Assembly (NCBI GenBank): GCA_035084275.1
Contig: CM068743.1
Coordinates: forward strand, 130,386,001 to 130,450,000
Direction: 5' to 3'
DNA length: 64,000 nt
DNA from: Hydrolagus colliei
Taxonomy: Eukaryota
Shown here: positions 1-64,000 of the stretch, piece by piece
Layout of the letters: every line of letters starts with the position of its first letter
Numbering within the stretch: the stretch's first letter is position 1
The notes under the pieces: generated by a model
The model's database searches: none
Seen by the model: only the letters and a program-made list of their open reading frames with translations
Told to the model about the DNA's origin: nothing
Made by a program: the position numbers and the translations under genes

Positions 1-532
1 CTCTAGAATCACATACCTGCCAACTCTACGGATTTTCCCTATATACTTAAGAGTTTTTACATCTATGGGTCTACAAATTTAGAGAGGGTAAGTGTAGGAG
101 GGTGATGCGATTAAAGAGGATGGTCTTGAGACATTCCTTCAAGTAAGTAAGGGAGGAAGCGAGGCAAAGAGACTGTGGTATGGAGTTTCAATGGGTGAGG
201 GGCAGAGGCTGGAGGTGCGACCTCCGATAGTGTGGTTGACCAGGCGGGGTACAAGCAGCTGGATGGAACGGACAGCTCTTGTAGAGTTAACAGGTCACAG
301 TCTAAGCTCAAAAGCCTTTAAAGGAAGCAGAGATCGCCAGTTTTTTAAATCTGGCTCTTTTTATAACCACAGCTAAGCCAATCAGTATTAAGCTGTGGAC
401 GTTACATGGCTGGTGGAGTTTGAAAATACAGTGTAGGTGTTTAGCGTATGGAATAAATTTACATTGAAACAAGAATGAGCGCATTAAGTTAAGCATGTTA
501 TTTGTTTGATATTTTTATGCTCTAGTTATATA

Positions 533-1413
533 CAGGTAAACCACTATTTAGGACGGGGTTGCGTTCCTGAAAAACGGTTCTCAGATTGAAACATAAATCG
601 AAACGCGGTTTCCCATGCAGTCCCATTATATAACCTGAGATGCGTTCTTTTCACAACATTTTTGGACCTTAAACCCACTAAATAACACACAAAACACACA
701 AAATAACACACATAAGCAAGAAGGGGTACTTGGGGTAACTGTAGAGTATTGTACTTAATACTGGCAAATTTTAATACAGTCCTATGTTTTGATAACCTGC
801 TTGCACCTGTAGCTGTAACACATCTTGAACTTGCCAGTATATTCTTCTGATTTATAGTAGCCACCGTCAATCTAGCTAGCCCTAAAGCCCTCCCGACGTC
901 CGTACCTTTTTTGCCAGACTCAATGCGCTTTATCACCTCCAATTTGGCATTTAAAGTGATGACTTTGTGAGGTTTCTGGCCGCTAGCAGTATTACCGCTG
1001 CTCATTTCACTTACTGCTCTTGCTAGAAACTCGGTAGAGGCTGTAAATCGCTCGAAGTTCAGAATGTTCAGAAATTACCGTAATACTGACATGGTGCGGT
1101 GTCGCTTCAAAATCAGCTGACTTTTAAACAATGACATAGCGACACGCTATTGGCCAGTTCAAACGCTTGGATACTATATCAGGTGCAAGCGCGATTTACC
1201 CGCGAATACACTATGGACTGTGCGTATGGACAAAAAGGACGCGCAAAAAAAAAAAGACTGCGATATTCAAAATATGTACTGCGCATGCGCAAAAAAGAAA
1301 TTTGTTCGTTAAAACGAAACCAAGTCTCCTATATCGATAAAAAGGTGTTTCAAAATTATGTTTGTTCTATCAAAACGTCCTAAATAGAAGCGTCCTTAAT
1401 CAAGGCTTACCTG
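533..1413 (-). mobile_element. Internally deleted Tigger/pogo-like DNA transposon (881 bp)
   Basis: TA on both sides. Imperfect TIRs CAGGTAAACCACTATTTAGGACG / CAGGTAAGCCTTGATTAAGGACG. The internal ORF has a Tigger-type N-terminal HTH. Confidence 0.85.
544..1005 (-). pseudogene. Truncated Tigger-like transposase (N-terminal CENP-B/psq-type HTH only)
   Basis: KPHKVITLNAKLEVIKRIESGKKGTDVGRALGLARLTVATI is typical of Tigger1-like N-termini. No DDD domain follows. Confidence 0.8.
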
Positions 1414-3175
1414 TATGGTGGTTTGGTTTACATTTCAGTAAAGAATTCTGTAAAAATTGATTTTTGTTATTATCAGTTTTTAAGTAACATAAAATTGCAT
1501 TGCAGAACTATGGAAAATCTGCTTTTACTGCTGTGTTTTTTTTGAGGCACACTGAACCAGGTTAATATTAATGCCGCTAAAATCTATTGTTTTTTTAAAC
1601 AAATCTACAGGGTTTTTTCTGAACACCTGCGTTTTTTCTTCTATACGGTTGGCAGCTATGATATCAAATACAATCATTATTATCAACAACAACTACTACA
1701 AAATTACAGTTGTATAACGCCTTTCACGTCAGGAGGACGTCCCAAGGTGCTGAAAATCAAGTGTGGTCACTATATTTTGTGAACACAACAGTCATTTGTC
1801 AGACAGCAATGTCCCACAACCAGGGATGAAACGAATGACCAATTTTATCCAATGGGTTGTTGCCCAAGGTTTAACTGGGTTAAACTCCCTTTTGTGTTTT
1901 CGGAATAGGAGCATTGGATCTTTAACGTGCACTGAGCAGACAGAGGGGATCCTAGTTTAATATCTCATCTAACAATGCAGCACACCAGCACTGCTCTGAA
2001 GTATTATTCTACAATAACAACTTGTATTTACATAGGACCCTCCACGCAGGGTTGTGTCTCAGAGTGCTTATTCTAGATGGTTGAGCTCAAACCCCCAAAT
2101 TGAGGCTTGGACCCAGAACCTCTGACTCGTAGATGAGACTACTGCAAACTAAGCCAGGCAGATGCACTCTTGGCCAGGCCACTGAGAGAAACTCCTTTTC
2201 CCTTTGTGAATAGTGTCATGTGGTCTTTAAAATCCACATGAATAGGCAGACACATCATTTTATAAACCGGTAGTGTCATTTTACCAATATAGTATTTAAC
2301 ATATGTTGGAAATGTGTAGGAGAAATAATTAATAAGGAAATGTTTACCATGGAAAAACACTATAAGATATGTGATTTATAGCTCTGTGGGATGGCTGGAG
2401 ATGTTTAACAGAGTGGTATAAGAAGTGATGATAGAAAATTACTTAGATACAGTACGGCAACAAGACATTTGACTCAACTAGTCCATGCAAACATAACAGT
2501 TAATTTTCAAGAATCCGGACTTGGAAAAATAGCAACCAAGTTTGGAACTATAAATACTGAAGCTGTATTGCAAGTTCTATTGCAAGTTCACAACCTGCAG
2601 ATTATATTTGAAGAAAAATCAAATGAAACTGCCGTGAATCTAAAAGAGATAAAGGAACAAAGGATCTGGTGAATTAAATTCACAGAACTCATAAAGAGCA
2701 ACACAGGTGGACAAGATTATATTTGTTTTTTTTATGGCCTTATACCGTGCTGTAAATATTCATTTCTCATGGCACCATAACTTTTATCGCAGTACAGTCA
2801 GCAAACCCGCAGCAATAGGGAGTTATTTACTCTGTTGGATTTCAGAGTACAAACACCTACATTATCTGTGAGTTGTCTAATACTGCAAATTAGAGTCATA
2901 TCAGTCTCATATTAACACCTGATGCAAATTTCCTGTGGGTTTCAGTTGTAAATCAAACATCAATGCATTAAATGCTTCCAAATGAACAACTCATGACCAT
3001 GTTCATTATAAATCCTGTACAATCTGTTCAGTTTAACATTTGGTTTGGTCATGGAAAAAATGTAATCATTGGGGTTAAATCCATTCAGTGAGCAAAATAT
3101 CTTCCTTTATTCATAGCAGACTTTATCTATTTCGTACAGATTGAACTATCTCCTGTGTTACTGAATTTACACTCA

Positions 3176-3540
3176 GGAAGATGTCCCAAGGCATTGAACA
3201 GTCAGGGTCATTTGGACTCAAGCGGAGGGGAGTGGAAGAGAGTGTAGGGTAAGGTAGAATAATGGCCGAAGGCTTGTGGCATACCTTTGAAGGAGACAAG
3301 AGAGGGAGTGAGGCAAAGCGAATGTGGGATGGATTTCCAGAGGGAGAGAGACGGAAGGCCCGGCTGCAGATGGTGGAGCACGGAGCAAGTCGGAGCCTGC
3401 TGAGCAGAGGGAGTGGACAGGTTGATCAGGAGAGGTAGAAAGCGGCAAGGCCAAATGAGGCCTTGAAGGTGAGGAAAGGATTTTGAACTCAGTCCTTTGA
3501 GGGATGGGGAGCCAGTGGAGCCAGGAAAGCGTAGGTATGT
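3176..3540 (-). mobile_element. L2 LINE 3' fragment
   Basis: Translates to LHWLPIPQRTEFKIL, the L2 ORF2 C-terminal motif. Confidence 0.8.
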
Positions 3541-4920
3541 TAGGGTTATGGAACTTAATGCATTTGAAGAATGCATTAAGTTCCATAACCAAAAACATTA
3601 AGCTGCAGAATTCTAGATGATTTGCAACTTGTGGAGATTGTGGAATTATTTGCTCATTTAATGCACAAAAGAGCAGAAATGTACAGTAGTGGGGCATAAT
3701 ATTAAATTCGGCGCGAAGCTGGTTAAAAGTGAAGGCAGAAAACATTGCTTCATAGAAATGATTGTGAGAAAATATAGTGGTAGGTTATAAATGCAGAATT
3801 GATTGAGGTGCTGAAATGCAGATAGATTATGGTAAATCAGAGTATTAAGAGATAACTATTGTTGCATTTGATTTAGCATCTTTCAGGTCAGAAAGTATTT
3901 CACAGGATTTACTGTGAAGTCCAGTGTCTCATATTTTGCAGGCTGTGATTCATAGAATAAAAGTATGAACTTTTGCAACAACTACAATAGCAACTTGCAT
4001 TTATATTTTCCAGATCACCATCTCCTTTAATTATAAATCCCATCTGTCAATCTGGTGAATATAACGGGACCATCTGTTATTGCTATTTTCCAAAGAAATT
4101 GCTTACATTTATCCACAATTGAAATTATTTGGGACATTTTTACAGAGTACTCATGATTACAAGACATTACGAATACAAATTAGCTACCATGCTGTATTAC
4201 AATAGTCACTTGGTTTCCTAGCAATTGTATTTTATAATAATTGTATCATACATTAACATTGTTCTATGACAAAATATTTTTCTGAATGTTCTTTTGTTCA
4301 TGTGTATGTGTGAATCAACATGGATGAGAGAACATGCATCACCTGTTGAATATTGTAAGAAGATGAATTTGAATGCAGAGCTGCAGTAATATTTATGCTC
4401 GTGTAAATATTATACAGCTGCAAATAGAGATAAAATAGTCTTGAGATGAAATATGTACTTATGTACTACAATAAGATTTTGTTCGGTATTTTAGAATTTA
4501 CAAAGACCAAATCAAGGAACAGTACAAAGGGATTCCTCTTCCATTATACATTCTTGTGAGTTGTATCCACTCTGTTTTTTCCCACAAATATTTCTCCAGT
4601 GATGTTGCGGATAAGCAGCAAAAGATTTTAATCTGCCACAGGACTGGGCTCGTTGTTATTTTATGAATGTTTGTACAGCTGCAAATAGATGTAAAATGGA
4701 AAGCCTTGGTCCCAGATTTGCAACTAAAGCTGTGGGTTAACATTATTTTATAATCACAACGTTTCCCTGCCCCCCCCCGCAACCGCCGCCCCCAATCCCC
4801 CCCCCCAACACCCCCCCACCACCCCCCCATCCCTTTCTTCCTTTTTTAGGAATATGTCAACAAACAAGTTTGGTTTCATTCTTGAGAGTTTACTTGACTT
4901 TATTGTACCTACAATTGCAG

Positions 4921-5099
4921 CCATCCATTGGTGTCCCCATTGTTAAACAGTGGAGACCTGCAGCAGTTCAGTTTAGAAGAGAATGGCGGAACACCATTTA
5001 CTGGGTCAGCTATTGGAGGGCGTCATCACTCTAATCATGGTCTGATCCCTTTGGAGCTGGAGGATATAGATAATTACCATTGTATGCCGAGTCCAAACA
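4921..5099 (+). CDS. EPB41L4B: EPB41L4B internal exon A (phase 2 to 1): HPLVSPLLNSGDLQQFSLEENGGTPFTGSAIGGRHHSNHGLIPLELEDIDNYHCMPSPN
   Basis: ttgcag acceptor and gtaagt donor at 5100. Resembles recalled human YPLPSPVLSSSDRLPFGIEENGGTPF...HHSNY. The phase joins the next exon. Confidence 0.88.
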
Positions 5100-5934
5100 G
5101 TAAGTACTGTACTATGATACCCATTTGAAGAACTTTGTTGAGAAATGTTAAGTGCTTGAATGTTTTTCAGATTGTGCATTGGCGTAACTATCTCATCATC
5201 AATAATAACAACTTGCACTTATATAGCACCCTCCACGCAGGGTGCAGTCTCAGAGCGTCTAGTCGATAACGGTTGGTGAATGTCTCATTTATGCTGTGAG
5301 TTTGCTGTTGACTGCGGGGAGAACCCGTGTTTTCCTGAGGTTGAAAGAAATAACTTGGCAGGTTCTGAGCAATTCAGCCTTATCTGTTTATGGACATGCC
5401 TTCAACTCGGGGCCAAAACGCGAGTTGTACAGTCCTTATTTGTCAAGTGCCATGCTCTGGTGGTTAACAATTTATGCTTGGAATACTTACTGTGCCAGAG
5501 ATATTTATTATGCCAGATATACAAACAATGTATGTGCAAATGAGTGCCATTGCCGATAATATTTAAGTGCATATTTATATGTAAGGCACAGGTGCCTGCT
5601 GCCGATTGCACCTGGCTCAAATCTAATTTAATGGTCCATTGGCAGAACTGGCTGGATCTTATCAAAATTTACTGCTAAATTGCAGACAATCTTGGAGGCC
5701 GACAACAACCCCAGGCTCTTTTTCTCCATCACCAACTGGCTCCTCCGCCCATCCTCTTCTCTGGCGCCAACTGCGAGGAGATGCTGGACTTCCTCGAAAC
5801 CAACTGCCTCTGCCCTTCCATCTGCTTCCCCCTTGGACCCCAGCCCCTTCCTTCACATCTTCGAATCTATTCTATCTCCCTCTATATACCACTATATACC
5901 ACTATAATAATAAAAATAATCCTTGCATTTGATA

Positions 5935-6750
5935 CAGGTACCCCACCCCAACCGCGCCCTCGACAACCGTGAAACTCACGCATCCACGGTTTGATAAATG
6001 TGACAACCCTCCCAAACACGTCCTATAACCCTTGCTTATCCACGGGTTTTAACACTAATACTAATACCAGAGTTTAGTGCTAGGACCCAGTTGCAGCAAC
6101 CAGCCTCGATGTCGCTTCGCACTAGCGTATAGCACTAGGACCCAATTGCGATGTTGCAATCAACCAGCGACAACGCTTTTCTTTTAGAATTAAGGTAAAT
6201 ACAGTAACATGAATTTATTGTTGCTTCTCTGCATCCTTTCTCTCTCTCAGTGTAAGTGGGCTATAGAAATCTCTGTCTCTCTCTCTCTGCTCAACTTTTC
6301 TATATTTCACCTTCTCTTCCCCCCACCCCCTCTCCCCCACCCCTCCTCCCCCACCCCTCCTCCCCCACCCCCCTTCTCTCTCACCTTCTCTCTATTTCAC
6401 CTTCTCTCTCTCTGTACCTGTGTCTAAAATAATACTTTTAACAATTGCATTGAATACCCTATATTTTAGTTATCAAAAGTCAAACCTAGTCTAAAAGTGT
6501 GACATTTCAATACAATTTTGAGCCAAAATTAAGAAGGCACAACAGATATAAATACAAAATAATGGTCTGAATCACTCCGAATGGTATGAAATGTGCTCTC
6601 TGAAACAACGTTTAAGATCTATAAAATATTGACAGGTTTGAAATACCAACTTATTAAAGTGATTCAAGTCTGGTAAAATGATCTTGAATAACATTTCCAA
6701 TCACTCATTTGTTTTCACTTCTTACTGAAAGCAACCTACTATAACCCACA
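5935..6750. mobile_element. Probable one-ended Tigger-like non-autonomous element inserted at a TA in a SINE tail
   Basis: The SINE tail aatccttgcatttgaTA is followed by CAGGTACCCCACCCCAACCGCG... No matching right TIR was found, so the right boundary is a guess. Confidence 0.45.
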
Positions 6751-6759
6751 TAAAACCAA

Positions 6760-7705
6760 GCACCTGCTCCCTCAACCCCATCCTTGCCCTTCTCCTTATC
6801 TGCCAGCTCTCCCTTCTTACTCTTCTATTCAAATATATCATAAATATCTCCCTGTCCACTTGCACCATTCCTTCCCTTTAAATACAGCCTTCATACAGCC
6901 TTAAAAAAGCCCTCCCTGGACCCAACCTGCTGTCAACTTTCCATCCCTTTTTCAAACCTCCCTTTCCTTTCGAGGTCCTGGAATGAGTCATTGCTTCCCA
7001 GCTTTACTCCTGCCTCTCCCGCCGCTCCCTTCACGAAGCCTTCCAATTGGGTTTCTTTACCGTGTGAAATACAGAAACTGCTCTGGTCAAAGTGACAAAT
7101 GACATTCAGTCTATCTGCAATCAGGACTTCCTCTGCCTCCTTGTCCTCCTTGATCTTTCTGCTGCCTTCGATACCATTGACCACTCTCCTCATCCACCAC
7201 CTCTCCTCACCTCAATATTCATGGTTCTGTCCTTGAATGGTTCAGATCCTACCTCTCATACCAACTCCACTTCAATTCCACAAATGGTTTCTTCTCTCGT
7301 CACACTGTCTCATGAGGTGTTCCTCAGGGTTCCATCCTTGATCCCATCCTCTTTAATATCTACATACTCCCTCTTGGTGACATCATCCACAGACATGGGT
7401 GAACATCCATATATCCACGGATGACAACCAATTCTATCTCTCTACCTCCACCATCAACAAGACCAAGGCCCTCCTGATTGGCTCGTGTCGGTATCTACAC
7501 ATCAGGCACTGACAGCATCACCATCCATGGATGCACACTCCACCTCACTCAGCCAGTCCGGAACCTTGGTGTCTTGTTTGACCCTCATCTATGCTTTATA
7601 CCCCATATCCGTGCCATGATCCCCAGCTGGGACCAAAACACTGATTGTCCAGTGGTTTGGGATGTCCTCCCTATGTGAAAGGTGCTACACAAATGTAATT
7701 TTGTA
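6760..7705 (+). mobile_element. Degenerate L2 LINE RT region, with an internal deletion before the tail
   Basis: [16 protein letters not shown] and VRNLGVLFDP motifs, and tail gtgaaaggtgctacacaaatgtaattttg. A related piece lies at about 5670-5870. Confidence 0.85.
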
Positions 7706-9531
7706 ATCAAAGTGATGTTAATGATAATAATATAATAATCCTTGCATTTGATATAGCGCTTTTCACATCTTATCGACGTCTCAAAGCACTTCACAGAATA
7801 TACTGTAAAGTGAATTGACTGTATTTGTTGGCGAATCGCGGCAGCCAATTGCGCACAGCAGTGTTAGTTCCTATCTGAATGATAATGGTTGTGCAATAGA
7901 TTATTTTTGTCTGTTATTAATAGGATGGTATGTGGGATTTTGGATTGCCAGCGTTGAATAACCTTGAACTTAATTACTGCAGTGGAAAAAAGATCTGATA
8001 CATTGAAACATTAATGTCGGCAGAGCACAGTGGAGCCTTTTGTAGAGACAGACATACAGTGGAGAAAGTTGGAAAAAAAAGTAAAATGTTGAAAATTGAA
8101 ATCTGCTGTTTTAAATCTAACCAACAACAACAACTTTGATTTATAAAGCGCCCTCTACGCCGGACTGCATCTCAGAGCGCTTCACAATAATGATCCCGGG
8201 CCCAATACCTAACCAAATTCCTAACAGAAAATAATGATTCAGGCAACAATCATATGGGGATGGTGGGTTTCAGGCCGATTGTTCCAGTTGAAGCTGAATG
8301 CCAAAGCTAGACTGAATACTGCAAATGCTGATCAAAATGCTGTTCATGGACAATAATTACTCAATTCAGGTTTTTTAAGAAGATACTGTAATAGTAATTT
8401 GTTCACTCAATCCACGGCTGTTTACTGATCACTGCTGTGTGTAATTGGCACAAGTGTTTTGGTCACAAAATCTACAATCAATTCACTTTATGGTGTATTC
8501 TATGAAGCGCTTTGAGGCGTCTCAATGATATGATAAAGCACTATAACAAACACAAGGATTATTATTATTTTTCCAAATCTGCTTGTATCAGGTGTGTCAC
8601 TGATTATTGAGCTGATGTCTTTTAACATTTGTTAGGGCTTCATATCTGATCTTCCTCCTTCTCACTGACATTTCCTATTGAATACTTGTTCTAGCAGCTG
8701 TTGTTCATAAGAACAAAGAAGGGGTCTATCATGGCCTTTAAAATCATATCTATATGATATGAGAGAGGCATTTTACTACTCACCTATGGCCAGTGACTCA
8801 TTTCAGAAAATCAATTTGCTTCATCGCACACATTCACTCTTATTTGTTTGATGACTCATGGAATAAAGTCTTTTAATGGAAAACACTTGCTTCCACTAGT
8901 TCTCTAAGTGCTGTTTTAGCTTTTTTTGAAAATAAAATAGTTTCAAATCTGTAGCCTCAGTTGCTTCTATTCCATTTTCTGGAGTGATTAGAATCCATCT
9001 CTTCTCTTCCACCAATCTCTCTCTGCCCGTGCCCCCCCCACCACCCCACCCCCATGCCACATATTTCTCTCCCCCCTTACCCTCTTTTCCTCCTTTCTCC
9101 CCAGCCCCATTTTCGCGACTGTTTGTGGGGACACTGCTGTGCACAATTTGGCTGCCATGTTTCGCCCACAGATATACAATTGGCTTTCCTGCTCTCCTTC
9201 CCCTATCCCAACCTCTCCCCTTACCATCTTTTTCCCCTTTTTCCCCTAGTCCCACTTCCATGACTGTTTGTGACACACTGCTGTGCGCAATTTGGCTGCT
9301 GCGTTTTGCCCACAAATATACAGTTATATATTCAGTTTTGCTGAAAAATTCTATAATTCTATGATTTAACAATAAAGCCAGTCCAGGAATTGTGATACCA
9401 TAATGATCAATAAAGTAGGATTTATTTTCTTGCCTGTTCGCAAGGATAACTTGTTTGTAAACTATTGTATTTCCATTGATGTATGTTTGCACAGTATAGC
9501 CCTTATGGAACTTTCCTCATTTCCTCATGTT

Positions 9532-9790
9532 GTGGAATCCTGTAGCTCAGTGGTTTGACCACTCGCCTTACAAGTGAGAAACCCTGGGCTCAATTCCCGG
9601 CCAGGGCAAAATCTTGGGCAGATTTCCTTTTGAGACACGCCTGACAATAATCCTTCAAAAAAACAATAATAAATTGGTAATTTCAATCCACAACTGCTTG
9701 TGGGACACTGCTGTGCACAATTGGCTTCCGCATTTCTCCTAGATATAGTCAATTCACTTTACAATATATACTGTGAAGCGCTTTGAAATT
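9532..9790 (+). mobile_element. tRNA-derived Deu-type SINE, near full length
   Basis: tRNA-like head (TAGCTCAGTGG), central GCTGTGCACAATTGGCT core and the start of an L2-like tail. Confidence 0.85.
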
Positions 9791-9900
9791 TTATCATCAT
9801 AAGTCATTGAGCTGTTTTTCCCATATGTTTGGACACATGAAATTCTCATTTGCGCTCTCTTTATTCTTGGCATATCCTTCCCATGCCCTATATCCTTAAT

Positions 9901-10130
9901 AAAAACGCAAAATACTGCAGATGCTGTAAATCTGAAACAAAAACAGAAGTAGCTGGGAACACTCACCAGGTCAGGCAGCATCTATGGAGAAAGGAAAGTG
10001 AGTCAACATTTTGGGTCCACGACCCTGACAAAGTTCTGCTGAAGGATCGTGGACCCGAAACGTTGACTCACTTTTCTTTTCTCCATAGATGCTGCCTGAC
10101 CTGCTGAGTGTTCCCAGCTATTTATTTTGT
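9901..10130. mobile_element. Palindromic Penelope-like (pseudo-LTR) remnant with a hammerhead-like core
   Basis: Inverted arms at about 9950-10026 and 10042-10120. Contains CTGCTGAAGGATCGTGGACCCGAAACGTT. This repeat type is typical of cartilaginous fish. Confidence 0.7.
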
Positions 10131-11445
10131 TGCCCTACATCCTTAAACTGTTGCTTCACTCCAATTGTTCTTCATCTATTCCATTTGTTGTTTTCATTTC
10201 AAGTTATTGAACTACTATTTAAAAAGTGTGAAATTCCAATTGTGATTTTCAGCACTTAAATTTTTTTTTAAATGGAGACCGGCTCAAGACTTCCACAATC
10301 CATTACCCAAGCTGTAACACAATTATTCTAAAACGCTCAATGGATAACTTTTAAAAAGTTAATTTGTAATATTTCTTCAGTCAAATGATTGATAAACTGA
10401 CACTTACATATAATAATGCTTCCAATTTTCTCTCAGAGGCATTTCAGGGTATTAATTGTAAAAAAGATTAATAACTAGCAAACATATGCAAATCGGTGAC
10501 AATATACTTGCATCCTCTTCTGTGACATTTGTAAATCACTTGTGGTTTGCTTTTATAATTTATAACGTTATCTGAATTGCTCAGTCATGTAGTTTGTAAC
10601 TCATTCCAATCTAGCTATTGTTTGCTACTGTAATTATTCTCTGAGGAATTAGCAAGTGGAAGTTAACACGCTGCTTTTGTGCTGGTGTTAATTGCAGTCC
10701 CAGCAGTGGATTGCTGTCATCTGCCACATAGAACAACGTGCATTTAGGTAGAGCCTTTCAAGATGGGTAGCATCTTGGAGGTCTCAACAATGAGTTTGAT
10801 GCTCAGCCAGTGAGAAAGGGAAGGTGTGCATAGACACTGTTGAAGGGGAAAGCCTTCAGATGTGTTTTGAACACTGGTAAAGAGGGACAAGGTGGAAGGA
10901 TTGAGGCAGATACAACAGAAACCTCACAAATAAACATCCTACCTTAACTGAAAAAATCAGATTTCGTCTCCCAAAAGATCAGTGAGGAAATTCCCCTTGT
11001 GATGTAGGACTGTACCAAAGAGTCTCAGCTTCAGTATATATTGTCTGTGCTGAGTTAGCTGATCTCTGCCAAGTCATGGTTAAGGTGCTGCAATTTCTCT
11101 GTGTTGTTGTGCTAGGATTGTCTTAAATAATAAATAATAATCCTTGCATTTGATATAGCGCTTTTCACGTCTTCTAGACGTCTCAAAGCGCTTCACAGAA
11201 CATACTGCAGAGTGAATTGACTGTATATTTTGTGGCGTGGCAGGTCAGGAGGACATCTTGAAGCGCGAGTCAATATTGAATGATGATAAGGTACAAAACA
11301 TTTTGAGACGTGCCTGTGTAATGTATAGACTCAGGTGGAAAATCACCCTCCCTGATCACTGGTGACCCTCCCACCTGGCAATTGGTATATGTCGGTGGGA
11401 GAGAGGAATGATTCATAATTTAGTACAAGAAAAATAGTTATGATA

Positions 11446-11790
11446 GGAGCTCTTGTGGCTTAGTGGTTAGAGCACTTGCCTTGCAAGCTGGGGAGACCAA
11501 GCTGGGGAGACCTGTGTTCGAATCCAGGCAGGTCAGGGCGAAACCTTGGGCAAGTTTCCTTACTCCACACGCCTAATAATAATCCCTCCAAAAAAAACAC
11601 AATAATAAAATTGGTCATTTCAATCCACGGCTGTTTGTGGGAGTCTGCTGTGCGCAATTGGCTGCCGCGATTCGCCCACAAATATACAGTCAATTCACTT
11701 TACAGTTTATTCTGTGAAGTGCTTTGGGATGTCGATAAGATGTGAAAAGCGCTATATCAAATGCAAGGATTATTATTATTATTATTATTA
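11446..11790 (+). mobile_element. tRNA-derived Deu-type SINE, full length, with a small internal duplication (aagctgggagacc)
   Basis: A box, B box GTTCGAATCC, core GCTGTGCGCAATTGGCTGCCGCG and tail AAGCGCTATATCAAATGCAAGGA(TTA)n. Confidence 0.9.
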
Positions 11791-14389
11791 ACATGAAGCA
11801 ACTTTGCAACAAAAATCTTGTTACTCTTTCAAACAGGTCAGCATGGCCATGCTAACTTATTTTGCATTTGATTTTGCAGAAGTTGTGAACATCTGTGTTT
11901 TGGTGTTCACCCTGTCAAAAAACAAATGAGCCGTAAAATGTGTCAGTTTGCACTACTTTAGACGTTTTCTGCAGTATTTTTTCCCAATATTACTCCTGAC
12001 ATTTTCAGATTATTATTTTTTCCAATAAAATGGTCCCTCAGAGCCCCATCCATCTTTGAGATGAGTGCAATAAAAATGGGATTAAATCAATGCATATACT
12101 GGTGGGGATATTATCAGATATTATGACTGACATTGCTGATTGATCATTTTCTATTGACCTTGAAGCTATGATATTGAAGCGTGCAATTGTGGCGTGGCAG
12201 TTATTTAGAGGACAGGTAAAGATAATTAAGCAATGAACCGCACTGGTATAACGTATGTTTTAAAATGAACATGACTGACACTTCTTGCAATAGTAGGCAG
12301 TTAATACCATTTTAAGGCCATTAAATAAGAATAAGAATGTAATGGTCTTATAAGAACACAGAGGGGAGAAAAGAACCATGATAAATTTATACGATTTTTT
12401 GTATAAATTTTGAGATATATTATACATTTGCTGCTCTTTATATTTAATTGCAAATTTCCTTTCCCTCCCCTCGTTACGCTGTCACAGTGCATAGCTCATT
12501 TGGAATGAGCACCAGATTTCAGACCAGAAGCTTTTGGGTTTAATAATAATAATGATCCTTAAATTTGATATAGCGCTTTTCATGTCTTCTTGACGTGTCA
12601 ACGCGCTTCACAGAATATACTGTAAAGTGAATTGACTGTGTATGTGTGGGCAAAACGTGGTAGCCAATTGCGCACAGCAGTGTCCCACAATTCATTATCA
12701 TAATTCAAGGGAAGTATACTTTAATCAGTTTAATCTGCAGGCCTCAGGGAATTGAAATTGACTTTTATATGAGTTGATTGGAGCTGGATTTTCCCTCGAA
12801 GCACCTTGGCCTGAAAGAAAAATGTGGATTGAAGGAAGACACCCGAGTCTGCAACGTAACAATTGCTTGTTGCTTGACCATTAAAATACATAGAATGGTC
12901 CAGCATGGAAACTGGCCATTCAGCCCAATCAGTTTGTGATGGTGTTTAGATTTCACAAAAACTCCCACTCCTCATATACTCCCGTGATACCCCATGTATA
13001 CATCAACTTTCTTCATAAATACTCTATTGTATTTTGCTCAATCAGCCATGGCATCCAGCAATGCGTTCTGCATTCTCACCACCCTAAGTGGAAAGAATTC
13101 TTCCTGGAAACCAACTTGTAAGAAAATAATAGCAATCGCAAGGCACAACACATTTTAGCATTGATTTTTTTCGTCTGGATCAGTGATGTTTCCCAAAAAA
13201 TCGCTTATTAGATATTATGCAATAACCCTTTGCATATTTGTACACTGTGTCGTTTTGTAAAATATCTTCAATATGCTTTGAAAATAGACCTTATATTGGC
13301 TTTTTGTTCCTAATACAATATATTTGCATTGATTTGGTTTTGTCCCAAAAATGTATGTTGATATGTTTGTTATCATAAAAATAAAATAGGTTAAATCATT
13401 TGGGAGTGAACGAATGTAATAGTTGAAAGATTAAAATTGTTTAAATGAACAAGTGCTTAATAGAAATTGTTTTGAAGATATTATTACAAAACTAGCAGGT
13501 AGGGCTGTGCAATTCAACCACTTGAGACTGCCTGAGTTTATTGAGACCAAAGTACAAACCACATCAATGAATTCCCTTGAAAGCACGAGAGGATCTTTTC
13601 TGCCTTCCTCTTTAATAATAATATCAGGAACTGAACATTGTGTGGTGTATCAGTCATATTTCCATCCTCCCGACGTGAAAGATGCTCTACAAATGTAATT
13701 GTGTTGTTGTCTTTAGAGTGGTGCGTATAGATGAGGATGAAGAATCTATGGTGCTCTCAGTTCCATTACTCGTGGTGTGGAAACCTGAAATTAGTCCATT
13801 TTAACAGTAGAAGTGTTGACTGCCCTCTCTGTGCTCAAAATTATTATTATATCATCTTTTGATAAAAGTAAACTTTTCTTTTGTACATGAAACACATTAA
13901 TGTCTGTTTTCTGGTTGTAGCTTATCAATTTATGGCACAGAATGTATGTCCGTTAAACTACATCTATATATCATTGACTACGTCAGTTAATTATTACCAT
14001 GACACTAGCAATCCTATTCAATGTACCCATTAAATGGATAGCTGTGTAACTGAGTGTGTGGGTGTGTGTCTGTGTGTATGCGCGTGTGAGTGAACCCCTT
14101 CACGCCTGAAGACCTTTCTCTTTGACCGTGCCTACGGTCACCTTCCCTCTCCCACTACTCCAGCACCGGACTCCACCATTGTGAAGCCCTCTGAGACGCT
14201 ATCCAGCATGAAGGGCATTATATAAATGCAAGTTATTGTTGTTGTTGAGTTAGTCATATGTGTGCATGGACAGTTTCAGTCTACTACAGACTACAAATTG
14301 AAACATAATGCTAACCTGGCCATCAATCCACCAAATAAAATTGGTAATTCATTCCATGTCTGTTTGTAGGACATTGCTGTGCAATTTAG

Positions 14390-14725
14390 TTAGTAGGGAG
14401 TTAGAAGGTCGCAGAGGTAGGGTGTGGCAAGGCCATAGAGGACTTTGAAGATGAGGACCAGGGAGGAATTTCGGAGACTGTCATAGTTGTTGGTGTAGTC
14501 AAGCCTGGATGTGATGAAGCATGAGTAAGAGTTTCAGCAGCCTGAGGGATCAGGTAGTGGCAGAGTTGATAGAAGGCAGAGTGGGTCATGGTACGGATGT
14601 GGGAGAGAAAAGATAGTTGAGGATCGAACAAGACACTTAGGTTCCTGACTGGCTTGGTGAGGTGGAGTGTGCATCCAAAGAGATTGATTTTGCCAGTGCC
14701 TGATGTGCAGAGGCATCCAGCATCA
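14390..14725 (-). mobile_element. L2 LINE fragment
   Basis: [11 protein letters not shown] and AAETLTHA motifs. Confidence 0.75.
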
Positions 14726-15827
14726 ACCTATATGAATGCACACAAAGTAAACCCAGATCAATATTATATAAAAAGACAGTAGAACAAGAGAACATAAGTC
14801 TGGAGTTGTAAAGTGCAACTTTAGGACACATATCAGAGAATGGTACACATAAGGTAATGTATGATTGGCAAAGATTTGCCAGGAAGGTGACTGAGGCCAG
14901 GGTTCATTTAGAAAGCAGCTTTATGTAGTGATGGAAGAATGGTAGGGGTTGTGTTCTGGATGGATGAGATCAGATGGGCTAAAAAGAGCCTTCTTCATCC
15001 AGACATTTTGTGATCATGTGGTAGCCAGATTCCAGCATTTATACTGGAATCCTAGGGCTCAAAGGATCCAAACAAGGGTTTTTTTCTTTTTCTTCTAGAG
15101 TTCCACTTTGGAGCTGTCCACAATAACTCTATTGAAACCACAAATCACAGGCACAGATCTTTACCTCATCACCACGGTGCACAGTCTCAGGAAACCCGTG
15201 AATGTCACATGTGAGCTAGGCATTGAGCAAATACTGATTGAAAAGCACTACTTGAAAGGAAAGTGGTTTCTACAATAATAATCCTTGCATTTGATATAGC
15301 ACCATATCATGTCGATAAGACATCTCAAAACACTTCAAAGAATATATTGCAAAGTGGATTGACTGTATTTTGTGAACAAAACGTGGCAGCCACTTGTGCA
15401 ATAATGTGCCACGAATAGCTGTGGATTAAATGAACACGTGCTTTTTTGAGGGATTATTATTACCCTGATTAAAGCAAAAAAGATGAATAACAGGAGAGAA
15501 AACATAATGCGGTGGTGTTAAGTACCGTAAATACCCAGAGAAATAGAATGGAAATAAATGGAATGGAAATAGAATGAAAATAAATGGAAAATGAAGACAA
15601 ATTGAAAAAGTTCTTTATACTGTATTTAAAAAACAACCAATTGTTCTGACAAACTGATCTGAAATATATACAGTACTGACTTTGTTTATTGTATTTATCT
15701 TCATTGCAATTATCTATAGCATCCCATACTGTGAACATGTGCTTCATAGAAGAAAGGCAATTATTTATTTATTTAATACATCAAATACATTAGCTATCTT
15801 GTGATAGCCTTTTTGTTGTTGTATGAC

Positions 15828-16450
15828 AGGAGTTCCTGTATTTCAGTGGTTCCTGTATTTTAGTGTTTAGAGCACTCGCCTTACAAGCGTGAGACCTATG
15901 TTCGAATCCAGGCAGGTCAGGGCGAAACTTTGGGCAAGTTTCCTCACTCCACACACCTACTAATAATCCCTCAAAAAAAAACACAATACAGTAGAAGCCA
16001 GTTTATCCATGACCCGATTAACTGGATTGCTGAACCCCCTTCCGGGGCAGTTCCCCATTCCAGCAATCGTGAGTATGCTCAATTTGCGCATGCGTGCAAT
16101 GCATGCGCACGCGCACTTATTAAACTTACGAACTTGGAGGTTTTTACTGATCAGTAAAAAATGCTTTTTTACCGAGTGTGCTGAAATCTTTATTGGTAAG
16201 TAGCTATACAATATCCTGTTACTATTTAATATATTATTAATATAGTATGTTTTAAAATAAGTACATTTTTTGTGTTGGGGTTTCGGCAACTTGCCGCCCG
16301 ATTATCCTGCACAGTCAATTAGTCGACCCCCCCGAGCGTTGTTGCCCACAAATATACAGGAGATTCACGTTACGGTATATTCTGTGAAGCACTTTTAGAC
16401 GTCTAGAAGATGTGCAAAATGCTATATCAAATTCAAGATTTATTATTATT
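15828..16450 (+). mobile_element. Deu-type SINE split by a MITE (halves 15828-15988 and about 16340-16450)
   Basis: The head and tail match the other copies. The central core is partly missing. Confidence 0.8.
15989..16337. mobile_element. One-ended CAGTAGAAGCC-type MITE interrupting a SINE
   Basis: TA|CAGTAGAAGCCAGTTTATCC resembles the TIR at 44568. SINE sequence lies on both sides and the right TIR is missing. Confidence 0.65.
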
Positions 16451-18253
16451 ACAGTATTATGTTTCAATTCAATAAGATGAGTTTCATGATTTAAAATCTT
16501 GAGAAAATTGGATGGACACAATGAGGTGTTTTCTCGGTTGCCTGTAAAAAATGCCTTGAAAAGGAACATTTTCGGCTAGTTAGACAGGAAAATAACCTGA
16601 TGTCTGCCAATAAATTCACTGCCACAATACAAACAGTTTTTTTTTACCAAAATTTGAGATATTCAACAATCACACAATTATTATAAGGACTGCAAACTTA
16701 GACCTCTGACCCCCCACCTTCCCCACCATAGAGTTATGGGTAGATGTTTTGCACCAGAAATTTGTTTGGAAGAGTGTGCAACAAATTCTATACACCATGA
16801 AGAAGCCAAAATTTACAGTAAGAGAATTTAATCTACTAACATGGGAATTGATGCCCAGTAGGGCAGCAATATTTTGCTTAAAAGCACAATCCGACATTCA
16901 CAATGCAGGTGTAGGAAACAATTGCTTGGCAAATAATGCTATTATCAACAACCACAAAATCCCTGAGGTACCTCCTGAGAACATTTCAGTCATACAAAAG
17001 CGAAGGAAAGTCAAAAGCATCTTTCGATGATTGAATTGGTATTAGCTCTAAATACCACATGTGCCAGAAAGCTAAAGAACCCATGGATAATCTATCTCTA
17101 ACTCTTAGTTCATTATTTGGTTCAGGTATAAATTATATAGAAGGTCTCCTAACACCTCAAACCATAACATACATTTCTCTTTCTGACAGGTAGTTATATA
17201 TAATAGTAATAATTGAAAATTGCAGCAGTTTGTAAAGATCCCATATAATAGCTCTTTAATCATGTCATAAACCATATTTCAAAAACATCATTGTGAATAA
17301 TGTTATTTCAATACACTGTTAAAGAGCACTTTCATGAAATTTACTTTATGGGAAGCTTTTTTCATTTGTATTGATCACTTATCGTCAGACAGTACTAGGA
17401 AATCACTCTCATGGGTTAACTGTTGGAATTCTTGTTAATTATAGTATGAACATTAAATACTATTATCACTATCTTATGTAATTTGCAGCACACATTACGA
17501 TAATTGAATATATGGGATGACTGGTATAATAAGGGACCACTAAAAATTAATCTGATATTTCAGCTTTGTTCCAGAGATATATTTGACAGTTGACCTTATG
17601 ACCTAAGTGCCTGATTACAGTTTTACGCCACTTTTCGTGGGTTTTGCATCTGTAATATCAGTCAGGATTTCAGAGTATGGCCTGTGTACACAATAACCTT
17701 CAAACAAAAGTGGATGAATCATCAATTGATAGGAGTTTTGGGGTGATCAACAAACTGAAATTCTGTGTGTGACAAAACCACCTGTGTGTATTTAATTGTG
17801 CTCCTTGCATTTGATATAGCGTCTTTCATGTCTGGAGAATTTCTCAAAACGCTTCACAGAATGTACTGTAAAGTGTAGTGACTGTATTTTGCAGTGGGGG
17901 AAATCCCTCACAGACTCTCCTAGAATCCTGCAATAATATGGAATTTATGCAGCTTTGACTTGTATTATTATTTTGGGCGGAAATGAATCAATTTTGAAAA
18001 ACCACCGTAAAAAGCCTCAATTGCTTCCTGAATATAATTGGACACTGTGCTGTGAACAGGCTAATCTCTTGGAAGAGTACAATTGCAAAATACATTCAAG
18101 GCAGCTGTGATATTCACTGGCACAGATGGTGGATTGACTAAAGCAGTGTTTCCATTTCAAGCCACTTATTCATATATCTTCGACAAGCGAACTGTCAATT
18201 TGAGTCTCTTTATGAACTGATTTTCATATAGACCAAGTCAGTTCTTCCTCCCC

Positions 18254-18472
18254 AAATGCAAAATACTGCAGATGCTGGAAATCTGAACCAAAAACAAGAC
18301 ATCGCTGGGAGCACAGCAGGTCAGGCAGCATCTATGGAGTAAGGAAAGTGAGTCAACGTTTCGAGTCTACAATCCTTCATCAGAACAGAACCTGAAACGT
18401 TGACTCACTTTCCTTTCTCCATAGAATATGCCTGACCTGCTGAGTGTCCCCAGAGATTTCTGTTTTTGGTTC
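18254..18472. mobile_element. Palindromic Penelope-like remnant, second copy
   Basis: Same sequence family as 9901-10130, with inverted arms. The minus strand reads CTGATGAAGGATTGTAGACTCGAAACGTT. Confidence 0.7.
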
Positions 18473-19768
18473 ATACTACACCTGCAAATTATTTATTCCT
18501 GGATATCTACCTTGTCTACTTGCTTCCAACGGCTTGCTCCGCTATTGAGTTTCTTGCATGTCGTGATCCTCCAAGGAATTAAAATTATACCTATCACATC
18601 CCAAGGGTTCTTTAGATTTGACCCTTCCTCTTTGACCAAGCTGAAAGATCTTTTCCCATTTGCCCGCCAGCTCGGGTGCATACCTTTGGGAAATGCTTCT
18701 GTAAATATGTATTGTATCCGAATCACAATCTTGTTCAGAATCACAAACAAAAATACAAGCAGAGGTTCTGTACTGTTTCAAATTTAGTTTCACAAGGTCT
18801 CGATTGAGCAAACAGCTAAAGTTATGTGGCTGATCTGGTTCAAGCATGATATGATTGCACAATAATTGCTTAAGTTTCAACACTGCAACGTAACAATAAC
18901 AAATCTTTGCATTTATATAGAGCCTTTCATGTCAGCAGTACATCCCAAGAGGTTAGGCAAACAAGGGTTTGCACCTAAATTGGGGGTTGGATTCGGGAGG
19001 GATGGAGGGCAAGGGCAGTGAGGATGGCAGGATGAACGAAGGCCGCCCTTGAAGGAGGCGAGGGAAGGAGTGAGGCAAAGGACTCCTGGACTGTCTTTCA
19101 AAGAGTGGGGGAGAAAGGCTAAATGCTGAACTTCCCTCTCCCTTTACTCTCTCCTCCTCACCCCATCCCCCACTGGCAAAAACAATTATCTCGAAATTTT
19201 ATAGATTAATATATAGCTTTAATCCAGGTAGCATAACTAGAGGATAAATGACCTTTGGAATCCTGCAATAACATAGGATTCAGATTTGGAAGTTAATAAA
19301 ATGTTGTGGCTGTAAGATGCTGTTCAGTTAACTTTGACCCTGACCTCAGATTCTGTTTGATGCATTGTATTTAAAGGATATGTAATGCTAGAACGAAGCA
19401 GCTAAACTGCTTTCATCATAACATATTTCTTTACTGTGTTCAAGTAAAGAATTTGCCCAGAGCTACAATAGGAAGAGTCACGATCTTTAAAATATTATGA
19501 TGATGAGCAAAATGCCTTCAAAGCTAATGTTAAAAATAATGGTGTTGAAAGCAGGAGTACAGATGTCTTGGTGCCAAAAAGGCCCAGAGGACATAAAGTG
19601 ATCCCCAGAGTGTGTGTACAGTATATACTTGTCCTGGCTAATTGTTATGATGTCTCTGTATTCATTCCATTGAGATCCAAGAACTTGGCTCAGCGGTAGA
19701 CTCAGGTCAGAAATTCCACTGATTTCCTTGTCATTCTCTGGAGGAACTGTGGTTTACATTCCTAGATA

Positions 19769-20560
19769 CCGTATATCTCTGCGTATAAGGCGCACTTTTT
19801 TTTCACGTCGGAAGATCTCGAAAGTTGGGGGTGCGCCCTATACGCAGGTACAAGAAATTTTGAGCCTCGGAGATACAGTAAACAGGAGGGGCGGCCGGCG
19901 CGCTGTCAGCCGGGGTTTGGTCAGTGTCCGGTGGGGGGTTGGGGGGAGCGGGTGACGGGGCTTCGGCCTCGGCCGCCCGGGCAGCGGCAGCAGCAGCGGA
20001 CTTCAGTGCTGTGCCTGCTGCCTGCCTTCTGCCAAACCCAGTCTGCCTCCCTCACTCCCTGCCGCTGCCTCCCTCCCTGCCTGCCTGCCTCTCCCTCCCT
20101 CCCTCCCTGCCTGCCTGCCTGCCTCTCTCCCTCTCTCTCTCCCTCCCTGCTGGCCTGCCTCTCTCCCTCTCTCTCTCCCTGGCTGCCTCCCTCCCTCCCT
20201 CCCTCTCTCTCTCCCTCTCTCCCTGGCTGCCGGCCTGCCTCTCTCCCTCTNNNNNNNNNNNNNNNNNNNNNNNNNNNNNNNNNNNNNNNNNNNNNNNNNN
20301 NNNNNNNNNNNNNNNNNNNNNNNNNNNNNNNNNNNNNNNNNNNNNNNNNNNNNNNNNNNNNNNNNNNNNNNNNNNNNNNNNNNNNNNNNNNNNNNNNNNN
20401 GCCTGCCTCTCTCTCTCCCTACCTACCTGTCTCTCCTGTCTCTCCTCCCTTCTGCCGGCAATATAATTGAAAATGCTTCCGGTTTTTTTTCACCAAGAAA
20501 AGGTCAAAAGTGGGGGGTGCGCCTTATACGTGGGTGCGCCTTATACGCGGAGATATACGG
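19769..20560. mobile_element. Non-autonomous Tc2/pogo-like element (CCGTA termini), copy 1, with internal CT-rich microsatellite and a 150-N gap
   Basis: TA|CCGTATATCTCTGCGTATAAGGCGCAC ... GTGCGCCTTATACGCGGAGATATACGG|TA. Confidence 0.9.
20251..20400. other. Assembly gap (150 N)
   Basis: A run of n inside the CT-rich microsatellite. Confidence 1.
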
Positions 20561-20720
20561 TACTCTTCCAGATGTACCATTTGTACTGCCAGTTTCCAAA
20601 TGAATGCATCTTCCATTCCAGTTTCACAATTTTTCAAATGTTTCTGCGATATTTCGAGAGCAGACATAATGGAATACATTGCAATTTTGTGTTGAATTTA
20701 TTTACTTTGTTTTTCTTTAG

Positions 20721-20842
20721 AATTGAGCTTGGTTGCTCTCCCACATTATGACGAGATTGGAGTGTGTTTTAAACAGGTGGACATGGAATCCAACAAGATG
20801 GTTGGGCAGTGGCCCTCCCTACACATCAATATGAATAACAAG
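20721..20842 (+). CDS. EPB41L4B: EPB41L4B exon B (phase 1 to 0): KLSLVALPHYDEIGVCFKQVDMESNKMVGQWPSLHINMNNK
   Basis: Polypyrimidine tract with tttag acceptor and AAG|gtaata donor. Resembles human KLSPGTPALFSE...AGPWPPLHININK. Confidence 0.88.
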
Positions 20843-21469
20843 GTAATATGTTACACTGTGATTACAGCAGCTTTTATTGATTTTAAAGTCAATATATTCT
20901 GATGGGTTTCATGACCTGACAGTTTATTGCGATTGATTTGGTCTGGTTCTATATTTCAGACCTTTGCTTTGTGTTGCCTTATTTTAACCAGAATAAATTT
21001 GTCTTTTTGAGTTTTTTAAGGATTTTTTAAAATTATTTTTCATCCAGCAATCGGTGTTGCTAATCTGGAGATTTTTTGCACTGAAAATCACAGTGATGTA
21101 GCATTAAGTGATCGCTAAGAAGTGTCAAAAGAATTGTAATATGAATAAATGTTAAGTTAATGGTATATAAAACATGAAATATAGAGGGTTAAGCACCTGT
21201 TATCAAAGATTGAGAATGATTGGTTTATTATCAACTGATTTGGGTGATTTTCAGACATTTGGGGGAATTGCCCAGTCAAGTGAACCTTGTGACTTATCAC
21301 GATATTGGGATGTATATCCAGGTAGAATCATAGAATCTTATAGAAAGAAGGAAATCCGTGTCAGCTTTTTGAAACAGCTATCCTTTCCTCATAGACTTGC
21401 AATTCTTTTTCTTTTCTAGAAAATATCCAATTCCCTTTCCTTGTTTAGAGAAATAGCAAATTAAATTTA

Positions 21470-22899
21470 ATGCACACGCATGTGAAGTTATATGTTTTGG
21501 GACAAAGAATAAGGAAAACATGTATTTGTTAGCTGGCCAACTTTATAAGGAGTAGCAGAGGGACCTAGATCAACCTACATAAATCCTTAAAAATGGGAAG
21601 GCTGGTGGACTGTTAAAAAAGCAAATGGAATTCTAAGTTTTATAAATAATGGTATAGATTATACAGTCAGGGATAATGCTGAATTTATCTAAATTGTTAG
21701 TGAGATCTCAATTGGAACATTGATTCCAGTTTTGGTCACTGTTCTTCAGGAAAGACATCAAGGCAATACAAGGGGATTGCAGAGATTTTCTGGGGATGAT
21801 ACTGGGGATCCTCAACTGTCTTTCCTCCCCCACATCCAAGCCATGATCCGCTTTGCGTTTCCTCACCTCCGTAACATTGCCCGACTCCGCCACTACCTCA
21901 CCCTCAGGCTGCTGAAACTCTCATTCATGCCTTCATCATGACCAGCCCCTGTTTGTCGGTGGCGCTTCCCAATTCCTCCCTTCATAGGCTACAGATAATC
22001 CAGAACACTAGGATCCATGTCCTCTACCGCTCCAAGCTCCGTGACCCCATCTCCCCCATTGTCACCCAACTTCATTGGCTCCCCATCACCCAGATGATTC
22101 AATTCAAGATCCTGATTGTCACCTTCAAAGCCCTCCATGGCCTCGCCCCAACCCTACCTTTGCGACCTCCTAACCCCTTGCCAACCTGCCTGCTCCATCC
22201 GCTCAGTGGGCTTCGGCCTGCTCCATGTCCCCCAACTCACCCGTCCCTGCATCAGTGGATGAGCCTTCAGCCACTCTGCCCCATATCCCACCATCCCTAC
22301 GTTTTTTGCCCTCCCTAGTCTCCTTCAAGACCATCCTCTTCGACGGTCCTATTGGTCCCCCTTTCCCTCCACCCTCCCCGATCCCGACCCCAGCTTAGGT
22401 GTGAAACATTGACTGTCCAGTGCCTTGAGACGTCTTCCCAACGTGAAAGGCGCTATACAAATGTAATTTTGTTGTTGTTGATGAACGGTTTGGCATATGA
22501 GTGGTGACTGGAGGAGCTAAGAATTTATTGGAACAAAAAGATTGATGGGTGACCTAATAGAGGTCTTTAAAATTATGATGTGTTTTGATAGGCATTAGGG
22601 AGAAATTATTTCCACTGGTTGGTGCATCAGTGGCTCGAAGATATAAGTTTGGGATAGTAGGTTTGGAGAAATTATTTTATGAGTAGTTGGGGTATGGAAC
22701 ACCCAACCTAGAGCAGTGGTTGAGGCAAAATCCATATCAGCTTTCAAAATGAACCTACATGGTTATCTAAAAAGGAGTAAACTACAATGGTATGGGGAAA
22801 ATAAATAGCACGACTGAAAGAATTGCTCTCACAAAGAACCAACACAGGTACTTTGAGCCAAATGGCCTCCTTCTATGCTGTTAATTTCTATAGTTCTAA
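21470..22899 (+). mobile_element. CR1 LINE 3' fragment interrupted by an L2 fragment
   Basis: CR1-like gtgaagttatatgttttggg...cagttttggtcac...gacctaatagaggtctttaaaattatg, ending aaatggcctccttctatgctg...ttctatagttcta. Confidence 0.75.
21805..22480 (+). mobile_element. L2 LINE 3' fragment nested in CR1
   Basis: LHWLPITQMIQFKIL, with tail gtgaaaggcgctatacaaatgtaatttt(gtt)n. Confidence 0.88.
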
Positions 22900-23697
22900 C
22901 TTGCACAACCCATTTTTAAAGCCGTATTTGGAATGTTTAGTGCGGATTGGTTGTCCAGTCTAACTACAGAATTCAGAGAAGAGCTATTTCTGGGTGGAAA
23001 ACAGTAAACTTAAGTCCATCCACCGGAATTGATTGAAGCCTGATTTCAGTAGACACAACAGCATGTTACACTGCTGATCAAAGCTTGGCTGGTGACTCAC
23101 TGAATCTCCAGGAAACAAAGTGATTTTCTTGCCCAGTAAGACCACAGACTCCCTGCAGCTAAATCTGACTATTCTACATTGATCTCAAGAAAAGTCTGTA
23201 AGAAATGTCAAAAGGTGAATCTCATCAATTGTTTCTCTTTTGTTACTCTTCCATTATTCATCATAATCAATTGAATTCTATTTCTCTATCATCGGCAACA
23301 TCGTCTGTTGTATTTTAGCTGCAATTTAGCCTCCTATGTATTTAGGCATTATTTCCACGGCTACGTAATTACCTAATTCTTTACTTGTCTCTACAATGTT
23401 GGTAAGGTTTCTAAATACCAGAAAAAGATTCAGATAAAGCAGATCAAAGGGAAGATTTAGGAACAACATAAAGCATTGTTCAAGTTGAGTGGAAACAACA
23501 GAGTAAAGAGCATTCACACCCGAAGGCCATCTTCAGAGAGAAATTGAAGAGAAAACACAAGACATTACTGAAAGCTATGAGAAACAATACATAATCTAAT
23601 CAAGTAATGCAGAATACAATCACTAACAAAGCCACAATTAAAATAAAGGTTGAAAAAGTAATTTTGCCATAGGAAAAATAAATAGAAGCACAATAGG

Positions 23698-23903
23698 AAT
23701 GCATTGCCTGAAAAAGGTGGTGAAGGCTGATTCGATAACAGCTTTTAAAAGAGAATTAGGTATTTATTTAGGAAGAACAGGTCTGTTAGGGTATGGGGAG
23801 AGAGGGGGGCAGTGGGATTGAGTTGCTCTTTTCAAAGAGCCGTCACAGACTAGATGGGCCGAATGGCCTCCTTTTGTGCTGTAAAATTCTATAATTCTAT
23901 GAT
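23698..23903 (+). mobile_element. CR1 3' end fragment
   Basis: ggaatgcattgcctgaaaaaggtggtg...gggccgaatggcctcc...attctataattctatg tail. Confidence 0.8.
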
Positions 23904-24596
23904 TAGGAGAACAACCATTGAAGGATGCTAAATGGGAGAGGCACAGGCTCAATTTAAAAAAGATGCAGTAATGGAGGATGACATTTATGGAATAAGAAAT
24001 ACTGTTGCTCTTCAAAGTCAACTGTCTAAAGTAATGTTATGCATTCAAGACCCCCAAATATAAAGCAGGATACATTAAACTTATGCATACATTCAAAACT
24101 AGAAATATGTATTGCATGTTTTCAGAAGTAAATACCAAAGCCTGAAAGTTGTGATATTCCCTGATTTATTTAAGGAACATTGACAAGTGGTTCTCCTCCC
24201 TTCGGGTCTTAGGATGCTGATTTATAACCCTGAGTTGAGAGAGACTTATACTTTATAAATTTTAGACCATAATTCAGTGATTGATCCAGAGACTTTGGGT
24301 CTAAATAATTTATGGAATATCCCAAATTTTAACCCCATGTGAACAGTATTTTTTTTCTTTGGTTGGCCAGGTGACTGATGGATGAAAAATCCCATCACCA
24401 TGTTGAGTCAAAATATACATATGTATATCACCTGTACCTGGCAATGTCCTGGAATGGAATGTGTACTTTCTCCCTGTTTACCTAATTTCAAAGAGTATTT
24501 CAAACAAATACAAGTTGTTGTAGTAGTTTGTGCACATTATAATGCAACAATGTTTATGTAATAGAACCTGGATATAATAAGTAATAGAAGTGAGTG

Positions 24597-24913
24597 GTGG
24601 AGTCCTGTAGCTCAGCAGTTAGAGTACTCACCTTACAAGCGTGCAACCTGTGTTCGAATCCAGGCAGGTCAGGGCAAAACCTTGGGCAAGTTTCCTTACT
24701 CCAAACTCCTAATAATAATCCCTCCCCCCGAAAAAAAGTAATAAATTGGTCATCTCAATTCACAACAGGTTGTGGGATACTGCTGTGCGCAATTGGCTGC
24801 CACGTTTCGCCTACAAATATACAGTCAATTCACTTTGCAGTATATTCTCTGAAGCGCTTTGAGACATCTAGAAGACGTGAGAAGTGCTATACCAAATACA
24901 AGGATTATTATTA
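24597..24913 (+). mobile_element. tRNA-derived Deu-type SINE, full length
   Basis: GGAGTCCTGTAGCTCAG head, GTTCGAATCC, core and (TTA)n tail. Confidence 0.92.
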
Positions 24914-26664
24914 GTAGTATTATTAGCACAGATTAGAAAAATTCAAAGCTTGGGGTCACCAGATTTCTTGAAACCTTGCCATCCTTGTCAGACTATTGGC
25001 TCTCGGCAATCAACCACTGAATTCTCACTTCTCCCTTCCCTCGTTATAATTGTTAGGACGTTTTAGTTATTTTCTTTGGAAAATAAAATATTAAATTCTG
25101 TTTTTTAGGGCCAATAAGTTAAGATGTTCTGCGTCTTTCAGATTGGTGATTACTTTTATGGTAACCATGGATAGATAGAGTGGGAGTGCATTAACTGGAA
25201 CAATTCCCTGAGTCATCGTGCAGACGTGCTGTTACAGTTGCGCATTAGACCCACATGTTTACTGTTGACTGGATGGTAAAATATGCAGCAAAGGAACGTT
25301 TTAAAGCAGTGATTTTCTTTCCTGCTGCAACCCTTGTATTACCCTTTCCTATCTGTTTCCCTTATAGTATCCTTTCCATCTTTGAGGATCCCATAATCTG
25401 ACTTGTTCCTGATAGAGTAATCCTTGTTCCTGTTATATTGAGGGAGGTAGGGTCATCCAGTATCCTCTATTGGTCCAGCATTGCTCTTTTGCAGTTGGCG
25501 ACTCCACCTCAATGAGGAAAATTCCAACCAGAGGAACGTCATGTATGTGAACATCAGCTGTGGCTGTGGTTGGAACTCTAGATCCCTAAGTGCATGGCTG
25601 CCCTTGATAACATGTTACTAAACAAGCAATTGAATTGCTTCACTGCTGTTTGTCCTCCTCTGACACTGCACCGGCAGTGACCAAAAGGCACTTTCACAGA
25701 TCTGCGTACTGGTGTATGACCTGCTTCGAGTGAGGTTCAGAAGCAGTAACAAGGGAACCTCAATAAATGATCCACATTGATTTATTTTACAGCCTCGTGT
25801 ATGTTTTGATAAATGTCCAATGCAACATCAGTAAGGAATTACTCACTGTATTTCCTGTTTCGTCTCCTGTCAGCTCTCCAGATGAATTGTTGATATTTTT
25901 CTGCAAAGATAAAGCTATGTCTCGAATATCATGAATCACAAATTGTGCATTATTATGTTTTTAAAAAAGGACTTTAAAGGAATCCTCCATCACAAATATT
26001 GAAGTAAGAAAGAATTTAAATTTTTATATCGCCTTACCACATTGAAATGATTCAGAGGCATTAAAGTAATAGCTGAAGCATTTTGAGAGATTGTGCTACA
26101 TAAAAGGTGCTATATAAAGTGTAAATTGTTATTATAATGAAAGATGTTGTATGGTGCAGAATAACTGCTATTATAATAAAGACTTTATTTATTATACAGT
26201 ATTATAATAGCAGTTATTCTATACCATACAAAATCTTTCAAGCAGTTCCAAGGCACAAGAATATTCAAACTGGTGAATTGTTGGCCATGAGAAATGAGAA
26301 ACTACATGAGAAACTCATTTTTGAATTAGTTTCCTGAAATCTTTAAAATTCACTTGAGGACAAAGTAGAAGCCTCTCAAAGAGACAGGAGTTTCTCTGTG
26401 TCCCAGCAATTCCCCAGATAAAATTGGTGATACGCTGCATGGCTGTTGGTGACACATTGCTCTGCTCAAACTGATTGCCACATTCACTGACAAATACACA
26501 ATGATAATAAAAATTCTGCCAATCACTTTGAACTTCTCAAATTATGTGATAAAGTGCTATCACAAATTTAAGGATTATTTTATTATTATTATACTGGATT
26601 GTTTTCCTAAATGTTGATCTTAAATTTCTTTGTGGGGCTCGAATTAGATGAGAAATTTTGAGTA

Positions 26665-27247
26665 CCGTATATCTCTGCGTATAAGGCGCACTTTTTTTCA
26701 GGTCGGAAGATCTCGAAAGTTGGGGGTGCGCCCTATACGCAGGTACAAGAGATTTTGAGCCTCGGAAATACAGTAAACAGGAGGGGCGGCCGGCGCGCTG
26801 TCAGCCGGGGTTTGGTCAGTGTCCGGTGCGGGGTTGGGGGGAGCGGGTGACGGGGCTTCGGCCTCGGCCGCCCGGGCAGCGGCAGCATCAGCGGACTTCA
26901 GTGCTGTGCTTACCTTCTGCCGAACCCAGTCTGCCTGCCTCACTCCCTGCCGCTCTCCCTCCCTCCCTCCCTCCCTCCCTGCCGGCCTGCCTCTCTCCCT
27001 CTCTCTCTCCCACGCTGCCGGCCTGCCTCCCTCCCTCTCTCTCTCCCTGCCTCTCTCTCTCCCTCCCTGGCTGCCTGGCTGCCTGGCTGCCTGCCTCTCT
27101 CTCTCCCTACCTACCTGTCTCTCCTGTCTCTCCTCCCTTCTACCGGCAATATCATTGAAAATGCTTCTGTTTTTTTTCACCAAGAAAAGGTCAAAAACGG
27201 GGGGTGCGCCTTATACGCGGGTGCGCCTTATATGCGGAGATATACGG
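26665..27247. mobile_element. Non-autonomous Tc2/pogo-like element, copy 2 (583 bp), same orientation as copy 1
   Basis: Same TIRs and TA flanks. Nearly identical to 19769-20560 outside the microsatellite. Confidence 0.9.
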
Positions 27248-27723
27248 TACTTTTTTTCAGTGTTTGATTTAGATCTCATCTCTAGCCTCTTCCCCCTTCT
27301 TTCCCCACGCTTCCTTCACTCCTGGAGCCACCTGCTTATCTGAAAGGACAAATGGTCACCTTGCTTCCAGGCTCCTGTCAATTGTGCCTCAGAGACAAGT
27401 GTTAAATGCATGAGGGTGTCAAGAGGATAACAATAGAAGGGTTGATTTCTGAGTTCCCTGATTTTTGGGGCAGCTGAATGTCTTGCCGCATGTGGAAACC
27501 CAGCACTGTTTAATATCTGACAAGTGTGGGTTTGAGCTCTCACTAGGTGGATGGCAGGTACCCAGAACTCCCTGTGAGCTTCCTAGTGGGTAACACAGCT
27601 CAGCGTGAGATGCATGAGAGCTATCATGTTCCTGGCCACAGCTCATACATCTATCATTTTGCTTTGATCCATGGGAGTTCCCTTGATGTTACAGATGAAA
27701 TAATGATCACAAATCTCTATGAC

Positions 27724-28360
27724 TGTGCCTTTGTCACCTCACGGCTGGACTATTCTAATGTCCTCCTCGCTGGTCTCCCCTCCACCACAATCCATAAAAT
27801 CCAACTCATCCAAAACTGCTGCCCTTACACTCACCCGCACCAAACTTCGCTCCCCCATTACCCCAGTCCTTGCCAGACTTCACTGGCTCCCTGTCCCAGA
27901 GAGAATCGACTTCAAGATCCCCACCCTTGTTTTCAAATCCCTCCACTCCTCTGCACCCCTCTCCCTCTCTGACCTCCTCTCTCCTCAAACCAGCTCCCGT
28001 TGCCTTCGGTCCACCGGGTCTGGCCTCCTCCATGTCCCCCGAGTCCTCCGCTCCACCCTCGGCGGCCGGGCCTTCAGCCACTACGCCCCGAGGCTCTGGA
28101 ACTCCCTTCCTCACTACCTTCGCCTCGCTCCCTCTTTTCTCAGTTTTAGGTCCCAGCTGAAGACCTTTCTCTTCGACTGCACCTTTGGTCACCTTTCTAC
28201 CCCTGCCCCGGCTCGGTCCGGGATCCGCTATTGTGACTTGGGACGTCCTCCCGACGTGAAAGGCGCTCTATAAATGTAAATTGTTGTTGTTGTTGTGACG
28301 CGCTCTGAGACGCCGTCCAGCGTGGAGGGCGCTATATAAACCAAAGTTGTTGTTGTTGTT
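27724..28360 (+). mobile_element. Young L2 LINE 3' fragment with a double tail
   Basis: CAFVTSRLDYSNVLLAGLP and SPITPVLARLHWLPVPERIDFKI motifs. Highly similar to 37880-38505 and 62468-63490. Confidence 0.92.
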
Positions 28361-28971
28361 TAGCAGCATACCATATAAAATTGCTACATTACTGCAGTAT
28401 CTCTCGACAATCAATCATTTAGTACTTAAATTCACAGTCAGATGGTGTCTTGGGATGTCTTCCTGACGCGAAAGGCATTCTATAAATGCAATTTTGCAGT
28501 TATTGTTGTCTTCTCTTGACATTAATTCGGAATGTAATCCTCCACAAGGTTGATAGATTGAATGGTGGGGATTGATAACAATTTTACTTCGAACTTTACC
28601 ATAAATCTGGAAGATCCTATTAGTGAAAAATGTTACAGTGATTGCAACTATTCTACATTTTTGTAAAGAGCAATAATAATCCACCTCCCAACCACCATGA
28701 AAGCTTGTCAAACATTCCTCGGCGTTGAGAAACAGTGGGAGGTTATTGTCGTATAATTGAATTGTGGGTTGATAACCATGTTGAGTCTAGTTCCTTGATA
28801 GCAGAGTGGGCTGAGAAGCAGCAAAAGGTGTGCGAGGGAGCTGTAGAACATTGGAGAGGTCGAGACGGCTGGCATTTTTGCTGAATAACGTCTGTGTTTG
28901 CTCAGCCGTATCTAAACCAGCAAATAGTTTTTGGATGTTATTGCTGGAGTTTGTCAGAGCATATGCGAATA

Positions 28972-29159
28972 CAGTAAAACCTTGATAATCCGACCTTCTG
29001 TTAGCCGGCAACTCCCTTTCAAAATACAGCATAAATTTTTTTTCTGGTGTCCGGCAAATCTCTCGAAGTTCAGACCGGCTGCTTCCCCAGCCATTTCTAA
29101 GGTAGGTTCTAAGTACCGGCAAACTCCCAAATCCATGCAGGATTATCGAGGGTTTACTG
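28972..29159. mobile_element. Tigger-type MITE (188 bp)
   Basis: TA|CAGTAAAACCTTGATAATCC ... GGATTATCGAGGGTTTACTG|TA. Confidence 0.85.
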
Positions 29160-29517
29160 TACAACATACATCAAAAAGTACGTGCCTACAGTCACCTCCC
29201 CCCCCCCCCCCCCCCCCGCCAACTGCCTCTCCCTGGCTCAGCAACAAACTCTGTCATTGCTAAGCACTATGAGATGTTACCCGGCATGAAGGCGCTATAC
29301 AAACACAAGTTGTTAATATTGTTGAGTACCTAAGAGTAGGAATTCTCACACAGTGTCATTTTGTGGCTAGTTTGGATTTGTCGAGATTTTACCCCTTACT
29401 GGTATTAACAAGAGCAGAGTGAATCAGAATTCAACACATAAATTACTAAGATGTAAACTCTGTATTCTTTATTCAAATGTTGACATTAATTAGTTGCACG
29501 TTGTTTGTGACCTGCAG

Positions 29518-29643
29518 GGTGATGAGAAGAAGTTGTCGGAAAAGGGCCTCCATCCCCCTGCTTCACCTCTGTCACTTCCTGACCAAATGAAGAGCAATAT
29601 CCTTAAGGCACAGATGGATGCTGCTCTGAAAGTGGGAGCAGAG
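29518..29643 (+). CDS. EPB41L4B: EPB41L4B exon C (phase 0 to 0): GDEKKLSEKGLHPPASPLSLPDQMKSNILKAQMDAALKVGAE
   Basis: ctgcag acceptor and GAG|gtaaat donor. The K.NILKAQ motif is shared by EPB41L4B and EPB41L5. Confidence 0.92.
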
Positions 29644-32600
29644 GTAAATAATCACATCCTGTTTGGAATGACAATGATACGAATAATAATCCTCGCATTT
29701 GATATAGCTCCTTACCACATCATTGAGATGTCTCAAAGCTTCACACAATATATTATAAAGTACAGTGACTAGGTATTTTATGAAACACGGCAGCCAATTG
29801 CACATAGCAATGTACCACAAACGGTTATGAGTGAGTGACCACATTTTAAAATAAACTTAAATGATTTATTATTGTTTTGATCATGATTCTATTTATTTTT
29901 GCCAAAGCTCTTCCTGCTGCTTTTATTTGCTCTTGAGCAAACTATCCAGCTGGATCCTCACCAACTTAATCCTGCTCAATTGGCTGTTCTTCTTATGTAT
30001 CTGGACTCTGAGTGTTTGTTGTCAAACTGCCTGTCAGTCCATCGCATCCAGACCTGATTCTGTCCTCATGCACCCTCCATAGATGCAATTATCAGGAGGA
30101 TTCCCTGGATGGTTATCGGGAGGAAGAACCCTGGCTTACTTTTCCTTTTGCATCCTCATGCCAGGAACAGCCTGTGACCTGGCTGAGATAAAATCTTTGT
30201 GCATCAAACCTTTCTATTCTGTGTTCACTGGAGAAATGCTTCTACTCAATCTAGAGAGTTTCAGATTATCTAGTTTACCCAACGATACAATCAAGGATCA
30301 TGCCAGTAGGATCCGCACTATTTATACAATAACATTCTGGAGTGAAATTGTTGTTGTCGCACGCTGGCAAAGTCACTACATGAGCCCACAACAGGAATTC
30401 CTTGCCCTCTGTGTTTTAAATTAATATTTTGAAGCAACATTTTTAATACCAGATGCATTTTATTCCATCATGTCCACAGCCTTCATGAGATTCAGATTCT
30501 GCAACGTGGCACTCCTTCACTCAGTCAGCCTTGGCCAGCCTTATTGCTTGGCAGTTATTGTAGGAACTAAAGACTAAGAAAAATGCCATGTTTCTTCAAT
30601 GTGACCAAAGATATCTGCAAAGATAGACTGTGAACTGGATGAACAGTAAACTCCTACAGTTGACTCCTTTTGCCAAATCCAGACTTGTGGTAGGACAAGG
30701 GGAGTATAGTGACAGGGTTGAGTGCAAGGAGAGGGTGGTGTGGGGGGAGAGGGGGAATGAATCAAAGCTTGAATTCTGCATTTGTTTTTATAATGAATAT
30801 AATTAATTTTAGAAACTTTAAAGAGCCGATGCTTTCACAACAAAGACTCAGACCCAGATCCAAATGTACACTTGTTTTGGTCATCCCAGATATCTGTGGA
30901 AACCTCTGCCACACAATGTTCCACATAGGTATGTTACCAACACATAGAAACTTCCATGTGTCAAGAATAGAATGTGCCCCATCCCGCTCATCTAATTCAG
31001 GACAGTGTTGGGCATAGGTTTCTGAGAGGCAAGGCTTGAGTATCCCAGAGTGTGTTGGGTTTTACCAGCTAAATTTGCATAGCTTGCCATTGAAAGAACT
31101 ATGACAAACATCCCACCACTTGTCCAGCTGAGTGACCAGTTAGGACTTTAGCTTGCAGGGTTAATGAGAGCTAAAGGGAAATAATTCACACACACCCTTC
31201 CCCCCAGTGACTAGTCTGCCCCCCCAACTCCAGCCAAGAGGTTGTTCTGACATCAGCAGAGCTCTGGAGTATTGTGGTTTCACTTGGCTCAGGAACCAGC
31301 CCAGCGAGAATCGATTCATTTCTGACATTCTTTTGCCAAATATGTCACCTTGGGGCCAATTCACCTCCTAATCACCTCTCCCTCACCTCTCCCTCCACTA
31401 GTCACTAGTTGATCAAAGTTTGTACTTGTAGTGGAGAAATGCTGCTATAAGGTAACACCACAGAAGTTGGCAGCTTTACCAATCAGCAGAATTGTGAACC
31501 CCGTTGTTCCCTAAACAACAGAGAGAAATCAGGCTGCTCCGGTGTGTATTTAGGCAGGGGTGTGAGGTACTCCACAGGAACTTGCTGGCAGTGTCACTTT
31601 ATTCTGTCTTTAACTTTAACTTGTCTGACAACATTCCACACTCGAGTATTAGAAATGTGATCTGTCTGCTTAGTGCTAAGGTGACATTGCTGACCTGTTG
31701 TGAAAACATTAGCAGAAACTACATAAAACTCTGAGAAATGCGTTCGTACTTCAAGCAGGTTTGTTTACCTGTAAACACAGGTAAAAACAGTTTTTAAAAT
31801 GTGGTCAGTTAAGCCAAACTAGTATTTCATGGCGAAATACTAGTTTATTTTATTATTGATGTATTTGTTTTGTTATTTTAATTTTCTGCTCTTTGGCTCC
31901 CTACCCCCTACCATGGGCTCCCCAAATCACAAGGTTTTCCAGATTGCTCTCAGACCTGTGGCAGTTATGGTCAGGTGACAGATGACTTGGGCTGCTCCAG
32001 AGGTTTTACAATGAGAGATTTCATGGCTTGTCGGCTGACTACAGCCTGGAATTCACCTTGTATTATTTATGATGCACACTATTACATTCATGTCAATGTC
32101 GGGAATATTACTTTTTAAACCTGCAATGTTGTCATGATGATCATAATTCTTACATGTGCTTCAACCCCATATTGTGTAAATCTGCAAATATGAGTGCAAA
32201 TATGTCTAGAGCTCCAATGCAGTCTCATGGAATCTCATCTGATAATAAATTATCATTTTCCAATGACAGTATATAGGCTTCCAACAACTATTCTCTTTTA
32301 CCTTTTTTTAAACAAGTCCTATTTTATGATAACTTGCTTATAATGTATTTAGTTCATAATATTGGAATTTCACTATAAATGGCTTCTTTTCCACCCTCCT
32401 AACACTTGCTTGCCTGTTAACTAACTCATTCTCTCTCACACACTCTCTCAGTCTTTCCCTCAAATTCCCACCACAAATGAGTGTTAGGTCTGCTTTTGAG
32501 GGTATTACACTAATCTGTGAAGAGTTATAAATAGATATAGGAGTTCTTTATGTAGATAATCGAAGGACTATCTGTGGCCTCTGGAAACTCTAAATGCGTT

Positions 32601-33157
32601 TTAACTAAATTCCTTGTTTTGTGCATCCACTGGCAGGGAGAATCTTCCCACACAGCACTTTCAATAGTGAGTCATGTGTTGTTGCCTGGTTAAACTCTCA
32701 ACAGCGCCCAGATGCACACACTTGAGGACCCCAAGCCATGGCTCATGCTAACCTGTGCCCAACAATCTCCAGAATTGGGAAAACTAGGATAGTTCCTCTG
32801 GGAGTGAAGTGCGCATTCCTTTCCAGAAATGGAAATTTCAATGTGTTGGGGACATAAATGGAACTCTGCCTGGTTTGGATATTCATGCTAGTAATGGGTT
32901 GCCTTCTGCATTTGTTAGGCACTTGTCTCACCCAAAAAAATTGTGATCCGAGTAGATGTACTTTGCTGTTTGCTCGTTGCATTCTGCAGTTACACTTTTA
33001 GACCATTGTAACTGCCCTGCTCCCTCACTGACCCAGGGTGCCTGAGCGTTCAGTGACCACATGTCAGGAGGATGCAGGACACCAGCCTCTCATCAGGCAG
33101 AATCAAGCTGTTAACTGGTCCTCAGTGTTTCTGTATTCTGTTCTTTTTCCTAAACAG

Positions 33158-33225
33158 GTTGCGAAAGAGGATCCAGAACCAGCCAACCACAGTAAATGTT
33201 CGAGTGTGCATGCAGATGCTGTAAG
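33158..33225 (+). CDS. EPB41L4B: EPB41L4B exon D (phase 0 to 2): VAKEDPEPANHSKCSSVHADAV(R)
   Basis: Strong pyrimidine tract with aacag acceptor and AAG|gtcggt donor. Supplies the phase change needed between exons C and E. Compare human GKEESPFVNINKKSSLQDASVR. Confidence 0.82.
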
Positions 33226-33692
33226 GTCGGTTACATCATTCTGTCTGTCCCAGTCTTTCACTTCACAGGGCTTCCTGCATGACAAATTCAGCCATGTTTG
33301 ACTTTTAAACATAAGTAAGGGAGTCCTTTTCGATATAAAGTATTGAGGAAAGACAGAGAAATCAAAAATAATATTTTAAATAATTGTTTTTTCTAGGAAA
33401 TGTTACGGTTTGTTTTTGCTCCTGCCCTGCAGAGTGCTACAACAACAACAGCTTCGATTTATATAGTGCCCTCCGTGCGGGACGGCATCTCAGAACTGAG
33501 AGCTACTTTACTGCTTCAGAGCTCAGACTTCCTGCCCGGAGCAGTTCCTTTTCAGTAACCACTGTAACACTCATCTGGCTCACTTTCCAGAGCTGCTTAC
33601 TGGGTAGCTCAAGTCAACTAAACAATTCCCTGTTCAGTCTGGAGATCCAAAATGGCAGGTTTCTGTCAGGGAGCAGTCTCTCTGGGGGTGGG

Positions 33693-34110
33693 AACAACGA
33701 CAACAAAATGACCTTTCTATAGTATCTTTCACGTCGAGAGCATGTCACAAGGTGTTGGACAGACAGTATTCCAGCATCAAGCTGAGGGTAGGGATTGGGG
33801 AGAGTGGAAGGCAGGGGAGGAAGGAGGTTGATAGAAAGCACGGTCGAAGAGGAATGTCTTAAGGTGGGTCTTGAAGGAGGTGAGGGATGGGGCGAGGCGG
33901 AGGGACTGGTAGGATGGTGTTCCAGAGAATGGGGACAGGCTGGCTGAAGGCTCACCTGCCAATGGTGGGGCAGGCGAGGTGAGGGACGTGAAGCAGGCCG
34001 GAGCCCGTTGAGTGTAAGAAACGGGCAGGTTGGTAGGGGGTTAGGAGATTACAGAGGTAGGGGGGCGAGGCCATGGAGGGCTTTGAAGGTGAGAACCAGG
34101 ATCTTGAACT
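33693..34110 (-). mobile_element. L2 LINE 3' fragment
   Basis: SFKTHLKTFLFDRAF motif with a (CAA)n tail on the + strand. Confidence 0.85.
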
Positions 34111-35311
34111 GTTCAGGCAGACTTTGGATTAACTTCTTATTTGAAGGATGCAAGAAGAGAGCTGGACATTATGGACTCTTTTAGTGCAGACATTTATATT
34201 TTGTTACCTTATAGGGGAAGAAGGATGCAATAAAGACTTTATTCTTCTGGGTTTTATTTCGATTTTAAGGTGGCAAAATATTTAGCTGAACCTACAGCAA
34301 AAAATGAAGTCAATTTTTGAGCATAATACTGTACAATGATACATAATGCTTCATCAATTATCTTCTGAAAGCCCTTGTTTTATTATTGCTGTCGTTTTCT
34401 CTTTGTGTGGTCAAGTTTCACCCAGACTGATCAACGCAATTTATTTTGTTATTCAGCTCCCACTGGAGGGTCACTGTAAGGAATGGAGGGTCTCTCTGGG
34501 AGGCGTCTCTGTTGGGAGGGGAGAGTGTTCACTGTAGGACAGTGGTTTCCAAACTTTGAATCACGGCGGCCCCCTAACTCAGCAATGCTTTTGTTGCGCC
34601 CCCCCTCCCCCCGTACACTCGGCTCCACATACTCGGGTCCTCGTCTCCTCCTCGACTCCACACGCACTCAGGGGCTCCATGCTCTACAGTTCCACGTCCC
34701 CACCACCCCAGCCAACAGTACAGGAGATACCTGATTTACAAAGCGCCCTGTACAATCACTGCATTGTACAGTAAATCTGTGAAGCGTTCCGAGACATCAC
34801 GGCAACATGGTCACAATCTATTTCAAAGACAGGAATTCTTATTTTACTTTTCTATATATTTGTGATTTTCCCTGTTTCCCTTGAGGCAGCACAGTGGTTT
34901 CTATTGGCGACAGGACAGCAAACTATTCTGTTCAGCACCTTGGGACATCCTCCTGAAGTGAAAGGCGCTATACAAATGTTATTTTGTTGTTGTTGTTGTC
35001 TATTTGTAAGCTTTTTTACAATTTACAACTGAAAAAATATTTCCAACTTATTTGAAGACAATTTTCTCACTATTTGATCACATTTCAAATTTTAAGACCA
35101 GGCTTCCAGATGCCTCCTCTATTGAGTTTCCCCTAATGGTTATTACTGTGAACATCATGCTGGGTAAAACTTCCATGAATTGTCTGCCTTGATCTTCCCC
35201 TTGTATTTATGTCAGTTTGACATGCCAGTCGTGGAGAAACCCATTATCGAGCACAATCTAACAGTGGAGGTTAGCCTGAGGCTTTTTGTCTGATGTACCA
35301 GGATCCAAGGT

Positions 35312-35622
35312 TGTGGAGGCCTGTAGCTCAGTGATTAGAGCACTTGTCTCGCAACCTGGTTTCCCAGCAGGGGGACACATTGGGTACGTTTTCTTGCCTC
35401 TGTTTACCTTGCAGTAAGTAAGAACCCAGTGTTAGTTGATTGTCGGATTGCTATTCCAGGATTAATAATTATTTTTTTAATTCGGCACTCAATCCATGAT
35501 TGTTTGCGGTGTGTAATTGGCTACCGTGTTTTGCCCACAAAATACACAGTCAATTCACTTTAGAGTATATTCTGTGAAACTCTTTGAGAGTCTTGAAGGC
35601 GTGATAAGGTGCTATCATAAAA
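35312..35622 (+). mobile_element. Older, longer SINE subfamily with an extra central segment
   Basis: Same head and tail, plus ctgtttaccttgcagtaagtaagaacccagtgttag... Confidence 0.75.
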
Positions 35623-36369
35623 AATATTGTGGTTCCCACCCCCACCCAAGTTAGGGAATGGGTAAATCAACCAGAGGTCCATTTTTTTTCTTAAACCTGT
35701 AAAAAGTGCAGTCTGATTTGCAATATTTGCTAAATGACGGGAAGCACTAAATATAATTTGCACTTTGTCATCTGATTTATAATCCTTGTAAGATTTGCGA
35801 TTTTCAAATAGTGCTAAAGTGTGGTAAAGGCCATAGGGGCCAGAGATGTTTTGTTCCACAATTCCACAATTTAAACCCAAATGTGCTAGTTGTTCCTCAC
35901 CAGTGATGTATGCCGGCCAGTCAGAATAGCAATTTACAGTAAAATACATTCAAGACGTGATATTGGATGGCTATGTTGACAACATCATTACTATCTTAAA
36001 ACTTTCAATCATTGATAATAATCACACCCAAAACCTTCAGCAGAAATTATAAATAATAATCCTTTCATAGTGGCATAGTGCCTTTCTTGTTAAGATTCAC
36101 GGGATATAAACGTGGAGTTCATATCCTGTAACATGGAGTGAGTGTTTTGTGGGCAGTTTTGTTTTCAATTAAATGTTTAACAAATATACAAATGACCATC
36201 CCAGCATACCAGAGCATAGGAACATAGGACCAGGAGTAGGCCATTCAGCCCTTCGAGCCTGTTCTACCATTTACAGGTACTACTGTTTTTATTTTTTAAT
36301 CTTCCTGGTTTTAGGGAGTTGCCGGCTTTTGTAATATCGTACTATCAAGGTTCTGCTGTAGTATTATTA

Positions 36370-36695
36370 GTAAAGGAAATTTCTGGAAATGGAGTTCCAG
36401 AGATCGAGGGCAGAGACACTGAAGGCCTGACTTTCCTGAAGGCGAAAGGTGAGGCGGGGGAAGTGAAGCAGTTCGATGCCCGCTGAGCAGAGGGAGCAGC
36501 CGTGTTTGAAGAGGTCACAGAGGTAGTGTGGGGCAAGACCACGGGTAGTGTGGGGCAAGACCACGCAATAGGGTGAGGACAAGAATTTTGAACTCTGCCT
36601 ATGAGGGCTGGGGATCCAGTGAATCAGGATGAGGATGGGGATGGTTGGCTTGTAGACGCTGGTGTGGAGGAGGACATGGGCTGTAGACTTCTGAA
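36370..36695 (-). mobile_element. Degenerate L2 fragment with a 23-bp tandem duplication (ggtagtgtggggcaagaccacg, 36522-36566)
   Basis: HWIPSP and LWNS motifs. Confidence 0.65.
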
Positions 36696-37879
36696 TAGTA
36701 ATCCTTGCATTATAGCGACTAAAACAATGAAAAATCATAAAAGGACTTCAGAGAGTATTCCGTAAAGTGAATTTAACTGTTTGAATCTCATTGGCGCCAT
36801 GTGTTTCAGCTCCAGAATAGCATCTAGCGTTTTGTCAATTCATTATGTTCCAGGCAGGAGTCTGCAGAAAGCTCTTCTGCCTGTAATGAGAAAATTTGTT
36901 CTCAGAGGAGAGACAACTGGTTATTTCTGGACAGCAGGAGAGTATGAAAGCTGGCACTTGGTCCCGCCTGCTCAGTCTGTTTCCCCTCCGCTTTACATCT
37001 TCTCCAGCTCTCGAGCATTATAACAAAGTTAATTTAGAATTGAGTTTGTCAGTATCAAAAACAGTGTCCCAATAAATTATAACCGACTCCCAACACCTGT
37101 CCTAGGATACAGTTGGACAGAAATCTATATTAAAAAAGTTATATATTTCACATACACCTGTTCACAAAGGACACATAAGATTTGTCTAAAGAAAAAATAA
37201 TTGCATTTACAAACCAGGGAAGGGACATTAAATATTTTCTCTTGCTATTAATGGATACATTGATGATGCATGCTTTTGATGACACACTCGTTTATTCATG
37301 TTGTCAATCATGACACGTAGAACTATTTAAAAAAAATACTGTTCACAAAATCATGTGTCATCCATCTAATATATTCTAGATAACAAATGACCAACTGGTG
37401 ACTGTACTGATACAAACAATGGATATGAAAGCCAGTACTGCATATAAATTACATTTATTGTTGTATTCTGGAGAGCCGGGGGAGCGCAATCTGCTTGAAA
37501 CTGAGCTGGCTCAGAGGTTATGTGTTTCACCACAGAAATCTAATGATTCCTTCGTGGCAGTCTTGTTGCTTCAGTTCCTCAGCCGCTTCTCTGTGGGTCA
37601 AAACTTGAAGGGCTCAGGGCAGGATTCTTTCCACTCAGGTCCGTGCAAGCCAGAGCCCTAAAGAGTAGGGTTGCTCACTGGCCAAGCAGTGGTCACAGTG
37701 ACAACTGTGTTTTTATTTCATTAAACTCCAGCAATACCCCCCCTACACCTACTCTGTGCCCAAAACATTCCAAAATTATATAAGCAACGTACGTCCTCCA
37801 GCGAGAGAGTGCGCATGTTATTCAAGGAAATACACCTGGATGTCATGTATTAGTTGAATTGTATCTAGTTCCTTCCTCC

Positions 37880-38505
37880 CCCACATCCGGTCCCTCACCA
37901 GCACAGTTTTTTTCCACCTCCGTTGGATCTCCCCGTCTCCAGCAATATCTTACCCCCCAAAACGGTGAAACCCTGGTCTGTGCCTTTGTCATCTCTCGGC
38001 TGGACTATTCCAATGCCCTCCTCACCGGTCTCCCCTCCATCACAATCCATAAAATCCAACTCATTCAAAACTCTGCCCGCATTCTCACTCGCACCAAACT
38101 CCACTCCCCTATTACCCCAGCCCTTGCCAGACTTCACTGACTCCCTGTCCCAGAGAAGATTGATTACAAGATCCTCACCCATGTTTTCAAATCCCTCCAC
38201 TCTTCTGCACCCCCCTATCTCTCTGACCTCTCTCCTCAAACCAGCACCCGCTGCCTTCGCTCCACTGGGTCTGGCCTCCATGTCCCCCGAATCCTCCGCT
38301 CCACCATCGGCGGCCGTGCCTTCAGCCACTATGCCCCAAGGGTCTGGAACTCCCTTCCTCACTCCCTTTGCCTCGCCCCCTCTTTTCCCAGTTTCAGGTC
38401 TCAGCTGAAGGCCTTTCTCTTCGACCGCGCCTTTGGTCATCTTTCTACTCCTGCCCCTGTCTTGGGCCCAGCATCCATTATTGTGAAGCGCTCTGAGACG
38501 CCGTC
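37880..38505 (+). mobile_element. Young L2 LINE 3' fragment
   Basis: ETLVCAFVISRLDYSNALLTGLP...PITPALARLH. Confidence 0.92.
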
Positions 38506-39207
38506 AAAGTACTCTTAAACCGGGTGACAATAGGTTTCTGAGTGTGACTCTGCACTGACCAAACAAAATTATTCTTATTAATTTTTTTTACATTAGGGCA
38601 TTACCAAGGTTAGCAAAATTATGACTCTGACACTGTTGACAGCACCAACCGTCACACATCTCAGATCCAAATCTCTACAAACAATGCTTTTTTTCAGTAA
38701 CCAGTTTCTGTGTCTAATCTCTTGAGTCTTGTGACTGTGAAACATTCCTCTTCATTTGTTTGGAGAGCTTGTTTTTCCACTTTTAAAGTTGGCTTGGGGA
38801 ATCACTTCACAAACTGAAAATAGCAATAACTAGCCTACCTAGCATGAGCCTGAGCCGCACAGACCACAGCGGTTCTTGGTTTGATCCCCAGTCTTCACTG
38901 GATTATCTGATTATCTGATCTCAGGTGAGGTAGTAGAGGAGATGCAGCATCTGGTAGCTTTGCCCCCATGCTGGGGGGAGGATCTCTCTACTTCGGATCA
39001 CTAATTATCACCAATCAGACTATCTGGGGAGGAGGATTTAAAAACAAAATAGTGTTCTTTCTTTGTTTCAAATCGAATTTACCTTGTACAAAGGGTGGGT
39101 TTGATTTCAATCCAGCTTTTGTTAGTTTTATTAAACTGTGAATTGTGCCCTCTTCAGTCAACGTTTAACAATGCACCTTTCTTTCAATGATTGCCAAAAC
39201 TGTTCTT

Positions 39208-39455
39208 TAATAATCCTTACATTTGATATAGCGATTTTCACGTCTTCTCAACGTCTTCTAGATGTCTTCACAGAATATACAGTAAAGTGAATTGACAATA
39301 TATTTGTGGGCGAAACACGGCAGCCAATAGTTTTTTTGGGAGGGATTATTATTAGGCGTGTGTAGTAAGGAAATTTGCCCCAGGTTTCGCCCTGCTTGGA
39401 TTCGAACACATGTCTCACGCATGTAAGGCGTGTGCGCTGAGCTACCGGATTCCAC
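39208..39455 (-). mobile_element. Deu-type SINE with an internal deletion
   Basis: Reverse complement of the head and tail of the 24597 copy. Confidence 0.88.
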
Positions 39456-41860
39456 ATTAAAAGCTAAGCAATTGTTCATGGTTTCTAGTTTGTCAGCTGG
39501 TTTTATATTTTCAATCGTGTTATTTTAATGAGCTTTACTTTGCCAGACAATGAATTTAATCTGAAGATTGTTGCAACCTAACTAATGAGTTTTAAATCCA
39601 AGGTAATATAATCTCTGAGATAATGGATCTGATCAGTTTAAAGACATTTCAGTCTAATTTACGTGTTGTATTATTATAATAATAATAATAATAATCCTTG
39701 CAGATGCTAAGGTGCCTTATCACATCTTATTCAGGATTGAATATGAGATTCTAATATTTCTGGATTTTTCCATTTAGGAAAAATATTTAATGTTAATATT
39801 TAATGATGATGTATTTTACAATATTTAGTCATTTAAAATCCTTTTATAGATTTCAGCGCAGGTTCCTGAAACACAGAGCAGGGTTGCACATCTGTTCTGC
39901 AAACCAAAACTTGAGGTTGTTTTGACACTGACACACTACTGATGTGTTTTTCCATTGCCAAGGCAACAGAGGTTGAAAAGTAATGCAGCTTTTTATTCTG
40001 CAAAATCTCAGGGAGGGGGCTAGGGGGGAAGGGGAGGCAAAGGAATATTAAAAATCTGTAGACAGGATACACCCAGGTCCTGAGAACAAGTACCGGTATT
40101 CTCTCACAAATGATTGACAGTGGAGAGCTTGTTCCTTCTTAGCAACAAACACTGTTGGCACTTGTTTTTCCATTGAAGCCACTTCAACTAAGAATGCCTT
40201 TTTGAGCATGCAAAGGTAATTTTGTATTGATGCACAGTAGTAATAATAATACTTAATAATACATTTAATAAAGCACTTTTCACGTGTTCCAGACGTCTCA
40301 AAGCACTTCACAGTATATACTGTAAAGTGAATTGACTGTATACATGCGGGCAAAACGTATACAGTAGACAGTTTGGGGCCCACCAAGCCTCAGTTTAAGT
40401 GTAAGACTGATCTTCAAATGAAAATTTTGGAAAGTTCGTAAATTGACCAGATTTAAAAACTATTTTTTAAAAACTTTTTTTCAGAAAATCAATCTTGCAA
40501 CCAGAAAACAATAATAATAATCCTTGCATTTGATATGGATTTTTACTGGCTGTTTGGGCCTGGAGTGAACCCACATTTTTTTCTAGTTTAGTTTATTTGC
40601 TATTACCCCAGTAAAATGTGTTGAAGTGTGTGACATCTAATTTGACATAAACTAATTTCAGCTGGTGAGTATGCTTTTATTCTCCTTGGGGGAGGTAAGC
40701 AGAGTCTCCTTGAAACTGAATGTCAGAATCGACCTCTATGACAGTCTATTTAGGCCAATTCCTGAACGAGGCAGGACTGCAGTATTCCAGGGCACTGCTG
40801 ATGACAGCACAGTCAGTCTGGCTCATTGGCAGGACTTGGAAGGGCAGACCAGTCACTGGGAACTCTTCACACTCTGCTCCTGATAACCCTGCAACAACAA
40901 CAAAATACAACAAAATGATATTTGTGTAGTGCCTTTCACGTTAGAAGACGTCCCAAGCTGCAAGCTGAAGCCCTGCTGGGTAGTCCTAGCTGGACAAGCA
41001 GGGAGTGAACTTCCCAGGTAGTTTTCTCCAAGGCAAAACATGCAGTGCCCCATTGAACACTCTGGTGTCCTCAAGTCGTGGCTCTTGCCAACCTGCGTCT
41101 AACACTTTATGGAATTAAGTAAGTAAGATGTGTCCCTCTAGGAAGAGAGTGTGCACTCCATTACAAGAAATACCTCTGGAATTTCCATGTGAAGGTGGGA
41201 TACTCAACTTGGTTTGGATGCTCTTAAGGTGAAGGGTTTGTACATGTATCAGACACTTGGCTGATCAAACAAAAACAAGTATTACAGCATAATTTTGTTT
41301 TGGGCTATGTTTACATATTTTAAAAGATTTACTGATTTATTTTTTTCATGAACTCAGTGGTCTTTTAATACTAAGCAGTAACAGTAAATATTATATTAGT
41401 ACTATATGTGAATATAATGAGTATTAGTATTTTTAAGGAAAGCATTCTGTTTTTTTAGGTAGTCATCATGTACGGAATTGGGTTATGGCTTCTAGTTTCA
41501 GGATTTCCCAAACAGCCTTGGGGTCTCCCTGCTCCTCATCCTGTCAATAAAATCCCGATGTGAAAGGCGCTATATAAATCTAATTTTGTTGTTGTTGTTG
41601 TTGTCGAGCACTGTGAGACTTTTCATGATGTGATAAAACATAAAAATGCAAGGATTATTTTTATATTATGTTTTTGGTCTATTTACACATTATGTTCTAA
41701 AATCAAGAGACTATAAGGCACTGATTACTGAGATTCTGGTCTCCAAATGTAAACTTCCCCATTTTAGCTGTTGCTATGAGATACCGTGTTGTATTTGAAA
41801 AACAATCTGCAAATCAAGCGAACAATACAAAACGTGTGACTTTCTTTTTGACTATTTCAG

Positions 41861-41962
41861 ATGTGCAGCTCCATTCCAGGATGGCTTAGCCGTGAGTGGG
41901 GTTCAGGAGAAGCAACGCCCTAAAGCCCCACGTCTGAGGAAGCTTACAAGGCAGTATAGCTT
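41861..41962 (+). CDS. EPB41L4B: EPB41L4B exon E (phase 2 to 2): CAAPFQDGLAVSGVQEKQRPKAPRLRKLTRQYS(F)
   Basis: tttcag acceptor and gtgagt donor. RKLTRQYSF matches recalled human KPPRVRKLTRQYSF. Confidence 0.93.
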
Positions 41963-42682
41963 GTGAGTTATTTAAGCTGTCTTCTCTTAAAAATTGTCAG
42001 ATATTATTTTCGCTGAGCTTTCCTGTTCACGCATCTGTGAGATACGGGTGAGAAACTTACTCAGGCTCCGCACACAGATGAATCATGATTTCAAACGCAT
42101 ATTTCGCAATTCTTCACTCTAGAAACAGGTTTTCTGCCTGTCTTGACAGTTACACAAGGTCATCCCAGTATCTGGATGTGTAACGAAACACCACACATCC
42201 TGCAAATAGAGGTGCACTTAATTGGAGTGAGTTAGGATGAACCACAGAGAGTTTGTTGACATAGCTGGTGCACTTTCTATCTCAATAAGTGACAGCCTCC
42301 TCTGGGAGCAGGCTGTCACTCAAGTACACACAGCAAGTTGTGGATCATCTCTGGGCCATGCGACAATGTCTTTGGTCAGCAGTCTTAATTTCTAATTTCC
42401 CCCTCATTCCATCCCTATTTGTTGACGTATTGAGGGCTTGTATAGCCTTAGTGCTATAGAAACACAATTTGTTGACATTGTGGCATTAATGTCAGTGTTA
42501 AATTGGGGACCCAGGCAATTTCTCATAGAAAGGTAGTAGGAAATTGGACAGCAAACAATGATAACGTCAACAAGAGTTTGGGTTCCCCCTCTTCAACTCC
42601 TCAGCTAAATACCTGACTATCCATCACCTTGACAGGTCTTTATTATGTGAAAAGCAGTTGTTGAAAGGAATTTCTGCCTGAC

Positions 42683-43210
42683 AAGGCTGCACTATGGCAA
42701 CTACCTCCTTGTTGGCCTCTCCAACTTTTCTCTCCACAAGCTGCAGATCATCCAAAACTCTGCAGCTCATGTCCTCTCCCACACCAGGCTCCTCGACCCC
42801 ATCACCCCCACCCTTGCCCAGCTCCACTCGCTCCTCATTCCTCAGAGGATCGAATTCAAGATCCTTGTCCTCACTTTCAAGGCCCTCCACAGCCTTGCCC
42901 TCTCCTACCTCTGACATGTTGACCCCCCATCAGCCTGTCCACTCCCTCTGTTCAGCAGCCTCTGGCCTGCTCCGGTCTCCCACCCGACCCGCTCTACCAT
43001 CGGTGACTGGGCTTTCAGCCTCTCTGTCCCTGCACTTTGGAACTCCATCCCTCAATCCCTTCACCTTGCTCCCTCCCGTGCCTCCGTCAAGACTCTCCTC
43101 TTCGACCGTGCCTTCAGTCGCCCTCCTACCTCTCTGCCCTCCCTCATTCCCCGCTCCCACTGCTCAGGTCCTGACTCCTAACTGCTCAGCCCTCTTTACA
43201 CTATAAATGT
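42683..43210 (+). mobile_element. L2 LINE 3' fragment
   Basis: Nucleotide similarity to the other L2 copies (cagaggatcgaattcaagatcctt). Confidence 0.85.
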
Positions 43211-43469
43211 AATAATAATAATCCTTCTAGACTGTGTCTCAAAGCGCTTCACAGAATATACTGTAAAGTGAATTGACTATATTTGTGGACGAAATGCGGC
43301 AGCCAAATGCACACGTGCGTGTTCCACAAACAGTCGTGGATTGAAATGACCAATTTATTACTGTTTATTTTTGACGGATTATTATTAAGCGTGTGAAAGT
43401 AAGGAAACTTGCCGAAGGTTTCGCCCTGACCTGCCTGGAATCGAACACAGGTCTCATGCTAGTAAGGTG
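43211..43469 (-). mobile_element. Deu-type SINE abutting the tail of an L2 fragment
   Basis: Reverse complement match to the SINE body. L2-type (TTG)n tail sequence follows at about 43470-43490. Confidence 0.85.
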
Positions 43470-44567
43470 ATTAATTTTGTTGTTGTTGTATTGTCTAATG
43501 TACTTTGGCATCATAAACAATTTGTAGAGTCTTAATATCTCCCAGATAACCTCTCCGGATCCCTATATCACATCATGTGATTTAGCGGATGGCAAAAGCT
43601 GAACTTTTCGCTACGTTTTCGGTTTAAAAGGGAAAGAGATTCAAGCCTTTATGAGTCATGTTCATGGTAAATAAAATCACAAAAGTAAAGTTTATTGTTT
43701 TGGAACAAAATAAGCTGCCAAAGGTGACAACTGAGACATCAAACACTAAACGAGTTAGCAGAAAATATCTCGGCATTATTCTCAAAAGCACTTTTCTCAG
43801 CGGGGCATAAGTACCACCATTTAGCAGCCAAACGAGAGCACATCCATTTAAAGAGTTGGCAGTGAGATTTCAGTCGTGAGTGGAGAGACTAGTATGTAAC
43901 TATGTAACTGTAAAAGCTGCGTATTGTGCAGGATGATTTTGTCATGCTGTTCAGGCTGAAGGCTCAGTAATTATAATTTAACCTTTTTCTTTAGGAATCG
44001 CAGTTGCTTTCATATTCTAATGTGCGACAATTCGTGTTTCCATCATGAATTTTGCAGAATTCTTTGCTTTAAATTTTTGTGGGAAGATGGAGAAACGCGA
44101 AGGAATGTAATGTTCTCTTCCATCGCTTTTCCCCTCTCCATAGGTCAGTGAGAAGTGAACTATACAGAACACAAAGTCATAGGATTGATCGTTTGTTCAC
44201 ATTGAGTTAGCTGGTCACAACTAATGTGTTGAAATAGCCTCAACACTTCTGGACTGCGGAAAGGAGAAATCGGCTATGGTTTCCACTCTTAATGATGTGC
44301 AGTGAATCATAGTAGAAAGTGCGTACGTACACAGCATTGGGTGAAGAGAGGATAGCTCACAGCTGACTGGCATGCCAGTGCTCGTGGTCTAAACTTGGCC
44401 ATGAGAGGTATCAGAGAAAGATATTTTGTACCACCTGATTATGTCAAAACATCTCAAAGCCCTTTACAATAACTATTGTCAAGTTGAGAGACTGTTATAT
44501 GCAAGTACAAAAGCTATTTTGCTCACAGCATGGTTCCACTAAGAGTCGTAAGTTAAATGACTAATTA

Positions 44568-45288
44568 CAGTAGAAGCCCATTTATCCAGCACCCGCGGGA
44601 CCTGGCTAATGCCGGTTAAAGCGCCTGCTGGATATTCGCGGCCGAAAACCCACTACAAAAAAATTAACACGTTCTTTTAACACACCATACACACCAGACT
44701 AAGCAATGGCAGATAGGGACAGAATGTTGTGTTGGTACTTGTTGTTGGGGCTGCTCTCTTGCGCTTCTCACCTTTGCTGGTTGGGGTTTACAGTCCAGCG
44801 ATTCTTTTTTGGATAGGGGCGCCAGGTGGGTGAAAAAAACGGCAGCGCGATTTTAAAGTCGCGCGACTTTACTAGCTGCAAGCCGAAGCCCTAGACTCTA
44901 CTAGCAGCAAACCAAAATACTACATCTGCACGACAATGTGGGTTATCGGCTAGTGTTATCGGCTTGCCGCTAGTATGGCTTTAAAGTCATCCGCGCTCTG
45001 TTTTCTTCGCCCGCTTGGCGTGCTCCATTTTGTGGGGAGTCACTGGACTGTAAACCTCAACCGCAGCATCATGGCTTCAAGCGCAGCATCTACCAGCGGG
45101 GGTGGGGGGTTTTGACAGTGAGTGCCAACGCGGTATTCTGTTGTTATGTTATTATTTATGCATTTACAAATGTTCCACTGCTATTGTTCCAGATAAGTTC
45201 CAGTTTATTGAATGGGGACATTTTTGGGGGCGTGCCAGTTATACGGAAGTGCCTTTGCAAAGAGTCACGGATAAACGGGCTTCTACTG
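44568..45288. mobile_element. Tigger-type non-autonomous element (721 bp)
   Basis: TA|CAGTAGAAGCCCATTTATCC ... GGATAAACGGGCTTCTACTG|TA. Confidence 0.9.
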
Positions 45289-45296
45289 TATAATAT

Positions 45297-45597
45297 TAAT
45301 AATCCTTGCATTTCATATAACGCCTTTCATGACTTCTAGGAGTCTCGAAGCGCTTCACAGAATATACTGTAAAGTGAATTGACTGTATTTTTTGTGGGTG
45401 AAACGTGGCAGCCAATTACGCACAGCAGTGTCCTACAAGTCGTGGATTGAAATGACCAATCTACTACTATTTTTTGAGGGATTATTATTAGGGGTGTGAA
45501 GCAAGGAAACTTGCTCAAAATTTTGCCCTGCCTGGAATCAAATCCAGGTCTCTCGCTTGAAAGTTAAATGCTCTAACCACTGAGCTACAGGACTCTA
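45297..45597 (-). mobile_element. Deu-type SINE, full length
   Basis: Reverse complement includes gagtcctgtagctcagtggttagagc. Confidence 0.9.
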
Positions 45598-45829
45598 CTA
45601 CATTGACTGTATTTTTCGTGGGCGAAACATGGCAGCCAATTGCGCACGGCAGATAATTTTATAATATCTGATTAGCCAGGTCACCTTCAAATCTAAAACA
45701 CATTTACTTCGTCACCAATCTCCTGCCTTCTCCATCTTATTTACTTTCCTTCTTTAGCTCTGAATTCAAATTTTAAGAGGATATGAACTTCCTTATGTCC
45801 AACGTCAATGCCATTCACATGTCCATTTT

Positions 45830-46560
45830 AACCACAACCACAAAGTACATTTGTACGCCTTTCACATCGGGAGGATGTCCCAAGGCACTGGACAATCAGT
45901 GTTTCTGAGCTGAGGGGAGGGTGGAGGGCAGTGGGGGGAACGAGAGTGACCAAGGTCACGGTTGAAGAAGAGGGTCTTGAGACAGGTCTTGAAGGAGGTA
46001 AGGGTGGGGCGAGACGGAGGGATTGTGGGATGGAGTTCCAGGGGGTGAAGGTAAAGTCGCATCACAGCTCCCCTGCCAATGGTGGGGCGGGGACGTGAAG
46101 CGGGCCACAGCCCACTGAGCAGAGGGAGCGCACAGGTTGTTAGGGAGTTAGTTACAGGATCGCAGAGTTAGTGGGGAGTGAGGCCAAGTAGGGCTTTGAA
46201 AATGAGTATCAGGATCTTGAACTGTATCCTCTATGTGATGAGAGGCGGTGTAGGAGGATGGAATGGTTGACAGTGTTGAAAGCAGCAGAGAGGACAAGGA
46301 GGCAGAGAGAGCCCTAGTTGCAGATGTTTAGAATGTCGTTAGTGCCTTTGACCAGGGCTGTTTCCGTGCTTTCCGTGCTCAAAGAAGGAATGGTGAGAGA
46401 GGAACGAGCGAAGCTGGAACACGGCTCATTCCTGGGCCTTCACGAGGGTTGGGGTGAGATGGGGTGATAAATGGAGAGTGATGAGTTCAGGCAAGATTTT
46501 TTCAGGATGTGGGTATTGACAGCTGTTTTTAGGGGGGTGGGAAGAGCGTTGGTGATGTTT
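45830..46560 (-). mobile_element. L2 LINE fragment(s) with an internal deletion
   Basis: SFKTCLKTLFFN, the tail, and an upstream RT-region remnant. Confidence 0.78.
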
Positions 46561-48025
46561 TTAAGTGTTACAAGGTGATTATTACTAAGGCTAGCCACAC
46601 CCTTCCTATTTGACCTTACTGCTTACTGCTCTCTTGCTCCCTCTGTTCAGCAAACTTGGGCTGCTATGCCTCGTGGCAGAACATTTCAGAGACTCTGCCC
46701 TACCTTCTGGACATCACTCCTTAAATCACTCTGCCCTCTCCCTTGCTACTTGTCTTTTTGAACAAAAATGTTGAAAGTCAACTCCCTCCTTTTCTCCCCT
46801 CCCCCTTTCTACTTGGTGTCTAGGAGCAACTCTATAAAGCCTTTTCAGACATCTCCCTATATAAATGCAAGTTTATGAAGGCACTATATAAACGCACATT
46901 TTTGTAGTTTATTCTACATTTTCCTGATAGATTTCACCAACGATTGGAATGTGAAATTGGTGAATAATGTCACTGATCGGAAAATACAGATGAGAAATAT
47001 GGGACCTCCAGACCCACACCGCGACGTGAATGGTATTCAATAGTAAGTGTATTTCTTTGTGGTAGCACAATGCAGAAAATGTCTGGTAATTTGATATGCA
47101 TACTGCAGCACAATTCTGTATATTGTAGAAGTAGTTTTTGTCAAACACTATACCTGCTTTTCAAATGTTCATTGCAATTAGGACAGTCGAGTCTAAAATG
47201 CCATCATTTTTCAATGTCATTTAAGACATCGCTAATGTGAAATAATAGGTTATATGTATGGCATTGCATTGATTTCACCAAAGGTTCATTTCTGAACTTC
47301 ATTATTACTGCAGACTTGCTTCTTTTCTCTGTACAACAAAGGGCGTACATTCTGCTAATCAGTATCTTGAGGACAGTTTGTCTTCCGGGAACTGGATGTT
47401 TGGATGAGCGAGATCCTGTCTGCCTGAGATCCCATGGTACTATTCAAAAAGAACAGAGAGTTTATCCCCGTGTCCTGGCCGACAATCCCCTAAATAAAAT
47501 TGTTCATTAAATCCTTAGCCATTTGTGCAATATTGCTGACTGCAGATTGACTGCCAAATTTATCTACAAAGTATACAATTACTACAGTTGACAGTAAATC
47601 CCTTAAACATGAAAGACACTGTATCAAATGCAATGATTTTTATTCTTAAGCAACTTCACTGTCAGCACATCGGGTTAGTGAAATGAATAAAATAATCTGC
47701 TCGATCAGTTTGGAGCATCTGGGACTAATGCTGATTATGATCTTTTATGTGGCTGAACTAGTTTTAAACAAGACTGCAGAATCAACATGCATCTTAACCT
47801 ATTGTTTGGAAGTATCCCTTTGTAACGTACATCTATAAAATATAAGATTTGATTGTTTTTATGGATTGGCCAGTTGCGTGCTCTTTCTGCTAAGACACTC
47901 TTTCTCTGCGCCAAACAAAGATATTGTCCACAGGCAACTTGACCAGAATATTTACTAAACAATCTCAGATACATCTCCTGTATAACCCGGACCATGTGAA
48001 ATGTGAACAGTGAAAGTAGTTTGTA

Positions 48026-48228
48026 CAGTAAAAGCCCGTTTATCCAGCACCCGATCAACCATAACGTCCGTATAACCGGCATTGCAAAAAAAGGTCCGCA
48101 TTCGATTAACTGGAATTTATCCGGAAAATGCATTGAATTTTTTTTTGCGTTTTTGGCCGAATATCCGGCACACGCTTTAACCGGCATTGGCCAGGTCCCG
48201 AGGGTGCCGGATAAATGGGCTTTTACTG
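48026..48228. mobile_element. Short (203 bp) relative of the 44568-45288 element, in opposite orientation
   Basis: TA|CAGTAAAAGCCCGTTTATCC ... GGATAAATGGGCTTTTACTG|TA. The reverse complement of the right end aligns to the first ~75 bp of the 44568 element. Confidence 0.9.
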
Positions 48229-50022
48229 TACTTTTTTTAAAAGTCAGCCGCAGAATCTTCTAACTGGTGAAGTTATGACACAGATGGTATCATTCATCAT
48301 GTGTCATGAGCCTAGGGTGAAACATGCTGCAAGTAAAATTTTGAAGTCCTTAGGGCATGATGGACCAACCTGTTGGCTGCTGAGGAGCGACTGCAGTATT
48401 TAAGAAACATCTGTGGGCCACAGAAGCAATATTTTTATGTTTCCCTTCCAGAAACATAACATATACACAGCAACGTTTGCGTGCTGGAAGAATGTCTCAT
48501 GGCACTTGACGTTGCCAGCTTGGCACCCAAGGGGAAAAGATGACCGAAAGTTTGGTCAAAGAGTCAGACCTTGACTTCCTCTCAGTTCTGCGGGAGCTTC
48601 CTGACACATTACAACACATTGAGCTGCGGGGAGTGGAAATAATGCCACCTGTTATTGCAGTCTGTCAGGAACACAGAGCTGAGGGGAACACAAGCGGGTC
48701 TCCTTACACACTGCATCGTCCCAACCATCGGTTCCTGCCACTGCCATGAGAGGATGGTTAAACCGGTTGGGATTGGGCGGGGGGCGGACTGGATGAATTT
48801 ATCTCCTGGGTTACGTGCGTCCCACTGGCCCCTAGTTGGACCATCCTACTTTTGGACATAAGTACTCCTCAAAAGGAATGTCGCTTCAACTTTCGGATAT
48901 GGGGATAAGGCGGGTAGGTGGAGTTAGATTAGAAGATCAGACATGATCTTATTGAATGCCGGGGCAGTCTCGAGGGGCCGAATGGCCTACTCCTGGTCCT
49001 AATTCTTATGTTCTTGCCATCCAGTCTAAATTGATCTCATGAACATCCCACAAGACAGAGTTGGTGCACTTGATATCACCCCTCCACAATATCAACTATA
49101 GTATCTTTTCATTACAGTTTGATGCAAGATGAGTCCAGCACCATGTGCCATACTCTCCTTTCTGATAAATAGGTTGTAAGAAAATTCCTCACATAATAAT
49201 CCTTGCATTTGATATAGCGCTTTTCACATCTTATCGACGTCTCAAAGCGCTTCACAGAATTTACTGTAAAGTGAATTGACTGTACATTTGGGAGAAATGC
49301 AGCAGCCAATTGCGCACATATCAAAAAGTGACAATAGGGTTAACAAAATAATTGTTGAAAAATTACAGAAAAACAGCTTCCAAATTAAGACTGAATTTAA
49401 CCAAAATCAACACAGTTTTAAATTATAACATAATAAGTCTCAAGACTAACAATCACAAGTGTTTCAGGTTTCTGATTTTAATAGTATAATGAATAGCATA
49501 ATTTCTGACCTTTCATAGAATAATGAAAGGCATAATCCAAAATCTTCCGTTCTATTCAATCTGTAGACTAGCATAAGGCAAAGGTGGCTTCTGTTTTACA
49601 TAATAGTTAACGGTGTTAGGTAAGTGAAATATAAAGTTACATCACACAAGCATTTCCTAAATCATAGTATTTCACCATTACATCAGCCTGTCCTCTGTGA
49701 TGGTATCGCTTTTGACCAACAAGGAATCGCAGTTGTCTGTGAATCAATCTTAATGGACAAGGTACTGTGTGCAATCTGTATCCATCCTTGGCTGTGATCT
49801 CTTTTGGCAGGATTGTGACACAGATGGTATCATTCACCATATGTCACAAATCTAGGTTGGAATGTGCTGCAAGTACAATTTTGCATTGAGTACATTTTGA
49901 AGTCCTTTTCATCACATGTTCTCCTCGAGAGGAATGTTCTTTCAGCTCCAGTTTTACCATCTAATCTAAATTGTTACAATGAATATTGGCCTGGAACTGA
50001 GAAACACTAACAGGTTAAACAT

Positions 50023-50320
50023 TGGAGTCCTGTAGCTCAGTGGTTAGAGCACTCGCCTCACAAGTGAGAGAACTGGGTTCGATTCCAGACAGATCAAAAC
50101 TATGGGCAAGTTTCCGTACTCCACACGCCTGATAATAGTCCCCCAACAAAAAAAAATTGGTCACTTCAATCGGTCACTCTTTGTGGGACACTGCTGCACA
50201 CAATTGGCTGCCGAGTTTCGCCCACAAATATGCAGTCAATTCACTTTACCATACATGCTGTGAAGCGCTTTGCGATGTGTAGAAGATGTGAAAAGAACTA
50301 TATCAAATGCAATTATTATT
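50023..50320 (+). mobile_element. Deu-type SINE, full length
   Basis: GGAGTCCTGTAGCTCAGTGGTTAGAGCACTCGCCTCACAAG...GGTTCGATTCC head, core and tail. Confidence 0.9.
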
Positions 50321-52254
50321 ATATATTATCTATATATATAAAACATCCCCAAATAGTGTTTTGATCTATTTGTTATCATCCTTCAACAATGACAACACTT
50401 CCTTGCATCTTTTCACTGTGATTTGCTTCTTAAGTGAGTCCAGTGTCGTGGGAGATACGCTGCTTCCCAATTAATGGTTTCTGCTGTCCACCTTTTGTAT
50501 GACAAAATTATTTCTAGTGTCTGTTCTAAAGATTTTCTTAGCAGCCTTGAAACTGTAAACATTTTACATGAAAGGCACTATATCACTGTGTTCAGCTCCT
50601 TTGACAGAGCTGAAAATATTATTCTTTATTTATTCTCTCTGATCCAATAAGTTTATCTGTAAGATCTCCTCTGAAATGTCTTTTTGTTTAGGATGAAAAG
50701 CCCCTTTAGGAATTGAAGCTTTATTTTATGTACTACTCAACATGCCGACTGACTAGAGCATTGACTTTTAGTGATCGGAACTAAACTGATTTAGAAATGT
50801 AATGCATCCTGTTTCCTCTTTATTCCTCGAATTCTCCACTCCACCATCAGCGGCTGTGCCCTCAGCCACTAGACCCCAAGCCTATGGAACACTTCCCTCA
50901 ATCCCTTCGCCTGCCCCATCTTTCCCGATTTTTGGGTTGCGGCTGAAGACCTTCCTCTTCAACCGTGCCTATGGTCACCTCACCCCTCCCGCTGGCTCGG
51001 CATCGGGTTCTGCCATTGTTAAGCGCTCTATTTTTAGATCTTGGCTGTCTTCTCTCATTATCCTATTTGCCGGTTCCCTATTCAGTGTCATCTGCACATA
51101 TAATGCCCCGCACCAAGTCTGTGAATCCAGATCATTTATATAAGATCTCATGCAGGACCTAACCCAGCTTGTTCACTCTACACCTCGATCTAGTTTTGGC
51201 TGATACCCAATATCATTTGAAAGCATTCAGTAAGACACCAGTTGGCATGTCTGCGTGCTATTTTTCTGTACCAAAACAGCAATTTGTTAGCAAGTTAAAA
51301 GGAATGCCAAACACAAGAACTAGCTCTCTGACAGGACTAATTGCAATGATCTTAATCTGAAAGTTGCTAACTCCATCTGCTGTTCAAAAGATCCAGGTTT
51401 CAATTTGGTCTCAGGCCAAGCAGATGATAACTCACACTGCAGAGCTTCACTTGCTGTCCAAGGAGCTAAATACAGTGAAGCCTCATTACAACACAGTGGT
51501 TGAGATCCACAAAATCAGCTTAGATCAAAGTGAGGCACAATAGCTAGATGCACACCAGCCGCTTCCTGCAGTAAAAGAAAATGGATGATTTCTGGGGCAT
51601 CGAGTCACCACAGATGATACAGAAATCACTTGTTTGCTCTGCACATGCAAAGCTGTAGCTTGATATCACATAAATCTCCTTTTATTTTAAGCGCGGGAAA
51701 TTAAAATAGTCAGTGATGATCGCATCTTGCTTTGCATACATACAGCAAACAGGGAATAGTGACTTGATGTCACAGAAGTTTGCAACTTTCCCATGAAAGT
51801 TTGCTGGCACTCGGGAAGTGGAGTGGGCTGGCTTTACGAATGGAACCTCATTATAACTGAATTTGCACTATAAAGAAGCACCATATGATCAAATCTGTTT
51901 CTAGCATTAGATACTGCCTAATTCATGAGAAGATTGGAATTGTTGATTGCACTACTGTGGATAATTAGACGTTGTCGACACCAGATTTGCTGAATATTCT
52001 TCTGAAGTCCAAGGTCAGCTCCAAAAGCTCCCTTGAAGTGTAGCAACCCAACCAGCTCAATCAAGTTAAGCCACAAGGAACTTAAACATCTTGCAAAAAT
52101 CTGATCCTGAAATAGTCAATGGTGTACTTGACTAGGTTCTCAAAGATCTGTTAGAACTTGCTACACCCTGATTCACTATTTAAACTTCCTCTTACCAACA
52201 GACACTGTCCCTTCTGAGTGGAAAATAGGAAATATTTATATAAAGGAAACAATG

Positions 52255-52615
52255 GTGGAATCCTACAGTGCATTGGTTGGAGCACTCGCCTCACAAGCAA
52301 GAGACCTGGGTTCGATTCCCAGACAGAGCAAAACATTAGAAAATTTTGCTTGTTCCACATGCCTCTGTTTACCCAGCAGTGAGTAGGAACAATGTTCTTA
52401 GTCAATTGGCAGTCCACATTTCTGGGGGTAATATTCTCTAAAAGAAACTTGGTCACTCAATCCACGACTGTTTGTGGGACGCTGCTGTGCGCAATTAGCT
52501 GCCATGTTTCGCCCACAAAATATACTGTCAATTCACTTTACATTGTACTATGTGAAGCACTTAAAGATGTTTTGAAGTTGTGATAAAGTGCTACATAAAA
52601 TGCAAAGATTATTAT
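52255..52615 (+). mobile_element. Longer SINE subfamily with an extra central segment (52365-52428)
   Basis: Head, extra ctgtttacccagcagtgagtaggaac..., core and tail. Confidence 0.85.
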
Positions 52616-55600
52616 GCACTATAAAAAATCTGTTGCATTCTGTAACTGCACAGCAATATCGTGTTTCAATCCAAATCAAAATGAAGGCAATTGAACAGAA
52701 TAACAACAACAACAAAATTACACTTGTATAGCACCTTTCACATCGGGAGCATATCCAAGGTGCTGAAAAAATAGAGCCTGATCCAAGTATTTCAATCTCA
52801 ACAATCTGCCAGCCAATTTAGCTTCAGAGTAAACATATCTGCAACTTTCATGCCAGATATTGGAACGATTCTTATCTGCCCAGCACAGAGTAAATCACAA
52901 GGCCGTGGCGATTTTGCTGCCTTTAACAGTGTTTTGCATTCTGACCTCTAGCGGTGTAAATCATGAACTGCTGAAGTTCGATGCATGACTGCACCAGAGA
53001 TCCTGCAGGAAATCTGCTGGCCCCAAATCTTCATGTGAATATGAACAAATTATCTTTGCTGATTGCTCTACGGACTGTTTTACCCCCACCTGAAAGACGA
53101 GCAGTAGCTAAATCAATGTAAACAATTTGGAGACTTGATGAACATCACTTTGTCTCCTTCGCGCTTTTTTCAAAGTTTCTGAAACTTGAAACTTTATTCT
53201 TGTTGATAAACTAAACATGGTTTTAAATAATTCCTTTGATTTACCTCTCCTGAACACACAGACACTGAGATACGGTTCATCAATTAACAGCATCCCTTAA
53301 TTTTGTTAATAAGTGAGTCCTGGTGATAAAGCCCCCAAGTCTGATTGTGTCCTCTTTGAAGTGAATACGTATACCTGCTCCAGCAGGGGTCGCTGGATAC
53401 GAAACGCAACCCAGGATGATTTTGTTCCATTCCCCAGCCTAGAGTTCACACAATCATTAAAGCAATCCGACTGCTCAGATCGACAATCAAATCTTCTAGA
53501 CTTTGTAGCTTAATTTTACCCACTATAATACCTTTTTATCCATATCCACAAATGGATATCCTGAGAACAGCTCCCAGTAAGCTGAATGGCCCTCTTTCCC
53601 TCTTTCCTGCTGTAAATGTTATGAATCTATTTTATATAAACAAAATAGTCTTGGGACAAGATTACAAAACATATTTCCTATGATAGCTATAGGCATCATT
53701 GGGTTTCACAAGCCTATCACCAACAAAATTACATTTGTAAAGCACCTTTTAAGCGTGCGTTTTAAGCATGCTTATGGTGACCTTCCCTCCAGGCTGGCTC
53801 AGCATCAAGCTCCACCATTATTAAGCACTCTATTTTAAGATCCTGGCTGCCTCCTCTCCGCCTCAGTTGGTTTCCCACTCTTCAGCAGATTAAGTTCAAA
53901 ATCCTCGGTCTCACCATTAAATCCTTCCATGGACTCACCCACATCCTTCCTGGGGGCCTGTTGCATTGTCTGAGGAGCCATCCTTTGGATGAAACATTAA
54001 TTCAAGGTCCTGTCTTCCTGAAAAACTAACAAAATTACACTTGTATAGCGCCTTTCACATCAAGAGGACGTCCCAAGGCGCTGAACAGGTAGATGTTAAA
54101 AATTGTGTGATATTAGAAGGGAGTTTCTCCCAGTGTCCTGGTCAACGATCCCCCAAATAACATTGTTCCCTCACTCCTTGGTTGTTTATGGAACATTGTT
54201 TTGCAAAACTGGCTGTGCATTTCACAAACAAAATACCCAGTCATTCTACTTGAAAGTACATCCTATAAAGCACCTAGAGACATCTCATCAACGTGATAAG
54301 GCACGTTACCAAATGCAAGGATTATTATTATTATCTCTGCAACCTCCTTCAACCTGCTGACCGGCTACCCCATTCACTTAGCAAACACTGCACTCCACCA
54401 TGTCTCGCCAAAACAAAAGCAACTTGCATTTATATAGCCCCCTGAATGCCGGATGGTGGGGCGGAGTGCTTATTCTCTCCACTATCGACAGGTGGGCTTT
54501 CAGCCACCGCACCCCCATTTTCTCAATCCCCATCCCTGAGTCCCTCTGGCTCATTCCGTTCCTCCATCCTTTGAAGGCACATCTCAAAATCTAGCTTTGT
54601 TTGTGCTTTCAGTCATCCATCTCCCCACCCCATCGGCTCCACTTGCAGCTCAGATGCCTGTCCAGCCCTGTAAATGTACATTGAGATGCCCTCCTGATGT
54701 GAAAGGATAAAATAAATGTATGTATGAATTTAATACAAGTACAATAGTCACATAACCCAGCCACAATCATTTTGTTATTGAACACCTTACGCAATTGGAA
54801 AATATAATGTCTTCATTAAATCTATCCAGGTGATGGAAGTGGGTTCAGGCAAAAAATATAATACAACTCATTTAAAGTTCTATTAATGATTAAAAATATG
54901 TTGATTCTTTAGTAAAAATAAGAAGGTCTCATTCAGGGTATTTTAACCTCCCTGTATAAGATTCCACAAACAAATATTAAACATTTCGCCCATTAAATAT
55001 AGTCAATTCACTTTACAGTATATTCTGTGAAGAGCTTTGTGACATCTCCCCAAGTGTGCGATGGAGTCCTGCTGGAGACCAACCACCTGAAACCACATAA
55101 CCACACTGATATTGCTATCTTGCAAGTTTTCCTGCTGCTTTAAATACCACTGTATGGAATATTTCATTGTCTGAACTCAATTAAATAGCATTAAATCCCA
55201 GTGCAGGCCCCTGAAACACCCCCAATTAATCCCTTCCCGCATTTTGACCTAGCTTCCTTGGTGACTATCCTCTATTCCCTTTCCTTCAGACAATTTCAAA
55301 TCCCCATCCAAGTCTTGATGTTGCTTTTGGAATTCCTCTGAAATACACTACACTGTAACGTCCTTCTGTCAATTTGGAATTTTACCTCCTCAAAAAAGTC
55401 TGAAGTTGGTGAGACACGATCTGTCCCTTCCGAGCTTGTGCTGTCTTATTTATTAAGTTCTTTTTATTCAAGTCATCTTCATTTTCCTTCTCATTGAGAT
55501 GTTTTATAGTGATAATGCACATTTTTGGTAACTTTTCTCGTTATCAAATTCTTTGCCTCAAAGCAGTGTATATTTTTTAATGCTGTGCTACTCGATCGCA

Positions 55601-56078
55601 TAGATTGCATCATATTGTTCACCACAAATCAGTGTAATTCAGGCTAGCAGTGTGGACACGGTACATTGGATCTGTAGAGTTGGATTCATGCCACTTGCAG
55701 AGTTCGCATCTGTCATCTTCCCTCTCATCTGTGTGCTGTCATCTTCCCACGCATCATCAAAACTGAAATTTTCATTGCAGGAGGAGGCTATTCTATTCAG
55801 CCCATCTTTGTCTGCGTCACAGTTGCATCTGTTTATTTTGAAATCACCCTTCTTATCAATTTATTTGCTGCTTTTACTTTCATCTTGTGCATTTCACTTT
55901 GAGTGGAGTTCCCAAGGAACTTGACTGACTTACTGTAGTTTTCCAGGATGTTAAGAACATAAGAATTTGCTTGGCGAAAGAAGACCGAGGTTCATTTAGT
56001 ACGCCTTCCACCATCCTGGCAGTCGCGTGACATGTCGTGTCCCAAACCATGTACAGAAAAATAACAAAACAGTGTAAT

Positions 56079-56940
56079 CATAGAATTATACAGCACAGAA
56101 GGAGGCTATTTGGCCCATAGTGTCTGCGTCAGCTACGAAAACAGCAATCCAACTCAATCCCACTGGCCTGCTTTTTCTCCACAGCCCTATAGTCTCCAAA
56201 TATCAATCTACTTTGCTCTTAAAAGTTATTGAATCGGCTTCCCCATCTCTTTCAAGAAATGCATTCTAGATCCGAACAACACCCTGGGTGAAAACTTTTT
56301 CATAACCTACCATCTGTTTCTTTTAACAACTATTTTAAATCGGTGTCCTCGGGTTACTGACCCACATGCCAGTGGAAACAGTTTTTCCCGGTTCAATCAT
56401 TAATTCCCCTCATGATCTTGAAAACCTTTATTAATTGCCCTCTTAATCTTCTCTGCTCTAGAGAGAATAATCCTAGTTTCACTAACCTCTTCTCATAACT
56501 AAGGTCCTTCATTCCTGGTACCGTCCTGGTAAATCTTCTTTGTACCTTCTCCTTAATATCTTTCCTAAAGTGTGGTGCCCAGAACTGAACACAATGCTCT
56601 ATAAATATATATAAATATTCATCATAACCTCCTGATTTTTGTATTCTGTGCCCCTATTTATAAATCCTAGTATCCCTTATGCTTTTTTAATAGCTTTATC
56701 TACTTGTCCTGCCACCTTCAGAGATTTGCTTCTAAAAGCCCCCAGGTCTCTCTGTCCATTTACCCCCCTTTAAAATTGCTTCTCCTCATTCTTCCTACCA
56801 AAATGCAACATTAAACCTCGACTAGCACATTTTTGCCTATTTTACCAATCTGTCTAAGTCCTCTTAGAGTCTGGTATATTTATTACTTACTACTCACAAT
56901 TTACTACTTTTCTTGGCTTAGTATCATCTGCAAAATTGAC
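56079..56940 (-). mobile_element. CR1 LINE 3' portion
   Basis: The reverse strand near 56915-56936 encodes FADDTK. A catagaat tail lies at 56079. Confidence 0.85.
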
Positions 56941-56944
56941 TTGA

Positions 56945-57222
56945 GGTCACAGATTTACAAGAAGCAGAGGGGAGGTGAAGAGAAATTGTTTCACACAGTG
57001 AGTTGTTTAATTCTGGAATGCATTGCCTGAAAAGGTGGTGGAGGCCGATTCGATAACAACTTTTAAAAGAGAGGTGGATGGTTATTTGGGGAGGACGGGT
57101 TTGTGCGGTTATGGGCAGAGAGCCGGGGAGTGGGATTGAGTTGCTCTTTTCAAAAAGCCGGCACAGATTCAATGGGCCGAACGGCCCTCCTTTTTGTGCC
57201 TTAAAATTCTATAATTCTATGA
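56945..57222 (+). mobile_element. CR1 3' end fragment
   Basis: Same family as 23698-23903, ending attctataattctatg. Confidence 0.82.
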
Positions 57223-57469
57223 TTAGTACGTGTGCTGGAGGTGGGAGCTGAGTAGCGATGACCAAAATTGTAGTCGAAAAGGTAGGTTTGGAGATGGACT
57301 TTGAATGAGGAGGGAGAGACCAAGTGGAATTCTGGGATGGTGTTCCAGAGGCCGTACACGGCACTGTACTGCACTGAGATACAGAGCCGACAATGCTGTA
57401 CTGTACTAACCTACAGACCAAAACCAAGGAGAGTTCCACAAGTGTTTCATTTGTATTGTCATTTTTCAA

Positions 57470-57620
57470 GAAAATCACAAATGCTGGAAATCTGAAATAA
57501 AGATGTAAAAACCTGGAAATGCACAGCTGGTCAGCGAGCGGCTGGTTAACCTTTGCAGTGACGCTACATCAGAACTCAGGGTGAAGTGTTTGCTGCTCAC
57601 CTTGCTGTTCTTTTGCAGCA
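57470..57620. mobile_element. Degenerate third copy of the Penelope-like palindromic repeat
   Basis: atgctggaaatctgaaataaa...ctggaaatgcacagctggtcag...catcagaac. Confidence 0.45.
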
Positions 57621-57848
57621 GTTATTCCAGACGGAAAACAAAGCATCTGCCCACGTGTGAATTGGTCTCATATAAAGGTTTCTCCTCTTGTGACGGTGTC
57701 TGCCTGCAGGGAACATCAGGAAGCTTGTGCAAAAAGCAGCATCTCATCATGTCTGTGGATTTATTTTTAGTTGATTATATGGCTTGTGAAGTTCTGCCTG
57801 GTGGTAGATACAGTTTGTTTATAACAATGTCTTTATTCTCTCTGACAG

Positions 57849-57972
57849 TAATCACAGTGATGAGGATGACCTGCCACCTGCTTTGGCTGCCGCAACTCGT
57901 AGCAGCCCGCCCCCTGCCAGTAAACCACCATCTTTTGAAGTTCCTCAGTTGCACGCCCCAGTCTACTGCAAG
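57849..57972 (+). CDS. EPB41L4B: EPB41L4B exon F (phase 2 to 0): (F)NHSDEDDLPPALAAATRSSPPPASKPPSFEVPQLHAPVYCK, with an alternative acceptor at 57858
   Basis: Two CAG acceptors 9 nt apart. DEDDLPP.LA matches human. The AAG|gtacag donor is less certain. Confidence 0.85.
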
Positions 57973-58583
57973 GTACAGAGAGTACTTATTTCACAAAAGT
58001 TTTTATTTTCAACAATACCTTTCTTGCAAAAGCAGTAACAGTGTGTCATACACACAATGGAGCATCATTATAAGGCAGTAATAATAATACTTGCATTTGA
58101 TGTAGCGCTTTTCACGTTTTCTAGACGTCCCAAAGCGCTTCACAGAATATACCGTAAAGTGAATTGACTGTATATTTGTGGGCGAAAGGCAGCAGCCAAT
58201 TGCACACAGCAGTGTCCCACACACAGTCGTGGATTGAAATGACCAATTTATTAAAGCCAGTATGCATAAAATCAAAACCAGCACTATAATGGGGCAGAAT
58301 CGCTGTTCAGCGATTTCATATACACAGTGCATCTGCGCAAGAAGATGGCCAACTCCATCAGCACATCAAAGCCTTGGCTGGCTCACAGGAAGCCAAAGTG
58401 ACTGACTCCATATTCATCATTTTGGAGGCGAATAAAGGTCAAGTCTATACCCCACTTGTGCTGTGGAAGGAAACTGAAATGAATGCCCAATAAAAAAAAT
58501 TATGTTGTTAACTGTCATTTTGTTAACTTTGTTGTTCTCTACTGCATAGAAATACTTACAATATAGAGTTTTATATTTTACAG

Positions 58584-58661
58584 AATAGTTTTGATCAAGA
58601 TCATCCAGACATGGCTGCACCGGGAGATTTGCTGATGGACTTCACAGAGGCCACTCCTCTG
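58584..58661 (+). CDS. EPB41L4B: EPB41L4B exon G (phase 0 to 0): NSFDQDHPDMAAPGDLLMDFTEATPL
   Basis: ttttacag acceptor and CTG|gtctgt donor. PGDLLMDFTEATPL is identical to the recalled human sequence. Confidence 0.92.
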
Positions 58662-59527
58662 GTCTGTGTTCACTACTTACATGGTCTTTCATATTTCCTG
58701 GTTCATTTAGCACAATTATAATACAAATGCATCTGTGGTTAATCATAGCTCATTCTTGGAGTAAGTAGGAATGTTTTTGTTAGTCGATTGGCGGATCGCT
58801 TTCTGGGTGTAATAAGAGCTTTAAAATTTTTTTTAAAAATAATAATTCGGTCACTCAGTCTATGACCGTGTGTGGGACACTGTTGTGTGCAATTGGCTGC
58901 TGTGATTCACCAACAAAATATACAGTCACTTCACCTTACAGTTTAGCCTACCTCTTCCCAGATAATCTGGCTTCTTCAGCGGTTCAGTTCCCAGTGCCCA
59001 TTTACACACAGTGAGAGAAGAGGTGGAGGAGGATTGTATTGTGGTCTCTTTATCACGACTTCACTTCTTATCACTTCTTTTCACCGGTTAAAACAGAAAA
59101 ATTAATTGTCTTGTTCCCATTGCTCTGGAGATCTGTGTAAAAGCCTTTGTGTTCCTGAGCTCTTTAATTATGGTAATGAGAGTTCAAACACGACACTGAT
59201 CGACAACTGTAGAAGGTATAATCACCTGCTGCAGTCACGCTGCTGCTAAATAAAATTGCTGTGTAACTCATTACAGGACATCATTATTCATGTTGCACTT
59301 GATTCAAGGGTATTCATTGCAAAGCATATCAGAAGAAAATGATCTCTAAAACTTGCCAATCTTTAAACTACAAAACCACGTGGGCCAAGTCACTTGTTGA
59401 TCAGTAGTTGGCATTTTGAAATGATTGCTGCTGTTCAAGCACATGGTGAGCATTGCTTGTTGGGACTTTACCAGCAGAAAGAGTCTTTCTTCTGTATCTT
59501 TTACTGTACATTCTCTTTGTTTAACAG

Positions 59528-59575
59528 ATAAAGACTGTACCAGCCAATGCTTTTTCTTCTGCATCACAATTTCCC
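59528..59575 (+). CDS. EPB41L4B: EPB41L4B exon H (48 nt, phase 0 to 0): IKTVPANAFSSASQFP
   Basis: Long pyrimidine tract with taacag acceptor and gtaagt donor. Resembles a shortened human IKTFPVDTMNPFPDTFTTGPQFT. Confidence 0.8.
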
Positions 59576-60411
59576 GTAAGTACGTTGCTCATAAACTTAA
59601 TATAAAACAATACAGTCAGCAACTATAATAGCTGAGATTGTAAACTATACTCTGCTAGGACAAAACTCTAACCTTTTATCATAGAATATATCCAGGACAA
59701 TGTGCTGTTTATATCATAAAAGAGGTGAAAAAAGCATTGTTCCCTCGCAATGCGATTCATAGTCTCTTCACAATACTCTCATTTGATCCCATGACTCATC
59801 ACATTGAAATATCTTAAAGTACAATGTGTTTCTTTTAAGTGCAGTAACTTGATAAACTGGTAAAACACTGTTCACAAATAGTGTTGGTATGAGATGAATG
59901 ACCAGGTTCATTTTGTTACTCGCTAGCTCTCTTCCCCCACCCGCCCCCCCCACCCCCACCCCCGCCCCTGCCCCGGGATAAGGGAAGAATTGCTGGGCTT
60001 TTAGTTTGTATCTTCAGAAGTATATAAACCAACACAAATTCGCTCTCAAATTGCTGGCTAGACACCAGAGCTGAGGTTGGGAGCTGAGGGAATGGGGAGG
60101 GGAAAGATAAAGAGGTCTTGACATGGACCTTAAAAGAGGTGAGAGAAGGACTGAGTCAGAGGGACTCTGAGATGGAGAACCAGAGAGTTGGGCACCAGAT
60201 GGAATGACCCATTTGATTTTATCTCTCCATATTTCCGACCTATCATCTACCAATTACACCAACATCTATCAAATGTGTTCAGTGCCTTGGGCTCTATTGC
60301 CTTTCTTGCCAGTTCCAGCTCACGATTTCTTTTGTAAAACGATATTTCTTGGTATATGCCCTAAAATGTTTCTGAACAACTCTAAACCTATCACCTCATG
60401 ATAGATTGCCA

Positions 60412-60836
60412 TGTCCTGGAGCATGTTGGTTGGAGCACTTGCTTTGCAAGTGAGATTCCTGGGCAGGGCAAAACATTTGGCATGTTTTATTACTCCTCAA
60501 CCTCATTTTACCTAACAGTAAATAGGAACCCAGTTGTTAGATGATTGATGGATCACTTTTCTGGTGATAATAATAGCTTAAAAATAAATACAACAAAATT
60601 ACATTTGTAGAACACCTATCACGTAATATAATAATTTGGTCACTCAGTCCACAACTGTTTGTGGGGGATAGCACTGTGGGCACTGATGCATTTTGGCCCC
60701 GCACCACCCCACCCACCCCCCCCCAATTTTTTTTAGTTAATTCATATATTACAGTTTACAGAAAATTCCTTGAAGCGCTTTGAGCCAACTTGAAGACATG
60801 ATAAGGCGCTATGTCAAATGGAAGGATTATTATTAT
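60412..60836 (+). mobile_element. Degenerate longer-subfamily SINE with a short L2-tail insert at about 60588-60625
   Basis: Head remnant, extra segment and tail aaggcgctatgtcaaatggaaggattattatta. Confidence 0.65.
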
Positions 60837-60880
60837 GGGTATTGCTCTGGGTTGCTTCCTCAGTACCATTCATTTAACGT

Positions 60881-61040
60881 TCATAGAATCATAGAATTTT
60901 ACGCCACAAAAGGAGGTCATTCGGCCCATCTAGCCTGTGCCGGCTCTTTGAAAAGAGCAACACAATCCCACTGCCCAGCTCTCTCCCCATAACCTAACAG
61001 ACCTGTTCTCCCTAAATAAAGATCTAATTCTCTTTTAAAA
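60881..61040 (-). mobile_element. CR1 3' end fragment
   Basis: catagaatcatagaat tail. Reverse complement of the 23740-23903 sequence. Confidence 0.82.
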
Positions 61041-61673
61041 GAGAATTTTTTATACGTTTACCTGTTTGGGGGTCTATTTTCTAGGTTGGAAGGTGGTGGA
61101 GGCCAGCATGTTGAACTCGTTCAATAACAGCTTGTGGCTGTGAAATTAGGACAGTAAGCAGGAGTGGGTGTGCAAGGAGAAGATCAAATGAGCTGAAAGG
61201 TTCTCTTGATCTAAACCTCTTATATTGCAGAATGAAGATGTGCAGTGCCGTTTTGTGATCTGTAACTTGGTAAACTCCATAGAGATTGTATCTCCTCTGA
61301 TGGACGGCACCTCTGACAATGCAGCACTCCACTCCCCCAGGCCCGTGCTCAAGGGTCAGTACCTGGACTATATGCGATCGTAGCCCCTAAGTGGAGGGAG
61401 AAAGTAGTCAAACAAAAAGAAAACTTGAAAGATTTGAGAAAATTTGGTGGCAAACTGAAGCAAAAAAAGCTGTTAAAGCAATTTATTCTTAAAATTCCAA
61501 ATTGCTACCAAATCTATGAACAGTCATCCTGTCATAAAATATGATATTAAACTGGTAGATCAAATAGAATGATCAGAGGTTGTAAGATCCAATGGGACAC
61601 TTTATTTAGTATTTTGCTGGTACACGTCAGACCAGTCTTGTAGTTACTTACAATTCTATTCCATTATTTCCAG

Positions 61674-62224
61674 GTGGAATTAACAGACAGCCTGTTGCAG
61701 TGTTATGACCTCCCACCATCTCCAGGAAAACTCTCATCAGTAATACCTTTGCATGTAGTTAGACCTCTTACTGATCCATCAAAATCTTCATCAGCAACAT
61801 GTGCTGGGCCTCTGATTGATCCAGGAAAATCATCCTTAATGCCTTTGCATGCAGTCAGGCCTCTAAACGACCCAGGAATTTCTTCATCCATAATGCCTTT
61901 GCATGCAGTCAGGCCTCTGACTGACCCAGGAAAATCATCAGCAAGGCCTTTGCATGCTATGAGGCATCTAACCGATCCAGGAAAATCATCAGTAATGCCT
62001 TTGCATGCAGTCAGGTATCCAAGCGATCCAGGAAAGTCATCAGTGATGCCTTTGCATGTAGTAAGGCCTCTGACTGATCCAAGGAAAACATCAATTACAC
62101 CTTTGCATGCAGTGAGGCCTCTCACTGATCCAGGAGTGTCTTCATCAGTAACGCCTTTGCATGCAATCAGGTATCCAAGTGATCCAATTCCACCAGTTCA
62201 GCACACCACATCTCCAACAGACAG
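61674..62224 (+). CDS. EPB41L4B: EPB41L4B exon I (551 nt, phase 0 to 2) containing a coding tandem repeat; probably the penultimate exon
   Basis: tttccag acceptor and AG|gtaagg donor, with an open frame throughout. The start VELTDSLLQC resembles human ADFRDSKLQC, and VIPLHVVRPLTD resembles LIPAATLRPLTE. Confidence 0.85.
61746..62186 (+). repeat. Coding minisatellite, 51-54 bp unit, about 9 copies (consensus PLHAVRPLTDPGKSSVM)
   Basis: CCTTTGCAT recurs at 61746, 61842, 61896, 61947, 61998, 62049, 62100 and 62154 (spacings 96, 54, 51, 51, 51, 51, 54). Confidence 0.95.
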
Positions 62225-62466
62225 GTAAGGGAGCGTACTGACTCTATAAGAAACTCAGTAGCATTTCTGTGTCAAAAATGCAACACAGCAAGGCTTCAAC
62301 TTCTACTTTTTAAACTTATTTTCGGGAAATAACAATTGTATGTGGTGGGTTACACCTGTCTAATAAGCATATTTCCCAATATGCTTATATACACAAACAG
62401 ATGCTTTTTTAGTGGTTTAGTGAACAAATGTGTGCTCGTGAGATACCAACAAAAAAGCTAGAAGCC

Positions 62467-63490
62467 ACAATAACAACAACAACAACGACTTCAATTTATA
62501 TAGTACCCTCCATGCCGGATGGCGTCTCAAAGCGCTTCACAACAACGGATCCTGGGACCAAGACGGGCAGGGGTAGAAAGGTGACCAAAGGCTCAGTCGA
62601 AGAGAAAGGTCTTTAGCTGGGACCTGAAACTGGGAAGAGAGGAGGCGAGGCGAAGGGAGTGAGGAAGGGAGTTCCAGAGCCTTTGGGCTTAGTGGCTGAA
62701 GGCACGGCTGCCGAGGGTGGAGCGGAGGATTTGGGGGACACGGAGGAGGCCAGACTCAGTAGAGCGAAGGCAACCGGAGCTGGTTAGAGAAGAGGTAGGG
62801 GGGTGCAGAGGAGTGGAGGGATTTGAAAACAAGGGTGAGGATCTTGAAATAGATCCTCTCTGAGATAGGGAGCCAGTGAAGTCTGGCAGGGACTGGGGTA
62901 ATGGGGAGTGAAGTTTGGTGCAGGTGAGAATGTGGGCGGCAGAGTTTTGGATGAGCTGGATTTTGTGGATTGTGGTGGAGGGGAGACCGGCAAGGAGGGT
63001 GTTTACGTACTCCAGCCGAGAGGTGACAAAGGCCTGGACCAGAATTTCAGCTGCTTTTGTGGTGGAGACGGGTGATCCGTCGGAGGTGGTAGAAGGTGGT
63101 GCTGGTGAAGGACCGGATGTGGGGGAGGAAGGACAGTTGGGGGTCGAACCTGACGCCTGGGTTGCGCACAGGTTCGGAGAGTTTCAGGGGCCAGGCCGGG
63201 AAGGTGGAGGAGGTGAGAGCCGTGTGAATGGAGATGTTGACGAGAGCCAAAGAGTATGGCTTCCGTCTTGTCGACATTCAGCTGTAGGAAGTTCGTGCTC
63301 ATCCAGCCCCTGATGTCTGACAGGCGGCTGACAGAACATCAGGGGACTGGGGGTCACAAAGTGAGGTGGAGAAATAGAGTTGGGTGTCATCTGCATACAT
63401 GTGGAAGTGTGCCCCATGTCTGTGGATGACATCCCCAAGAGGGAGCGTGTAGATGAGGAAGAGGAGGGGGCCAAGGATGGATCCTTGGAC
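62467..63490 (-). mobile_element. Young L2 LINE 3' ~1 kb fragment including the RT catalytic motif
   Basis: The reverse strand encodes [22 protein letters not shown] and LQLNVDKTEAI, and has a (TTG)n tail. Confidence 0.93.
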
Positions 63491-64000
63491 TGTTCACAGT
63501 TCAAACTCTACTTCGGAATTCAGAGGGTTAAGCAATAAAAGAACCATAAATCTCCTCGATTATCCTAGAATATAACACTGCCTAATAAAAAGGAGAAACA
63601 GGCTATCTTTAAGCAGAATACTGTATAAAGGTGACATAGGTTCAGTATTAAGGAAACCAGCCTGCCTTACTCATTTGTCTGAAGTATACCAAGATTCTGC
63701 CCTGTAGGTGAGCTCAGAACAGCCTTACAGCAAACACTTAGTTTAAACAAATGATATAATGTAGAAAAAACTAAAAAAAAGTGTATGTTATATAACAATA
63801 ATAATCCTTATACTGTATTTGATTTGGCATCTTCGAATTGTCTCAAAGCGCTTCACAGAATATGCAAGTGACCTGACTATTTTGTGTGCGAAATGCAGCA
63901 GCCAATTGCGCACTGCAGTGTCCCACAAACTGTCATGGATCGAGTGACCAATTTATTGGGTTTTTTTAGGAATTATTACCCCCACAAAAGTAATCCACCA

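Follow-up and report, generated by a model that had tools for sequence, protein, structure and literature searches.

An ancient, clade-wide array of a linear motif in the EPB41L4B tail of cartilaginous fishes, with 14-3-3 as a candidate ligand

The closest described counterpart of the locus reported here is the long isoform of bony-vertebrate EPB41L4B (Lulu2, Ehm2), which is alike in gene, exon chain and a C-terminal segment ending in LMTEL. In bony vertebrates the FERM-FA region binds p114RhoGEF, which the FERM domain activates under aPKC control; the accessible part of this work used the short form, without the tail that bears the array described below (PMC3198159). Two EPB41L4B isoforms have been described, one of them tied to E-cadherin stability, according to the accessible part of a second study (PMC10122424). 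Bony-vertebrate EPB41L4B differs from that of chondrichthyans in having at most one copy of a short unit that the latter repeats seven to nine times, and its tetrapod copy does not read R-x-x-[ST]-x-P. The unit is also comparable to mode I 14-3-3 sites of the pS/pT-D-P type in the accessible part of a curated collection (ARHGAP32 S1796, RIMS1/2, NHE1 S703, GLI1-3, SH3BP2 S278, SNAI1 S11, GRAP2 T262 and the related RON S1394; PMC4495292), which have the same Arg at -3, acidic +1 residue, Pro at +2 and disordered context; ARHGAP32 S1796 also has an upstream His and a downstream DPGK. Known 14-3-3 targets, however, carry one or two, usually dissimilar sites, whereas the array holds four to eight that are near-identical and in register, their binding being putative. 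The multivalent arrays of linear motifs that occur in disordered regions, the LC8-binding arrays among them, are presumably similar in their tandem short motifs, short linkers and graded motif quality, but the LC8 motif is different, and the Lulu2 array lacks LC8 anchor residues, is restricted to one clade and originated within a single exon. We do not regard the system as new in kind, given that linear motifs in disordered tails are already known to be amplified in tandem. Subscription journals aside, our literature search found no paper on the shark EPB41L4B array, which is visible in public RefSeq models.

The window, that is the whole stretch of 64,000 nucleotides of Hydrolagus colliei DNA that we analysed, contains tail exons of EPB41L4B (Table 1). 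The peptide of the array exon shares 97% identity with EPB41L4B of Callorhinchus milii, its other named matches being shark and ray EPB41L4B, and the remaining exons show 86-95% identity to C. milii. The best-matching EPB41L4B proteins carry FERM N/M/C and FA domains, a membership read here from the tail exons, the FERM exons lying upstream of the window. We also find the conserved exon chain expected of an orthologue, with a final exon in compatible phase that ends in LMTEL about 5 kb past the window end. All of this agrees with the gene assignment made in an earlier, sequence-only reading of this DNA. The array exon has the borders AG|GTG and AG|GT, with a pyrimidine-rich acceptor on its 5' side and a GTAAGG donor on its 3' side. 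It belongs to the long isoform and lies immediately before the conserved C-terminal segment ending in LMTEL; the short isoforms (~500 aa) have another end.

Table 1. Positions of features in the window (numbered from its first nucleotide)
Feature	Position	Strand	Remarks
Composite CT-rich microsatellite, first copy	20012-20547		intronic; followed by 9-bp and 17-bp doublets
Stretch of N	20251-20400		inside the first CT-rich copy
Composite CT-rich microsatellite, second copy	26934-27237		intronic; followed by the same doublets
Upstream exon	57849..57972	+	124 nt; shares a run-X1 contig with the repeat exon
Upstream exon	58584..58661	+	78 nt
Preceding exon	59528..59575	+	48 nt
Array exon (penultimate coding exon, EPB41L4B long isoform)	61674..62224	+	551 nt; phase 0 in, phase 2 out
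Open frame	61703-62197	antisense	164 aa; taken as a shadow of the repeat
Unit 1	61728..61778	+	RPLTDP; degenerate in most elasmobranchs
Eight TGCATG hexamers	61750..62163	+	one per complete unit; from Leu(TTG)-His(CAT)-G
Unit 2	61779..61823	+	GPLIDP; degenerate, without His and Arg; 9 nt shorter than in the related chimaera
Unit 3	61824..61874	+	RPLNDP; without phospho-acceptor
Unit 4	61875..61928	+	RPLTDP
Unit 5	61929..61979	+	RHLTDP
Unit 6	61980..62030	+	RYPSDP
Unit 7	62031..62081	+	RPLTDP
Unit 8	62082..62132	+	RPLTDP
Unit 9	62133..62186	+	RYPSDP, then IP; terminal; closest to the single sturgeon/paddlefish unit
LINE-like remnant	62500-63450	-	GC-rich; just 3' of the array exon
Frame in the LINE-like remnant	62689-63183		164 aa; presumably resembles the C-terminal part of a reverse transcriptase

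Transcript-like contigs from a related chimaera provide good evidence that the array exon is spliced in that species. In three runs of one study (X1-X3; the RNA nature of runs X1-X4 is presumed), the limits of coverage are exactly 61674-62224, which is what the proposed check of transcript coverage called for. One X1 contig joins the exon at 57849-57970 to the repeat exon with 128 nt between them, a length that matches the two small exons plus two bases (78+48+2), and in a genomic-type run of the same chimaera (X6) the sequence runs on through both exon flanks. Because the X1-X3 contigs end at the exon limits and one joins an upstream exon, we take the exon to be spliced in that species, evidence that bears on splicing and not on level or tissue; two single-cell runs (X10, X11) have less than 1-fold depth on the exon, list no differences and are uninformative. 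Many public models of this gene are broken. For C. milii, the model now in use breaks off after unit 6 and ends in unrelated sequence and an older one reads on into the intron, and the EPB41L4B genes of Cetorhinus, Mustelus and Heterodontus are each split over separate models.

Within the frame of the exon we count nine units anchored on Asp-Pro, each of 15-18 aa, at successive spacings of 15, 17, 18, 17, 17, 17, 17 and 18 codons. R-x-x-[TS]-D-P occurs in seven of the nine, the exceptions being units 2 and 3, so that both the roughly nine in-frame units and the seven intact motifs of the earlier reading are recovered on re-reading the exon. Tandem Repeats Finder (TRF) detects repeat periods of 51 bp (score 366) and, at a higher order, 156 bp, and the last 13 codons of the units are 72-92% identical in DNA. 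Unit 2 lacks 9 nt that are present in the related chimaera, and with them its His; apart from this, its Arg and acceptor are already missing in both chimaeras. The remaining two plus frames contain 17 and 8 stops. The array frame is open, as the earlier reading had stressed, but the absence of stops is weak evidence for coding because 58% of the sequences were likewise free of stops when we simulated neutral evolution 20,000 times to the divergence observed. None of these simulations kept all 32 His/Arg/Asp/Pro cells, a result that is overstated because the null is star-shaped. A genome search found no second array in H. colliei, making it single copy; another tandem repeat (C2:3467023-3467421), 17 codons in period and to all appearance unrelated, matches the array weakly (E 0.025). 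Elsewhere in the window, the two CT-rich microsatellites are probably copies of one dispersed repeat.

The unit count proposed earlier, across chondrichthyans and bony vertebrates, gave a sharp division. All 21 chondrichthyan species with the array exon (two chimaeras, including that of the window, and 19 elasmobranchs) have 7-9 units, counting one protein per species and leaving out duplicate isoforms and tail-less models, the only types retrieved for Heterodontus and Carcharodon. The array is absent from all 114 bony-vertebrate proteins, a few of them partial and without the tail. The expansion is thus lineage-specific in the sense that bony vertebrates lack it, but it is common to all 21 chondrichthyans instead of being peculiar to this chimaera. 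Among bony vertebrates, the full H-x-x-R-x-x-T-[DN]-P is kept, once, only in paddlefish and sturgeon, where it is followed by LP and resembles the terminal shark unit; bowfin keeps H..R...DP without the acceptor. Mammals have RPLTE without the +2 Pro, the acceptor is mostly Ala or Val in birds and reptiles and Met, Val or Lys in amphibians, and the unit is absent from the teleost records retrieved. The single human copy cited in the earlier reading does exist (record P0070) but, without the +2 Pro, is not a mode I site, and its Thr is restricted to mammals among the tetrapods retrieved; for both reasons the array was not amplified from an established human site. Downstream of the unit, tetrapods and sharks have in common a V-Q-[TH] stretch, which may resemble an LC8 anchor. 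Given 7-9 units in all 21 chondrichthyans, the array is older than the chimaera-elasmobranch split of roughly 400 million years ago. From this comparison, which covers jawed vertebrates only, we infer that amplification on the chondrichthyan stem is a simpler history than loss in bony vertebrates; among 60 profile-search matches, 10 of them looked up by name, we recognised none from lamprey, hagfish, coelacanth or lungfish. This array of a linear motif, in a known gene, is real, ancient and found across the clade.

Aligning the units reveals a best-conserved core of H-x-x-R-x-x-[ST]-[DNE]-P, which includes a His at -6 that was absent from the earlier motif description. Over 157 units, picked by a pattern on His, Arg and Asp that by spacing missed only window unit 2, Arg-3 is present in 156, His-6 in 154, Pro+2 in 149 and Ser-11 in 148; the acceptor is Ser or Thr in 131, Asn in 22 and Ile or Ala in 4; the +1 residue is Asp in 130, Asn in 18 and Glu in 9; and these are counts of related sequences, not of independent events. 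R..[ST].P occurs in 128 of the 157 units and, in 17 species, nowhere in the ~340 aa of disordered sequence that flank the array. The last three units have R-x-x-[ST]-x-P intact in 21/21 species, and the core of the last unit is identical in 19/19 elasmobranchs. Decay is polar, with unit 1 usually degenerate and the 5' units decaying. Units at the same position are 77% identical between sharks and batoids, compared with 55% between units within a protein, so unit types are position-specific; chimaera units have no one-to-one mapping onto them.

Is the array simply a tolerated spacer, lengthened by slippage in a slow lineage and held by generic constraint on frame, composition and length? Its identity between sharks and batoids is 79.6%, the same as that of the rest of the disordered tail (FERM domain, 91.6%), and a spacer role therefore deserves weight. 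Unit number also varies between seven and nine, 5' units decay, stop-free frames are frequent under neutrality and bony vertebrates manage without the array. Against this, the window and the related chimaera differ in the exon by 9 substitutions and one 9-nt indel, and the substitutions comprise 2 nonsynonymous and 7 synonymous changes, a pN/pS of 0.10 (P=0.002). Between units of the array pN/pS is 0.47, and both ratios bear out the retention under selection that the earlier reading had proposed. On a tree derived from the tail outside the repeat, and leaving out the extra unit of 8-unit sharks, Arg, Ser/Thr, Asp and Pro of the core changed 12 times by parsimony, whereas these residues in the flank lead one to expect 21.6 changes (P=0.02); with His added, the figures are 13 and 24.6. 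The core thus changes about half as often as expected, although its +2 Pro changes no less often than ordinary prolines and its His shows no significant excess over flanking His (P=0.2). The excess of core conservation over the flank is modest. Together with the position-specific unit identity and the uniform terminal core, these results make a pure spacer quite unlikely.

We propose instead that the array may dock 14-3-3 dimers multivalently, under the control of phosphorylation. Of the ligands that the unit suggests, 14-3-3 is the most likely, and we put this reading forward tentatively, at slightly less than an even chance. We favour it because the unit has the features of a mode I site and its spacing suits a dimer. 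Arg-3, Ser or Thr at the acceptor (7/9 in the window) and Pro+2, never preceded by Pro at +1, predominate at the frequencies given above, with window unit 2, which lacks the Arg, outside the 156/157 count. The context is predicted to be disordered, and sites lie 15-19 residues apart. Paired sites on one 14-3-3 dimer need at least 15 residues between them, according to the accessible part of PMC2860806, so neighbouring units at 17-18 residues would fit one dimer. In the accessible supplement of 14-3-3-Pred, pS/pT-D-P is found 12 times among 322 curated sites and twice among 331 negatives, and the wider [ST]-[DEN]-P set (pS/pT-D-P plus sEP and sNP) takes in 29 positives and 5 negatives, with only Ser forms counted for EP and NP and paralogues counted separately (PMC4495292). 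The resemblance to the mode I consensus is thus better than the earlier reading had claimed, and the +1 swaps from Asp to Asn or Glu remain inside the attested set. Near look-alikes of the unit are ARHGAP32 S1796, RON S1394, GRAP2 T262 and SNAI1 S11; R-P-L precedes the acceptor in RON S1394 and PAK4 S181, and Pro stands at -1 in SNAI1 and CDC25B/C (PMC4495292, same supplement).

Under this model, a basophilic AGC/CAMK kinase would phosphorylate the Ser or Thr three residues past the Arg, and adjacent units would occupy both grooves of one 14-3-3 dimer. Since neighbouring units would pair in this way, the Lulu2 tail could be coated by as many as three or four dimers. Such loading might give graded or switch-like control of access to the C-terminal segment, which in turn may set how stable the long isoform is or where at junctions it lies. 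Several observations speak against 14-3-3. The acceptor place holds Asn in 22/157 units and Ile or Ala in four; His-6, which is not a listed determinant of 14-3-3 or kinase recognition, outranks the acceptor in conservation; position -5 is Ala, Val or Gly, whereas known sites commonly have Leu or Arg; and conservation over the whole array does not exceed that of the remaining disordered tail. With no +2 Pro in tetrapod copies, no acceptor in those of non-mammals and no unit in teleosts, the site is also dispensable elsewhere. We found no paper linking EPB41L4B to 14-3-3 by title or abstract, though ANIA lists may name the human protein, and the accessible part of the 14-3-3-Pred supplement contains no EPB41 names (PMC4495292).

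The tolerated Asn acceptors leave room for a different partner, one that reads H-x-x-R-x-x-x-[DNE]-P independently of phosphorylation, perhaps with the upstream Ser-Ser, phosphorylation being at most modulatory. Arg (0 changes), His (1) and Asp (2, to Asn or Glu) are the slowest columns on the tree while the acceptor changed five times, and the His-Arg spacing is kept in sturgeon and paddlefish as well as in the acceptor-free bowfin copy. The acceptor is nevertheless invariant across the last three units, the His conservation is not significantly above that of flanking His, and searches yield no known family or candidate partner. Pfam has no family for the unit (the top match, Atg11_middle, is sub-threshold at 22.3 bits against a cut-off of 26), the PDB has no match to it with an E of 1 or less, and a profile run against 1.84 billion proteins returns pieces of EPB41L4B and unrelated low-complexity repeats but no convincing second family. 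We regard a phospho-independent partner as unlikely, if far from negligible. An 18-aa repeat with H-x-x-R-x-x-T-[NS]-[PS]-G in a protein clustered with one of Elysia, a sea slug (P0203, residues 22-110), is a chance or convergent likeness. AlphaFold2, run on the array with a 16-row alignment, gives a mean pLDDT of 43.5, a pTM of 0.11 and no secondary structure; the low pLDDT is consistent with disorder, short of proof.

Other short motifs were considered and rejected. The SIAH degron, P-x3-V-x-P, occurs in only 12/157 units (five in the window) and is absent from the invariant terminal unit of elasmobranchs. The Gly of a tankyrase motif comes one position too late, an EB1 SxIP is present only in chimaera unit 1, and SPOP and DYRK motifs are ruled out. 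A LATS/NDR site of the YAP/TAZ type needs His-5 and Arg-3, in the accessible part of PMC2860806, and here the His is at -6 with Ala, Val or Gly at -5.

Constraint may also act on the RNA. Each complete unit encodes a TGCATG hexamer (Table 1), and UGCAUG is the RBFOX element. These eight hexamers therefore raise the idea that the exon is in part a tandem RBFOX platform for splicing or stability of the long isoform, with the His and the A/V/G position kept for their codons; a protein-level role would be compatible. Eight of the 20 plus-strand TGCATG of the 64-kb window sit in the array exon, TTG-CAT-G is unchanged in 8/8 complete units, and position -5 is Ala, Val or Gly, all GNN codons, in 157/157 units. 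Synonymous change between the two chimaeras is about half the intron rate, at 7/143 sites against 13.8 expected (P=0.035) from five mostly intronic pieces in which 136/1410 sites differ (about 9.6%). None of the nine differences between the chimaeras, the only two species in the DNA comparison, falls inside a hexamer. The hexamer count is not independent, however, because the copies descend from one ancestral unit; CCT at -8 and CCA at +2 are just as invariant, and CAT before G is accounted for by CpG avoidance. The RNA fold z-score of the exon, -2.05, is expected from the TGCATGCA palindromes. No exon-skipped form appears among the gene models or contigs examined, and our literature search on EPB41L4B with RBFOX found nothing relevant. 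Based on these data, we consider the RNA-level explanation very improbable.

The array sets cartilaginous fishes apart, as a clade, in a protein that regulates junctional actomyosin, and it points to a functional motif in the tail that the Lulu2 study left aside, as far as the accessible part goes (PMC3198159). The 14-3-3-Pred authors stated in 2015, in the accessible part of their paper, that no protein was known to be bound via several site pairs (PMC4495292), a point against our proposal. The fullest form of our proposal is a poly-14-3-3 switch of cartilaginous fishes, in which 4-8 near-identical, in-register phosphosites would load several dimers per chain and would have been kept for ~400 million years, possibly with an RBFOX code in the same codons; we rate it as possible but on balance doubtful. 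If 14-3-3 does not bind, the H-x-x-R-x-x-x-D-P unit is a ready bait for a partner search. If it does, the array would offer an unusually regular natural test of multi-dimer loading per chain and of how site number relates to response, and, were the multi-dimer switch true, it would be a molecular character of Chondrichthyes and a natural model for multi-dimer 14-3-3 loading.
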